Shown here one piece after another: positions 1 to 64,000 of a DNA stretch of 64,000 nt. The DNA is from Pavona decussata (taxonomy: Eukaryota): contig CDRNST010000148.1 in assembly GCA_977016875.1 (NCBI GenBank), positions 2,666,001 to 2,730,000 on the forward strand. The letters run 5' to 3'. The translations under genes and the position numbers were made by a program. Numbering within the stretch: position 1 is the stretch's first letter; every line of letters begins with the position of its first letter. A model generated the notes under the pieces. The model saw only the letters and a program-made list of their open reading frames with translations. It was not told where the DNA came from and made no database searches.

Positions 1-235
1 TTCAGGCTAATGGGACAACACACAAAGCCATTCAACATTTGAATTACATGTACAAATGTACATGTATGCTTGCCCTCATGATGCAAAATTCTGGTTAGCT
101 TTTACTTACAGCTCTGTCAATAATCTGTCAACAACATGCAAGATGCTGGCAACACCCTTGACAAAACATAGCTAAATAGCTTAAGATTACATATCCCCTT
201 CTTGTTATCTATGTGGGTAAAATACAATTATCATT

Positions 236-1363
236 ATTCATTACAAATTATTAATAGCACTTCTTCAAGAAGGTATGAAAAATTCCTAAGGGTTATGGGC
301 CTCCTCGATTGGAAAAGAAAATCATGTGTTTATCCCAGTGATGTGGCAAAATTCAAAGTTGCTTGAAAGAAACTTTTCACTAGCGAGACTCAAGACTTTC
401 AAAGCAGTTAATGCGCTTGCAATCAGATACACAATAATGGATTTTTTTTTGGAACTACACAATAAATTATTTATTGTGTAGTTCCAAAAAAAAAATCCAT
501 ACCTCCCACATGGAAGAAATTTTGTCCAAAGAATCCCCCCCACACACTTCTGGAAATTCTACAGTTTAAAACTTCATACTTTCCTTTAAATTTTTGGCCT
601 TTGAGGACCCCTTCCCTCACCTAAAATTTCCAATCTCTTCTGTGGGAAGATGACGATTTTCTCTGCAGTTAGACCGCTAGTATATGCATGGTATATTCAC
701 ATGTCTTTCAGGGACAGTCTAGCATTTAGGCTAAATAACACAAACAGACATGCAGCCACTTAAGTTTGGACGTCCTAGCTATCAGTGCCAAAGTATTTAA
801 TTAAAGAGATCGCCAAGCTTACTTTGCCAGCTCTTGCTCTGGATTTCTCCATAATTTGGCAGCTAATTCATCACTGGTTGTTCCAGTCCGTTTCATGTAA
901 GACTTTACAGAAATTATTGAAAATAAATACATGTCTTATAAAAATGAGTGAATTTATGTGCCAACTCATTTTAATTTCTCTGCACCCACAACAGATGGAA
1001 ATTCAACTACTGACTCAACCGAAAAATGTTTCAAGTGAAGATAATGTTTGAGAATTCCACAAAAATCGAAAAAGGGCTTCCTAACCTAGTTATGGGCTGT
1101 AATATTACACACTCACCCGAGATGAAAGAAAGCATTAAGGGGCCAGTTATTTGCTGTCAAAACCACAACATGGTGGATAAATTTTCAAGACAACGCAACA
1201 GGTCTCCTTAATTGGTACAAATTAGGTATTTTCCAGGAGATTTTCTGTTTTCTGAAATTCCACAAATGAACAGGGCATGCAGAAACAGTGCCAAAACCAT
1301 GATCAATTGCAGCCAAGTCTTTTTTCGCAAGCTTTCCGGCCATTAAATTTTCTTAAGGAGTTT
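236..1363 (-). pseudogene. Possible decayed downstream exons of the orphan gene (1363-823; 415-~236) with in-frame stops
   Basis: The acceptor atggcag|AA (phase 1) and donor GCAAA|gtaagc (phase 2) bound 541 nt that keep frame but hold 7 stops. The next acceptor ttgcaag|C is phase-compatible. Segments look protein-like (KPFFDFCGILKHYLHLK, KSYMKRTGTTSDELAAKLWRNPEQELA), but stop density is not far below random. Confidence 0.35.
440..672. mobile_element. Degenerate MITE(s) related to the 2614-2803 family
   Basis: tgtgtagttccaaaaaaaaatccatacctcccacatggaag at ~476 resembles the TIR at 2614; a facing inverted TIR lies at 440-462. Confidence 0.5.
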
Positions 1364-1669
1364 CTGCCATTAATTAAGCATTGCTTTGTACATGTACTAA
1401 CTAATGATAATTAAGCAGTCGTGTCTCATAATTTCACCATCAACTTTATATTCTTGTTAGTTTATTGATGACAAGAGTAAATTAACTCAAGTTGAGAGAG
1501 GAGAAGCATGCACTTATTGGCTTGAAGGACGATATGAAATTGACACTTAAAAATCAGTCCCACTGGCTTTGTCTGTAGGCTCTTATTTTTCTTTTCCCCA
1601 GCAATTTGTGTCTCCTTGTTCAGTTGATGGTAATTTTTGTGCTTGTTTGTTTCGCTTGCTTTAGTATCC

Positions 1670-2049
1670 TATACCTGCCGACATTTTCAGAGTCAAATGC
1701 GTGAGATTTTGTCTCGTCATGACCGGTATTTCCGAAAACATCTGAGCCACTTCCGAAGATTACCGAAGCCTTTCCGAAGACTTTCGAACGTTGCCGAAAG
1801 TGTCTGAAGATATTCCAAACACTTACGATTTGAACGGATTGTAGACATTTGAAAGCTTTTGCAATTGTTATCAACAGAAAAGAAGTGATACATAACAAAT
1901 CTGAAATGAAATGACGTTTTTATCAGAACAACTCATCTGGATTTGTGAGTCAGACATGAGAAATTGTCCTCGATGAGTGAGATATTGGATGTATTTAGTC
2001 TGCAACCGTGATGAGACTCACGCATAATGCATGAGAGTTGGCACGTATA
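1670..2049. mobile_element. Non-autonomous TIR element with internal ccgaa repeats
   Basis: Imperfect TIR tatacctgccgac ... gttggcacgtata; internal short repeats ccgaag/ccgaaa. Confidence 0.5.
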
Positions 2050-2613
2050 GAATCTCTAAAGAAGCCATTTAAACGGTATAACTTTGTTACATGAGACAAG
2101 CTTAACGACAGGCCTACGACATAAATTGTTTTGTGTAAATCAAACCTACAACTAGCTTACAACTGTCGTGTACGTCACAAAAAATGTCGTAGGATTTTAA
2201 TTCATGTTTGAAATCCTACGACAATCATAGGTATAGGCAATGTTGAGTGACGAGAGTTGTGTGCAAATTTCTGCATGATGCGAGCAGCGCGCACTTCAGA
2301 AATCACATGTGACAGTCGTAACCAAAAGTTGTACCGTCTAAATCGACCTTACGCAAACAACGGACTACTCATAACCTCTATTAAACATCACGAAACAATT
2401 TAATTATATTTTATCTTCCATGATCATTTTCTTTATTCTCATGACTTTTATGGTTGATTTAGTAGTGAGATATTAAGTAAGGAGAAATGATGTGCTGGTT
2501 ACCACTGGGATTTAATGCATCAGTGGAAATTAACAATGGTAATTGAACTGAGTGGAGTGCAATTTGGTCACAAGTATGATTTCAGACCAAAATTGCACGA
2601 CACAAAGTTCAAT

Positions 2614-2803
2614 TGTGCAGTTCCAGAAAATATCCATACTCCCCCCATGGAAGGTTTTTGGTTTTGCACCCCCTGTCCCCCCCAGGAAATTCCAGTTTAG
2701 CTTCATACTTTGCTTCTAAAATTTTGACTTTTAAGACCCCGGTCCCCCTAGGAATTTCCGATGACCTTCCATGGGGTGAGTATGGATTATTTCTGGAACT
2801 GCA
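2614..2803. mobile_element. MITE nested inside another repeat (~2535-3010)
   Basis: TIR tgtgcagttccagaaaatatccatactccccccatggaagg / ccttccatggggtgagtatggattatttctggaactgcaca; it interrupts a host palindrome (tggtaattgaact...agttcaat|tacca). Confidence 0.8.
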
Positions 2804-3257
2804 CATTACCACTTTATTACACCTATTTTGAAATCACAGAGTATCATTGTCAAATTAATATTCTATTTTTGTTACTTCATTTCCATTTTGATGGGCTGAA
2901 GAAAGGATGCAATTTGGAGCAAAAAATGGTGCAATTTGGGAATAAATCGCACTGTTGAGAGCCAATCAGATTGTAAGGATCACCAGTGATTTCAAAACAG
3001 GTGTAATAAAAAGGAGTATATAAACATATCATATTTGTGACAACACTGAAGTAACTAATAATAAGAGGTATACTGATGTAAAGAAAATGTGAGTTATGTT
3101 TTATAGCCTGGTGAATAGAAATTATAATGATAGATGAGTTTTTCAGTCAGTGACACAGGCATTATTTTTACTCAGAAAAAGAGTATTATTACTTTAATTT
3201 TAGTTAAATTACTTAATTACTTTAATTTTAGTTAATTAAAATTTATTACTATCTCAC

Positions 3258-6200
3258 CTTCTGGAAGACCAGCAACAACAACAGCTCGAGCAAAATGGGC
3301 CACAATCCTCTTAATGGCCTCTGGTAGAAGTGGCAGACAGCTTCCAACTGGTCCACAAATATCTTTTATTGCTAAAACAACTGCAATGTTATCTTTGCGA
3401 CCACATTTTGAAATCTTGGAAAACAAACACCCATTCAAGTTGACTGCTCTTACTGGGTAATCTTCTAGTGGCACTTCATTCTGTGCCAAAGCTGCTCCAA
3501 AGGGGTTGCGCTGTAACTTGTGTGCATTGTTAGAAGTGGAATACACAACGGTAAGGTCTGTACCTCTCTCAAACCTTGGATTTATGTTCATCTTACCTTC
3601 GGTTTGTGAGACCAGTTTGCTCACTTTGCAATCTGTTTGGATGGCTTCTTCCCACAATGCATACGCTTCAGGAAATTCTGCTTTACTGAATCGGCCTTGA
3701 GCCTGAGAGAAGTCTAGTTTATCCTTCTCTTTCCTACTCTTCACATCATGATAAGGCCCTCTAAATTTCATCTTTCTGGCACAGGTGACAGGATAAAGGC
3801 TGCCTACTTTGCAATGTGGATCCCGCGGATGAAGGCACAATCCAGGCAAAAACACAACAGTATAATGATCCAGGTAATGTGCACCAATGGCTCGGAACAA
3901 GGCAGAAACTTGTCGGTTTTGATTCCCTGGAAATATATTAAGTTGGAAACAGAAAATGGTATCCATATATTTCACTGATGGTGTACCAAGTGTACTGGCA
4001 AAACCTTGGCCTATATGGGTTGAATATTCATAATATTTGTTAACTAAAACACTTGAAGTGAGTAACAAAATTAAATGTAAATATTATGTATGAAGCACAA
4101 AAAGTATAACTTTCACAGATTTGTTTTGTTTGTGATTTTGGATAAAACTTAGACGAGGCAAGTGCCTTTTCTTGCCTCATGCTAGCTACAGCGCTTGGTT
4201 GGTTATGCCACATGGGGCCCACACAACTATGTGACCATTTGTATTTTGAATTTATAGAGGCAATGTATGGGAATAACGAAAATCCTCGTATTATCGTACT
4301 AGATTGCGATAGATATTCTCACTTAACATAAAAAAAAACGTAGTTTTACCTTAAATGTTGTGTGTTGTCGTTCCTAAGGTTGAAGACGGCGATTTTAGCC
4401 ATTTGAAGGGTTCGGCGTTGAACGTTCACTCAAGCGTAATAGAAGAGTGAGAAGGGAGGAAAACTTGTTTTGAAAGGGTTCCAGCGCCGGAGCGATTTTT
4501 CCCCCAAAAAACGCATCGCTCCGATTTCAAACTTCACAGCATACAGGTCAAAAGATTTTCGATTCTTCTCGTACCTTCCAATCGAAAATCCATCCAAACG
4601 GCCCGGAACTAGTCCTCGAAGAAAATCAAAATCCCACAGTATTCGAGCGAGTAGAATGCGCAGCAAAATTCATACGTGCCAGCCCCAACCGTCCCGCTGA
4701 TTGCCCCTTTCTGATTGGACGAAGTTAGACAATGGCACGTAAGAATTTTGCTACGCATTCTACTCGCTCGAATACTGTGGGATTTTGATTTTCTTCGAGG
4801 ACTAGCTCCGGGCCGTTTGGATGGATTTTCGATTGGAAGGTACGAGAAGAATCGAAAATCTTTTGACCTTTATGCTGTGAAGTTTGAAATCGGAGCGATG
4901 CGTTTTTTGGGGGAAAAATCGCTCCGGCGCTGGAACCCTTTCAAAACAAGTTTTCCTCCCTTCTCACTCTTCTATTATGCTCGAGTGAACGTTCAACGCC
5001 GAACCCTTCAAATGGCTAAAATCGCCGTCTTCAACCTTAGGAACGACAACACACAACATTTAAGGTAAAACTACGTTTATTTTGATGTTAAATGAGAATA
5101 TCTATCGCAATCTAGTACGATAATACGAGGATTTTCGATATTCCCATACATTGCCTCTATAAATTCAAAATACAAACGGTCACATAGTTTGTGTGGGCCC
5201 CCTGTGGTTATGCTCACACCAAAAATATGTCCAGAAGGTTTTCAGTCCATACCAGTGAAAGGGAAAAAACGATTTAAAGCAGGGGATTAGCCGAGCGCGA
5301 GGAGGACATTAAAGGGCTCATTATGGCTGAGAGAAAAATGCCTACCTTGAAAGAAAGAGATGCATACAGTCAAGTCTTTCTCTGTATTCTTGACTAAACC
5401 AATGCGTGGAGGGATAAGACATCTTCCCCGACCTTGCAGCTGTCTAGGTCTGCTAAAATATTCACCACTTTCTTCTTCCAACTTTTCAATAAGTTCATTA
5501 AATGTTTCCTCATCAGGGAGGAGGATACTGTAGTCAATTCCCTGGCGACCTTTCAAGTCTTTCAAGGAATGGAGAAAGTCCTTCTGGATCTCTTTGTTCT
5601 TGATAAATTTGTTCATAAACTCGTCAGGCAGAGTAACATTACCAAGAGCTCGCCAGTTTTGTCCAATATCCTCGAGGGTTGCTGGCATTTGCGTTATGAT
5701 GTACTTCTTGGGCAGGAGAATTAGAGGAGTGTCGTCTACATTTTTTAGCAACTTGTAAGGACGTTCCAGTTGCTCTGTGCCATAGTAGTCTCGGTACTTT
5801 TCCAAGATAATTTCTTTCAGACCATCAGAAACTTCACAAGAGGTGAAAGATTCCTGGATAATATCCAAAGTAGATATTTCCACAAATTCATTGAATTCAC
5901 TGTTCCTGGCTTCGTGGTGCTGAATTATTTCTCTCACTTTTCGATGGTTAAAATTAAGTAGATACGGAAGGATCCAAAACAACAAGAAATCAGAGATCTT
6001 GTTACACCAATTTTCGCCTCCTCGTTACCAGCGGAATCTCCTGCCTGTTTCTTTTTCTTCGTTTTCTTTTCAAAAATTAAAAGTATCGAAAAAAGCAAAA
6101 CGTATCTTGCCTTCAATGGAATCTGTAATCCACTCTTGTTTGGGGAAACCAAATCGCGATCCCCGGCGCCTTCTTCTGCGGGTTCAATAGCTTGGGTATC

Positions 6201-6653
6201 TTCTGGAGTCGGAAAATCAATTTTCATTGGTGTGCCCGCCTCGGCCTCACACTCACCAGACGAAGACTCTTCTTCGGTGGCGGTCACACGAGTAAAACGT
6301 GACATATCAAGGAAACTTTTCCACTTTTTAGCTTCTTCCTTTGTTAACGCCATCTTTCCTTTCTTGTTTGCAGATTTCTTGCCATAACCCATGTGCAGAT
6401 TGGTAACTTCCGGTACTTGAAGTAGAACCTCATCGTTCCGTTCTAAAATATCCTTGGTTACACGTCCCAATATTTTTTTGGCTCCATAATCCTTGTATCC
6501 ACCTTGTTTAAGTTCGTAGTCTTCCAAAAGCACCAGCGGCGATAGGAAGAGCAAATTCTCCTTTTGATTCGGGTCGCAACTGAAATGAGGCTCCAACTGG
6601 ATCTTTTCCAGTACCTTTTTCTCTACTCTTGTGATTTCTGACAATGTTGTCAT
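3258..6653 (-). CDS. Uncharacterised multi-exon protein, at least ~635 aa; exons 6653-6008, 5936-5346, 3926-3258; continues 3' beyond 3258
   Basis: Three long stop-free ORFs (5934..6752, 5287..5985, 3232..4068) join in phase 1 at GT-AG sites: ATTG|gtgtaa...cgaaaag|TG (71 nt intron), CAAG|gtagg...tttccag|GG, and a terminal GAAG|gtgag donor. No domain recognised. The start codon and first intron are less certain. Confidence 0.65.
4209..5206. mobile_element. ~1 kb foldback non-autonomous DNA transposon, P-superfamily-like by its 7-bp TSD
   Basis: Arms of ~470 bp (4209-4681 / 4733-5206) are near-perfect reverse complements. Termini CACA(T/G)GGGGCCC. Perfect direct repeat GTTATGC at 4202-4208 and 5207-5213. 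Confidence 0.9.
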
Positions 6654-6863
6654 ATCGCTTAAGACATTTAAGACCAAATGGACGTTCAAATGATAGACAC
6701 AGGAAAGTATTAAACAAGAAGCAAAGGTGAAAGCGATTACAATAGGAAGCACAAGCTCTTGTGATTCTCTCTGTGGCGTCTCCTCGTCCCCAGGGTCCTC
6801 GTGGAAAGTACTTCATGTGAAGCAATCATATAGTTGTCCATATAGTTCCTATGACTTACATTC

Positions 6864-6988
6864 GCTTACTTGAAGTACTTTCTATTACTTAAGATGCTTT
6901 GCTGACTTGAAAATGCTTTGCCTACTTGAGATGCTTAGCTTACTTGAGATGCTTTGCTTTACTTGTAATGCTTTGCTTACTTGAGATG
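6864..6988. repeat. Minisatellite, ~7 degenerate copies of an 18-19 bp unit (gctttgcttacttgagat)
   Basis: Directly visible tandem units upstream of the orphan gene. Confidence 0.8.
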
Positions 6989-7177
6989 TATAACACTCTA
7001 CCTTTCCCCATAAAAAAATCTTCAAATAGCAACTGACGAGAATCGTAAGATTCGAAACCGCGGTCCTGCTTGCAAACTCACATTGCTTGCTACAGCGTCG
7101 TAAAACCTACAGTTTGGAAACGTTACATTGACGATATATTTTTTTTCTCTGTGGGACACTGGTAAACACGATATACA

Positions 7178-7385
7178 ACGTGCCCAACCTCAAACATGTT
7201 TTAATGGTAAGTGGCACTTAATACAAAACCAGCCTTTCCTACGAGAAATCTTCAAAGAGCCACCACTAATTTCCTTTAAAAAAGGAAAATCTCTAAATGA
7301 CATGCTTGTCAGAGCAAAAATATAAAGAGGTTACACATCAAAAATGTTTCATTTGTTAGAAGTCGTGCAGGCCTGTCACCCCTTG
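7178..7385 (+). mobile_element. 3' remnant of a Penelope-like retroelement ORF
   Basis: Frameshifted VPNLKHVL/KWHLIQNQPFLREIFKEPPLISFKKGKSLNDMLVRAKI* matches, from recall, the post-RT helical region of Penelope-like elements. Confidence 0.7.
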
Positions 7386-9667
7386 CTATCTCCTACTGTG
7401 ATATTCAAAATGGCGGTACAGACACGCCCACAAAAATTTCTACTGAATAACTTTCTCCCAAACGTTTCTATATTTGGAGTTGCATGCTAAATGTTGCATG
7501 CATGCAAAAAACAAGATCGGTCGCTGGGTATAAATATTTCGAGATGAAAACAAATGTTTCTTGCAGCTTTTATTTCCGGTTCGCGCGATTCTACGCTGCA
7601 TTTCCACTTCCGGTTTTGTGAGCGCGCGACTTTTTATTGACATTTTGCTTCATGCAGCTGACGCTAGCCTGCGTCATCTACTGAGATTAAAATCTACTGG
7701 GATTAAAACCTTCTAAACTTTTACTCAGAGTATTGCAATGTCTCATGTAAGTGTAGTACTTCACAACAGCTATCAAAGAATGTGCTGATGTGTTACGAAA
7801 GTACTCATGTGTCTGACTGCGGTATATCCTTTCACTGTATATAATGTACAAACAAGAGAACTACACAGCAGTTGTTATCAATAGACTGTGGCATGACTGT
7901 CGTCCTGAACGCACAACAAGGCAGTTTCACAACAATGATGTTGCTTCAGTGTAGGCTGACTGGACTCCTCGAGACTCGATGTGTCACAAAGATATTGAGA
8001 GATATGGAGTGGCTCTCTGTCACAAAGATATTGAGTCTCTATCACTAAAGTAAACAAGGATGAATTAGTTTATGTGTTTGATGCTGACAGGCCATGCTCA
8101 TGGAGTCTTATTCGCAGATGTGGCTGCCATGGGCGACAGCAGCTTGGATACTTTACATCAGACCGCTATTGCTATTGTTATTAACTATACCTAGTGATTC
8201 TCGGTTCTTGGTTTTACGTATGTAACCTAACGCGCATATAGAAATTTTGCTTAAGTTTTTGCTCATATTTGTGATTGATATTGACCATTATTATTTTCTT
8301 CGTAAGATTTCGTTCTTATTCTGTGCTACTTTTATTGGTCTAAATTGGGGAGGTGCCTTGCACGGGACTCCAGGTTCCGTTTGCACCTTACCGTTTGGTC
8401 TCCTTTCATGTTCTACCCGCGGCTATGTTCCTAAGACCAATAAAGCTGTTTTAAAAACTTTAATTAAATAAAGGTGTGCCTTTCGGTCAAGGCCAAAAAG
8501 GCTAACAAAAAACATATAGCAAAGACGTTTGTCAGCCTTATAAAAAAGGCTTTGCTTTTATTATCTATGCTTTCATTGCGAACTGAATTTTGCTGCAGTA
8601 TATACAAGTTTGGAATACTACAGGTTTACCCTCGCGCACTGGTCCCTTCGAAAAACAGGTACCAGGAAACAGCGAAAATACCAGGTCATGTTTATATCTA
8701 GCAAAGATTAACTTCACATTGGAAATTTCTTTTAATTTGAAAGGGTAAAGTATTAACGAGTGTCCTACTGATTGCCGGCCGTTTAGAACCCTTTTCATAA
8801 AGAAAAGCCATAAAGTGACAAATTTTTCAACGTTGTTAACACTTCTCCTTCTGTCAGCCAAGTTGGCTGGTGCCTGATAGCATGTATTTGTACCTCGGAA
8901 ACAGAGAAACAACGAGGAGTGGAGCTAAGCGAGAACACGATCACACAATTTTGGGACAAGATCAGTCAGGAAGAACTATACATACAAAGGACTGTTATAG
9001 AGTCATTTGAAGGCTACCACTTTTCGCAAAGAAACTGCCATACATGTTTTTATGCAAATCGGAAAATTTTTTAACTATAAGCGGTTTAGATCTGGGCTCA
9101 GTTACGAACTCACTGCAGCTAAGGCCTCGACGGAAAGGTCCTTGGATTGTATTAAGCTAATTACATCGGTTATCTGCAATGTGAAGTATACAAGTTCAAT
9201 TGTTCAAAGTTTTTTTTTCCGAACTCTAAAGCTCGACGTTAAAGCTCGGTAACTTAATAACTTCCTTCATTTACATTTCATATGCTGTGATCGCTATGCC
9301 TCCTGACTTCTGTAAGTTATTCGTCAAGTGTATTTTTATAAATTGACTAAGCATGCCCGGTGACCATTGCTCTACTCTTTTAATTAATAGGCCAGCTTGT
9401 AGTTGGGAGATGGATTAAATGAACTAACCTTCAAAATAGATCCGTTGCTCCAAAAAGGAAAAGCATTGGTATCTAATTAACATATATGGAAGGGAGTGTT
9501 CAGCTTGATATAATGACCTAATGAATCTATAACGAACTGCGAAATTGCTCAAGTTTCTGTTCTTCGTATTGATGCGCCAGTTCGTTGTCATATGTTCATT
9601 TCGCTCGCAGGCTCAAGGTATCAGTTTGTGGGAAACGACTAATTAATGCAAAAGAATGTGTGTGAGA

Positions 9668-9673
9668 AAGAGA

Positions 9674-9748
<75 letters not shown>
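9668..9748. repeat. (GA)n microsatellite, ~40 units
   Basis: Direct observation. Confidence 0.98.
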
Positions 9749-9751
<3 letters not shown>

Positions 9752-10080
9752 TTTTTGGTGTATCTATCTATCTCTGGTATTTTAGTTAATTTAATTTTGA
9801 TATCACTGTATTTTACATGATCAGACAGAACTGCATCTAACATCAGTACCTAGCTGAAGCAGTGAAACGCTTGTTGATTGCTTATTTACTGTGTAACTGG
9901 TTAAATGCCTTCGACTCGAAGCCATTCAGTTTGCCACTGCAAATTCAAAGGATCTATTTTAGCCTCAAAGTGCCAATCTAGTCCTGGTGATCTAATGGCT
10001 GATTCAACCCTTGTAGTGCACTCCAGACCTTAGTTGCATTTTAGACGCTGGACTGTTTAGCTTATTTTGGCCCTATGATT

Positions 10081-10350
10081 TAATTCAATTCAATTCAATT
10101 TTGTTTACACTTATTACAACGAAATACAATATATTTTACAGTAAGAAAAAAATTAAACGTACAGAGCAATTTACTTAATGATTTTACTTTCTACGGAAGT
10201 GCGTAGTGGCCAAAGGAGCAAGGCTTTCGTGTTGGCCACTACCTCTGTGCGGTTAAATAAAATAGGGGGAAGAAGAATTTATAATACTGGTTGAAGAGCT
10301 CTGCTAGTTAAATTAGGCTTGGGTTAGGAAAATACAACGCCTGCGTTAAC
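10081..10350 (-). mobile_element. 3' end of a CR1/L2-like LINE
   Basis: (TTGAA)n tail on the minus strand and a 3' stem-loop gtagtggccaa...ttggccactac. Confidence 0.45.
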
Positions 10351-11027
10351 TTTGTTAATGAGTCAGTGTGAAAAAAGTTGTAGCCTTTTATATTTACTAG
10401 TACTCAGTAGGAGAGTCAAATTAGGCCTCACAATTACACTCTATTTGACAGCATTGCATTATTCTAACGGCCCCAACTTTAGGGATAAGACAAATACTTA
10501 ATTGATTTACAGTCTTGATACGAAAAAATTAGAACGCTTTCAATCTCTAATTCTTTTGGAAAAGTATTATATTTGCGACAAGTGAACATTGCATAGAAGC
10601 AGTTCAACTGACATTGCTGCGTTGGGGGTGAATTTAAAGGTATACCGAGCCAGTTTTAAAGAGTGATCACATAAACATCTCATTTTTCATCCTTGTCTTT
10701 ACCATTACAATTAAATCACGCCGAAGCAAATGAGAGCTAGTATACATTTGTCAGAGCAGTCGGTTGTAAGACAAATACACGGCTATTTCAGGGTACTGGA
10801 CACAACCGAGTGAAAATATTTCCTCTTTTGTAGGTGATAACTTTGCTGGTAGGTACCAGTGTAGAGTTTTGTGAACGAACTAGTGAAGAAATGTCATTGA
10901 TACAGCATTGAGATGTTCTCACTGGTTAAAATGTGTTTGGTGCACCTGTTTCGTATTACCTGGCGTGTCAGCAGACAAGCTTCAGTTGTTATACGCTGAA
11001 AACGTAAGTGCTTATTTTATTCTAGGA

Positions 11028-13850
11028 ATGGAACGGACCGCCATTTTATTAGCTTTTGTTCTCTATGGAGTGATAGGTATGTGTTATGTATTGCAAATAA
11101 CATCGAAGGAAAGGTTGTTGCCATTTGATTTGAAAATGATATAGTTAGGGCTGGATACTGTTTCATTTTTACCCCCATATATCCCTACCATTAGTTGTCG
11201 TTCATTTATCCTTTCCGGGAAGAGAATAACATATTTGACACGGTGCTTGAATTGGCCAACACTTGTAAATAAAGAGAAACATTATAACTGAAGAAGAAAG
11301 ACGGGGAGGAAAAACCTGAAAACCTGTGGTCATTTTTTTTTTCTGAAATATTGTTATTTGGTGAAGCTTATCTGTCTGCCTATTCCCTCCCAACAAGGTA
11401 ACCCTATCAACCAACTGGGGCAACGTAGGCAGTATATGAGTTATTATCCCGGATGTGACGGACAGACCTTCCCTTGTTACGCTAGAATGGAGACTGCTTG
11501 TGAGATGCGCCACCGGATAAGCGAACCCGACTGGACTAAACCGGTTTGTAATCCAGATGGGAGTTACAGGGAATACCAGTGTGAAGCAAATTCTCGCTCC
11601 AAGTGTTGGTGCGTTTACGAGAATGGAATGATGATTGAAGGTAAAACATGAAGATTTTAAGTTTTGAACATCATCAGGAGCCCATCAATCAATGGGCACC
11701 TGACATCATGTATGGTATGTATGGCGTCATTTTATGCATAAGAGTACAGCCATACAAAACTGCCGTTGATTTGTTTTGCTTTGTTTTTACAATAAGACGG
11801 GAAAATATGAGAAAAATTGACTTTAAATTCCGTTGAGAAAGCGCGCGTGTTACATGTTACGTCATTTTTATTGTCTGTACTCTAAAAGACAAAAGTTATA
11901 GCGAATCAGCGCGCGGGAATTTTGACAGGGATCGTCATTATCATTGTTATCGTCATTTCCATCGCCCTCACCTTCATCATCGTTAGTAGTCCTTCGTTAT
12001 GCATTGGGTGGCCTTTTAACTGGTAACTTAGATCAACTCCGTGACGAAAGAGATGGGAATTGAATACAACAGTCCAGCGATAAACCGACTCCCTCGAGTG
12101 CATGCAGAGTTATATATTATAATTGATTTACCAGAAGAATAAACTGTAAAGGACCGCAAAAATGCTGCAAGTATAGGTGGTTTGCATCGCCGCCATGTTG
12201 GTCGACAAAAGAAAATTTGTTCGCAAAGTTTGCATAAAAATGGCAGGTAACTCCCAGAGGAGAAAAATCTCAATGTTCTCAGTGTCCACCAACATGGCCG
12301 TCATGACGTCACATGCAAACCATCAACGCGCAGGATCTGTTAAAGATTTAATCAGCCAAAAATAAACATAGATCAGTTCAGCCTTGCAGTTCTTTCAGTT
12401 CAGTGTCAGTTACTGCATGATAGACTAGAATATTTTGTGGTATATGATATTTCGTTAGCAGTTGTTTCAACAACAATAACAACAACAACAACAACAATTT
12501 ATTTACAAATTCTGATATAACTTGCTTGTCCTGCAAATAGCCACAAAGCTAGTCTAGGCGGGACAAGACGAGCACGAGAACATATAATGGAAAAAAGTTA
12601 CAATAAATTACAAAACATGCTGGAAAACGGAGAAGAAAAAAAAAAAGAAACAACTTTACATAATAACGCAGATTTAGATAAGGCTGTGCAACAAAGTTTC
12701 ATGGAGCTTGTTTTTTGTTTTCCAGACCAGTGTCCGGCCACTTCGACCATTTGTTTGTCTATCTGAATTTAATGTCGATAAAAAAAAATAATGAAATGTA
12801 TTTTTATAATGGAAATGCACGGCTTAGCTACCCAAAGCTAGTTTACAGGCTTTCCATGTTTAAAAGGTTGCGTTACATCCAAAACAGTGCAAGTTCAACT
12901 TTCTTATGGAGTCTTGTCACCAGCATTAAATTTGCCGTTGCTATTTCAGGAACCGAAAAGGATCTATACGATTCAAACGTAGAATACAAGAAACTCAACT
13001 GCGCTGAAGCCAGAAAGAAAGCCCCGCCAGCTCCCAGTCCCCCACCGATCAGCCTCCCATACACGGACACCAGGATAGGTTGGCATCTTGCTTACAGAGA
13101 CGCATTAATGGAGGCTTACAAGAAACAGTGTCCAAACCCCTGTTATCCGCCCTGTCCGTGTCAGCCTGGGCAGAAGTATTATTACCCTTATGGACCTGTT
13201 TTTCATCATGTGCCAGCCCCAGCACCTGTCCCCGCCCCAGTCCCAGCACCAGTTCCTGCCCCCGTGTATTATCCTTACCAGGCTCACGCAGCTGCGTACA
13301 TGGTAAATGAAGCTAGCTACTATTGTTTCTATGTAATGCATGATTAACTTGTGTAAGATAGGTGAATAATGTACATTCTAGTCAGTAAGTCGGAAAACAG
13401 GTGCAGAATAACACCGGGCACAATCACTCCGAAATGAATTTGTGACATGTGGCAGTAAGGTTGAGCGGTTAATTATAAGGCCAAACTCTAGCAAAAACAA
13501 CAAAATTGCAAAAGCATCGAAATACTAAAAAGCCAATGAACGATACGGGTACCGCCTCACGATGTCACGTATCCTAGAAACCATTAAGCCCCATTTTTAA
13601 AGAGAAAAGGAGTCACTTTAACAAGTTTTCAAGTGAGCCAAAAGTTGTTAGGAGCTACAAAGAACTACGTTATTCATCAGTGTATGTTTCGTTTCACCAG
13701 GTCCCTTATCCTAGCGCCTGTCCAGACCCCTGTCCGGACCCATGCCCCTGTCAGAAATCATCGACGCAGACGTCTGAGCCGGAAGATAAGAACGCTGCTA
13801 GAGAATCTGGGAACGAGAAGGAAGAAACAATAGATGACAAAAAAGTGTAA
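11028..13850 (+). CDS. Secreted thyroglobulin type-1 domain protein with Pro-rich and Cys-rich C-terminus, 264 aa; exons 11028-11076, 11398-11640, 12950-13302, 13701-13850
   Basis: Signal peptide MERTAILLAFVLYGVIG. Tg1 signature C...PVCNPDGSYREYQC...CWCVYENG...GT...NC. All three introns are GT-AG and phase-consistent (1,1,0). Stop TAA at 13848-13850. Confidence 0.88.
12172..12325. mobile_element. Short MITE in intron 2
   Basis: Inverted termini tggtttgcat...gccatgttgg / ccaacatggc...atgcaaacca. Confidence 0.6.
12468..12720 (-). mobile_element. 3' end of a CR1/L2-like LINE with (TTG)n tail
   Basis: On the minus strand: stem-loop cttgtcc...ggacaag, then an aataaa-like motif and (ttg)n. Confidence 0.5.
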
Positions 13851-14407
13851 TGAAGCTGGACTTGAGATTCTCTTTCTACACTGGCCACTCGAGATATTGC
13901 AATCCTTTCCACTTAGCAGAAAAAGGAGCCGATCACACATTCACCCAACGATCCCTGTGTAACTAGAGGAATGAGAAAATTAAAGATGTCCCCACCTGCT
14001 CTCTGCTTATGTTGTTTTTGTTTGGTTGACCATACATGAGTCTTATTTCGTTTTGGGTAAAAACAACAACAACAACAAGAATATCAGTGTGAACTCGTGC
14101 TCCCTGAAAAAAAAAAAACGCAAGAAGAGCCGTATACCTGAAAAATGCATAAACAATGAAGTGAATCGAACTGAAAGACTGTGCTATGAGAGACGCTCGA
14201 AAGAGAGGTAACTAGGTGGTCTAAGTTAATTGAAATACAAAAATGCAACGCAGTCAAGTCAGTAGAGAACGACAGCTTGATGGTGAAAATTGTTGAAAAA
14301 CATTTGATATTCTTTTGTGTTTTTAGTAATGAAAGTAAAGTTAGTTTAATTGAACAACATGCATCTCGTGCATGATGAGGCAATCAAATGTAGTTCGGTG
14401 CCTTTAA

Positions 14408-14823
14408 AGGAAACCTCCACTCTCGAAACATGTCAACGTTACATTATTGAAAATACAATTTTCTTTGAAACTTCATTGAAAATCATGGAAATAATATTTC
14501 AGTGTCGGAAAAAACATAATTTCATTAGGCTATTTTCGCTTTTAAATTTCCCGCGCGCCGCCATCTTGGATTTCATGACGTAATAAGGTTGCTCAATTGT
14601 TTTACACAAAAGAACTTCTGCTGAATAACAATAGCGGCAACCATTACACGTCATCAAATTCAAAATGGCTGCCCCCAGGAAATTTAAAAGCAAAAGTTGT
14701 CGATAATCATATCTAAATTTTAACACACTTGAATGTCATTTCTACGTTTTAGACAAATATTTAGAATTTAGACACTATTTCCAACGCTTAACCGTCAATT
14801 TGTTGTGAGAGTGGAGGTTCCCT
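14408..14823. mobile_element. Kolobok-like MITE
   Basis: TTAA on both sides; TIR aggaaacctccactctc / gagagtggaggttccct; internally palindromic. Confidence 0.8.
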
Positions 14824-15591
14824 TTAAGATATTTAATTCCATTCACAACACTCCATTTTCCGTGAGCTGTGCGTGCTCTGCGGCAACATAGTATTGATGA
14901 AGGTGTCTGCTGATATAGCTATTATAAAGTAAACGTTGTTCATAATACAGGATAAACCCTGTATTGATTGTTGACGCAGTAACGTCATAACCTCTGCGAA
15001 TAAATTAAAATTTGAAGCTAGGGTGTCATCAGCTGAAATCGCGAATAACAGTGATCTTTTAACGTCATGCCGACTGAAATGGTCACACCCTTTTATTCGA
15101 TCGATAGATTCGGTCGTTTCCAGTGCCATTCATTTGTAAATTGAGAGGGGCGAGAAAAATCCTAGTTGGTCGCCGGTTCAACAACTCGCGTTGGGAAGTT
15201 AATAATCTTATTCACGAAACGATAATGAATCTTTCCAAACTTTCTTATCATAATTTTGCAATTTTTACTAAGGAAAAAAAAAGAAACAAAGGGAAAAGGT
15301 ATGAGGCTATGATAAAAATGCAAACTGTGTTTACTAAATTTGGCACTATTTCCCTGCAGGGCTAGAGTCCAGACCAGGAAAAAATGAGCTGATGGTCCCC
15401 ATAAATAATCTTGTACATTTGTCGGGAGATATCGTGGGTTTTCGTGCTAAACAGGTCATATCCTTCTTGAATGTCGCTTTTATGCACACAGTCAAACAGA
15501 CTCTCCATGCTGAGTTAGAGACCCCGTGATCTTAGTGATGTAATAATAAAAATAAATTGTGCTATTTCGCCCACCTTCATACTGTGGGATC

Positions 15592-15632
15592 GCCTGTGGT
15601 GTAGCGGTTATTACGTCTGCCTTGAAGGCAGG
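15592..15632 (+). pseudogene. tRNA-like 5' half (resembles tRNA-Val); no T-arm
   Basis: gtggtgtagcggttattacgtctgccttgaaggcagg gives a D-arm/A box and an anticodon stem; no B box or acceptor 3' strand follows. Confidence 0.45.
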
Positions 15633-17921
15633 CTTGCTTTTACATGTCAGTTCAGTGAGTTTGTTCCTTTCATTTAACAGATCATTACAGTGATCCTATG
15701 TGACTGAATCAAGCTGATTCACTTAGTAGAAATGTACCTTGCATTTGTCGTCATATTTCATGTTTATCCCAATTTACTGATAAAGGTTTTGCGAAAGGCA
15801 TTGTACACTAACATTAATTGGATGAAAAAGTTTTCGACCGAATCATCAGGATTCCTACCACTTTTAGAAAGTATAAACATATCGAAAGAAACTTTTTTTT
15901 TTTCGAGACCAAATATGCACTAAATGTTGGTCCACGACTGTTGTTTATGATCCGGCCAAAAAAAAAAGCATAAAAGAACTTAAATTGGAGCTTTTAACAC
16001 ACAAAAGAATTAAAATCTTGAAAACAGAATGTGCATTAAATTGATAAAGTGACAAGTAATATTGTTTTGTTTGTTATCCAAACTTTAACCTGGGGATACG
16101 TTTCCTGAACAACTTAATTTCTGTTATTCAATATTACGTATGCAATGGATGTTATCTGCAAACTATTTTTACCTGATCAATACAAGTTCTGTGACAGATC
16201 CGGCTCATAAATGTTCTTGTATCGTACTTTATGATCATTTGTCTTGAAAAGGTTTTTACTTTTCCCTTACTCTAACTTTCATTTCATTCAAAATCATCTT
16301 AGCCTCCGTAACTCTAATAACTTGTGGCCCTATAATAAGACATGAGATAAAACTAAAGTAAAAATAGAAAATGTGTTAATCGAAAACATTCAAATTATTT
16401 ACAGATCTTTTCGCCAAACAAGGAAGTACAGCCCACCTCTTGATCGTAAGAGTGGTTTTTAATATAAAGCTTGGCGTTCTAATAGGTTAATTACATTTCG
16501 CTCGGGGAAAACAAAAGACAATGATCCCCAAGAGGTAATTGGGACTAAAACTTCAGAAACCGTGCCTTTGTTGCCTCAGTATTGTTTGGAGGACTGAATA
16601 GCTCCGAATCTGTTAACATTCTTTCTTTTTTTTAGCTCCGTTTGTTGATGATACATAACTTTTTTAAGGGTAAGGACTATTATTCTAGGAATTAATGATC
16701 TTTCTGATAGCCGTATTACAAGCTTATTACATTTTCCCATGCCTAAAATGAGCCCCATAAAAAATCGTCAATATACGCCTGCGTTTTATGAAACGTTTGC
16801 CATGACGTCTAGTTCCAGTTAAATCCAACTGAGCTATCATGCAGTGTAACTGATAACTTGCAAAGAAGGTTTTTTTAACAATACGTAAACGAAGATGGTT
16901 TGATACTCTCGCATAAAAATGATATTCAATGAACACAACGTTTTAATGGAAGACCACGTAATGTAAAATATGCTGTGGAACTGCTAACTCACAGCTATGT
17001 CAAACTTCTTGCGGCTGTTCTGCGATACACTTCACAGACACATTGCTACTGTTCCGGATTTTCGAAGCAGAATGAGCGAGTTGACCTCGTTTCATCTAAT
17101 GTGTTCTTCCCTCGGGGTGTACTCAATAAAGTTTCACTGACCAAGAGGATCTGCCCGAGGGGTTTAACCCTTGCCTTTTCACATACCAACTTTTACCGAA
17201 ATTGCACCCCTTTCAATACATAACCAAAAACAGTTGTACTTTTTTCTTAATGTACTAGTGCTAGTAATGCAGAGAGATTTCTCTGCATTACTAGTACAGT
17301 AGAACTATTCACATTCATCTTTGTGTTGTAATTTCTGCTTTCTAATACCTGAATAAAAATTCCTACCCTTTTGGCCAATTTGGTTCACAATCTATTTTTG
17401 AGACATTATTAAGTCTAAACTTTTTCGCTAGCCTTTCGCATCCTACGAGGCGGGAGATTAGGTAAACCTTTTGGGCGGAGTCTCCCTGTATACCTTAGCC
17501 CACAAATTTAAACCAATACAAAATAGTGTGTGCGATTAAATATTAGTGCATAACACGGTTAGAAAACGTAGCTTGAAATTCCAATTTCACTGATCAGTGG
17601 AGGAAATGGATAAAAGAGCCGGGCAGTCTCTCTTGTTCCCAATTAGTTTGTTTATTTCTTATCACTTAATTTATTTCACTTTTCAATTAATTTGTTACAG
17701 TAACTGTAACAGTTGGAGGTTTTCAAAGATACCCCAGCTTATCAAAACAATTTATCAGTAAAAAACAAAAACGAATCGATCTAGCCAAATATCGTCTAAA
17801 AATATAAAATAGGACTTTTTTAATACATATTTTGCGCCCATGTTTTCAAACTAACGCACGCTACATACTACTTTTTAGGATTCTTAGGATTGATTCACAC
17901 TTTTTTTTGTAATTCTAGTTA

Positions 17922-18444
17922 AATAGGCCTTATCACGGTTTTCGACGCCATTTTAACGAGTAGGCAAACAGGCTTGACATAACAGTGATTGTATGGAAAT
18001 CTGATGTCAAATAATTTTCATAAAACATCGCTTGTGAAAAATTCATGAATTGGAAACTTTTGGCACTAGGAAAAGGATTTTAAGAAAAAAATTGGAAGGA
18101 TGTAGCTGTGCCAGAAAGCGTACAGTCGTGTTTTGAACTTTCCATACATTTCCCTGTATTTTTTTCCTGCGAACTATTTTTAGTAGCAGTTCAAGGCTGT
18201 TTCGCTTTACAGACAAATGTATGGAAAGTTCAAAACACGACTGGACGCTTTCTGGCACAGCTACATCCTTCCAATTTTTTTATTAAAATCCTTTTCCTAG
18301 TGCCAAAAGTTTCCAATTCATGAATTTTTCACAAGCGATGTTTTATGAAAAATAAATGACATCGGATTTCCATACAAACACTGTTATTTCAAGCCTGTTT
18401 GCCTACTCGTCAAAATGGCGTCGAAAACCGTGATAAGACCTATT
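17922..18444. mobile_element. Fully palindromic MITE, ISL2EU/PHIS-like termini (AT|AGG...CCT|AT)
   Basis: Arms of ~230 bp are reverse complements; this explains the mirrored ORFs 18043..18258 and 18108..18323. Confidence 0.88.
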
Positions 18445-18682
18445 GGGGATACTATATACACTGTCGATTTTAAATACTATTTATCACAAGATATTTTACT
18501 CTAAAAAACAATAAATATGCTCCCATGCAGTTAAACTAGATTTATCTTTGATGGATCATCGAAATAACTATGTAGTGTATGTTAAAGTGCTTCACATTCA
18601 CATTTGCAGCGCAATTACCACCATTATACATCACCCAGGCCACAAGCCTGCACCCATTGTTGCTGTGGCCTCTTAATAGCAG

Positions 18683-18799
18683 GGCCCAGTTGCTCGAAGC
18701 ATGGTTAGCGCTAACCCGGGTTAAACACCATGACAACCTACAGGTTTTAATACCTCTTAACCAATGGTTAGCGCTAACCATGCTTCGAGCAACTCAGCC
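18683..18799. mobile_element. PIF/Harbinger-like MITE
   Basis: TIR ggcccagttgctcgaagcatggttagcgctaacc; CAG on both sides. Confidence 0.8.
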
Positions 18800-19134
18800 C
18801 AGAGCAATAACATTCCATACAAGGCGAAAGTTTTAACTTCCGAAATGTAAAACGAAAAGATTCAAGAACAGTTAAACAATTAGTATGGTATTCTATTAGT
18901 ATGTTTTAAAAATGTGTACTCTACCCAGTTTAAGCTAGTGGCATTATATTTTTGGTATACAATTATTTGTAAGGTTTATTGTATTTATATAGTTTTAGCC
19001 TTTATTTTAGTGGTAGTTTGTCCAGCATAATAACAGTTGTAAAGTTTATCGCAATATTTAATTCAGCTGTCCTGGGGGTTGAAAGGTAAAAGTTAATAAA
19101 CTATCTATTTATCTACGACTTGCTCCAGTCGTCT

Positions 19135-19335
19135 GGCCTCTCGCTCAGTCGGTAGATCAACAGACGATAGAATCAGGAGGTTGTGGGCTCGATTCCTGCC
19201 GAGGTCAAAGATTTTTTTCTTTGCCTCGTGCGGTCTCCCATTTCCTTACTAGGGCTGTAAAAGCACTTTAACATACACTACAGAATTAATTATCTGATCC
19301 ATCATTTGTGTCTCCTTCAGTGCTAGCGGCACAAC
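19135..19335 (+). mobile_element. tRNA-derived SINE
   Basis: A box gctcagtcggta and B-box-like ggctcgattcc, followed by a non-tRNA body. Confidence 0.65.
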
Positions 19336-22300
19336 ATTCACTTGTAGCACCAAGCTGGATTTATTTTTATTTCATATCTTCAATTAATTTTATACCATTA
19401 GGCACCCGGTGTGTACTGATCAAGACAAATCTATCAATCACTTAAACGAATCTAACTTCACAGACACCGCAACTATAAGCAGACGTTGGGAAGAGAAAGC
19501 CACTAAATTACACCTGCAGTTGTGCACGCGCCATCAGGCATTCGGCACGCGCCGAGTGATTTCAAGTTGTGTGTCCGGGCAAATGGCACGCGAGCTGTGA
19601 AATGTACTTGATTCTTTCTTAAAGGTAAGTCTCGTTTTCTGCAGTGTTTCAAGCTATGCTCTAATCGTTTTTACAATAAACCGATGAGTCAGACCGAAAA
19701 TTTAGCCTAACTCCTCAGAACAGTTTATGTACAAAATATATAAAAACTGTTCAATTGAGGCCTTACACTGCTGTTTAAAACCTAAAAACTAAAAACTGAA
19801 ATCCAAGCTTTCGCCGATCAACGGCATCATCAGGGAGTACAGTTTATGTACATTTTATGTCTTTTCCCCTCCACTCTCAATGAAGCTGACTCACAAAACC
19901 GCCTTGCCCGAGCTCTGTTAACGGGGCAACAATGCAAACAAATGTTTGGAAGTATATAGATGTGGAAAAATCCGAGGCCCATAGCCGCTTTTACTAAAAA
20001 AAAAACGCTTTTGCTTGAAAAACTATTGATACATAGTGTGGCCCAGTAAAGGTGAGAGCACCGAAACGCCAAAAGCATATGCTGCCCCACCCTAGGCAAG
20101 TGCAGCACCAAACTTAAAGTGGTCAGCGCCGCCATAGACTTGCTACAAATTAAGCCGTCTTCTTATGGCCCTGAAAGCAACAAGCGACGGAGCCATGAGA
20201 CTGGACTCCATGAAAACGGAGTTTAATAAAGCCTACGCTGCAACTTACGTACATCTTACCCACCTTAAAAACTAATTGTTTTGCACAAGGTTTTGCGAGA
20301 TGAGTATGGCTGCAAAAATCTTGTATGTTTTTTTCGCTGGGATGCACTAATGGAATTGACATCATGGCAGAAATTAAATGTAGTGTATGTTAACGTTGAC
20401 TGCTGACTGTTGTCCTCAGGGAGTTCGCCCTGATTACAAGTTAAACCTTGTGTAGAATTTGTACTCTGAGAATAAAGAAAATTCTTTGACCTCGGCGGAT
20501 ATTGTTGACCCCCGAGGTCACATATTTTAATTTCTTTGTTATCATCAACCCAAATTTCCCCTCCGGGCGGGTTTTTCAACCCAGAGGAACTGACTTCAAA
20601 AACAGTAGTCGATCTCTTCAGCATTTCAAAAACAGGTTCATTGTATTTCTGTTACATCTCAAAGGTGCTAAACGGCTAAAACACTTTGAAAATACCAAGG
20701 GAATTGTGTTTGGTTATACTGATGCACAAAAAAGCATAATAAGAAATGAGTTGGCTGAAAACGGTAAAAAAAATACCTCCCATTTTGTTTTGACTAAGTT
20801 TGACTAGATCAGTTAGATTGTAGCTTTTTAAACGATGAGCTTTTTCAGTCGACCTGAATACAGAAACCAGATTATGATTCGTAGAAATATTTTTTTGCAA
20901 TTTAATTCAGTAAAGGATATTCCTTACTGATCCTTAATTCAATAAGAAATAAAAATACGTGAAATTGAACGTATCCAAAGTATTGCTAAAATGACTTTTA
21001 AAAACAAAAGAAAAATGGATTTCCGGAAGAAACTGAGAAGAAAACATTGTCGGAGAACCTTTCAACAACGACTTGTATTTTACTGTAGTGATTAAAGCAA
21101 GTGACGGGAGACGATACCGAAACTTTTATTTATCAGACGTTGATATATTTTTCGCGAATCCTTCCAATCATTTGAATTGCTTACAAGACGCGGCACTCCC
21201 ACACAGCATACGGTAACTTTATAATTCAAGATTATCTATTTAAATAAATGCAAATGTCACTGAACTGAGTCAGGAACCCTGAATGCGTAAATTTTAATCT
21301 TTTTATCATCCACCGCCCAAACCGTGACCTTTAGTGGCCGCCAATTATAATATTGGGGAAAACTAAAGCCCTTTTCATGGAAGCTGTGTATTCAGGCTTA
21401 TTATTTTAGAATTTAGATAGAAATGAGACACCCGAGCTACTTTAGCGAAGATAGCAGCTGCCTTGTATCGCTGTAATGTACATGCATCTCGCGCGCCTAA
21501 AAAACTAATTTATCAGTTCGCTTTGACAAACTGTTCTAGGTAATATTCGGCTAAGATAAATTGTCTTCTCACCATATACAGGAAACCAAAAGGATAGATA
21601 TAGATCATATCTTTTTAGTATGGTAGAACCTTCAACGAAAACAATGTTTTTGGCGCCAGTGACCTTTATGTTTGGTAAATGTACTGCAGTTTATCTTTAC
21701 ATTTTTAAGGAAGGTACAGTAATAGTATATGTGGGAGAAGCAGATCCTAGCAGGGCTTTTCGAATTCAAAAAGTAAATTGGGGGTAACCTCGCATTTTTT
21801 AGAGATAATTAAACAACAGTTAGAATGCGTATCCTTTTTTGGTGAGCTCTGCCCTAGAGAGATGCGCATGCGCAGTAACAAAATGGGGGCGGCGTCCTTA
21901 GAAAAGAGAAAGCGTTCACGTGGGAACGCTAGTATTAATCTTTTCTCTGTTCAAAACTTGAAACATTGAACAGGCTGACCACTTTCCCTTGTTCTTTCTG
22001 GGCTCTCAGATGGTTAAGAAAACGAAAAATAAAAGTAACTCAAATAACTGCAAGGCTGATCTGACTGCGTAGAAAACTTAACACGACATCGACATGATAG
22101 AGACCAAACCGACAATCAAAAAATGCAACCGTACGCGTGGACAGCTGTTTCGAGCTGGTTGGCTCTCGTCAGCACGGTGTAGCACAGCAAAAAGTAGAAC
22201 AACCAACGCCAGTTATGATCAATTAGTTGTCTACCAAATGCACATGGTAATGACTCTGGACAGGCGTAAATACAGGGCCGGGTTTGGCGCATACGTATTT

Positions 22301-22659
22301 TTTGCGTTCGCTTTCTCATCTTAGCCTATCGCCTGAGAGCCTAAAATAGATTACTAAGAAACTGCCAATATGAATTCTGGGCCTTTAAATCCCTGATGAG
22401 ATTCTAAACTTATGCTCTTATCCCTCCTGTGTGATTTCTTGGTCCGACATGCAAGTCATCGTGATCTTGATGAAAACTGTAAAATTATCTTAAAAGCTCT
22501 GATCTTTGAACAATTTTTTTTCCTTTCAGTCAGTGCACTATTTTGTTAGCAATAACTTGGTGGATGAAGTCATGGATAAAAACATACAAGACTTTTAAAG
22601 CATCAAAACTGATCAGTTGAACTATTTCATTGTTTAACAAATAACCGTTGCAATCAGAA

Positions 22660-24595
22660 ATGATGGAACTTAATACCACTGCAGGACAACTGGCCACTGC
22701 GAGAAGCACGACAAATTCAGCAGCCAGTGGCATATTTTCATTTTATCTCAGTCCTGATGTTGCTGCGAATATCGTGTTTTTCATTTTATTGGCCATTACA
22801 ATAATCATAGCGAATCTTCTAGTACTCATATCAATCTACATGAACCGCCGCCTGCGATGCCCTACATATTTACTGATTTTGTCGCTGTCAGTGGCCGATC
22901 TCATGGTGGGTCTAGTTCTACTTCCGGTCCGGGTCATGGAGCTGCTATCGTTCGAGTGGTCGAGAACATTCGTGTTGTGTAAAATGACGTTGAGTCTGAA
23001 CCTATTCAATCTGAGCGCGTCTATGCTAAATCTTTTGGCAGTGACCGCTGACAGGTTTCTGGCAATTTCCTTCTCTCTGACGTATAGCACCATGGTAACA
23101 AAAAACCGGATGTGCGTCATAATTACCGTCGCGTGGCTAACCGCGTTTGTGGTTAGTTTTTTCCCCTTGTTTGGTGTCGGGATGAAGCCAGCAGCGATGT
23201 ACCGCGTGCACCACCTATGTCGCTATGGTGATGTAATGGAAGACACATACATGACATTGTACTTTGCTGTGATTTGCGCAGCGCCAACAGTGCTTATCAC
23301 TGCGGCTTATTTTAAGATATTTTTTCTTGCACGCAGCCAGGAGAGAAGAATTGCTTCGTTAAAGGTGTATGTTAATGGAGGACGAGGATCAGCTTGGTTA
23401 GCAGTTGACAAGCGGATCCGGTTTGCGCGCGAATCTAAGGCTGCAAAGACTACAGGTAAGACTAAAGGGATAAGTATATAATTGCCAAACTAGTCGAGAC
23501 TGTTTTTCGTGAACACTGATTGGTTACTCAAATTCCGGAATAGTGAACAATTATCCTACGAAATCGCGCCGAATATCGCCTGATACTTAGCCGACGAGGC
23601 CGTAATCAGCGAGTTGGTTAAAATCAGGGGATATTCCGCAAAATTGAGAAGAATAATTGTTTTATTATTCAACAGTCGATTAGTGAGTCTAGTTGTTCTC
23701 AGCTTGACTTTGATTTTAAGTTCGATTTCGTCGTATCAGGCTCCCTCATAACTTATGTAACTCACTAAAATTTCCAGTTTCTTTCGGGCTTGTCGTTTGG
23801 AAATTAAATGAAAACTTACCATAATCAAATGAAGGGTTTCCTACAAGATGAGCGTATATCACTTTTTTGGCTAAAGCAAGTCAGAAAACGTTCCAAAATT
23901 TTCTTCGTTGTAGCATGCTCTCAGTGCGTTAAAATGGCCGGATCCATATTTACTTTTTTTTTTGCTCATAGGCTGAATTTCGAGAGATTTGATCGCTTTA
24001 AATTGCCAATACATTAAAGCAGAGACAAAATTTCTTTGGTACAAAAATTTCTTTGGTACAAAATTTCTTTCGGTACAAAAAATTAAAACCTACTAGGTCT
24101 AAGCGAACAAAATCCGCAGTGCATGGTAAAAGTGGACAATTTTGGAGAGCCATCCTGACTTTTTAATTGGCCAAAAAAGCGATTTACGGAGGTAAGGCCG
24201 ACGGAGACGGTATACTTAATTGATGCGTTTTCAAGTTCATTTTACGACAATTGTCTTTTTTTTTCTTCTTTTAAGCAATCGTCATCGGTCTGTTTTATTT
24301 CTGTTGGAGTCCATTTTTCGCAGGCATTCTCCTGACAATATTCAGAAGGGAAGCAATATCTTATGTTTTTGCTGCCGTCACAGCCTGTGTGGTGTACTCA
24401 AACTCTGCCCTCAACCCGCTTGTTTATGGATGCCTAAATCAAGAATTGAAGAACGCCTACAAGCAGCTGGTTAAAAAAATGTTGCCTTTCTGTCGACCCA
24501 CGCTTTCGACGAGAAAACAAGTGGTCTCGATCGCCATGGTAACAAAGAACCTCGAACAACCGACCAATACAGCTATAATGGCAGCCACAAGTTGA
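22660..24595 (+). CDS. Class A (rhodopsin-like) GPCR, aminergic/adenosine-receptor-like; exons 22660-23455, 24276-24595
   Basis: Seven TM segments with ANLLV, SLSVADL, ADRF, CWSPF and NSALNPLVY motifs. Phase-1 intron ACAG|gtaag...ttttaag|CA. Probable 5'UTR intron 19625-22529. Confidence 0.93.
23546..23661. mobile_element. Short palindromic repeat element in the GPCR1 intron; related copy at 45685-45791
   Basis: aacaattat...cgaaatcgcgccgaatatcgcctga...tcaggggatattccgcaaaattgag...ataattgtt. Confidence 0.6.
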
Positions 24596-24712
24596 GCTGA
24601 CACCCTCGCAGAAGATTGAAGTTGTACTTTGAAAATAATTCAACTCGACCAGAAAATTGAGTGACGGTTTTTATGGGAACTTCCTCGTTCACTGTACAAG
24701 ACAACAATTTAA

Positions 24713-24922
24713 GGACGGTGCCTACTAATACCGCAGTATTTTTGTGCGGTTTATGACTATTTGGCAAAAGCAGATCTTAGCAAGGCCTATTGGAATCCAA
24801 AAAGAAAACTGGGGGTAACCATGCATTCTTCAGAGATAATTAAGCAATAATATCTCCAAAAAACGCCAAGATATAAAGCAATGTATGGGATTTTTTCCTA
24901 AATTAAAGCTTAATTATCTCTG

Positions 24923-24953
<31 letters not shown>

Positions 24954-25060
24954 GAGATACCAAAAGCATTTAGCAAGTTCTGCTTTCTCCGTATAGTTTT
25001 AAACCGCGCAAAAATATTCCTGTATTAGTAGGCACCACCCATAGGAAACACGAGTATCTC

Positions 25061-25105
<45 letters not shown>
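24713..25105. mobile_element. Kolobok-like MITE, family A, ~120 bp after the GPCR1 stop
   Basis: TTAA|ggacggtgcctacta ... tagtaggcaccgtcc|TTAA. Full copy at 56966-57361, partial copy at ~21705-21900. Confidence 0.88.
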
Positions 25106-25109
<4 letters not shown>

Positions 25110-25477
25110 GATCACGCATGCGTACGTGGCATGGATGACAACATTTCTATTTTCTTTGTGGGAGAGCAAAAAGTAGAAGGCGCCAACAGTACACGGTATT
25201 AAAGAACCAAAGAACGAATAAAAGATTAAAAAGAAACAGCAACAACATAAACAAAACAACAACAAAAAAGAGTGAGAAAAGAAGAAAAGGCAGTAGAGTG
25301 TGGAATAGACTTGTTTTATTCTCTTTTCTGGGCCCATGTTTACACCCATTTTTTATTGTCTTCGGGCTTCTTTCCACTGAGTGTTTATCGAATGTAATTA
25401 GTCTATTAACAACAAAGCCATGGCCCGGTGAGCCACACCAATTCATGAAAAGGAGGTGAAGAAACAATGCATGTCTT

Positions 25478-25669
25478 AATAGGCCATTTTCATGATGGCG
25501 TCATTTGACTACAACTACCAGAATTCATTTTGTTTTTTTTTTTTCAAATTCAAATTTTGTAATCCTAGTGGAGAGCAGAGAACAATAGCTCTAATTAGCA
25601 TGAGAAAACAAAAACCCCAAGGATTCTGGTAGTTGTAGTCAAATGACGCCATAGTGAAAATGTCCTATT
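25478..25669. mobile_element. MITE with AT|AGG termini
   Basis: TIR of ~50 bp aataggccattttcatgatggcgtcatttgactacaactaccagaat and its reverse complement. Confidence 0.8.
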
Positions 25670-26164
25670 TTACGTACGTAGAGACATGTCTCTATAGTGT
25701 AAATAAATTAAACGTGTTATGACCAAAAGTACCAAATTCAATTAATTAAGAGATGTCTTATATAAATGCCGTATTCAATACATTCATTTCTTCCAAAGTA
25801 ACTTAATGTAGAGTGAGTGCTTGTGAGACTTACATAGAAACAAATAGGTGGCTTTTGTTGGCCAACTTCAAACGGGTAAAATTAACCTTACGAAAACTCT
25901 TTGACGCAAATTAAGCCCAATATACTTTTCCACAGTTTCGCGGCCAGCGGTAACTTGCAAATGACAAAAAGAAAAAGCAATGAGGAGAAAGCCTCTACAG
26001 CATGTGTTTATCTGTACTTATAACTTCCCATATACAACATATTTCAAGTTTCGAAATTAAAAGACAACTATGCTAAAAATATACACCAAACAAGCACGCA
26101 TATTTCAAAACAATCTTTCTATTATTGCCATATTACGATTTACGTGAGAATAAGTAAACGAATA

Positions 26165-26325
26165 TTTGGTTTTATCAAGAGAGTTGAGTAAGGTAATTTG
26201 GCCACAAAGATGATTCGAAGACTGACGTTTCGAGCGTAAGCCCTTCGCCAGAGTGAATCCTCGAACCCTCGAAACATTCGTTTCCACTTCGCGCGGACGA
26301 AGCACCACGGTTTCCCTAGAGCCCA
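26165..26325. mobile_element. Penelope-type terminal repeat fragment with degenerate hammerhead core; related copy at 43755-43985
   Basis: The minus strand reads ctggcga-agggcttacgctc-gaaacgtc; flanks are similar to 43755-43985. Confidence 0.55.
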
Positions 26326-27191
26326 CCCCCCCTTATCAGTTAAGTAAAATTTGGTACCTTAAGCTCTTAGGATAGTTGGAGATTTCATCGTTGAAAACTG
26401 TTTTTCTACGTAGATGGGTTTTTATAGCTTTTAATCTCTATACTTTTTAGATACACGTACTTATTTTGAACGAGTTTTTCGGCTCGTAGACGTTACGTGA
26501 TAAATAAACGCTTGTATCGTATTGTACTTATCTTCAATCTTTGTTTGAACGGGCTATTTTTCCTCTTTTTTTCATACCAGCACTAATACTGAAGACATGA
26601 GTAATTAGGAAGAAATATCAAGTTGAAACATATAATAGCATTTGCTATGCTGAAAATGATTTGGCTAACTCAACTCCTTCAATAAGTCTGAGCGCATGCT
26701 CAAACGCAATCAAGTGAACGACATAAAAACTGACCGGCGAGGGCATGCGCCAATGACGTTTAAACAAGAGCTTTGAGCTTAAGCTTGCCTTGCAGTCTGT
26801 TAATTTGCTAATTCTCATAGTGAATGAATTTGATCGCGGTTGAATTTAACATTTGTCAATGAAAAGTTAAACGAGTCAAACGAGAGATGACTACGACCGT
26901 GGTTTGCTCCAAGGAAATTTTGTTACTTTATATGGGAATGCACACAAGACCTCATAAGGACATGCCGAAACGGGAGTAGCAGTTAATGTTCGGGCTTCCT
27001 GTTTCGTATTGAACTGACTGACTTTGTTGATTTCTCAGTGAAGCGAACACTCCATTGATGCACATGTAAAACCCACTTGAACTAAATCCACCTATTTACT
27101 TCACTAAATTAATCCAATTCTAAAACGAAAATCATCTGGCCTACCGGCAGAGGGATCAGTTTCCTCGATCACCCTGAACAGGCAATTTAAT

Positions 27192-30100
27192 CTAAAACGA
27201 AACTGATTTTCTCCTAAAAGTGCCAGTCCTTTTGATCAGCCCCTCCTTCATCTTCGACAGCGAAGAAGGCTGGTTCCTTTTGTCACCGTTTCTTTCATTT
27301 CGTAAATACTGTCTTACTGAGCAGTACAACATCTCCGATACTTCTTTGTATCCATCGCACGAGGAAACAGAAAGCTCATAGAAAGGACACTCTAGTGCCT
27401 GTGATAAGTCACTTCCCTCTGTTTCGTCAACTTCCCGAAAGTGTTCCAAGTCTCTTTTTGTTCCTACGAGTATTAGCATCACGGAGTTTCCGTTTGTTTT
27501 TCGTTCTCTGATGTACCTTCCTATTCTGGTAGCTTCGTCAAAACTTGCTCGGTCGGTAATGGAGTAAAGGACTAGAAAGATGTCACCTCGTGCCAAGCAG
27601 CTGTCCAACTTCGTTTCTGAATTCTGCGATGATTGAAAAAAGTAAATTTAAGAAACGCCATGGATATAGCTGAAACTCTACCTTTTAGTGATCCAGTGAT
27701 TCAAAATGCCGTCAAATCTAACATAAGAGAATAGAGCTGCAATAGATGGCAGTCATTTTTTCTCCAGGGTTCTTTTACCTTTCCCTAGCTAGACAGGCCC
27801 ACCATTATCAGTCAATGACAGCGGGTATTGATGGGGCAGCAGGGATGGCGCGGTGGTGAGGGTACTCGCCTCCCACCATTTTTTTCTTAGATTCGATCCC
27901 CGGATTCGGTGTCATATGTGGGTTGAGAATGCTGGCGTGTTGGTTCTCGTCCTTGCTCCGAGAGGTTTTTCTAGATCTCCGGATACTCCGCTTTTCCCCT
28001 CTCCTAAAACAAACCAAAACTTCTAAATTCCAATTCGATCTGGAGTGTCCCCGATTAAAGCTCTGTACTTAATACATGGACACTTCAATAAAGTTACATA
28101 TTTTATTATTTTATTTCTTATCAAACACACCTCTCCAGCAGTATCCATCAAGTCAACAAAGATGTACTCACTGTCCACCTCCATGTGATGTCTCCATGTC
28201 GACTCTGATGTTAAAATCAAAGGAAACTGATATCAAAACACGGCGTAGGAGAATCACACATAGTGAACAGTGTGCCTCATAGCTCCTACACATTCAGTAT
28301 TGTATCACAGAAGGATTAAAATTAAAATAATTTTCATATTCAAAAGAATATTTTACCTATCAAAGACTGGAAGTGTGAATATACGTGTATGAAATTTTTA
28401 TATTTGAACTGCGGATGAAGGAACCAACGAGTGACTGAGAAGGCAGGCATCGCAGTTATTTACGCAACTTCAGCCAGGAAAGCCTAAAAAAAAATCAGGT
28501 ACGGACGCACCTCTTCATAGCCTCCCACGCAGTCGTTTTAGGGGACTCGAAAAACGACTGCGTGGCAGGCTAACCTCTTCGATGCCGGTGCAGCCGGTTC
28601 GGCCTACTGATCGAGCTATCAAGTCAACTGGAAGCATTGTAAATTTTGCAATAAACGTGTGGAGGTGAAGAGATGAAGGTGGAATCATGAGACCATCACA
28701 GTTATGAGCCAGTTATGTATGCATCTTAGATAGTCCAGTATTTGCGAAGAAATAAGAACCACCGGGAAAAAAAACCCAATACTTTTCAGAAGATGGTAAC
28801 AGTGGAACATAAAGGGTTTGAGGAAATATGTACAGGGAACTCGGTAAATCGGTAGCAGGAGTTATTAATGATATACGGTTCTGGTATTTGGACCTCACTG
28901 TCACTGTCAGGCATGTTGCGTCAATTCTGTTGTCAGCATTTGCTATTGATAAGCCCACAAAAAAAAACTTTTTTGTTGTTGTTGTTGTTGTTGTTGTTAG
29001 TATTTTGACTACCTGTCTTGAATTTTGCTCGTAGTCTATCGGAAAGAGGAAATAGCCGTGTACGTGTGCGTAACCAGAAGTAAACGTTGTTCATGACTGG
29101 AAAAAATTAAAGTCATACCCACCTAGAGTTTGGTCATATTCTGTGATAAATCTTCTTGTAAGAAAACGGACAATAAGCGCTGAAAATAAAGACGAGGTGT
29201 GTTAAATGCTTCAATAACTTGCGTATACGGGCTCAGACAACAAGTTGAAACATTCAAAAATAAATGTTTAGCTTTAACAAGCGGTCTGCAGCTTACGAGC
29301 TTAAGTTGCGCAATTAAGTTTTGTACTTTTTTTTATAATCACGTCATGTTGAGGGCATTGCCGGCACCAGAGAAAAAACCCTTTAAATTTTAGTTATACG
29401 AAGTTGTATTCCGGCGCTGCATGCTTTCAACAGAAAGACTGACCCAACAGGGCGCACACCATTGTCTCCCGAGACTGAAGGATGCCTACTATTCAGGTAT
29501 TTAAGGTAGCCTGGAGGTCCTGTGAGTAGATGCTGCCCAGTATTCGGGAAGCAGCGGATGGTGCAGTGCTACGGTGGTGCGAGCACTCGCCTCCCAATAT
29601 GACCCAGGTTCGATGCCCAGACTCGGCGTCATATGTGGGTTGTTTCTTGTTGGTTCTCGTCCTTGCTCCGAGAGGTTTTTCACCGGGTACTCCGGTTTTC
29701 CCCTCTCCCCAAAAACCAACATTTCCAAATTCCAATTTACTCGATTCGGCACTTTAATACATGTCCCCAATTAGTGCTCTGCGCTAACTACAGTGACACT
29801 AAAATAAAGTGATTATTGTTATTTCATTATGTTATTTTATGTGCCTTACTCGGTGCCAACTAAAATTTGTAATATTAAGATCGTGATTTCTTTGATATGT
29901 TAATCCAAAAATTGCTTGACAGTTATTTTTTAACTTTAATTTAAGGCATAGTCTTCATGATGTATGTTTTGAAAGGGACCATTAGCTCCCTACGGGGGGC
30001 ATGAAAGACGAAGTAATCATAGCGTTTTCATTTGCAGGTAACGTCACGAGAATACTTCATTATGTAAGCCACTGACAAAATGATTGATCTCCATGCATGC

Positions 30101-31571
30101 CTTCACTTGAATAAAAATTATATGACCTTTCAAATGTTTGTTGAAAAAATATTTGGCAAGATTTGCGCACTAATATGTCATTCAATCTCTCTGAATAGTG
30201 GGCTATGCTCATTCCTGGAAAACAAAAATTACTTGCAAACAGCTTTTTAAAATCTATTTGAAACTTTCGGGTATACTAATCATTGTGGTTCCGCTGACTG
30301 AATGATTTTGTTAGGCAGTCAGCAATTACAGCTTAGTACAAATTATTCAACAATCACACCGTCAAAACAAATCAGTGGAACTTCTTGCTTATTTGAATAA
30401 GAAACATGAAGACAATTAGTGGCTGTTATCTTCTTTATCTACGTAAATAGTACATAGTTTAAGAGCAGTAGAGTTTACATAGTTTGCGGTAGTATAATCT
30501 CGAAAAATCAAAAACTCAATTAACTAAACTTAGTGTTTTTCATTTTTTTTTTCAATTTAACACCTTTGTTTTGTGTGTGAAGCATATTAGTGCAATCTCT
30601 AGAGACTAGTTAGTCCATCCCTCGGCGGCAAAGCGGCCCACTAATTAACTTCCTGTTATTATGTACAGAATTCATACAAACTTGATGAGCAAGAAGCAAG
30701 AAAAAAGACCAGCGATATATGATTCTTGTGTCTCCTTTTTTTTTTTGCTTACGTCACATGAAATACCCAGGCATATTCTGGCTTTACAGGTTTCTTGTGC
30801 TAGGATACTTCATTTTGCTATTGTTATAACTAGAATGATTTATCTGTTCCGAGTCATTCTTAAGTTTTGATCAGTTAGTCTAGATCAATGACTTGCTGTA
30901 GTACACATTATGACGGTATCTTATTGTTCAATCCTGCACTAACACAAAACGTTAAAAAATGCTATCTTTTCGCCCCTACATAGTTTCCAAGCCGTCTTTA
31001 ATCCAATAATAACAAATTGAAGTGCACAAATGTGTTCAAGGTTGCATGACTCGCGTAAACGATTCATCTTTCAGCAACCCGAATGGCATGTGCGACAAGC
31101 AAAATCCCTCGCCTATGTAGCGTAATAAATGTTTTCGAGAGAGATAACTTATAAATTAAATAAACAATGCGAGGGTCTTTAGCTATAATTAAGAACAGCA
31201 ATTAATATAATGCCTTCAACCGGATATGGAATAGGACAATTTTTCCCGGGAACTTTAGTTCTTTGTTTACTCTTTTTTTTTTTATTTCCCGCCAAATGAG
31301 CTTAAACACTTGAACTTTCAAGTGTCTATCACTTTTTATAGCAAATAAATGGAAACCGAGAGTCGACTTATTGGTCTCACTTGCTGATAAGATAATAGCG
31401 ATCCTATGCTTGCCATGCGATAAAACCCAGTGTTGCACGGAACGATCATGTCACAATCGTACACAGTATACTGCTAAGCTACTTACCTGACTTTCCAACA
31501 CCATCTTGTCCCAGCACAATCGCTCTCGCCGCTTTAAGGTTCGGTTGATGACTTGTCTTTCTCTTGCGCAT
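27192..31571 (-). CDS. RERG/RASL11/RASL12-like small GTPase, 215 aa; exons 31571-31487, 29179-29123, 28204-28131, 27623-27192
   Basis: G1 GQDGVGKSA, LIVRFLTRRFITEYDQT, G3 DTAGE, G4 GTKRD, G5 FYELS. Introns are GT-AG in phases 1,1,0. No CAAX box, as in RERG. Confidence 0.92.
27834..28068 (+). mobile_element. tRNA-derived SINE with V-domain-like core, copy 1
   Basis: gcagggatggcgcggtggtgag...ttcgatcccggattcggtgtcatatgtgggttgag...ggatactccgcttttcccctctcc; similar to 29548 and 47597. Confidence 0.8.
28385..28640 (-). mobile_element. Degenerate SINE-like repeat interrupted by a 55-bp TAG...CTA hairpin mini-element (28518-28572)
   Basis: tagcctcccacgcagtcgtttt...aaaacgactgcgtggcaggcta inserted in the tRNA-like head of the host. 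Confidence 0.5.
29548..29825 (+). mobile_element. tRNA-derived SINE with V-domain-like core, copy 2
   Basis: B box ggttcgatgcc, core ccgggtactccggttttcccctctcc, aataaa and a (tta)-like tail. Confidence 0.82.
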
Positions 31572-32099
31572 ATTTTGCCAGTCCGCTATAACCGATGTCT
31601 AGGAAGTCTTGTTTTAAATTCTTACCAGGCTGAAAAGGAAATAAAGCGATAAGTTACTAGAGGTGATCGTAGTTTAGCTGAAAAATATGGTGCTAAATTG
31701 AGAACACAATGCAGTGATTGAAATTGGATTATCAGGGAGGCAAAGAACTTAGGAAGAGCCACTTAAAACTTCTTGTTAGTAACTTTACTGCTGCTTGACC
31801 GTCAAGAGGCACCCTTAACTCCGAAGCACGCGATCATTTGATTTACAGCACACCAAAGGACAATCGTTTTATGATAATAAGTTTTTAAAGAATCTTCTAG
31901 TTATGTAACATCACCTGCCTACGGTTAACACTAGCAGCAGTTTACTCGCAAAAGCCGTCAAATTTCAATGCGGTTTCAGCGCTCATCACAAAATTCTTGA
32001 TATTTTTAAACAGGAACTTAAATCAACTGAAGTCCAAATTAGAAGGACAAATATCGACAAGATCATGTATGCATGTTTCAGATTAACAAAAGCAGTACC

Positions 32100-32383
32100 T
32101 TAAAGCCTGCCGCACACTTGAGGAAAGAGCTGAGCAAACTGCCTCGCGAGGCGATCAGCTCAGCTGTTTCATCATGTGTGCGGTTGCGTTTTCGTGAGTT
32201 TTTCGCCTCGTGAGGCCGTGAGGAAAATATCTATCATGTCTGATATTTAAGATTTCGCCTCGCGAGGCGAAATTCTCACGAAAAACTCAACCGCACACTT
32301 GAGGAAACAGCTGAGCTGATTGCCTTGCTTGGCCTCGCGAGGCAGTTTGCTCAGCTCTTTTCTCAAGTGTGCGGCCGGCTTAA
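32100..32383. mobile_element. Palindromic MITE
   Basis: TIR aagcctgccgcacacttgaggaaagagctgagcaaactgcctcgcgagg and its reverse complement; TAA/TTAA flanks. Confidence 0.82.
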
Positions 32384-33645
32384 AGGACAAGAAGTATTTA
32401 CGGTCGGGCGATGCCACAATTTATGAATCTCCTGATCGCGACCTACCGGCAGTAAGAACCCTCGTAACGTCGGTTAGTGATATCTCAAATTGAGCTCTTT
32501 TATGTTCCTGAAAACATTCGTATAGGAATAACTTGTCAACTGCCCGTGTAATGCAATTCCACTCATTCTATTGGCTAAGCGCGCGGACCGAGACAAATCA
32601 AAGACATCAAATTGCTTGAAAGAATGCTTCAAGATGGGAGTTTATGTCAGTGTATTATGTTGCGTCAATAGACTCAAAATTATTTTTTTAGTCGAAAAGA
32701 TGATTAACTTAAGCTCTGTTCGATGAGCAAAGTCATACCTTTTTAGAGTTTTAAAACGTATCACTTTAACTAATAGTTCCCCATTCATTCTGGTAAATAT
32801 AACAAATTAGCCATATGTAGCGAGCGTAACTTGTATGCGTGAATAAACACCACAAATGGGAAAACAATTTCGACGGTGCTCCGGGGCAAGATTGAGAACT
32901 TTGACAAATTTATGGCTTCACTGATTAGTGTACATTAGGTATGATCTCTCCATCATATCATTTAGCAGTTTAACCATTGACAGTAAAGTTGAAAGCAAAA
33001 GCACAAAGAAGCCGAAAACTGTTGCTGATGCTGAATGAAGCAAATGATACTCTTTGCGTTTCTTTTTACCCATAGCGGGACGTCTGTAGTTTCTGTTCTC
33101 GTCAATGCCACTTTCAAGTATGTCCACCTGCTAAAGTGGCAACAGCTACCATTAATTTTGCGATTTAATTTGTAATCCAGAACTGTCTTCTAGTCAGTCT
33201 TAAACCTAAATTAAAAGTGGCCCTTAATGACTACCTTCTGAGAAGTAGAATATTGTGTAATTCAGCGAAACAAAACAAAATGAAGCATTTGTTCTAAATA
33301 TAAATGCATTAAGTATGCGCCAAGTGGAAAACAAACATGTATTTCTTTTTGGCCATATGGAATTTAGCAGACATATCACATGGCTAATAGAGGCTGCGAA
33401 TGATCACCGTAAAATTACCAAGCCCCTCAAGTTATTAAAATTAGTATGTCCTCATGCTATTTTAAGATTCTTTCTTCAGAATATGATATTTTAAGACCCT
33501 TGGTGCTTAAGATTTGTTCAAAAAGAAATAATTCATAGGAAGAAAAACAAAACGTAAAAACAAAACACAAGCCAGTACGCACATCCGGCTTTAATGGTCG
33601 ACAGCTTTCCCACGTCTGAACGGCCTTTTTTTCAGATTTTCAGCT

Positions 33646-33651
<6 letters not shown>

Positions 33652-33676
<25 letters not shown>
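33652..33676. repeat. (TA)n microsatellite
   Basis: Direct observation. Confidence 0.9.
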
Positions 33677-36600
33677 ACATCGCAGACTCAAATGTAAGTA
33701 CCATATTTACTAATCCAAGAATGTACTACAAAACTTCAACAATACAACGAATTTAATCGCGAGAGTATACGTTTTTGAGGAGCACACAAGTAATTTTTTT
33801 AAGCCGGCGTTCTTTTTTATCCACAAAGGAATCTTTGTGGTTTCAGTTGTCAATGCCAGCTATTTCAGTTCTGTGGCAAAGTTCCTTGTGCCCCAGACTG
33901 ATAAAAGAGCATCAGTGGCATATTCCTTTTGACGAGTGGAAGCTGTGCTACAGAAATGCCATAATGCACAAAGCGACGACTGACAGAATACTTCTGGGAT
34001 ATTCGACGCATATTTTTGTCCTTAACATAACATCAAATTAGTTATTTAAAAAATTAACGTGAACTCCTTTTTAAATACCATCCCCGATGGGCCATCGCCG
34101 GATAAAGTCGTACGGCGAAGTTCCCGGATGTACTTGCCGAGTGGAACACTGCACTAAACAAGAATGACCTATTTCCTAAATATATGCCTACCTATTGCTA
34201 GCTACTGTAGTTTTAAGAGGGCTCATTTTCTAACACTGCGTGACGCTGAGGAACTTTTGGTCTCTAAGTCCGAAAAATAAGTTTCAAATAGTTTTAAAAT
34301 GCTCAGGGGAATAGAAGGGTATAATAAACTGACATAGATCTAGAAAAGATTACCACCAGTGTAAATCTTTCACTTTCCAAAGACATTAAAGAATTTTCTT
34401 TTCGGCGCGACCTGCTTGCTTTAATTTGCCGGCTATCAAATATCTCAACTTTAAAAATTATTTGGAGTGAAGTCGTTAATTAACTTAAAACCATCAGATC
34501 CTGGTTAAGACTGAACCAATTTCTGTTGTCTTTCAAACTCGGGCCTAGCAGCGCTACTACTGACTTATTCTGTTTACCATCACTGAGAATCTCCGAATAA
34601 CTGCACGGGCCCACACTCAAAACAGTTTCTCTTTTTAATTTTTCAGGTAAAAATCCAATACCAAGCACATTTTTCATACACACGAGAGTTCCAATCTACT
34701 GCCAGTTGCATGCACGGCTCAATTCCATTGTTCTCCTAATTTTCTGGTCTGGCTAAATTCTCTAACGAGGAAGTGGATGCCGACCGCTCTTAGATCCTAC
34801 AAAATACTACTGAAGTAGCAGGGATGTTGTTTCAAGGTAACGTTTCCTCTGCTATCGAAGGAAAATAAAATGTTACACGCAGGTCAGACTTGCTTTTTAG
34901 GCCATCATTCTCTTGATAAACATCAAGTTAAGAATGAATCGGTTCCTTTTGAGCCGTTAGAACAGTTAATTTTCGTCAATTCTTATCTTTTAAAAACCAT
35001 ACAGGATGATAGCGTCTTTCTTGTCTTTTGTTACTAAATTTAATAAGAAACCATATTTGTCTCACAAACCGGTTATAATCTCCATAAATTGGACTTGTCA
35101 TGACTTAAGCTGAAAATACTGAAAATAAGAATTAACATTATCTTGGTGAAGCAAACACTCTTCTCACGGGAGATTTTCAGTTCTTGTGGCTGAATTTGCC
35201 ATTCTAATCAGAAGTATATGTTTTTTAATGGCATATTTTAACATAGTTTCATGTATGAATTGCAACCAGTTACGTGTAATCTATCGCCATAGTAATCCAA
35301 TATGGCGGATTGTGAATCTATGACATCAATTTTCACTTTACACATTTCCTAAGCCCTCCCCGTCGCATCAGATAAAATGTGAAATTGCTAACAAACACTT
35401 TATTCCTGAGCTGCTGGTTACTCTGGAATTCTTTTCTTTTCTTTCTTTTAATTTAAAAATGACTCATTAATGGCGCAGGTCTGGTTGAAGTAATTTATTA
35501 AATGGTATGCAATTTATGAAAGAAATAGGAGATGGGTTAAGAATTTTGTACTCATTAGAGGTAGACTGTTCTGATGTCATTCTTTCAAATATTTTCCTCA
35601 ACGTTTTACTTTTAATCACCTTAAAATCTTAATTTTCTACTTAATTTCTTCGGCAAAGTTCTGAAATGATATCCCATTTAATAAACGATGAACCACACTG
35701 TCTGCCCCTAGCTTGACAGTGGCTAGTCTAACATTAAAGAAAGCATTCTAAAACATTTTTTTTTTCATTGGGATCCCGAACCAGAGAACAGCCAGATTCG
35801 TAGTAAAAAGGAAAATCTAATTCGCCAGTGATTTCTCTAGACTGTACCCCCAAGCTCTGGAGCTCTTCGATATAGAACTGTACCTCAAACGAACCTAAGC
35901 CTTGCCAAAACAGTTGCTTGCTCGAGAAAGTACCAACCTCTTTAAAACTCACTTACTTACTTTAGAAGTCACTTAACTCATTTAGCCTTGTCACTGAGGT
36001 GTTGCAAATCGTCTCCAAAAATTTTTTAACAGGGTGAGAAACTTTGCCTCCAAAGAGCTTCTTGAAATCATGCAACTCAAGTGCACTCAAGTTATGTGCG
36101 CTCCGTTTAAGTAAGTCAAGTACTTATGGTTAAAAATAGGTAATAGACCTGTGGAATTATTTGTTAAAAAGAAAGGTTATCGTGTAATCAGATAGATCAG
36201 ACAACGCACCCGGAGAGGGTTGGGGGGGGGGGGGGGAAGAAGGGGGGTTCCCCCTCCCCAAATTGGATATGGTTTTTCAAGCAAGTCATAAATGGAGGAT
36301 GAATTTTTGACTTGACTCTGTCATAAACATGGTTCCCCCTCTTTACCACTAAACGGCAACAAGATATTGCCTGGTTCGCCGATATTTTTTATCTATCCTT
36401 CTTCACTCTTCTCCCTTCTCGGACGGGAGATGGGCCCCCTTAATTTAAACGATCTCCGTAACACACCGACCAGTAAAGATTTTAATCTATTTCATTGAAT
36501 TCAGGAACATTAAATTCTTTTCTCACAGACTGAAAGACGCTGCTAATTGATAGTCATAAATCAACGAAATAAAAACATACCTTATCTACACATGACTGAA

Positions 36601-39600
36601 GAGGCTAAGACGTCATTGATTTCTATCAACTACAAGTTATAATAAAAAGATTAATTTCCCAGCAGAAGATTATTTTTACCCTGAATTAAGAGGGTAGTCA
36701 GCAGCGGAAATTAAATTTCAATTAAAATAGATATAATTTAATCTAAAATTAATTTAAAGTTGAAAGAATCAAACATCAATCAGTGGTGCCGTTATTTTTC
36801 AGATGTAGTTTGGGGAACTTTTGAACTAACAGATGGCGGTGAAATTGACCACATGTGGATATTCTAGCTGGAATTTGCACCAATTTTTCCTGTATGAGAA
36901 GGTATTCAACGAGATATAGCTTGGTGGTGGAAATTCTCGAAGCTGAAATGTTCATCTTCAATTGCGTTTTTATTTTTGTTGAAAGATCCCAATTTGACGC
37001 CTTGAAGCTACAGCGAAAGATTGATTAAAAAATACCTAGGAATTTGCGGCTTAATTATACTTCGAAAGAAACGGTAATTGAATGAAAATCCGGCGAAACT
37101 TAAAAGAGACAAGAGGTAAATTATGAGAAATGAGGTCAATTTGATTAAATGAGGTTTACGGAATCATTACGAGGTTATCTTGTTATCACATGTACCGACA
37201 GAAAGATTTCATATTAAGAATATTTTCTACTGTAAGTTTTTGTTAAAAGATATCTGCGGAGATGTAATGCATTTAATTTAAAGATGCAATAATTTAGGTT
37301 TCACATTAGGATTAATATGCCACAAATCAATAAACAGACTGTAAAACATTAGAATACCAATAATTAGCATACACTAAACCAGTGGATAAGTTTTTTCGTT
37401 CGCTCTGATTGGCCACTCAAACTCTGAATAGTATTTGCCATACACCGTCCACCACGGTTAAATATGTAAACGGAGGCTTGACTCTTTTCAAGACTTAATG
37501 AAAATCCTGTAAGAGTTCAAGAGCTGTGGTAAATAAACTGAGCAGGAAGCAGGAATCTGACTGTGTTGCTTCTTTGGAAGCGAGTATCATATGTTTATGT
37601 ATTCGATAAACATAAGCGTTTGAGATAGCGCATGAAAATTGGCGTACTTTTTCAGAGCCTTAAGTATGCAAAATCAAAAGCTAAAACAGTTATCACGTTA
37701 GGAGAAAGGAAGAAATCGCATATACTGACCGCACTGAGGAGGAAGGAACTTAGCGATTACAAAGAAGCTTAACTAACAGGCTACAAACCACACACCTTTT
37801 TTCTATCTATAAAGAGCGGAACTTCAAGTACTTTGTTTTTCCACAAACTGCTATGGTTGATTTTGTAATCTTGACCCACCTGAAATCCAGTCTAAATTGT
37901 TTGGGATGACTAGGCTCTTACGGCTACAGTTTCAACTCCGTTCTGCGAGTGAGTTATAAATGCCTATACAGGTAACTTTTATAGGTAACATAAGACTTAC
38001 TTGTCAATCGAAGACAAAACTTCAATTCTCAGATAAGAACTTTCCCATTCGGATTTTCCGGTGTACAATTCCAGCGTTTTAACAAAGTTTCAGTTGTTGG
38101 GATAGTGAAAGAAAACTACCGATCCGGATAAAAGCAAATCCGGTGTGTTACGGATTAGAGTAATCTCATCTGGTTCTTAATTGTTGATGATAGCTGTTTC
38201 TCAGAAAGTCTTATCTCTAACACGCAATTCGACAAAGATTATGTAAAGACTGGCTGAATGCTTTCATTAAACCACAAACTGTATCTTTACAGTCACGTTT
38301 TAGTCATGGAATTCCTTTGTTTACAGCTCAAGGCGAAACAAAGTATTAGCTTTTTCTTAGAAACAATCAACGAGGAATGTTATTTCTGGAGTAATACCGG
38401 TATGCTTACGTGGTTCTTACCTTGACCCACGTTCCAATTACACATATGCTCACTTTCCTAAAAAATACCCGAAATATTCGTGGAAGCTGAAATAAAAACA
38501 GAAATACGAAGCCCTCTGGCAGTAAATTATTTTTGTTCGCTACATCATCTGTACAAAGAACCCCCTAATTAATCCACATCAACACCATTAAGCTTTTTAC
38601 CATGTGAACAGGTATGTATCTCAAGTCTGTTAAGTGCTTCACACGTAAATTGCTTAAATATCGCTATATGTACTTAAATCGTTGATTGTATACTCGATAC
38701 TTTTCTGTGTATTGCTGTTAAAGGTTCTTGTGTAAACACGCTATAACGACTATTTATACGACTATTAATCCCGCTATTAATATTCCTTGCTGTCTGTTTT
38801 ATATCATAAAACACCAATACAAAAACACCAATAAAACAAAACAATAAAAACACCAATACAAGCATGTATATCCTTCTCACCGTTCTCATATGTTTGCTAC
38901 AGTACCAGTTGGGAGAATTTTTTTCATTACTCAACCCGTTCTGACTTAAGTGGGTACTTAAATCGTGGAGTGCATCCTTGATAATTTTCTGTGAAAGAAG
39001 GTCAAAGAATTAATGAGTTTTCGATACTGTTACTCAAGTTAGTAAAGATGCAGTGAAATTCCACTGTTGTTGTCGGTTTAGTCCAGATATCAAATTGTAT
39101 ATTCTCCGGATTGTGTTCGTTATACTGGAGAGAATTTGCTCAACTCCAAGACAATTCATCTTCAGCGATCATTACCTTCCTTCTCCTGTGCTCTACAATT
39201 AACATTGTAAGGAGAGATTATTGCTCACTCTTTAGCTTTAGGGTCAAAGGTTTAGACAGGGTCCGGTATAGCGTTTGCTGCAACATTGGCGCATAACAAT
39301 TTTAACTAATATAATGTTTAGTGTTCCGGATACTCCTGCGTAACACTGACTGCAACATTTAAAAGGAATTTTAAGAAACCACGACGGCAACGACAACGAA
39401 AACATCACTTGAAAACATAAGCTCGCGTTACTTGTACTACTTCGCGATCTTATCCCAATTCGTTGTACGTGGACAATGTGGCCGAACAATCAGGTGGGGA
39501 GGGCGTTCAAGTTGAAACACCACCCAAATTGTACGAACCATTATATTAATAATTATTTATTTATTTGCCCTTTTCAAATTAACTACAGACGATTTAAACA

Positions 39601-42034
39601 TTTAAAGCGACAATTAATACAATTCACTCTCAACGTTTGCCACCTCAGTTTAACCAATGTTACCGAATGTTGCAGCGTATAATTTTGCGCATTGCCACAA
39701 TACGTGTGTGACGGTTCCTATTCCCAATCCATGGCGGCTCCCCTCTCATTTCTCTTTTACTTTTTACTCAATGTTGCTGCGTCTCATCGCTCGGTACTGT
39801 TACGGACGACGCCAGGCAATTTATGTGCAGAGTGTCTGGGGAGGAATTCAATACTTGATGTCCGTAAAAAAAAAATGCTTTCAATGACCTAATGTTATCA
39901 TACTTCGTTTTTATTATAATAAGCTTAAGATTAAATTTGAAATTACTTTATAGAAAAACAAACAAACAAAAAATAAAAATCTCGCTTGCGACCCCTAGTA
40001 ACACCTACTTAGTGTTTAAATAAAAGTTTCACCTGTCATTTAATTAAACTTCGTTTGAGCTTTAAAACTACTCAACTCTCATCTTCAATCCTCAGCAGAG
40101 GCCAAGCGTTTCCCCGATAATCTTGAGATAAATTTGTTCTTTTTATATGTAGTCAGAGTTTACACATCAGGTAATCGTGATTTCGTTTTGAGGTTGCGTG
40201 AGTTCTCCTGCAGTGATTAACGCCAAAAATGTTAGTCTTTTGGTCCAAAAAGAATTATAAAAGATACTATGTCTTTAATGAGAAGATAGATGACAAACAG
40301 ATAAGTTATTATCAGAACTATTACATATTTTTGTCATTTCCTTCAATGACTTTATTGTCAATTCAGCTGCTTGTAATATACTATCCATTCTTGAACAAAA
40401 ATTTCATCTATCAGCTGGTCTCTTCGTTGTTTGCGGCCGTTATTCTTATTATCCAGGCCAGGGAATGGCAAGTAATTTTAAAAGGTGATAATACTATTTC
40501 GAACTTGGAACTACTAATACTATAATGGATTATACACTTAATCCAATTATTGTTGAATCAATAACATTTAAAATTAACGGTTTACGCGAAACTAACAGAT
40601 TATTTACGTGCGCACAATATTTCTAATTAAAAAAAACACAAAATTATAATTTATTGTAAATAAATCTAATAGTTTTTAGTAACGTATTAAATTCTCAGTA
40701 AACAAATCGGTGATAACTAATTGAGCACTCTTTTTACAGCCAATAAATCAAAGTTTTTTTAAAGACATATAAATGAATCGGTGGTTTTAAAACGATACAA
40801 GGCAGAAAACTGATTATAAGCCAGACATTAATCCAGGCATTAATTCTGCTGTGAAGAAAAATACTGATCCCTGGAAAAATTAAAGAAGTTCATCCTCTCT
40901 TAGTAATAAGCAACGAACAAACAACTGCAACTGCCGGTACACCTCTGAGTGTAATGTCTTTTGTAAGGGGATGGGGGAAGGGGGTCTGGGGCAAAACAAA
41001 ATAATTCCTTTGAATTCAGATCGATTTTAATTTGAGCCGCTGGGTGTGCCATTCCGGAGTTCAGAAAATCTCTATTTCAGTTCAAAGTAAACCATCTCCA
41101 CAGACTATATAGTATTTCAGAACCAATCCCTTAACATTTTTTACTTGGGCCTTTCTAGATACCAAAAAAGAGTGATAATCTTTTCCCTGTTTAATAAATA
41201 TAAACAGTGAGCAAAACATAAGCTGCCTTAATTCATTTAAGGTGGCTGACACCGGTTTCCAGCACTTTCCAGCGCTTATATTTTGACGGGTCAATACTAC
41301 CACTCTTTCATACAACCATAATGGTATCAAACGAACGCCTAATCATCGACGAACAACTCATGGTCATTTTCTCGACATAATTGGTGACCATAGCAACATT
41401 GTAACCAGTTAAAACCGGTTAATCGTAAGGGGGGAGGGTTTCAGAACTGAAAATATAAGGTAACTCTGCAAAAAGTTGTATCTGAATATGCTAATTACAC
41501 TTCTACGGATAATAAAAAATGGGGATAACCGCGCTCGTTTTTGAATTATTACCACTTCAAGCTAAAATTAAGTATGCTTTTAATAGGTTATACAGTTGCT
41601 TTGGCAACTTATTATGTCGAAAAAATGAGCATGACTTCAGTTGCTTATGATTAGGTATTTGCTTGATACAATTACTGTTGTATGAAATGATAAAGAGTGG
41701 TAGTATTGATCCGTCAAAACATAAGTGGTGGAAAACGGTGGAAATTGTTCTCGAACCAGCTATTCACCACAATAAGTGTTAAATTGTTAAACTATAAAAA
41801 TTCAATCAATAAAAAGACTCACTCTTGTATTGATTATGTCCGTTAATTTCGTAGGGTGATTAACTTTCGTTGTCGTGAAGTGACACCCGCCAACAAATAA
41901 ATTACTAGGAAATTAAGAATTTCCGGCGGTTTACTCTTTATGCTTTCACATTTTTGCTTTATCAGTTATCAATCCTAGATGCAAAATATCGACGGCAGAC
42001 TAATCCCAATGGCGGAGGTGGCGAAAAATAAAGC

Positions 42035-42345
42035 AAAATGGTTGGAACAACTGAAACATATTATAAAAAATTAACCCGATATTTCGGTTTGCAACTCAAA
42101 CCTTCCTCGGTGGCTGAACGGAAAAAAGAGAGAAACATAAAAGGATCGCTACAAATAAAGGTTTAAAATTTAAAATGCATGGCAATAATTGGTTGTTTAG
42201 GACTAATTATATAAGTTACAAGTGTGAGATTTCAGTAGCATACTTCGCCACGTACATTGTACCAAGGGGATTTCTTTTTAGTTTTGTTAATGAAATAAGC
42301 TTCACGAGCCTTTCTAACTGAGTCACGCGTGCTGCGTAAAGAAAA
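42035..42345 (-). mobile_element. Penelope-like 3' remnant: GIY-YIG C-terminus and degenerate hammerhead
   Basis: Minus-strand LRSTRDSVRKAREAYFINKTK resembles the R...E helix at the end of Penelope GIY-YIG domains; it is followed by ccgagga-aggtttgagttgcaaacc-gaaatatc. Confidence 0.6.
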
Positions 42346-44108
42346 ATTTGTTATCAGTCCTAGCCTGTGCTGATTAAATTATCTTTTCTCCGGATGGTAT
42401 CCGTAGTGACTGTTCGCCACAGATCAGGACATCTTCTTAAGTTTGTTTCCAGGAAAATTACATAAGTCTAAATATAACTATTTCACCGGTATCTAGCTAA
42501 TTTATATTTTCGGAAGCTCGCTACATTCGATCAGCAAAATTGTGTGCCCCTTATACTCGTTAAGGGCCGATTCATTGCGTAGAGCGACAAGTGAAGTACG
42601 AAAACCAGTTTCGTACGATTTTGCATTATAGGAGTTTTTGAATAAGTCCGGCTTTTTACGGAGAGTCATTACACTTCATCATCTTCTGAATTTGAACGTG
42701 GGGTTGGGGGGGGCGAGGAAATTATGCAACAAGGCTGGCTACTCATGCTAGTCGTGCACGAAAGTTCGGATAAATGCGCAATGCAACTGATTGACACTAC
42801 TGCATCTCTCTCCTGCGCAGCCGAAAAGTTGGAAATGGTACGGAAATTAGAAATGGAGAAAAAGTGGCGCTCCTCATTATTTCACTCCCTTCAGTACCTT
42901 ACTGTATTCGTTTCCGCTTACCCCCACCCCCCACCCTGCGGTCCCCACTCGAGCTCTGTAGGAGAGAGCTACTGCACGCAGGGTAGCATATTTCGTGTGC
43001 GAGATTTTAAATTTATCCGAGATCCGAAAAAACCGTTCGTGACTTGGTCGCGAAATATTATAAAACTCAGCCAACAGGACTAACAAAAGGACTAGTCCAG
43101 GTGTAAGAAATTAAGTTGGAAAAAAATTGGTCGTAAAGATAACAAAGCTTTTTTTTTCGATATCTGAAAGCGGATGAAGCTCGAGTGAACATTTAAGATG
43201 GCCATTTTAACAATTTCTGAAAATATTGTTTAATGTTTTCAAAACATAAATATGCAAAAGAGGTAATTATACTGATTAGAAATTTTTCATTCGGAAAAAC
43301 CAAAACATGCTTGGGATGAATAATAACCATCTTTAATCCTTGTAAGGCGCCACTTAAACAGACAGTAGCAATTTGCAAACAATTTTACGCCAAGGCCCAT
43401 GCAATAGCTAAAAAATAAGTAAATTGGCCTTATACTTCGTTTAGACAAATCTAGCTTTTATCTGGCGGGGCTAATTTAAGAAAGCTGATGTGAAAATAGT
43501 AACAATAATATGCGCTCAGCCAATATCTGAATGTTAGGTTTCATTGCGTCTCATTTCATTAGGCCGACACACTTAATCTTTCACATAAATACTGTGTGCA
43601 TATTAATATTCTATCTGTATTCTGATTTTTTAATTTGACTTGTTTACGGTTATTCTTTTCAGCCTACCACTATAAATGCATCAGCATTTTATCTCACTTG
43701 TTTAAATACTGTAACCGTTTTAAAAGACGATTACCTGTTTTTTTATGAACAGACTTGATGAGGTAATTTGTCCACCGTGAAGAGTTTCGAGTATCGATGT
43801 TTCGTGCGTTATCCCTTACTCAGAGCGAATCGCTCTGACGAAGGGCTAACGCTCCAAACTTCAGCACCGAATCCCTTTACGGTAGACAAATTACCTTATA
43901 AACTCTGCCGGATAAAATGGAACATTCTTTTCCTCTTCCCACCAAAGCAGCACTACAGTTTCTTTACAAAAACCAACCCCCTTATTTAATAGAAAACTAG
44001 TTTAGTCTAGCGAAAATATTCATTTGACAAATTTATTGAAATAATTTTCAGCTGCTCAATCAGTCGGTGTTCTACATCTTCGAGTTATTAGGCTTCATTT
44101 TGTTGCTC

Positions 44109-44155
44109 AGTTGTACTGAAGATAGGTGTTTTTCATCCGAAACATGTACTATAAA
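44109..44155 (+). ncRNA. Minimal type I hammerhead-ribozyme-like motif, Penelope-associated, probably degenerate
   Basis: CTGAAGA-(ta ggtg ttttt ca t cc)-GAAA, palindromic ACATGT stem III and a GUA triplet; stem I pairing is poor. Confidence 0.4.
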
Positions 44156-44527
44156 CCTTCCGTGCTTTCTTTTTAATGTTTATAAAATTCAATTCCGTGT
44201 CAGCAAAAGGGATGCCGGCTCACCGCATTCAACACTAGAAACAAACCAAAATTAAGACCAAAATTAAAAGAGGATCTTTTCGCACCTATAACGTCTGATG
44301 AATGAAGAGCTATAGCAAGCTAACCAATCAAAATCTGGGGATTGTCATTTTTAATTCATCTAAAACAATGCATGAGGAAGCTAACCTTTTAATATTGACC
44401 TTCACTGCACGATAACGTCACCTTAACCATAACTCGATAATTTACCCGCAAGTTCAAAAACGGTGATAAAAGGCACCGGCGTACTTGCCTGTTTTAATAA
44501 TTCGTTGGATGCGAAGGGAGATGAGAC

Positions 44528-47265
44528 ATGGTGCCATTAATAACTTTTCTGTACGTTTCTTTAAGTTGCCTAATTACCTTGAGTAACCTTTTGGTTATAC
44601 TGGCGTTTAAAAGGACTCCGATCTTGAGAAAAGCCACCAATTTTTCTCTTGTTTCCTTGGCAGTGGCGGATTTATTCGTGGGTGTAATTGTTTTGCCTCT
44701 GAGAACTCTGGAAGCACAAACTTTCAACTGGACACGAAGCCTTTATTGGTGTCAATGTTCCCTCAGTTTAACTCTACTAAGCTTATCTGCTTCGGCGCTG
44801 AATCTTTCAATTGTCACAACTGAGCGTTATTTTGCCGTCATCCTACCACTACTATATCAAAGCAAAATCACTTCCCGGCGACTTTTTTACTCGATAATTT
44901 TTGTTTGGATCGTTGCGCTTCTGGTGTCGTTTTTACCATTCGTTGCTTTGAAGAGCACCACAGCTCAAGAACGAAGTCGCCAACATAAAATTTGCCGTTT
45001 TGCGGACACGATGAGCGCTGAATATCTGACTTTTTTTGTTTCCATTATCGTGTTAATTCCAACTTTGTTTATAAGTTACGCCTACATAAGGATGTATCGT
45101 GCTGCAAACAAGGTAAGACGCCGCTTAAAATCGCTGCAGGTGCCAAACGGAGGAGGGGACATCATGTCAGTCTTGAAGGAGTCCAAGGCCGCCAAGACGA
45201 TTGGTGAGTTTGTAGACTTCACTGAACAACTCAGATCTACTTCTTTATTATACGGTGATGAATGAAATTTTAAATTAAAAAAAAAATAGAGAGAACAAGA
45301 GAGAGTTAAAAAAACGCAACAACTCTTTCAGGGATGTAAATTTCAATAACAAATAATCATATAGCAAGCCATGCCAACCGTCGCCAATTGGCGGCATGTC
45401 GGCTCTGATAACAACATCGATTTTTGCATTATTTATTTTTCTTTGTTTACTTTCCCCAAACATCCTCAATTGATACTTGAGCCAGACACCCGGTTTCTGC
45501 TGCTCGGGAACGAAACAAAGAAAATCTAAATGCAGTGTAAATGGCCGTACATCACGAAAAAAGGCATATTTTTTAGTTTCAGACAAGTCGCTGTTACCAT
45601 TAAGGTAGCCACTGTTGTACAATTAATAACAAGATAACAAACAGCTCCTGCGGCGTGATAAATTGTTAGAACCATCATGTACTTAACAATAAATATTACC
45701 CTTCGAAATCGCGCGGAATATCCCCTGACACTTGACCGATGAGGCCGTAGGCCTAGTTGGCTAAAATCAGGGCGTATTCCGCAAGATTGAGCATTTTTCA
45801 ACGGCAAAGCACAATTTTATTACAGAAAAGCTGAAGAAGATCTTTATTTTGTCATTTTCTCCCCGACGCACGAAATTACGTATATCGTAGGATATCTGTT
45901 GACTACCGACGACGAATATTCAGTGCACTATGACCATATTTGGGCATTGTTACAATGTGTTCAATAATAAGGCATGTAAACAGCACTACAGGAAAGGAAA
46001 TAACACTAGGCAGCTTTCAGAATATGAATCGTCGCAGTGACTTTATCTACAAACTTTAAGGCAATTGTAAAATTCTTTATACTTCACAATAGTGAATTGT
46101 CATATTTTGGCGTTTGTTTTGTTTTGTTTGTTTGTTTGTTTTTTGCACAGACTCGACCACTTTGCATGCACTGAATAACGGTACCGCACAAGAAAGTACT
46201 TCATTTCAATTTTCAGAATTTTATCCACTGACTGAAACATTTCTACCGCCTTTATAAATAGTTGCTGATAATAAACGGCACCATTATTATAAGTCCAGTT
46301 CAGTAGCTTTCATTTAAATGGTACTGAGTTTTTTAACGGTTTTCATCATCAGACTCAAAACGTTTGATTATTTGGGTCCCACAACATCAGCAATTTTTGT
46401 TTAGTACTAACTAAACCGCCGTCTTCTGACCACACAAAAACACATTAATTTTTCAATCATATACTTTGTTCCCGACTAAGTCTGAGTCGCTTTATGTTGT
46501 AGAGTCGGAGAGTTATTGTATCCGGTCTCGTAGGTGAAACAGTTATAAACTGGTTTAAATCCTTTTCTAGTTGACAAAAAAAAAAAAAAGATTTTAAAGA
46601 TTTACAATGCAACGTGCAACTTAGATGCGGCCACTTTTCTTGAGAGCAAGCATCCTTCATATATCATTTGTCTAAATTCACATCTCGGCTCGACCGGTGC
46701 GCTGCTAAAACTCGCCAACCAACCAGCAATCTTGCTAGATATCCAGATTAACCCGCCTCGAGTGGGCTCCCTTGACCCTGTAATCCTATTCTAACTGAAT
46801 ATTTTCCCTCATGAAAGTTTGCAAGTCGAATAAAAGCGACAACCGCACTTTTTTCTGCGTCTGTCAAGCTTTCTTGAGGTCAGTAATTGTTAAAGTAACC
46901 ACTAACATGTTGATCAACCTTTCTTTCCAGGTATAGTAGTTGGTGTGTTTTACCTGTGTTGGATTCCATTCATGATTGCCGTGGTTCTGAGCGCATTTTT
47001 CAAGAATCTCATAACTCCAGTTGTGGTCTTGGTAATATCTACACTCGTCTACAGCAATTCTGCTATGAACCCAGTCCTCTACGGTTACTTGAATCGCGAC
47101 TTCCGTTTGGCTTACAAGAAACTATTTTCCAGGATTTCTTGTCCGTGTAAAAGGGTCCATGTTCACCAGGAAAGAAGTTATGATATATCAGAAATGTCAG
47201 TTCACGAGCTCACACTTTCTCAACAAGTGCGAGGAATATATATCACCGAAACCAGTAGACCTTGA
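44528..47265 (+). CDS. Class A GPCR, paralogue of 22660-24595; exons 44528-45203, 46931-47265
   Basis: SNLLV, SLAVADL, TERYF, ESKAAKT, CWIPF and NSAMNPVLY motifs. Phase-1 intron ATTG|gtgag...ttccag|GT. The N-terminus is uncertain. Confidence 0.92.
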
Positions 47266-47596
47266 AACTGACTTTACAACGAAATGGAGCATTAGCGAAA
47301 GACTGGTTGTGTACGAGCACTTTTTGCTTGGCCAGTTTTCTGACGATTTTGGCTTGTTCGTGTGTTAAGGGTAAACAAGCTTCCAGCGTCATCCAATTTA
47401 ATTGTCATGCAGTTTAAAAACTGGAGAGAGTCGTCGAAGAAACGCTTGAAAAATGTTGTCATACGCATGACAATTTAAAACTTCCAAACGGAGACTTGCC
47501 CCGCCGTTTACAGCTATAGTTCGCATATTTGTTTGCTAAAGCCCGACCCTTAGCTGTAAACTAACCGCCACAAGGACGTTTCCACTTAGCCTCGAG

Positions 47597-47880
47597 GAAG
47601 CAGGGATGGTGCAGTGGTGAGACCAGTGTGGCCCGGGTTTGATTCACCGACACGACGTCATAGGCGGGCTGAGTTCGTTGTTCGTTCTTGTTCTTGCTTC
47701 AAGAGGTTTTTCTCCGGGTCCTCCGGTTTTCCCTCTCTTCAAAAACAAACATTTGTACGTTGCAATTCGATCCGGAATCCGAGGGCCACAGGTTTGTTGG
47801 TCTCTAGAATATTAAGTGCTACCTCCGCTAAACAAAATCGATTTATAATCCTGGCTCGTTAAACAAAGTCGATTTATTGT
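47597..47880 (+). mobile_element. tRNA-derived SINE with V-domain-like core, copy 3
   Basis: gcagggatggtgcagtggtgag...ccgggtcctccggttttccctctc. Confidence 0.78.
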
Positions 47881-49736
47881 TTAGACTTAGTGGATGGAAC
47901 ATAACAGTCTCATTCAATAATATTTTCCCACATGTTGGTTGATTTTTTATCACAATATCGTCGGTAGGTCGTCCTCCAAATAAATGCCTCCTTTCGATTA
48001 AAGTAAACTAAGCATCAGAAAAGACAACTTGTGGACGTTAAGCTCCGTTATACGACAAACGAAAGCACTACTGATATGGGCACGCGCAGTGCGCCTATGC
48101 TTATTTTACGCCAGTTGGTCTTTACAGACACTAAACTACCACATTGTCTCTCTTCAATGAGGTGCATGTATATAAATGGGTAGATGCCAGTCAGGGTTAG
48201 CAGTAAGTCGCTACACAGAGGGAATAGTTTAAAGGACCTATTAAGAAATGTAAATAAAAAATTATAACTACAGTTAAAATATTAAACTTACAAATTAATT
48301 AGAACTGTACAAAATATAGACTTAACTAAATCACGTGCATAAAAACAAGTTAAAATCCTTTAAAATAAGAATTGCACTTTAGTTTATAACATTTTAGAGT
48401 TTTTTCATTAGCTTTGATCTAAATATATTTTCAGTGGAATCAGTTTGACAATTTTCTGAAATTTTTTGAACATAATGAAAAGTCCAAGCTTGAAGGCTTG
48501 GGGAGTAATGAATGGAGCAGGGACTCGGTGGTCCTAGGAGATTAATTATCGGAAATCTTTAAGTTGTCCTGTCTCTTTTTGTTTTTGTGGTTGTTGTTGT
48601 TTTCACGTTCAATCTGATCACGGTATGTTTAATTCTCTTGCGTACAGTCAATTTTCTGAATCTGAGACAACAATAAACCGATTTTTGATTCGATATTCAC
48701 ACTGAGGCTTAGAAGACACAAACAAACTCACATGTTTATTCATCTCTAATGTTCAATTTTAATATTTCGAAAGAATGCATATTACAACGACGTGGGTATG
48801 GTGTGCTGGGCGACGTTTAACATTTGAATATTAAACGGCTGTAAAAACGTCTATCTATAGCATTATACATTCAAATAAATCATCTTCATCGTCATTAATT
48901 GTTTCATGTCTCCTACTGGGGTATTGGGCTGCTTCCTTCTCGTCTCCGGAGAGATATGTCTTCTGCAAATGTCGCTACCTCCGACCAGTCGTATTCTGAA
49001 TGCTCTGTCTTTATCCCCTCTTTATGAAAAAAATCAACCGTCGAAACGGGACTTGTAATTTCCAAGTCCAGCAGTCAGAACTCTGGTATGCTTCTTTTTC
49101 TCAACCAATGAGATTTGCTCGATCGCGTTTTCCAGTTTCCCGCTTTCTGGTTGGTTCATTGCGTTGTTTATATTTCTCACGATTGGTTAGAGTAAGGGAA
49201 GTGGTCAAAGCCACAATTCTCGAACAGGGCCCACCATACCAAAAAATAGATGGTGGTCTCTGCCTGCACCTTCCCCTTCCCCCTTCCTCAACCTTAAAAG
49301 ATGGTGTCTTTATTACATATCCACCCCTCTACCCAGCAGTAAAAAATGACAATGAGATCCAAACTTTACTTTTCTTGTTTATCTGGCAATGGTGACTCTT
49401 GCTAGCAGATTATTTCTGAGTCAACTGAAATTTTAAAGCCCACAAAATTTGTCGGTAAAGTTCATGAGATAAGAGGTGTCTTTGATAACCCCCCTACCCC
49501 AGACAAGGTGGGTCCTCTTCGAACAAACTTCTTATGACCAGTGTCCTTACCTTAGTTTTGGTTTTACGACACTCAAATCAACACCGCTCTTAATTAAACA
49601 CAGTAGAGCTACTACCATGTCTAAACTCCGGCCAGTTTTCCACGTGTTTACTCAATACCAAGCGTGTCTCTTTCCACGATGAACGAGAGATTAATAATCG
49701 TCAGTAACTACTACAAGAAATCAGTCATTGCCGCGA

Positions 49737-49752
49737 TCCCATAATGCACTCG
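49737..49752 (+). promoter_or_regulatory. Staf/ZNF143-like binding site in a CpG-rich putative kinesin promoter
   Basis: TCCCATAATGCACTCG matches the SBS consensus; an ACTACAA motif lies ~25 bp upstream and a strong first-exon donor ~290 bp downstream. Confidence 0.5.
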
Positions 49753-50008
49753 GGCAGTAACCGTTTGTCGACCTAGCTGACAGGGACGCGCGGGTCTTGG
49801 GACGAGAATGACGTGAGAAGATAAGCCACTTGTTGAAGCTTGGCGGTTTAGGTCACCTGCAGATACGGGTGACTACAACGGAACCAAAACAAGACTGGAG
49901 ATCTAATAAGTGACGCTAGTTTGAGAAACCTCTGTGTACATATGATTTTAGACTAATTTTTGGACTCAAATTCAGCAGGCATTTTACTCGCAAGGTTGAA
50001 TTTTTGGC

Positions 50009-50045
50009 ATGATTCGAGAGAACGTTCTTGTAAAAGCTGCTAAAG
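50009..50045 (+). CDS. Candidate kinesin first coding exon A (MIRENVLVKAAK)
   Basis: ATG...GCTAAAG|gtaag, phase 1, matching the acceptor at 54885. Confidence 0.5.
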
Positions 50046-51240
50046 GTAAGATTAGTGCTAGTGTTATTAGCTCATGCATGTCGGTTTCGCTTCATGTATT
50101 GCGGCTCTGGCTGATCGTATTGCAATCACGTTCCTTTTGATGGTTAAAACAACTAATACTTAGCTAGATAACGAACGATAACAATCCGCATCTCAAAGAT
50201 ATCACTTTTGCAAAAGCCGCAAGATAAGGCCTGCTGTTTTTACCCTCCTTCTATTGTTGGACTCAATCACAGTTTGGCATTCCGACAGATCTGACTTGTA
50301 TTTCACCGGTAAATTAAGTAACCTGGATTTGCTAGTTTCTCTCTTGGAACCACCGCTTTTCTTTGAACCTCTTGTGGCGTAAAATCATTCCTCGATTTAA
50401 TTGTTTCAAACAAGCTTTTTTCCCTGCTTTGTTTGCTGTTTGTTTAATTAATTTATTTTTCTTTCATTAAACCGACTGCTTCAGAAAAACACTATAGAAG
50501 GTCAGCTGTTAAAATAGTTCAACCGGTAATCCGAGTTTAGTCAAATAGCTTTCTGTAGGACTTGAACAATTCTATTAGATCAAGGGACTGTGTTCGTCGC
50601 AGAAAGGAATTTAACAAATTCAGTCCACTCGCTGGACCGGCTAACGAAAATTATTCTCTAAATTATTCGGCTGTGAGCTTTAAACGCACGCTTTACTAAA
50701 TAATTTTCGTACCTTTATTCAACGTCTTTGACCTACATCATCCAGCAATCCGTGCAGAATATAACACTCACTTATCAGTATATTTCTTGCAATTGTAAGG
50801 TGTTTTAGAATGGTACTTGTTGTTTTCTAAACGAAATATGAAGTGACCTTAATGAATCCGATTCAGAAGTCGAAAATAATATACACTGACATGGATTACA
50901 TTGATAAACACAATCAGTGTGATACACTGTACCTGAAAACTGATCGAAACTAACATTGAACGTTCACATGTTCAAGGTGTAGTACAATCCTTTCAGACCA
51001 AAGATCAGACTGATATATATTATAAATTCCTCTTACCAAATAATGCACATTTGCATTAGGTTGGATTGGAGAATTTGGTGTTACATCAAGCTGCTTTCAC
51101 CTTCATGCTCACGACTATTTGGCGAAGGGCGACTAGTTTGTCACAAACAATGTATCCAGTGTAAAAAATGCAAATATTTATTTTAATTCGTTACAAGCGA
51201 TAACCGTAGCAAGCTTTAAACAAGTGTAACTATTTTTCAG

Positions 51241-51476
51241 GCCCCAGTTGTTCAAAGGCCGGATAACTTTATCCGCTGGATAAGGCACTATTCATGCTCC
51301 AAAATATACTTCACGTTAAACGTTGTCCAAGGTTTTCGTACACTTCAAAACCCTGTGGTCAGAGTGTGCATATTCACTTGTACAAGAGGAAATACTGAAA
51401 TCTTTGCCCAGATTGAAACTGTCGGATAGTGACTTATCCACAGGATAAAGTCATCCGACCTTTGAACAACTGGAGC
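51241..51476. mobile_element. PIF/Harbinger-like MITE
   Basis: TIR gccccagttgttcaaagg...ggataa / ttatcc...cctttgaacaactggagc; CAG on both sides. Confidence 0.82.
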
Positions 51477-54184
51477 CAGGGGTAGCAGAAAAAAGGGTAT
51501 AAGTTTTTCAGTCGACATTTCGGAAACCTCAAAAGTTTTCTCGAAAAAGGTTTAAATGTTTAAGGAAAATGTCTGAAATTCAGGCAATAGCCCGATTGAG
51601 AAAACACGACAATATTTCTGGCGAAAAATAGCTCGCCTTTCCTCTCGGAAGTTGTATGAAAAGAACGTGCCCTTGAAAAATGGCCCGGCCTATCCTAAGG
51701 ACGCAAGATCATAGCTCTTCAGATAAGTTGGGGGTGGGGGTGGGTGAGGGTGGTGATGACAAAATGAAAGTCGGTTATGGTCCACCCATATATTGTATGA
51801 TGACACCCATAAACGGACAATCAATTTGTTCAGATATTTTTATCAGTTAATGAAGAATTGGTGATACACCAAACTGTAACGGTTAATACATTACTAAACT
51901 TTATCCCATTTGCGGATTCCACTCATGTCTCAGACATTTTATTTGCAGCGAATAACTTTGCCGCACCCATTTTCCAAAAAAACTGATCGATATTTACCAA
52001 TGCTATCACATCACTAGCTTTACGGGTTGTGTTAAACAAACAGTAAACTGGTCAAAACTCGGAAATTACAGCTTGCAAAAGTCGTTAGTCCTTTGAAAAG
52101 AATTGCCATTTGATGAAAATAATCGTTGACTGAACGACTACAACAATAACGTCTTAGCTTCTTGCTTGACATTCAATTGTTCTAAGTTATTTTGTTGTTA
52201 TACCTAATTGTTCAAGCTGATCATGTGTTGAAAAAAACTGTCATTTGTCGAATGCTAGGTCTAATGGCCGGCGAATTTTCGCGCCATTTCAGCCTAAGGA
52301 AGAGGATCTCTTGCCTTTCCGCCAAATGTCCGCTGTGATTCTGACTCTCACCCAATCACAAGCCGTTTAACTACTCATACCTGTAAGATATGTTACGTAA
52401 CGTTCACTTTATAATTTATTAATTAATTACTCCTTGGAGCGTGAAATGCCTTCAAATCGTTTAACCAATGTAAAACGTAAAGTGAAAGAGGATTGAATTG
52501 ATTAAACTAAACCCTGATCTTATTTGTAACGTTTATGCTAATGAAACTAACACGAACTAGAACCTTCTTCAAGTACACCTAAGTGCAACATCGAATTAAA
52601 GTGAAAGCGCGCATGGGTTATATTTACCATTGACGTTACTTTAATATTGCCTCGCCATTGGGTCTAATAAAGCTCAGAGTTACGCCACCTCAGTTCTACA
52701 ACAACAGCGTATTTCAATTGACATTTAAACTGTTGACAGTTAACGTGTCTCCATATCTGGTTTCGTGCTACGCCTAGTGCTGATTTCAATTCGCTTTGTG
52801 ACAACGAAGACGGTTGCAGAACTGCTAAAAATAATATAATACCTTTGGGAGGAGTTGAAGCGAAGGTAACAATTGTGATCAGACCACGTAAATACAAGTA
52901 GTTTGTGTCAAGTTAGAATAGGGAACAAGCTGGATTTTCTAAACTACATGTATTGCGGTCGGCTGATTTGTTTGGGTGGGGTGTTGAAATTATTAGAAGA
53001 AGTAATATTACATTTGCATGTATAGTTCAGGCAATGCTGACTCAAACCCCGATCCAATGAGCAATGTACCTTCATTTTTTTTCCTGCTGTACAAAAAAAA
53101 GACATCACATACGAAGATGTCAGTTTTTCAACGTTTAAATGGTAGCTTCAATTTTACCACATACAGCGTTACTTATTTTATTCAACAATATAATTACATA
53201 AACCAACGCTGGTGGTACTTAGACTCAATAAGTATGTTCTTGATAATATTACTAAACCAATCGCAAGGTCAACTAATATTACAATTGTCATCATTTTTAC
53301 TGCTGATAGTCTTAAATGAACTTACCAGACAACTTAGTGAATGGCAGATCGAAATTTGGTAGCCGTTCTAATTCTGTATCAGTCTTCAAATTGAAAGACA
53401 CTGAGTAGACTATATTTTTATAATCGACCGGCAATAATTGCGTTCAATAATTGTTAAGAAGTTACATATTAATTATCTTTATCCCACTTGTCAGTTTACC
53501 GTTCAAGGTCGGTTAAGGTGACATCAAAACGAGCGAATTATTTCCATCTGCTACAAAACTGCCCCTTTATATTTTATAAAGAATCCTAATCTGGAACTCA
53601 GTCAATCCACGTTGCTAACTGTGTACTGTGTACGGCTGACAGCTCAACTGAGTGTGAAGTGACAATCTATTAAATTGACCTGTCAAAATATTCCTTTCAT
53701 TCTCAAGTAAAAATATTGTAATTGCACCTGAAGGGGAACGAAAAATAATGAGCGATAAAAACTGCTGAATAATCTGTTAACAGTTGAGTGCCAAGGTATA
53801 ATCCAGTTCTCTTACAGCTATCCTTGTTTGTACTGAGAGCGTTCAAACGTTACCGTCTACCGGCGTGTTGTCGGTAGGAAAAAATATTAAAGGAGATGAG
53901 TATTGACTGAGTGGGCCATCCTTAAGTGATAAATCAATTACCTTATTGATGTAGGATGACTCTATCACTGATAATATCAAACCATTTGAAAGCCGAGAAA
54001 ATTGGACGATGTTACACGTATTATCGGCTTAACGTCTGCATCTCACTGACATTCGTTTCTGTTCGTCATTTTTTGTCTTAAGATTTCCAGATCTTTCCTC
54101 AGAGACTGAATTTCAGTCTTGATTTGGCTCTGGAACAGATGAAGGAAATTCTGACTAAACATTAGTCAGGTTTCCTAGACTGAA

Positions 54185-54245
54185 ATGAAACCACAACAAG
54201 GAGAGAAACAGCCGGAAAAAGCGTCAAGCATAAAGCTTGGTAAAG
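54185..54245 (+). CDS. Candidate kinesin first coding exon B (MKPQQGEKQPEKASSIKLGK)
   Basis: ATG...GGTAAAG|gtagg, phase 1, matching the acceptor at 54885. Confidence 0.5.
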
Positions 54246-54884
54246 GTAGGCATAGCTATCAGCCTGTGGTTGCACTGATTTTACACATAATCGTAAATAA
54301 ATAAAAAACAGTCGGGTACTTTATAACTTTAGAGTAGTCTTTCACTTCTCTCAGGAAGAGTAGCCGTGAGCGCCGATAATAATAGCAAAGGTTAGCTGAA
54401 ATTAGTAATTTACAGAACGGAACAGACTGTTACATGCAAAAGTCGCTACACTGTATTGCTGTATTGTACCTTGGATAGCAGATGATTTTGGCAAGAATAA
54501 TATAGTTCTAATCGCTGCACCACGGTACATGGTTATAATAAATCAGACAATTTTTGAGCTACGGCAATTCTAAGATTCTGGTAGACACCATTGACTACAA
54601 GGCTTGATTTTCACAATGCCTTATAATGCTCCTTTCGTTATTTTAAGCATCTCGCATACTGAATTGTGCAGACGAACTATACCAGTCGTGAAATACGCTG
54701 ATTCGACACTTCAGCATATTCGATCCCCCACGACATCTAAATTTTTGAAGCCTGGTACGCTAGCGCCGGAGTTGACCGTTAAATGCCCCTTGCCAAAAAC
54801 AAATGTTCGAGGCAAGGGAAATAATTGACTTGACCTCACTCCGGTGGGCTTAGAAGCTCATGTAGCTTTTGCTCGGTGTTGCAG

Positions 54885-57800
54885 ATTCTGGGCGAGTAAA
54901 AGTCTTTGTGAGGGTACGTCCACCTCGTCCTCATGAAAGCAGCCGCAAAGATCTGATAGCTGTAAATGTCCAAGAGCTCTCTCAGGTAAGTTAAGTTTCA
55001 AAATACAAACAGTGCACAGAAGGGTCTAGGAAAGGGTTAGACGTAGACTGGAGCATGTGCTAGCCTCGTCCCCAAGGAGAGGGGAAAGGCTGGTCAGCGG
55101 AAGTCTCCCACATAAGAACAGCGAAGAACAGGAAGAACAACTGCAAAATATCATTTTATTTACTGTTTTGTCTTTTTTTATTGGTGTAAATGGCTCTAAA
55201 CAATGACTATATGAACGGAGAGGGGAGAGAAGCTCTTCCAGTTGCCTACATCACAAGGAAAGAGTCATTCTGTGCAAGCCATCGACTACACAATCCCAAA
55301 CTAAGCGACGAAGAAAACAGATCGATATTCGACAAATGCAATAACAAGAACGGGCATGGCCACAATTACACGATCAAGATTACTGTTTGTGGGACTGTTG
55401 ATCCCAATACCGGCATGGTTATGAACCTGACAGATTTAAAGAAGCATATGCACAGCGTGTTGGATCCTCTCGACCACAAAAACTTGGATGTTGATATTCC
55501 TTACTTCGTGGATGTTTGCTCAACAGCTGAAAATATCTCTGTTTACATTTGGAATCGCTTGTCGAAACTGTTACCAGAGGGGTCTTTGTTTGAAGTGAAA
55601 GTCAAAGAAACTGGCAAGAATTCTGCTTACTACAGAGGCGAGCGAAGAAACTGAAGATTATACATGTATTTATGCCCGGGGTAGTCAATCGATAATATCG
55701 ATAATCGATAGCATTCGATAACAATCGATAAAAATCGATTAATTTTTTCGAAATTCGATAAAATTCGATAAAATATTATCGAAACTGAATTATCGTTCCA
55801 ATTTTTTGAAACGGCAACACCAAAAGATATTAAAGAACTCGCAGAGACACTTAAAACAACTTCCCTGTTCGTAAAACGATATAAATTGCTTCATCTTTTC
55901 TACAAACTTTTAGTATTACTCAGCGTGTGTTGTATTTGAATGAAATCCGATATAGATCCCTGGTTGATTATTCCACTGTTTTATTTATTTGCTGATGTAA
56001 CACAATCGCACGCTCGTTGCTCTTTCACCCAGTCTTTAAAGGGAAATATTTTCGTGATTTTTTTTACTAAAAATATAAACAAATCATCTAGACGCCCTCG
56101 CGCTCCCCATATTTCTTAGGTTAAACATGGTTTCAAAACCAACGGAACAAAGGAAGAGAAAAAATTTAGACCACAATCTTGAAGCCGAGAACCCGGAAAA
56201 GGAAAAATAATTTACGTTTGTAATCGAACCCGGTTAATTGAACAATAAAATCAGGAAGAAAATCATAATGCAGTCTCTTTGGTCTCTTGTACAATGCTTG
56301 TCAACAAATCATTTCATTGCCGCCTTTGAAATCTGCATTTAAAGGGTCACAATCAAACGCTCCCTCAACGGAAACAGGATAAGTTTTATCGATTCAATAA
56401 CGATAGATGAATCCGATAAAATCGATAACATTACATTTCGTCGGCGTTTTATCGATTGACCGATAAAATCAATATCATTTAAGTTCAATTTATCGATAGA
56501 TATCGATTTATCGAATGATTTTCCGATATCAATTTTTAGCGATTGACTACCCCGGGACTTATGATGGGCGGTGATGGGATATGCCCTTGCAGATTATTTA
56601 ATTAGAATAAGAATTTATGCTGCTTGAACATATTTATTGGTATATATATGTCTCATTCTTGAAAACTGAAAAAAAGGAGGAGCGTCACAAAAGTATGCCT
56701 AGACATGGCCATATAGCCTGAGGATTTTTAGCCAGGTATTCTACAGTTACTCCACTCGAATCATTTGTATACTGGACACATTTAATGATCTAAGCTCATC
56801 TTTAAAATTTGTGATCAAATACAGATAAAGTTCTTAGTAAGAAGTAACACTCAGGTTTAGTGTGAGTATAGATTGAAGCAAATGTGTTATTTTGCACACC
56901 CATTGACCAGTTATACTGATTGAATATTTTGCATCAATAGTTATATTTAAGTCTCATGAATTTAAGGACGGTGCCCGCTGATAAAGAAGTACTTTCGTGT
57001 GGATTATGACTATGCTGGGAAAGCAGATCTCAGCAAGGGCTATTGAAATCGAAAAAGAAAATTGGGGGTAACCACGCATTTTTCAGAGGTAATTAAGCAT
57101 CAATTATTCTTTAAAACAGTAAAATACAAAGCAATGTATGGCATTTTTTTTTTCCAAATTGAAGCTTTATTATCTCTGAAAAATGCATGGTTACCCCAAA
57201 TTTTCTTTTTGAATACCAAAAGCATTTGCCAAGTTCTGCTTTCTCTGCATAGTTGTAAACTGCGCAAAAATATCCCAGAATTGGCAGGTGCCACCCATAG
57301 GAAACCCGAGTACCTCGAGATGCGCTGAGTGGATGCACAGTAACAAAAGTAGGCACCATTCTTAAGTTAATTTTGGAATAAACATGAATGGCATTTGGAA
57401 AGGTTAAGGATTTGTATCGTTTGGTTGAAATTTAAACAGAGACAAATTAGGGTACATTATTTTCTCAAAAAGTTGTAAAGCAAATTTATCAATAAATAAA
57501 AAGGTTTCAGTTGAGTTTGAATTCAGGTCCATAGCAATGGTAAGCAGTGACCCTAACCTGATGCCAATACTAACAATGTACATACTAATAAATGCTAAAA
57601 TCCATACTAGTTTTCCCATTTCTTGAACCTAACTCAAGTGAGTTTGAACCCAAATTAGCTCAAAGTTATAAATTTCATGGTCCCATTTACAAAAGTTGTA
57701 AAGGGGATGAAAAATGGACTTAAATGATTACACGCTTCCATTAGCCTTTACAAACTCAAAATGATCTTGTTTTTACATAATTTACTGAGGACGGAATCTC

Positions 57801-60800
57801 CTGTTACAACATGAGTAAAGGTTTTGTTATGCACCTATTAATTAAGCCATGGGGAGGGGTGGGAGATGATGGACAGGTGTGGAGCGTTTTTAAATCTGTT
57901 AAAACAGATTTCTTTGTTTTGGCAAATCACCTCAAGTGATTCAGCCCAGTCTGAGAGTACCTGTCTGGGTAAACAGCTGTAAGAGTATAATAATGCAATT
58001 TTTGTCTTCAGGAGCCACATGTTGATTTTTTCAGTGGATAGTTATAATTTTCGCCGGATTTTTTTGCATGTTTCCCCAAGACCCTGTTAAGGCTCATTCT
58101 GATAACCAACTGCTTGAAAACTGGTGAAATAACATGAAGTGAAATTGCAATCTCATGTATTTTCTCGTTTATTTATTTATCAATTATCTAATTGACTAAA
58201 TTAATTTATTATTTCAGATTCATGTTTCAGATCCAAGGCACAGCTGGGAAAAAACCTTTAATTTTGATCATGTATTCCCGAAAGAGTCCACGAACCAAGA
58301 GGTGTGTTTTCCTTACCTGTCAATCAACAAAACTTCAACACTGTTGAGTTTTAACCAGGGGACATTCGATGCTTCATTGTATAAGGGATTATGAAAAGTG
58401 CCAAATCTGACCAGAAATTAGCGGCTTCCTTAATTTCACTTTCTGGCCGACATATTAGCTTGCGACAATGACAAAAACTGGTATATAATCTCCCATTTGA
58501 CACACTCTTAAAGTGTCGATTACTTTTACAGTGCAACGAACTCGGAGCCACCCAACATTGATCGGGCAATCACAGGTCGCGTTTACAAAAAAAGGAGTCT
58601 GGCTTTGGTAGTATGTAAACCAATCAAAAATGAGAACATTTTTTTAAATTTCAAAGTGTTGGTTTTTTCGGTGATCCCGGTTGTGTTCGTTGCGCTGTAA
58701 AGTTGTTGACGCCTTTTTTTACAAATTGAAAATCCATGAATTTTTAAGTGTCAATCCTGAAATGACAATTTGGGGTCAAATTTGAACGGCTGCTTTCATT
58801 GAAGAAACCTGAGTTCAACCTTACAATATAACTGGTCGAGTGAGTTGAGGGGTATGAGCAGGGCCGTAGCCAGAAAAAAATAAGGACTGAGGCAATACCC
58901 ATGGTTCAATTCCCGGCCTAGCAATTTAGGGTCTTTATGATGATTACGTTTAAACAAAACACTGGGATCAAACCTTATTTGACAAAAATTCCGCTAAGAG
59001 CCCTTAAGGCCATCTAGACCTAGAGATCGAGGTGAATTTTTTTTTTTTTTGGGGGGGGGGGGGGAGGGGGCTATTTAAATGCTACTTTAGGGGCTCTGTG
59101 TTCTTGTATGCGGCTGTTTAATGTGTTTGTTGGCGGTTTGTTTCTACAGGAAGGCCTTAGATAACAACGACCTAAACCAGGTTTGCCTGACCAGAGATTT
59201 CGTGAAAAGAAGGGTTTATAGGGGGGGGGGGGGGGTGCTCAGTCTCGCAGGCTCATAAAACTTGGTCTCGGCCGTTCTCATTTGAGGATTTTCATTTCTA
59301 AATGGCAACGAAGTTAGCTGTTAAATGCCAGCGTTATTCGCCTTCGCCCGCTAGCATGCCACCGCTGTAGAGGCTCGAGCGGGTCCACAGGGATTTCGCA
59401 GTGGACATAGGCTAATGCAAGGCCATTCAGCCTGTTAGAGCCCATCAACGAACGGTACCAGGTCTTCAACCTGTGGAGAGGGCTTAACCTGCGCTCGCAC
59501 GAACAGCTTCCTGTACTTAGTGGCGTTGCCGCCTGTCCGGTTTTTGTCTCTACAATTTTAAAACTTCTTTCCGACTATCTCCGGTGGCTTCGTCACTGAC
59601 ACAACCATCTCTACCAGATAAAATGAAAGACAAATTTGCTTCGCTGAATATATACTAGTAATGGCAAAACAAGGTTAAATTTTGGTTCGATTATTGAGAA
59701 GAACTGAAAGCATGTTATGAGAGCAACTACTTTCCGCTTTCTTTGAAAAAAGCTGTTGATAGAACGCTGCATTTTGATATATTTTTCTCACTCAGAACAG
59801 AGAAGACAGAAGACTCGAGAAATGGCGTAAAAACACATGAAAACAAGACAGTTTTCTTTGGGAAGCCGCTGCCTGGTTGGCATGAATTTTTGCTTAATTT
59901 TTCTTACCTGTAATTCAGGGCACTGCCTGATTCGCGTTATCATTCAACATAATATCATGTTGCGTTAACATTTTTTTTTTTACTTATTTAACTGTTTGTG
60001 AATTTGTCAACAATGACTGAGGCAAGTGCCTCGGTTTGCCTCATACTGGCTACGGCCCTAATGAGGAAGTTTCATTCGATCGTTACAACTATGGTACCTT
60101 AAAAAATAAATTTACTCAAATGTAAATACTACAATGCAAGCGTTTTCTCTTTTCAGGTATGCAGTACTGTAAGCAGACCCCTGGTTAAAGCTGCTCTAAA
60201 TGGATTCAACGGAACGCTGATGGCGTACGGACAGACAGGATCAGGTCTGGTGCCTGCGGGTATTTTTGTGTTATGATTAAAATTAATTAAGGTAGAGCCA
60301 AAAATATGAAATTCTTGGGAAAAACGTTGCCTAGTTCCTAGGCCTCTCTTTGTCTTTCATCTCGGTCAATCCGTTTCGGGTCACGTTGTCCGAGCAAAAA
60401 AGCGAGGCTTTCCCCGGCCGTTCGCCATGGTTACGTCACCGAAACGAGTTGATTGTAAGGGCTTGAGAAAGAGCCGTACAAGGACTAGGCAATGAAAACG
60501 GTCATACGCATGAGCGTGTTTCAAAGGAGAGAGCTTGCCCAGAGCAAAGGGGCGTGGGTAGTTCATGGAGGAAAAAAAAAGTTTCAAATAATGATTTCGT
60601 TACAAAGGATTATGCCTCGCCCCAGTCTCTACGACAACAAAACATGACATCATGGGCTTGTTGATCGTTTTAGGTAAGACGCATACACTAATGGCCCCGG
60701 ATGGTATCACGGCTGGTGTGATTGAAAGGTGTTTTAAGAAAATTACACAGGATGATATCCATGAGTACAAGGTACAGTCTGTAATAGGGTGATTATGGTT

Positions 60801-63758
60801 TCAGTGTCTACCATGTAATACAGATTCCAGAAATGTTCGTTATCCCTTTCAACGGCCACTAGTTAAAAGATCAAGGCAAGGCCTTTTTGGCCACGCCTAA
60901 AATAGAACGTTGTTCACTTGACTAATCAGATTTCTCAAAATTGAGTGACGTCAAAGAGAAATATTGATTGATTTGCAGGAAGTTGTTAGGCAACAGTCCT
61001 AAACCGATTAAAAGCCGCTCACGTATGTTTTTGTCGCTCCCCCCCATCCTCCCCCCCCCCCCCCCCAAAAAAAAAAATTGAAAGGTATTTTCTAGGTCGT
61101 TTATTGTTTGGGGTTTCTTCGTGCGTTTATCATTTTAGGGTCATCAGTGCGAAAATTGGTCTAGCCACATTGCCCTGGTGGTTTCGCTGAATGATTCTGC
61201 GTACATGCGCACTATGGTTGCGTCAAATCAACGTGTTAATAGAGAGATTTAACTCCAGCAGCGCGCCTCAAGCAATAAACCCACAATGTCGATATTTCTC
61301 TGCAGGTGACCATGTCGTACTTACAAATTTACCAGGAGAAAATCTACGACTTACTCAACTCCACCAACAAGGTCGAACTAAGCCTTAGGGAACATCCCGT
61401 GAAAGGTTTGGATCTATATAAACTAACTGTGACATACTTTCTGGAGTACTTCGTACCCTATGTTTTGCTTTTGAAACTACGTACTTTTGTGCAACTACGT
61501 CTTTTAGAGTGGGTTCCCAGTTGTGTGTTGCGTGTTGCGTGATGCGTGATACGGGCCGCGTGTTTCGTGTTGCTTCCTACCTGTTCCATACTTCATTCTG
61601 AGTACTCAGTGCGAGACCAGTGTTAGATGCTCTTTTCCACTTTTCCACGTCACGTTGCATATTGCGCACTGCGTATTCTACGTATTCCCTCAGTTCATGA
61701 AGATGTCAAATAATATACACCAATATGTGTACACATGATTATTACATATATCTTGCTAAACGTCTGTCACAATTTTTGATGCATACAAGGATTCCTTATC
61801 TATTTAATTTCCTTTACAAAAAACTTGCGTTTTTCATAAACCTATAGGTATCTACGTGGAAAACCTTTCAGAGTTCGTGGTACGAAGTCCCTCAGAAGTA
61901 TTAAGTCTTTTAGCTGTAGGAAAGAAAAGACTTGTTTTCGCCGAGACTAAAATGAACAGGAACTCAAGCAGGTTTGGGGACATCTCTTTATACATTAGAC
62001 TTAAAAATCGTCGAGGACGAGAATGAAGACTTTTCGTGCCTCGTTCCTCGCTTGTTCGTGCTTTCTGCCTCTCTGAAGTAAAAAGAAAAAAGACTGTTTT
62101 TAGTCTATTCATTTTCTGAATCAGGGCCGGTTATTCGAAAGCCGATTAACTCATATCATTTCGTTCTTTGAAAATGTTGTTGAAACTAATTTTAATGTCA
62201 AGATACAGAGAAGTCTAAGTCAAAATTGAAGGGCAAAATCTGTAGTGGTTACTGAGTAATTGAGCTTGAACGAAACGGAGTTTACTCTAATTCCTGGGTA
62301 AGCTTAACCCGGCGTGCTTTGATCATCTCGGATCTTATCGTTTTTTTTCGATTAATTAGGCCTGACTTTGTACATAAATGTTTTCCGATGATGGCAGCTA
62401 CCAACACATTCAAATTTAAAAGACAATAATAGACCTTAACACTGGCGAATGATGACGGCGAGGTCGATTGTTCTCCTTCTGAAAATGACATCATCACATG
62501 TCATGTAAGGTTACTGACTCATTGACTGTTTTGCTCTTACTCAGGTCCCACTCTGTTTGTCAGTTGAGTATTGAAAGAACTCTAAACAAGAACAAGGTCC
62601 AAACAGAAGGGAGCAGCAAACCAAGTAAGTCGATCAATGCCGTATCTGTGCCGCTTATAGCCCTTCGCAAGGGCTTAAGGTGGCTTATCAGCGTTTGAGG
62701 TAGGGGGGGGGGGGGGAGGATAAAGGGATTTTTAAGAGCACAAAGGAAAAAACGATCTGATAATGGAATTGTTCTTAACTAATTACGGCAGACACACAAA
62801 CAAGCTCTTTCGTGTGAAATTGCAGTCTCCCAGGATGAGAAAAATAACCGATACGTTTTCATATCCTAATCCATCAATTTCATTCGTCTTCTATCCGAAA
62901 TAAATGTGTTCTTAGAGACTGTGTAAAAATGCACCAGAGTCATGAACGTGAAATTCTAAGCAAGGGATTTTGAAGAGCACAAAGGAAAAAACGATCTGAT
63001 AATGGAATTCTTAACTAATTACGGCAGACACACAAACAAGCTCTTTCGTGTGACATTGCAGTCTCTCAGGATGAGAAAAATAACCGATACGTTTTCATAT
63101 CCTAATCCATCAATTTCATTCGTCTTCTATCCGAAATAAATGTGTTCTTAGAGACTGTGTAAAAATGCACCAGAGTCATGAACATGAAATTCTAAGCAAA
63201 GTTCTGCTGGAAACTGCAACGCCATAGCTGAAATTGAATGCAATTTGTGATTACGTATCAGCTAATGAAACCTTTTTTCTCGTTCAGCTTCAAGCCAGGT
63301 GCAAGATCCCAAAGAAGGAACGGCAGCTGGAGTCGATAAGAGCAGTGAGGTATGAAGCTGAAGATATCGACGTTAAACTTAAAACGGTGATGGGTTATCA
63401 TCATAATTTGTTTCCATATATAATTATTATGTCTAGTACTTCAGTAACTATCACATATCATTGAAGTTAATTCACCATTATTAGTTTGATTCTAACAGAT
63501 GACACAAAAGCAAGCTAATCACAATGCTGGCATTGCCGCAAAGTTGCAGATGGACTTATTTGCCAAGGACTAGTTGTTCCTTAAAGCATTACGTTTACGC
63601 GATTAAGACACAGCATTCACTTTTTTCTAGTCGCTAAGTAGGTAGAAATTTAACCTGGTGTAGCACACCAGTTTATTCAACAATGACAATTCTGTTTTTG
63701 TTTCATCTTTCACCAGGGTTTGGAAGATGATGTGAAAAGTGACGTGACAGAAGAGGAG
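54885..63758 (+). CDS. Kinesin-like protein, N-terminal motor domain, partial (continues past the window); exons 54885-54985, 58218-58301, 60157-60244, 60674-60771, 61306-61405, 61848-61971, 62545-62624, 63288-63349, 63717-63758
   Basis: RVKVFVRVRP, FNFDHVF, GFNGTLMAYGQTGSGKT (P-loop), SYLQIYQEKIYDLL, GIYVENL and MNRNSSRSH (switch I). All junctions are GT-AG and phase-consistent. Confidence 0.93.
55190..55654 (+). CDS. PTS: 6-pyruvoyl tetrahydrobiopterin synthase, intronless, 154 aa
   Basis: FCASHRL, KCNNKNGHGHNY (catalytic Cys and Zn-binding His), GMVMNLTDLK, LDHKNLD, STAEN, ET and YRGE motifs of animal PTPS in one uninterrupted ORF. Confidence 0.96.
   Translation: MALNNDYMNGEGREALPVAYITRKESFCASHRLHNPKLSDEENRSIFDKCNNKNGHGHNYTIKITVCGTVDPNTGMVMNLTDLKKHMHSVLDPLDHKNLDVDIPYFVDVCSTAENISVYIWNRLSKLLPEGSLFEVKVKETGKNSAYYRGERRN
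55675..56556. mobile_element. Non-autonomous TIR transposon with ATCGATAA subterminal repeats
   Basis: TIR cccggggtagtcaatcg / cgattgactaccccggg; clustered atcgataa repeats at both ends; flanks atttatg / acttatg. Confidence 0.85.
56966..57361. mobile_element. Kolobok-like MITE, family A, copy 2
   Basis: TTAA flanks; colinear with 24713-25105. Confidence 0.85.
58859..60060 (-). mobile_element. Internally deleted hAT element with 5-bp TSD (hAT5-like), retaining the transposase C-terminal dimerisation domain (~59315-59530)
   Basis: TIR cagggccgtagccag / ctggctacggcccta; ATGAG on both sides; the minus strand encodes GSCSCERRLSPLHRLKTWYRSLMGSNRLNGLALAYVH...RRRITLAFNS*. Confidence 0.85.
60331..60490. 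mobile_element. Short TAG...CTA MITE
   Basis: ctagttcctaggcctct...agagccgtacaaggactag with an internal caatccgtttcgg / ccgaaacgagttg inverted pair. Confidence 0.45.
62723..63197. repeat. Tandem duplication, two ~238-bp copies, in a kinesin intron
   Basis: 62723-62961 and 62962-63197 differ by only a few substitutions and small indels. Confidence 0.92.
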
Positions 63759-64000
63759 GTAGAGAATATTTGTCGTTACCGAATAAGACCTTTGCTTTAA
63801 GCAGTGATCGACAAATGATTTTTCTTGCCAACATATAGTACTGCATTTTCAACAAATTAGTGGTGATTTGAAAAAGAAAATATACGTACCAGACTATTGG
63901 CTTAATGTACCACGATTAACTATTTTAAAAGGATGGAGTCTTGGTGTTGAATTGTTTCAATTTCAAGTAGACCACGAGTAGTCCCTTCCTCTCCCTCCCC

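Follow-up and report, generated by a model that had tools for sequence, protein, structure and literature searches.

An intact, intronless PTS gene predicted within a kinesin intron, on the same strand, in stony corals

Results and Discussion

A PTS reading frame inside a kinesin motor-domain intron

The window analysed here is a 64,000-nucleotide stretch of Pavona decussata DNA, and its forward strand carries a 154-amino-acid open reading frame (55190-55654) in a single uninterrupted exon. The translated frame matches the entire Pfam PTPS model (PF01242, positions 1-121 of 121; E=6.5e-35) with 120.2 bits, above the Pfam gathering cut-off of 22.4 bits, and aligns with rat PTPS (1b66) at E=8.7e-54. 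In this alignment both the zinc triad (H31, H56 and H58, corresponding to rat His23, His48 and His50) and the catalytic set (C50 for Cys42, D95-H96 for Asp88-His89 and E140 for Glu133) are complete, as the original prediction of a complete 154-residue PTS frame with its catalytic motifs had it. Identity to the vertebrate enzymes is about 60-65%. An ESM Atlas look-up returned bacterial PTPS clusters only and was of no taxonomic help. PTPS converts dihydroneopterin triphosphate to 6-pyruvoyl tetrahydropterin, which is the predicted activity of the coral protein. These features confirm, at the level of sequence, an intact and intronless PTS gene, predicted to encode the 6-pyruvoyl tetrahydrobiopterin synthase of the BH4 pathway. 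The protein resembles eukaryotic PTPS (rat 1b66, human 3i2b; PF01242) in its full-length domain, zinc histidines and Cys/Asp-His/Glu set, but differs from the rat and human type in its variable 18-residue N-terminal tail. The gene differs from its vertebrate counterpart, which has six exons, in having only one.

Exons of a kinesin motor domain lie on both sides of PTS and on the same strand. Upstream is exon a (54885-54985; ...VKVFVRVRPP...), which is read in frame from 54887, preceded by a cag acceptor and followed by a GTAAGT donor at 54986; downstream is exon b (58218-58301; ...FNFDHVF...), which is also conserved across loci. The expression data are assembled contigs from runs (X1, X3, X7 and X10) whose RNA nature is assumed, backed only by GT..AG joints, and such contigs cannot give true transcript starts, ends or levels. 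A GT..AG joint from 54985 to 58218 is present in contigs of X1 and X10, which come from two studies, and a second, from 58301 to 60157, in contigs of X1, X7 and X10. Because RNA-like contigs join 54985 to 58218, PTS is placed inside a spliced 3232-nt kinesin intron, with 204 nt between the exon a donor and the PTS ATG and 2563 nt between the PTS stop codon and exon b. Same-strand nesting with spacings of 204 nt and 2.5 kb had been predicted, and the spliced joint by which that prediction was to be judged is present.

Further forward-strand motor exons follow at 60157-60246 (exon c, with the P-loop, ...GQTGSG; Pfam Kinesin positions 54-87) and, with approximate bounds, at about 60673-60777, 61300-61431 (...SYLQIYQEKIYDLL...; Pfam Kinesin positions 119-168) and about 61847-61972, and motor exons run on past the end of the window. 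The 61300-61431 exon matches kinesin motors in the PDB, KIF1A best (E=3e-6). An exon-by-exon search against solved structures was tried for assigning a subfamily and the assignment was dropped, the best matches, KIF1A and KIF3B, both being weak. Exon a is conserved at 74-100% of amino acids in other coral loci (L009-L011, L013-L015 and L027-29). A first kinesin coding exon is predicted on the same strand at 50010-50047 (ATG, 12 codons plus 1 nt, and a GTAAGA donor); it ends in phase 1, matching the two bases with which exon a begins, and its donor is kept in L011 and L013. In neither L013 nor L014 does its ATG begin an open frame. On its 5' side, a non-coding block at 49826-49880 (forward strand) is common to the window, L011, L013 and L014, where the flanking sequence is not conserved, and this block may be a promoter-like element of the kinesin gene.

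PTS transcripts and a candidate promoter

PTS contigs start at 55114 in X3 and at 55123 in X7, that is, 67-76 nt 5' of the ATG, and both run unspliced into the open reading frame. A contig end does not mark the true start of a transcript, and 55114-55189 (forward strand) is given as a minimal 5' UTR. Between exon a and these starts (54986-55113) the X3 and X7 contigs give zero cover. X10 contains spliced kinesin and no PTS contig, and X3 contains PTS and no joint between exons a and b. Six Logan contigs of the Pocillopora type begin 78-101 nt 5' of the PTS ATG and are collinear with the genome, and PTS contigs of a third lineage have an unspliced 5' UTR of about 75-200 nt without kinesin sequence.

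The 9-mer GGTCAGCGG (55092-55100, forward strand) is a candidate core-promoter or TSS-proximal element of PTS, on the basis of its conservation and the contig starts. There is a single copy in the 64-kb window and a single copy in each of L009, L010, L011, L014 and L027 (11-20 kb each). Where found, it always lies 98-121 nt 5' of the PTS ATG, in three deep lineages, and PTS contigs begin just 3' of it or inside it. L012, L013 and L015 lack the 9-mer upstream of PTS. An intronic promoter at 54990-55190 had been put forward as one of two possible sources of PTS transcripts, and the contig starts, the uncovered stretch and the 9-mer all fit it, although contigs cannot prove a start. We therefore favour a promoter of PTS's own as a candidate; the exact transcript start, and a promoter role for GGTCAGCGG, are inferred from the same observations.

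Two apparent links between kinesin and PTS coding sequence were rejected. The 60-amino-acid upstream open reading frame in L039-L042, considered as a kinesin leader, is not kinesin, its shared ending being only the conserved bases around the ATG. Likewise, the N-terminal extensions of the PTS proteins P0011, P0012 and P0017, considered as kinesin-PTS fusions, are plain upstream read-through. A close relative contributes contigs L017-L026, which follow the genome collinearly over 53093-56989; they were left out of the expression evidence because DNA and RNA are indistinguishable in them.

On the 3' side, a non-autonomous, MITE-like DNA transposon with 21-nt terminal inverted repeats (55675-56556, no strand assigned) is inserted 20 nt beyond the PTS stop codon. 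At least 40 copies with 77-90% identity are found in the genome. The element is present in X3 junction contigs and absent from X1 and X7 contigs, from L011 (by its spacing of PTS start to exon b) and from the collinear L017-L026. The PTS 3' UTR, within 55655-56990 on the forward strand, spans at least about 450 nt excluding the transposon: an X1 contig covers 55182-55669 and then 56559-56665, and further contigs extend to about 57076. The intron stretch 57435-58031 is silent in contigs. Pocillopora-type contigs end in apparent poly(A) tails, which were discarded; since L030 reads through it, the A-run is genomic and gives no 3' end.

Conservation and age of the nesting

The exon-PTS-exon layout is repeated in seven other coral loci (L009, L010, L011, L013, L014, L015 and L027-29). 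One group that shares it encodes a protein identical to Pocillopora verrucosa XP_058967558.1 (the Pocillopora type), and in another relative PTS identity is only 64%, so that the nested layout spans lineages with PTS identities of 64-94%. Synonymous divergence between PTS and the Pocillopora-type CDS is saturated, and dN/dS against more distant orthologues is 0.07-0.15, in agreement with the earlier proposal that selection has kept the gene intact. The nesting and the intronless state are thus old: they are shared by distant stony corals and predate the split of this lineage from Pocillopora. We found no literature on coral PTS gene structure.

Source and origin of the nested gene

The second source of transcripts that had been proposed was the kinesin promoter, with PTS serving as an alternative last exon, reached through a joint at 55182 or a retained intron and followed by intronic polyadenylation, so that one transcription unit would yield either kinesin or PTS. 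Two contigs speak for this route. Contig 1 of X1 joins the exact exon a donor at 54985 to 55182, directly 3' of a 27-nt pyrimidine tract, and the X1 PTS contig continues 5' solely into the final 30 nt of exon a, not into the unspliced 5' UTR. In L031, a Pocillopora-type contig that begins exactly 30 nt before the donor, exon a continues into PTS without splicing; a start at that distance marks a branch point in an RNA assembly graph. Host/nested hybrids are, moreover, known in humans (PMC3192792). The X1 junction, however, is a non-canonical GT..AT joint found in a single contig of a single run, and the window, L009, L010 and L011 all lack an AG at this position; a canonical, conserved acceptor, as expected before an alternative terminal exon, was thus not found ahead of the PTS exon. 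The reading frames also weigh against it. In the hybrid, the kinesin frame overlaps the PTS ATG and stops at 55197-55199, and in the intron-retained form it meets a stop codon 9 nt inside the intron; with the kinesin frame thus closed ahead of the PTS ATG or across it, PTS would be a second cistron in both forms, which would be poor templates for it. Finally, X3 and X7 contain PTS contigs with no cover of exon a or of the interval beyond it, and the PTS transcripts of the two other lineages lack kinesin sequence. We consider it unlikely that the kinesin promoter gives rise to most of the PTS, and infer that the hybrid transcripts are minor. That the PTS exon doubles as a regulated alternative last exon of kinesin, through the weak acceptor 8 nt before the ATG or through intron retention, and so curtails kinesin output, seems quite improbable.

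The origin of the gene is a separate matter. PTS had been read as a retrocopy, and its lack of introns, set against the six exons of vertebrate PTS, is the point in favour of a recent copy of an intron-bearing parent still present elsewhere in this genome. Yet no such parent emerged when all 602 Mb of the assembly were searched in six frames: the other PTS matches are two pseudogenes, both intronless and both from a second PTS lineage, and the nested copy is the sole intact one. Among the hallmarks of a processed retrogene, the gene has the intronless state where relatives have introns, but lacks an intron-bearing parent, a poly(A) remnant and a target-site duplication, as neither an A-run of at least 8 nor a flanking direct repeat above 10 nt was found. 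The latter two would be erased at such an age. Synteny across corals, which was to have dated the insertion, gives a layout shared with Pocillopora-type contigs and with the 64%-identity relative, and the synonymous saturation likewise speaks against recency. It had also been conceded that intronless PTS genes throughout cnidarians would remove the argument for recent retroposition, and the layout shared across corals goes in that direction in spirit. As far as the present data go, a recent retrocopy is refuted, its probability being very small indeed. An ancient retroposition into the kinesin intron, replacing an intron-bearing PTS before stony corals diversified, concerns origin only and is compatible with a working gene under its own promoter. 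It is suggested by the intronless state of both PTS lineages in these corals, by full-length uninterrupted PTS frames in at least 11 distinct clusters on genomic contigs above 200 kb, and by the introns of bilaterian PTS genes, which are established for vertebrates; among cnidarians, the gene structures weighed are those of corals only. On the other hand, the hallmarks of retroposition are gone, and stepwise intron loss, or a kinesin gene growing around an already intronless PTS, fits equally well. We regard ancient retroposition as a tentative account with somewhat less than even probability.

Because the arrangement is old and the gene seems to have a small promoter of its own, we read PTS as an ordinary nested gene and not as a recent retrocopy. 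It is probably a working gene of one exon that has a short promoter of its own and shares the strand of its host, a kinesin with an N-terminal motor; it sits in the intron after the first motor exon, in an old nesting maintained by selection. PTS transcription would start about 70-100 nt 5' of the ATG, beside GGTCAGCGG, and the transcript would cross the open reading frame unspliced and terminate within the intron before 57435. The kinesin pre-mRNA would traverse the nested gene and remove it by splicing 54985 to 58218. The few kinesin-promoter transcripts that reach the PTS exon would be side products of the overlap rather than the enzyme's main source, and purifying selection would keep PTS nested and intronless.

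Comparison with known nested genes

This locus offers a clean, deeply conserved same-strand nested enzyme gene, with a candidate promoter element, in a non-bilaterian animal. It also carries a warning for annotation, as coral PTS can be overlooked or fused into a kinesin model. The understanding of BH4 synthesis or of kinesin regulation is unchanged by it, and the nested gene is a point of annotation unless a regulated hybrid transcript is proven.

Nested genes had been taken to lie mostly antisense to their hosts, a weak premise, since a mammalian survey found only a slight antisense bias and same-strand pairs nearly as common as opposite-strand ones (PMC11694760). Like the host/nested pairs of mammals and Drosophila (PMC11694760; PMC5174743), the coral pair has a short gene contained entirely in a 5' intron of its longer host, and the nested gene's own transcript, a feature of those pairs, is the reading favoured for coral PTS. 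Unlike them, the coral pair is found in stony corals and has been kept over a divergence that saturates synonymous sites, and its nested gene is a housekeeping-type enzyme and not a young duplicate. Transcriptional interference between host and nested sequences, for example at TXNDC12/KTI12 and with intronic L1, yields host transcripts that retain introns or undergo forced exonization and that terminate early beside the nested gene (Kaer et al. 2011, PMC3192792). The 54985 to 55182 hybrid and the unspliced L031 contig resemble this kind of interference, but the coral case is known from single contigs alone and uses a non-canonical acceptor. The coral PTS/kinesin pair is a well-kept case of an already known kind of gene nesting.

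An intact PTS gene within a kinesin intron

The 64-kb window, which is free of Ns, carries a single-exon coding frame on the forward strand (55190-55654, ATG to TGA) for 6-pyruvoyl tetrahydrobiopterin synthase (PTS). Its 154-aa product matches the Pfam PTPS model over its full length (E=6.5e-35) as well as the rat and human PTPS structures (E about 1e-53), and alignment to the latter indicates that all three zinc histidines (H31, H56 and H58) and all catalytic residues (C50, D95-H96 and E140) are kept. Kinesin was searched one exon at a time, with exons unjoined, and its motor exons flank PTS on the same strand: exon a (54885-54985, with a GTAAGT donor) lies upstream, and exon b (58218-58301) and exon c (60157-60246) lie downstream, with more motor exons beyond, past the window end. 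Phase and a conserved block upstream predict the kinesin first exon at 50010-50047 (+). This non-coding block (49826-49880), about 130-180 nt 5' of the predicted kinesin start, contains CACCTGCAGATAC and GGTGACT, is strongly conserved and common to the window and loci L011, L013 and L014, and is likely a control element of kinesin. A rhodopsin-type GPCR gene (7tm_1; 44525-47262, +) lies upstream of kinesin; the same neighbour is present in L010 and L013, and synteny is therefore wider than the nested pair.

Contigs from four public runs, each of a different study (X1, X3, X7 and X10), were aligned to 54450-60400. The record does not state that these runs are RNA; they were read as such because exact GT..AG joints are present and intron stretches are empty. 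The exon a-b joint (54985 to 58218) was seen in X1 and X10 contigs and the exon b-c joint (58301 to 60157) in X1, X7 and X10 contigs, which places PTS inside a spliced 3232-nt kinesin intron, on the host's strand. The original observation of an intact, intronless, same-strand PTS within a kinesin intron was correct in all details. In the intron after exon c, another expressed repeat is suggested at 60221-60400, where several runs reach a depth of 100-430 and have loose ends at 60319 and 60327.

Age and conservation of the nesting

Six other loci share this arrangement of exon a, single-exon PTS and exon b along one strand, and their PTS is the same protein as in the window (L009 and L010) or is 94% (L011), 75% (L013), 71% (L014) or 64% (L015) identical to it. 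The same layout is found in three Tara scaffolds (L027-L029) with a PTS identical to Pocillopora verrucosa XP_058967558.1; no exon a turned up within 10 kb in L012 (PTS 81%). PTS dN/dS was 0.15, 0.07 and 0.07 for the window versus L012, L013 and L014, and 0.37-0.52 versus the two closest relatives, where the N-terminal tail holds most of the changes. Between the window PTS and the Pocillopora-type CDS, synonymous sites are saturated, and no A-run or flanking direct repeat is left around PTS. On this evidence the nesting is old and purifying selection acts on PTS, as the claim that it was kept by selection had anticipated.

A six-frame search of the whole 602-Mb assembly found one intact PTS copy, the window gene, and no intron-bearing parent. 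Two intronless pseudogenes (L002/L004, G000:C35:1717769-1718183; L003/L005, G000:C110:300297-300709), each disrupted by in-frame stops and by a frameshift close to residue 69, sit in a duplicated 3-kb segment whose copies are 97% alike, and represent a second PTS lineage, intact elsewhere as a convergent pair in another assembly (L016; proteins P0035 and P0074). Without a parent or hallmarks, and with a layout common to diverged loci, the proposal of a datable retrocopy fails. An ancient retroposition is one possible source of the lack of introns.

Transcription of PTS

The expression data are assembled contigs throughout, from which true transcript starts cannot be read. PTS contigs span 55123-55641 in X7, 55114-55262 and 55233-55710 in X3, and 55182-55669 joined to 56559-56665 in X1. 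Exon a and 54986-55113 have zero contig cover in X3 and X7; X3 has no exon a-b joint although PTS is present, and X10 has no PTS contig although spliced kinesin is present. In one run series, six Pocillopora-type PTS contigs, all collinear with genomic scaffold L027, begin 78-101 nt 5' of the ATG, and contigs of a third lineage (the P0017/P0134 protein cluster) carry 5' UTRs of about 75-200 nt that are unspliced and free of kinesin sequence. The 9-mer GGTCAGCGG occurs once in the window (55092-55100) and once each in L009, L010, L011, L014 and L027, always 98-121 nt 5' of the PTS start codon, in surroundings that are otherwise not alignable. The contig starts fall at GGTCAGCGG or just 3' of it, which, together with its position, points to a small intronic promoter belonging to PTS itself. 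This favours the first of two routes originally proposed, and PTS probably has its own promoter inside the intron. One contig of X3 returns from 55262 to 55114, with a single additional G; candidate explanations are a tandem duplication allele, a circular molecule and an assembly loop.

The other route was transcription from the kinesin promoter, which would make PTS and kinesin either/or products of one transcription unit. In X1, the PTS contig opens with the final 30 nt of exon a, which continue directly at 55182, 8 nt 5' of the ATG; the exon a donor is used exactly and a 27-nt pyrimidine tract directly precedes the join. The last two bases skipped are AT, not AG, an AG acceptor is absent at this site in the window, L009, L010 and L011, and the join is seen in one contig of one run. 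A Pocillopora-type contig (L031) has its start exactly 30 nt 5' of the exon a donor, as expected from a branch in an RNA assembly graph, and continues into PTS without splicing. Together with the X1 hybrid, it shows that some host-started molecules do reach PTS. In the spliced hybrid the kinesin frame runs across the PTS ATG to a stop at 55197-55199, and in the intron-retained form its stop lies 9 nt inside the intron; either way, PTS would be the second cistron. We read the host-started molecules as overlap by-products rather than as the chief source of the enzyme; comparable by-products are described for human nested genes (PMC3192792). An either/or switch is unlikely.

The 3' end of PTS

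Contig cover at similar depth continues 3' of PTS to about 57040, beyond which a high-copy repeat (about 56960-57434) swamps the signal. This repeat has a summed contig depth in the thousands in all four runs and interrupts all assemblies at the 3' end of PTS; an inverted copy lies upstream of PTS in L013 (9530-9906). The stretch 57435-58031 is silent, with no contig cover in the runs. A MITE-like DNA transposon of 882 nt with 21-nt terminal inverted repeats (55675-56556), which has at least 40 genome copies at 77-90% identity, begins 20 nt 3' of the PTS stop. The window, L009, L010 and X3 transcripts carry it, X1 and X7 contigs and the close relatives L011 and L017-26 lack it, and this mixed occurrence looks like a presence/absence polymorphism within the PTS 3' UTR.

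Comparison with known nested genes

The original interpretation was partly right, in selection and a probable intronic promoter of PTS's own, and not in a datable retrocopy or a demonstrated either/or switch. A literature search for PTS gene structure in corals found no paper. Host/nested pairs take in more than one-tenth of mouse and human genes, with 5' introns favoured and only a slight opposite-strand bias (PMC11694760), so a same-strand nested gene is not unusual in itself. Like those mammalian pairs, PTS and kinesin form a known kind of arrangement, and the coral PTS-in-kinesin is a further example of it.
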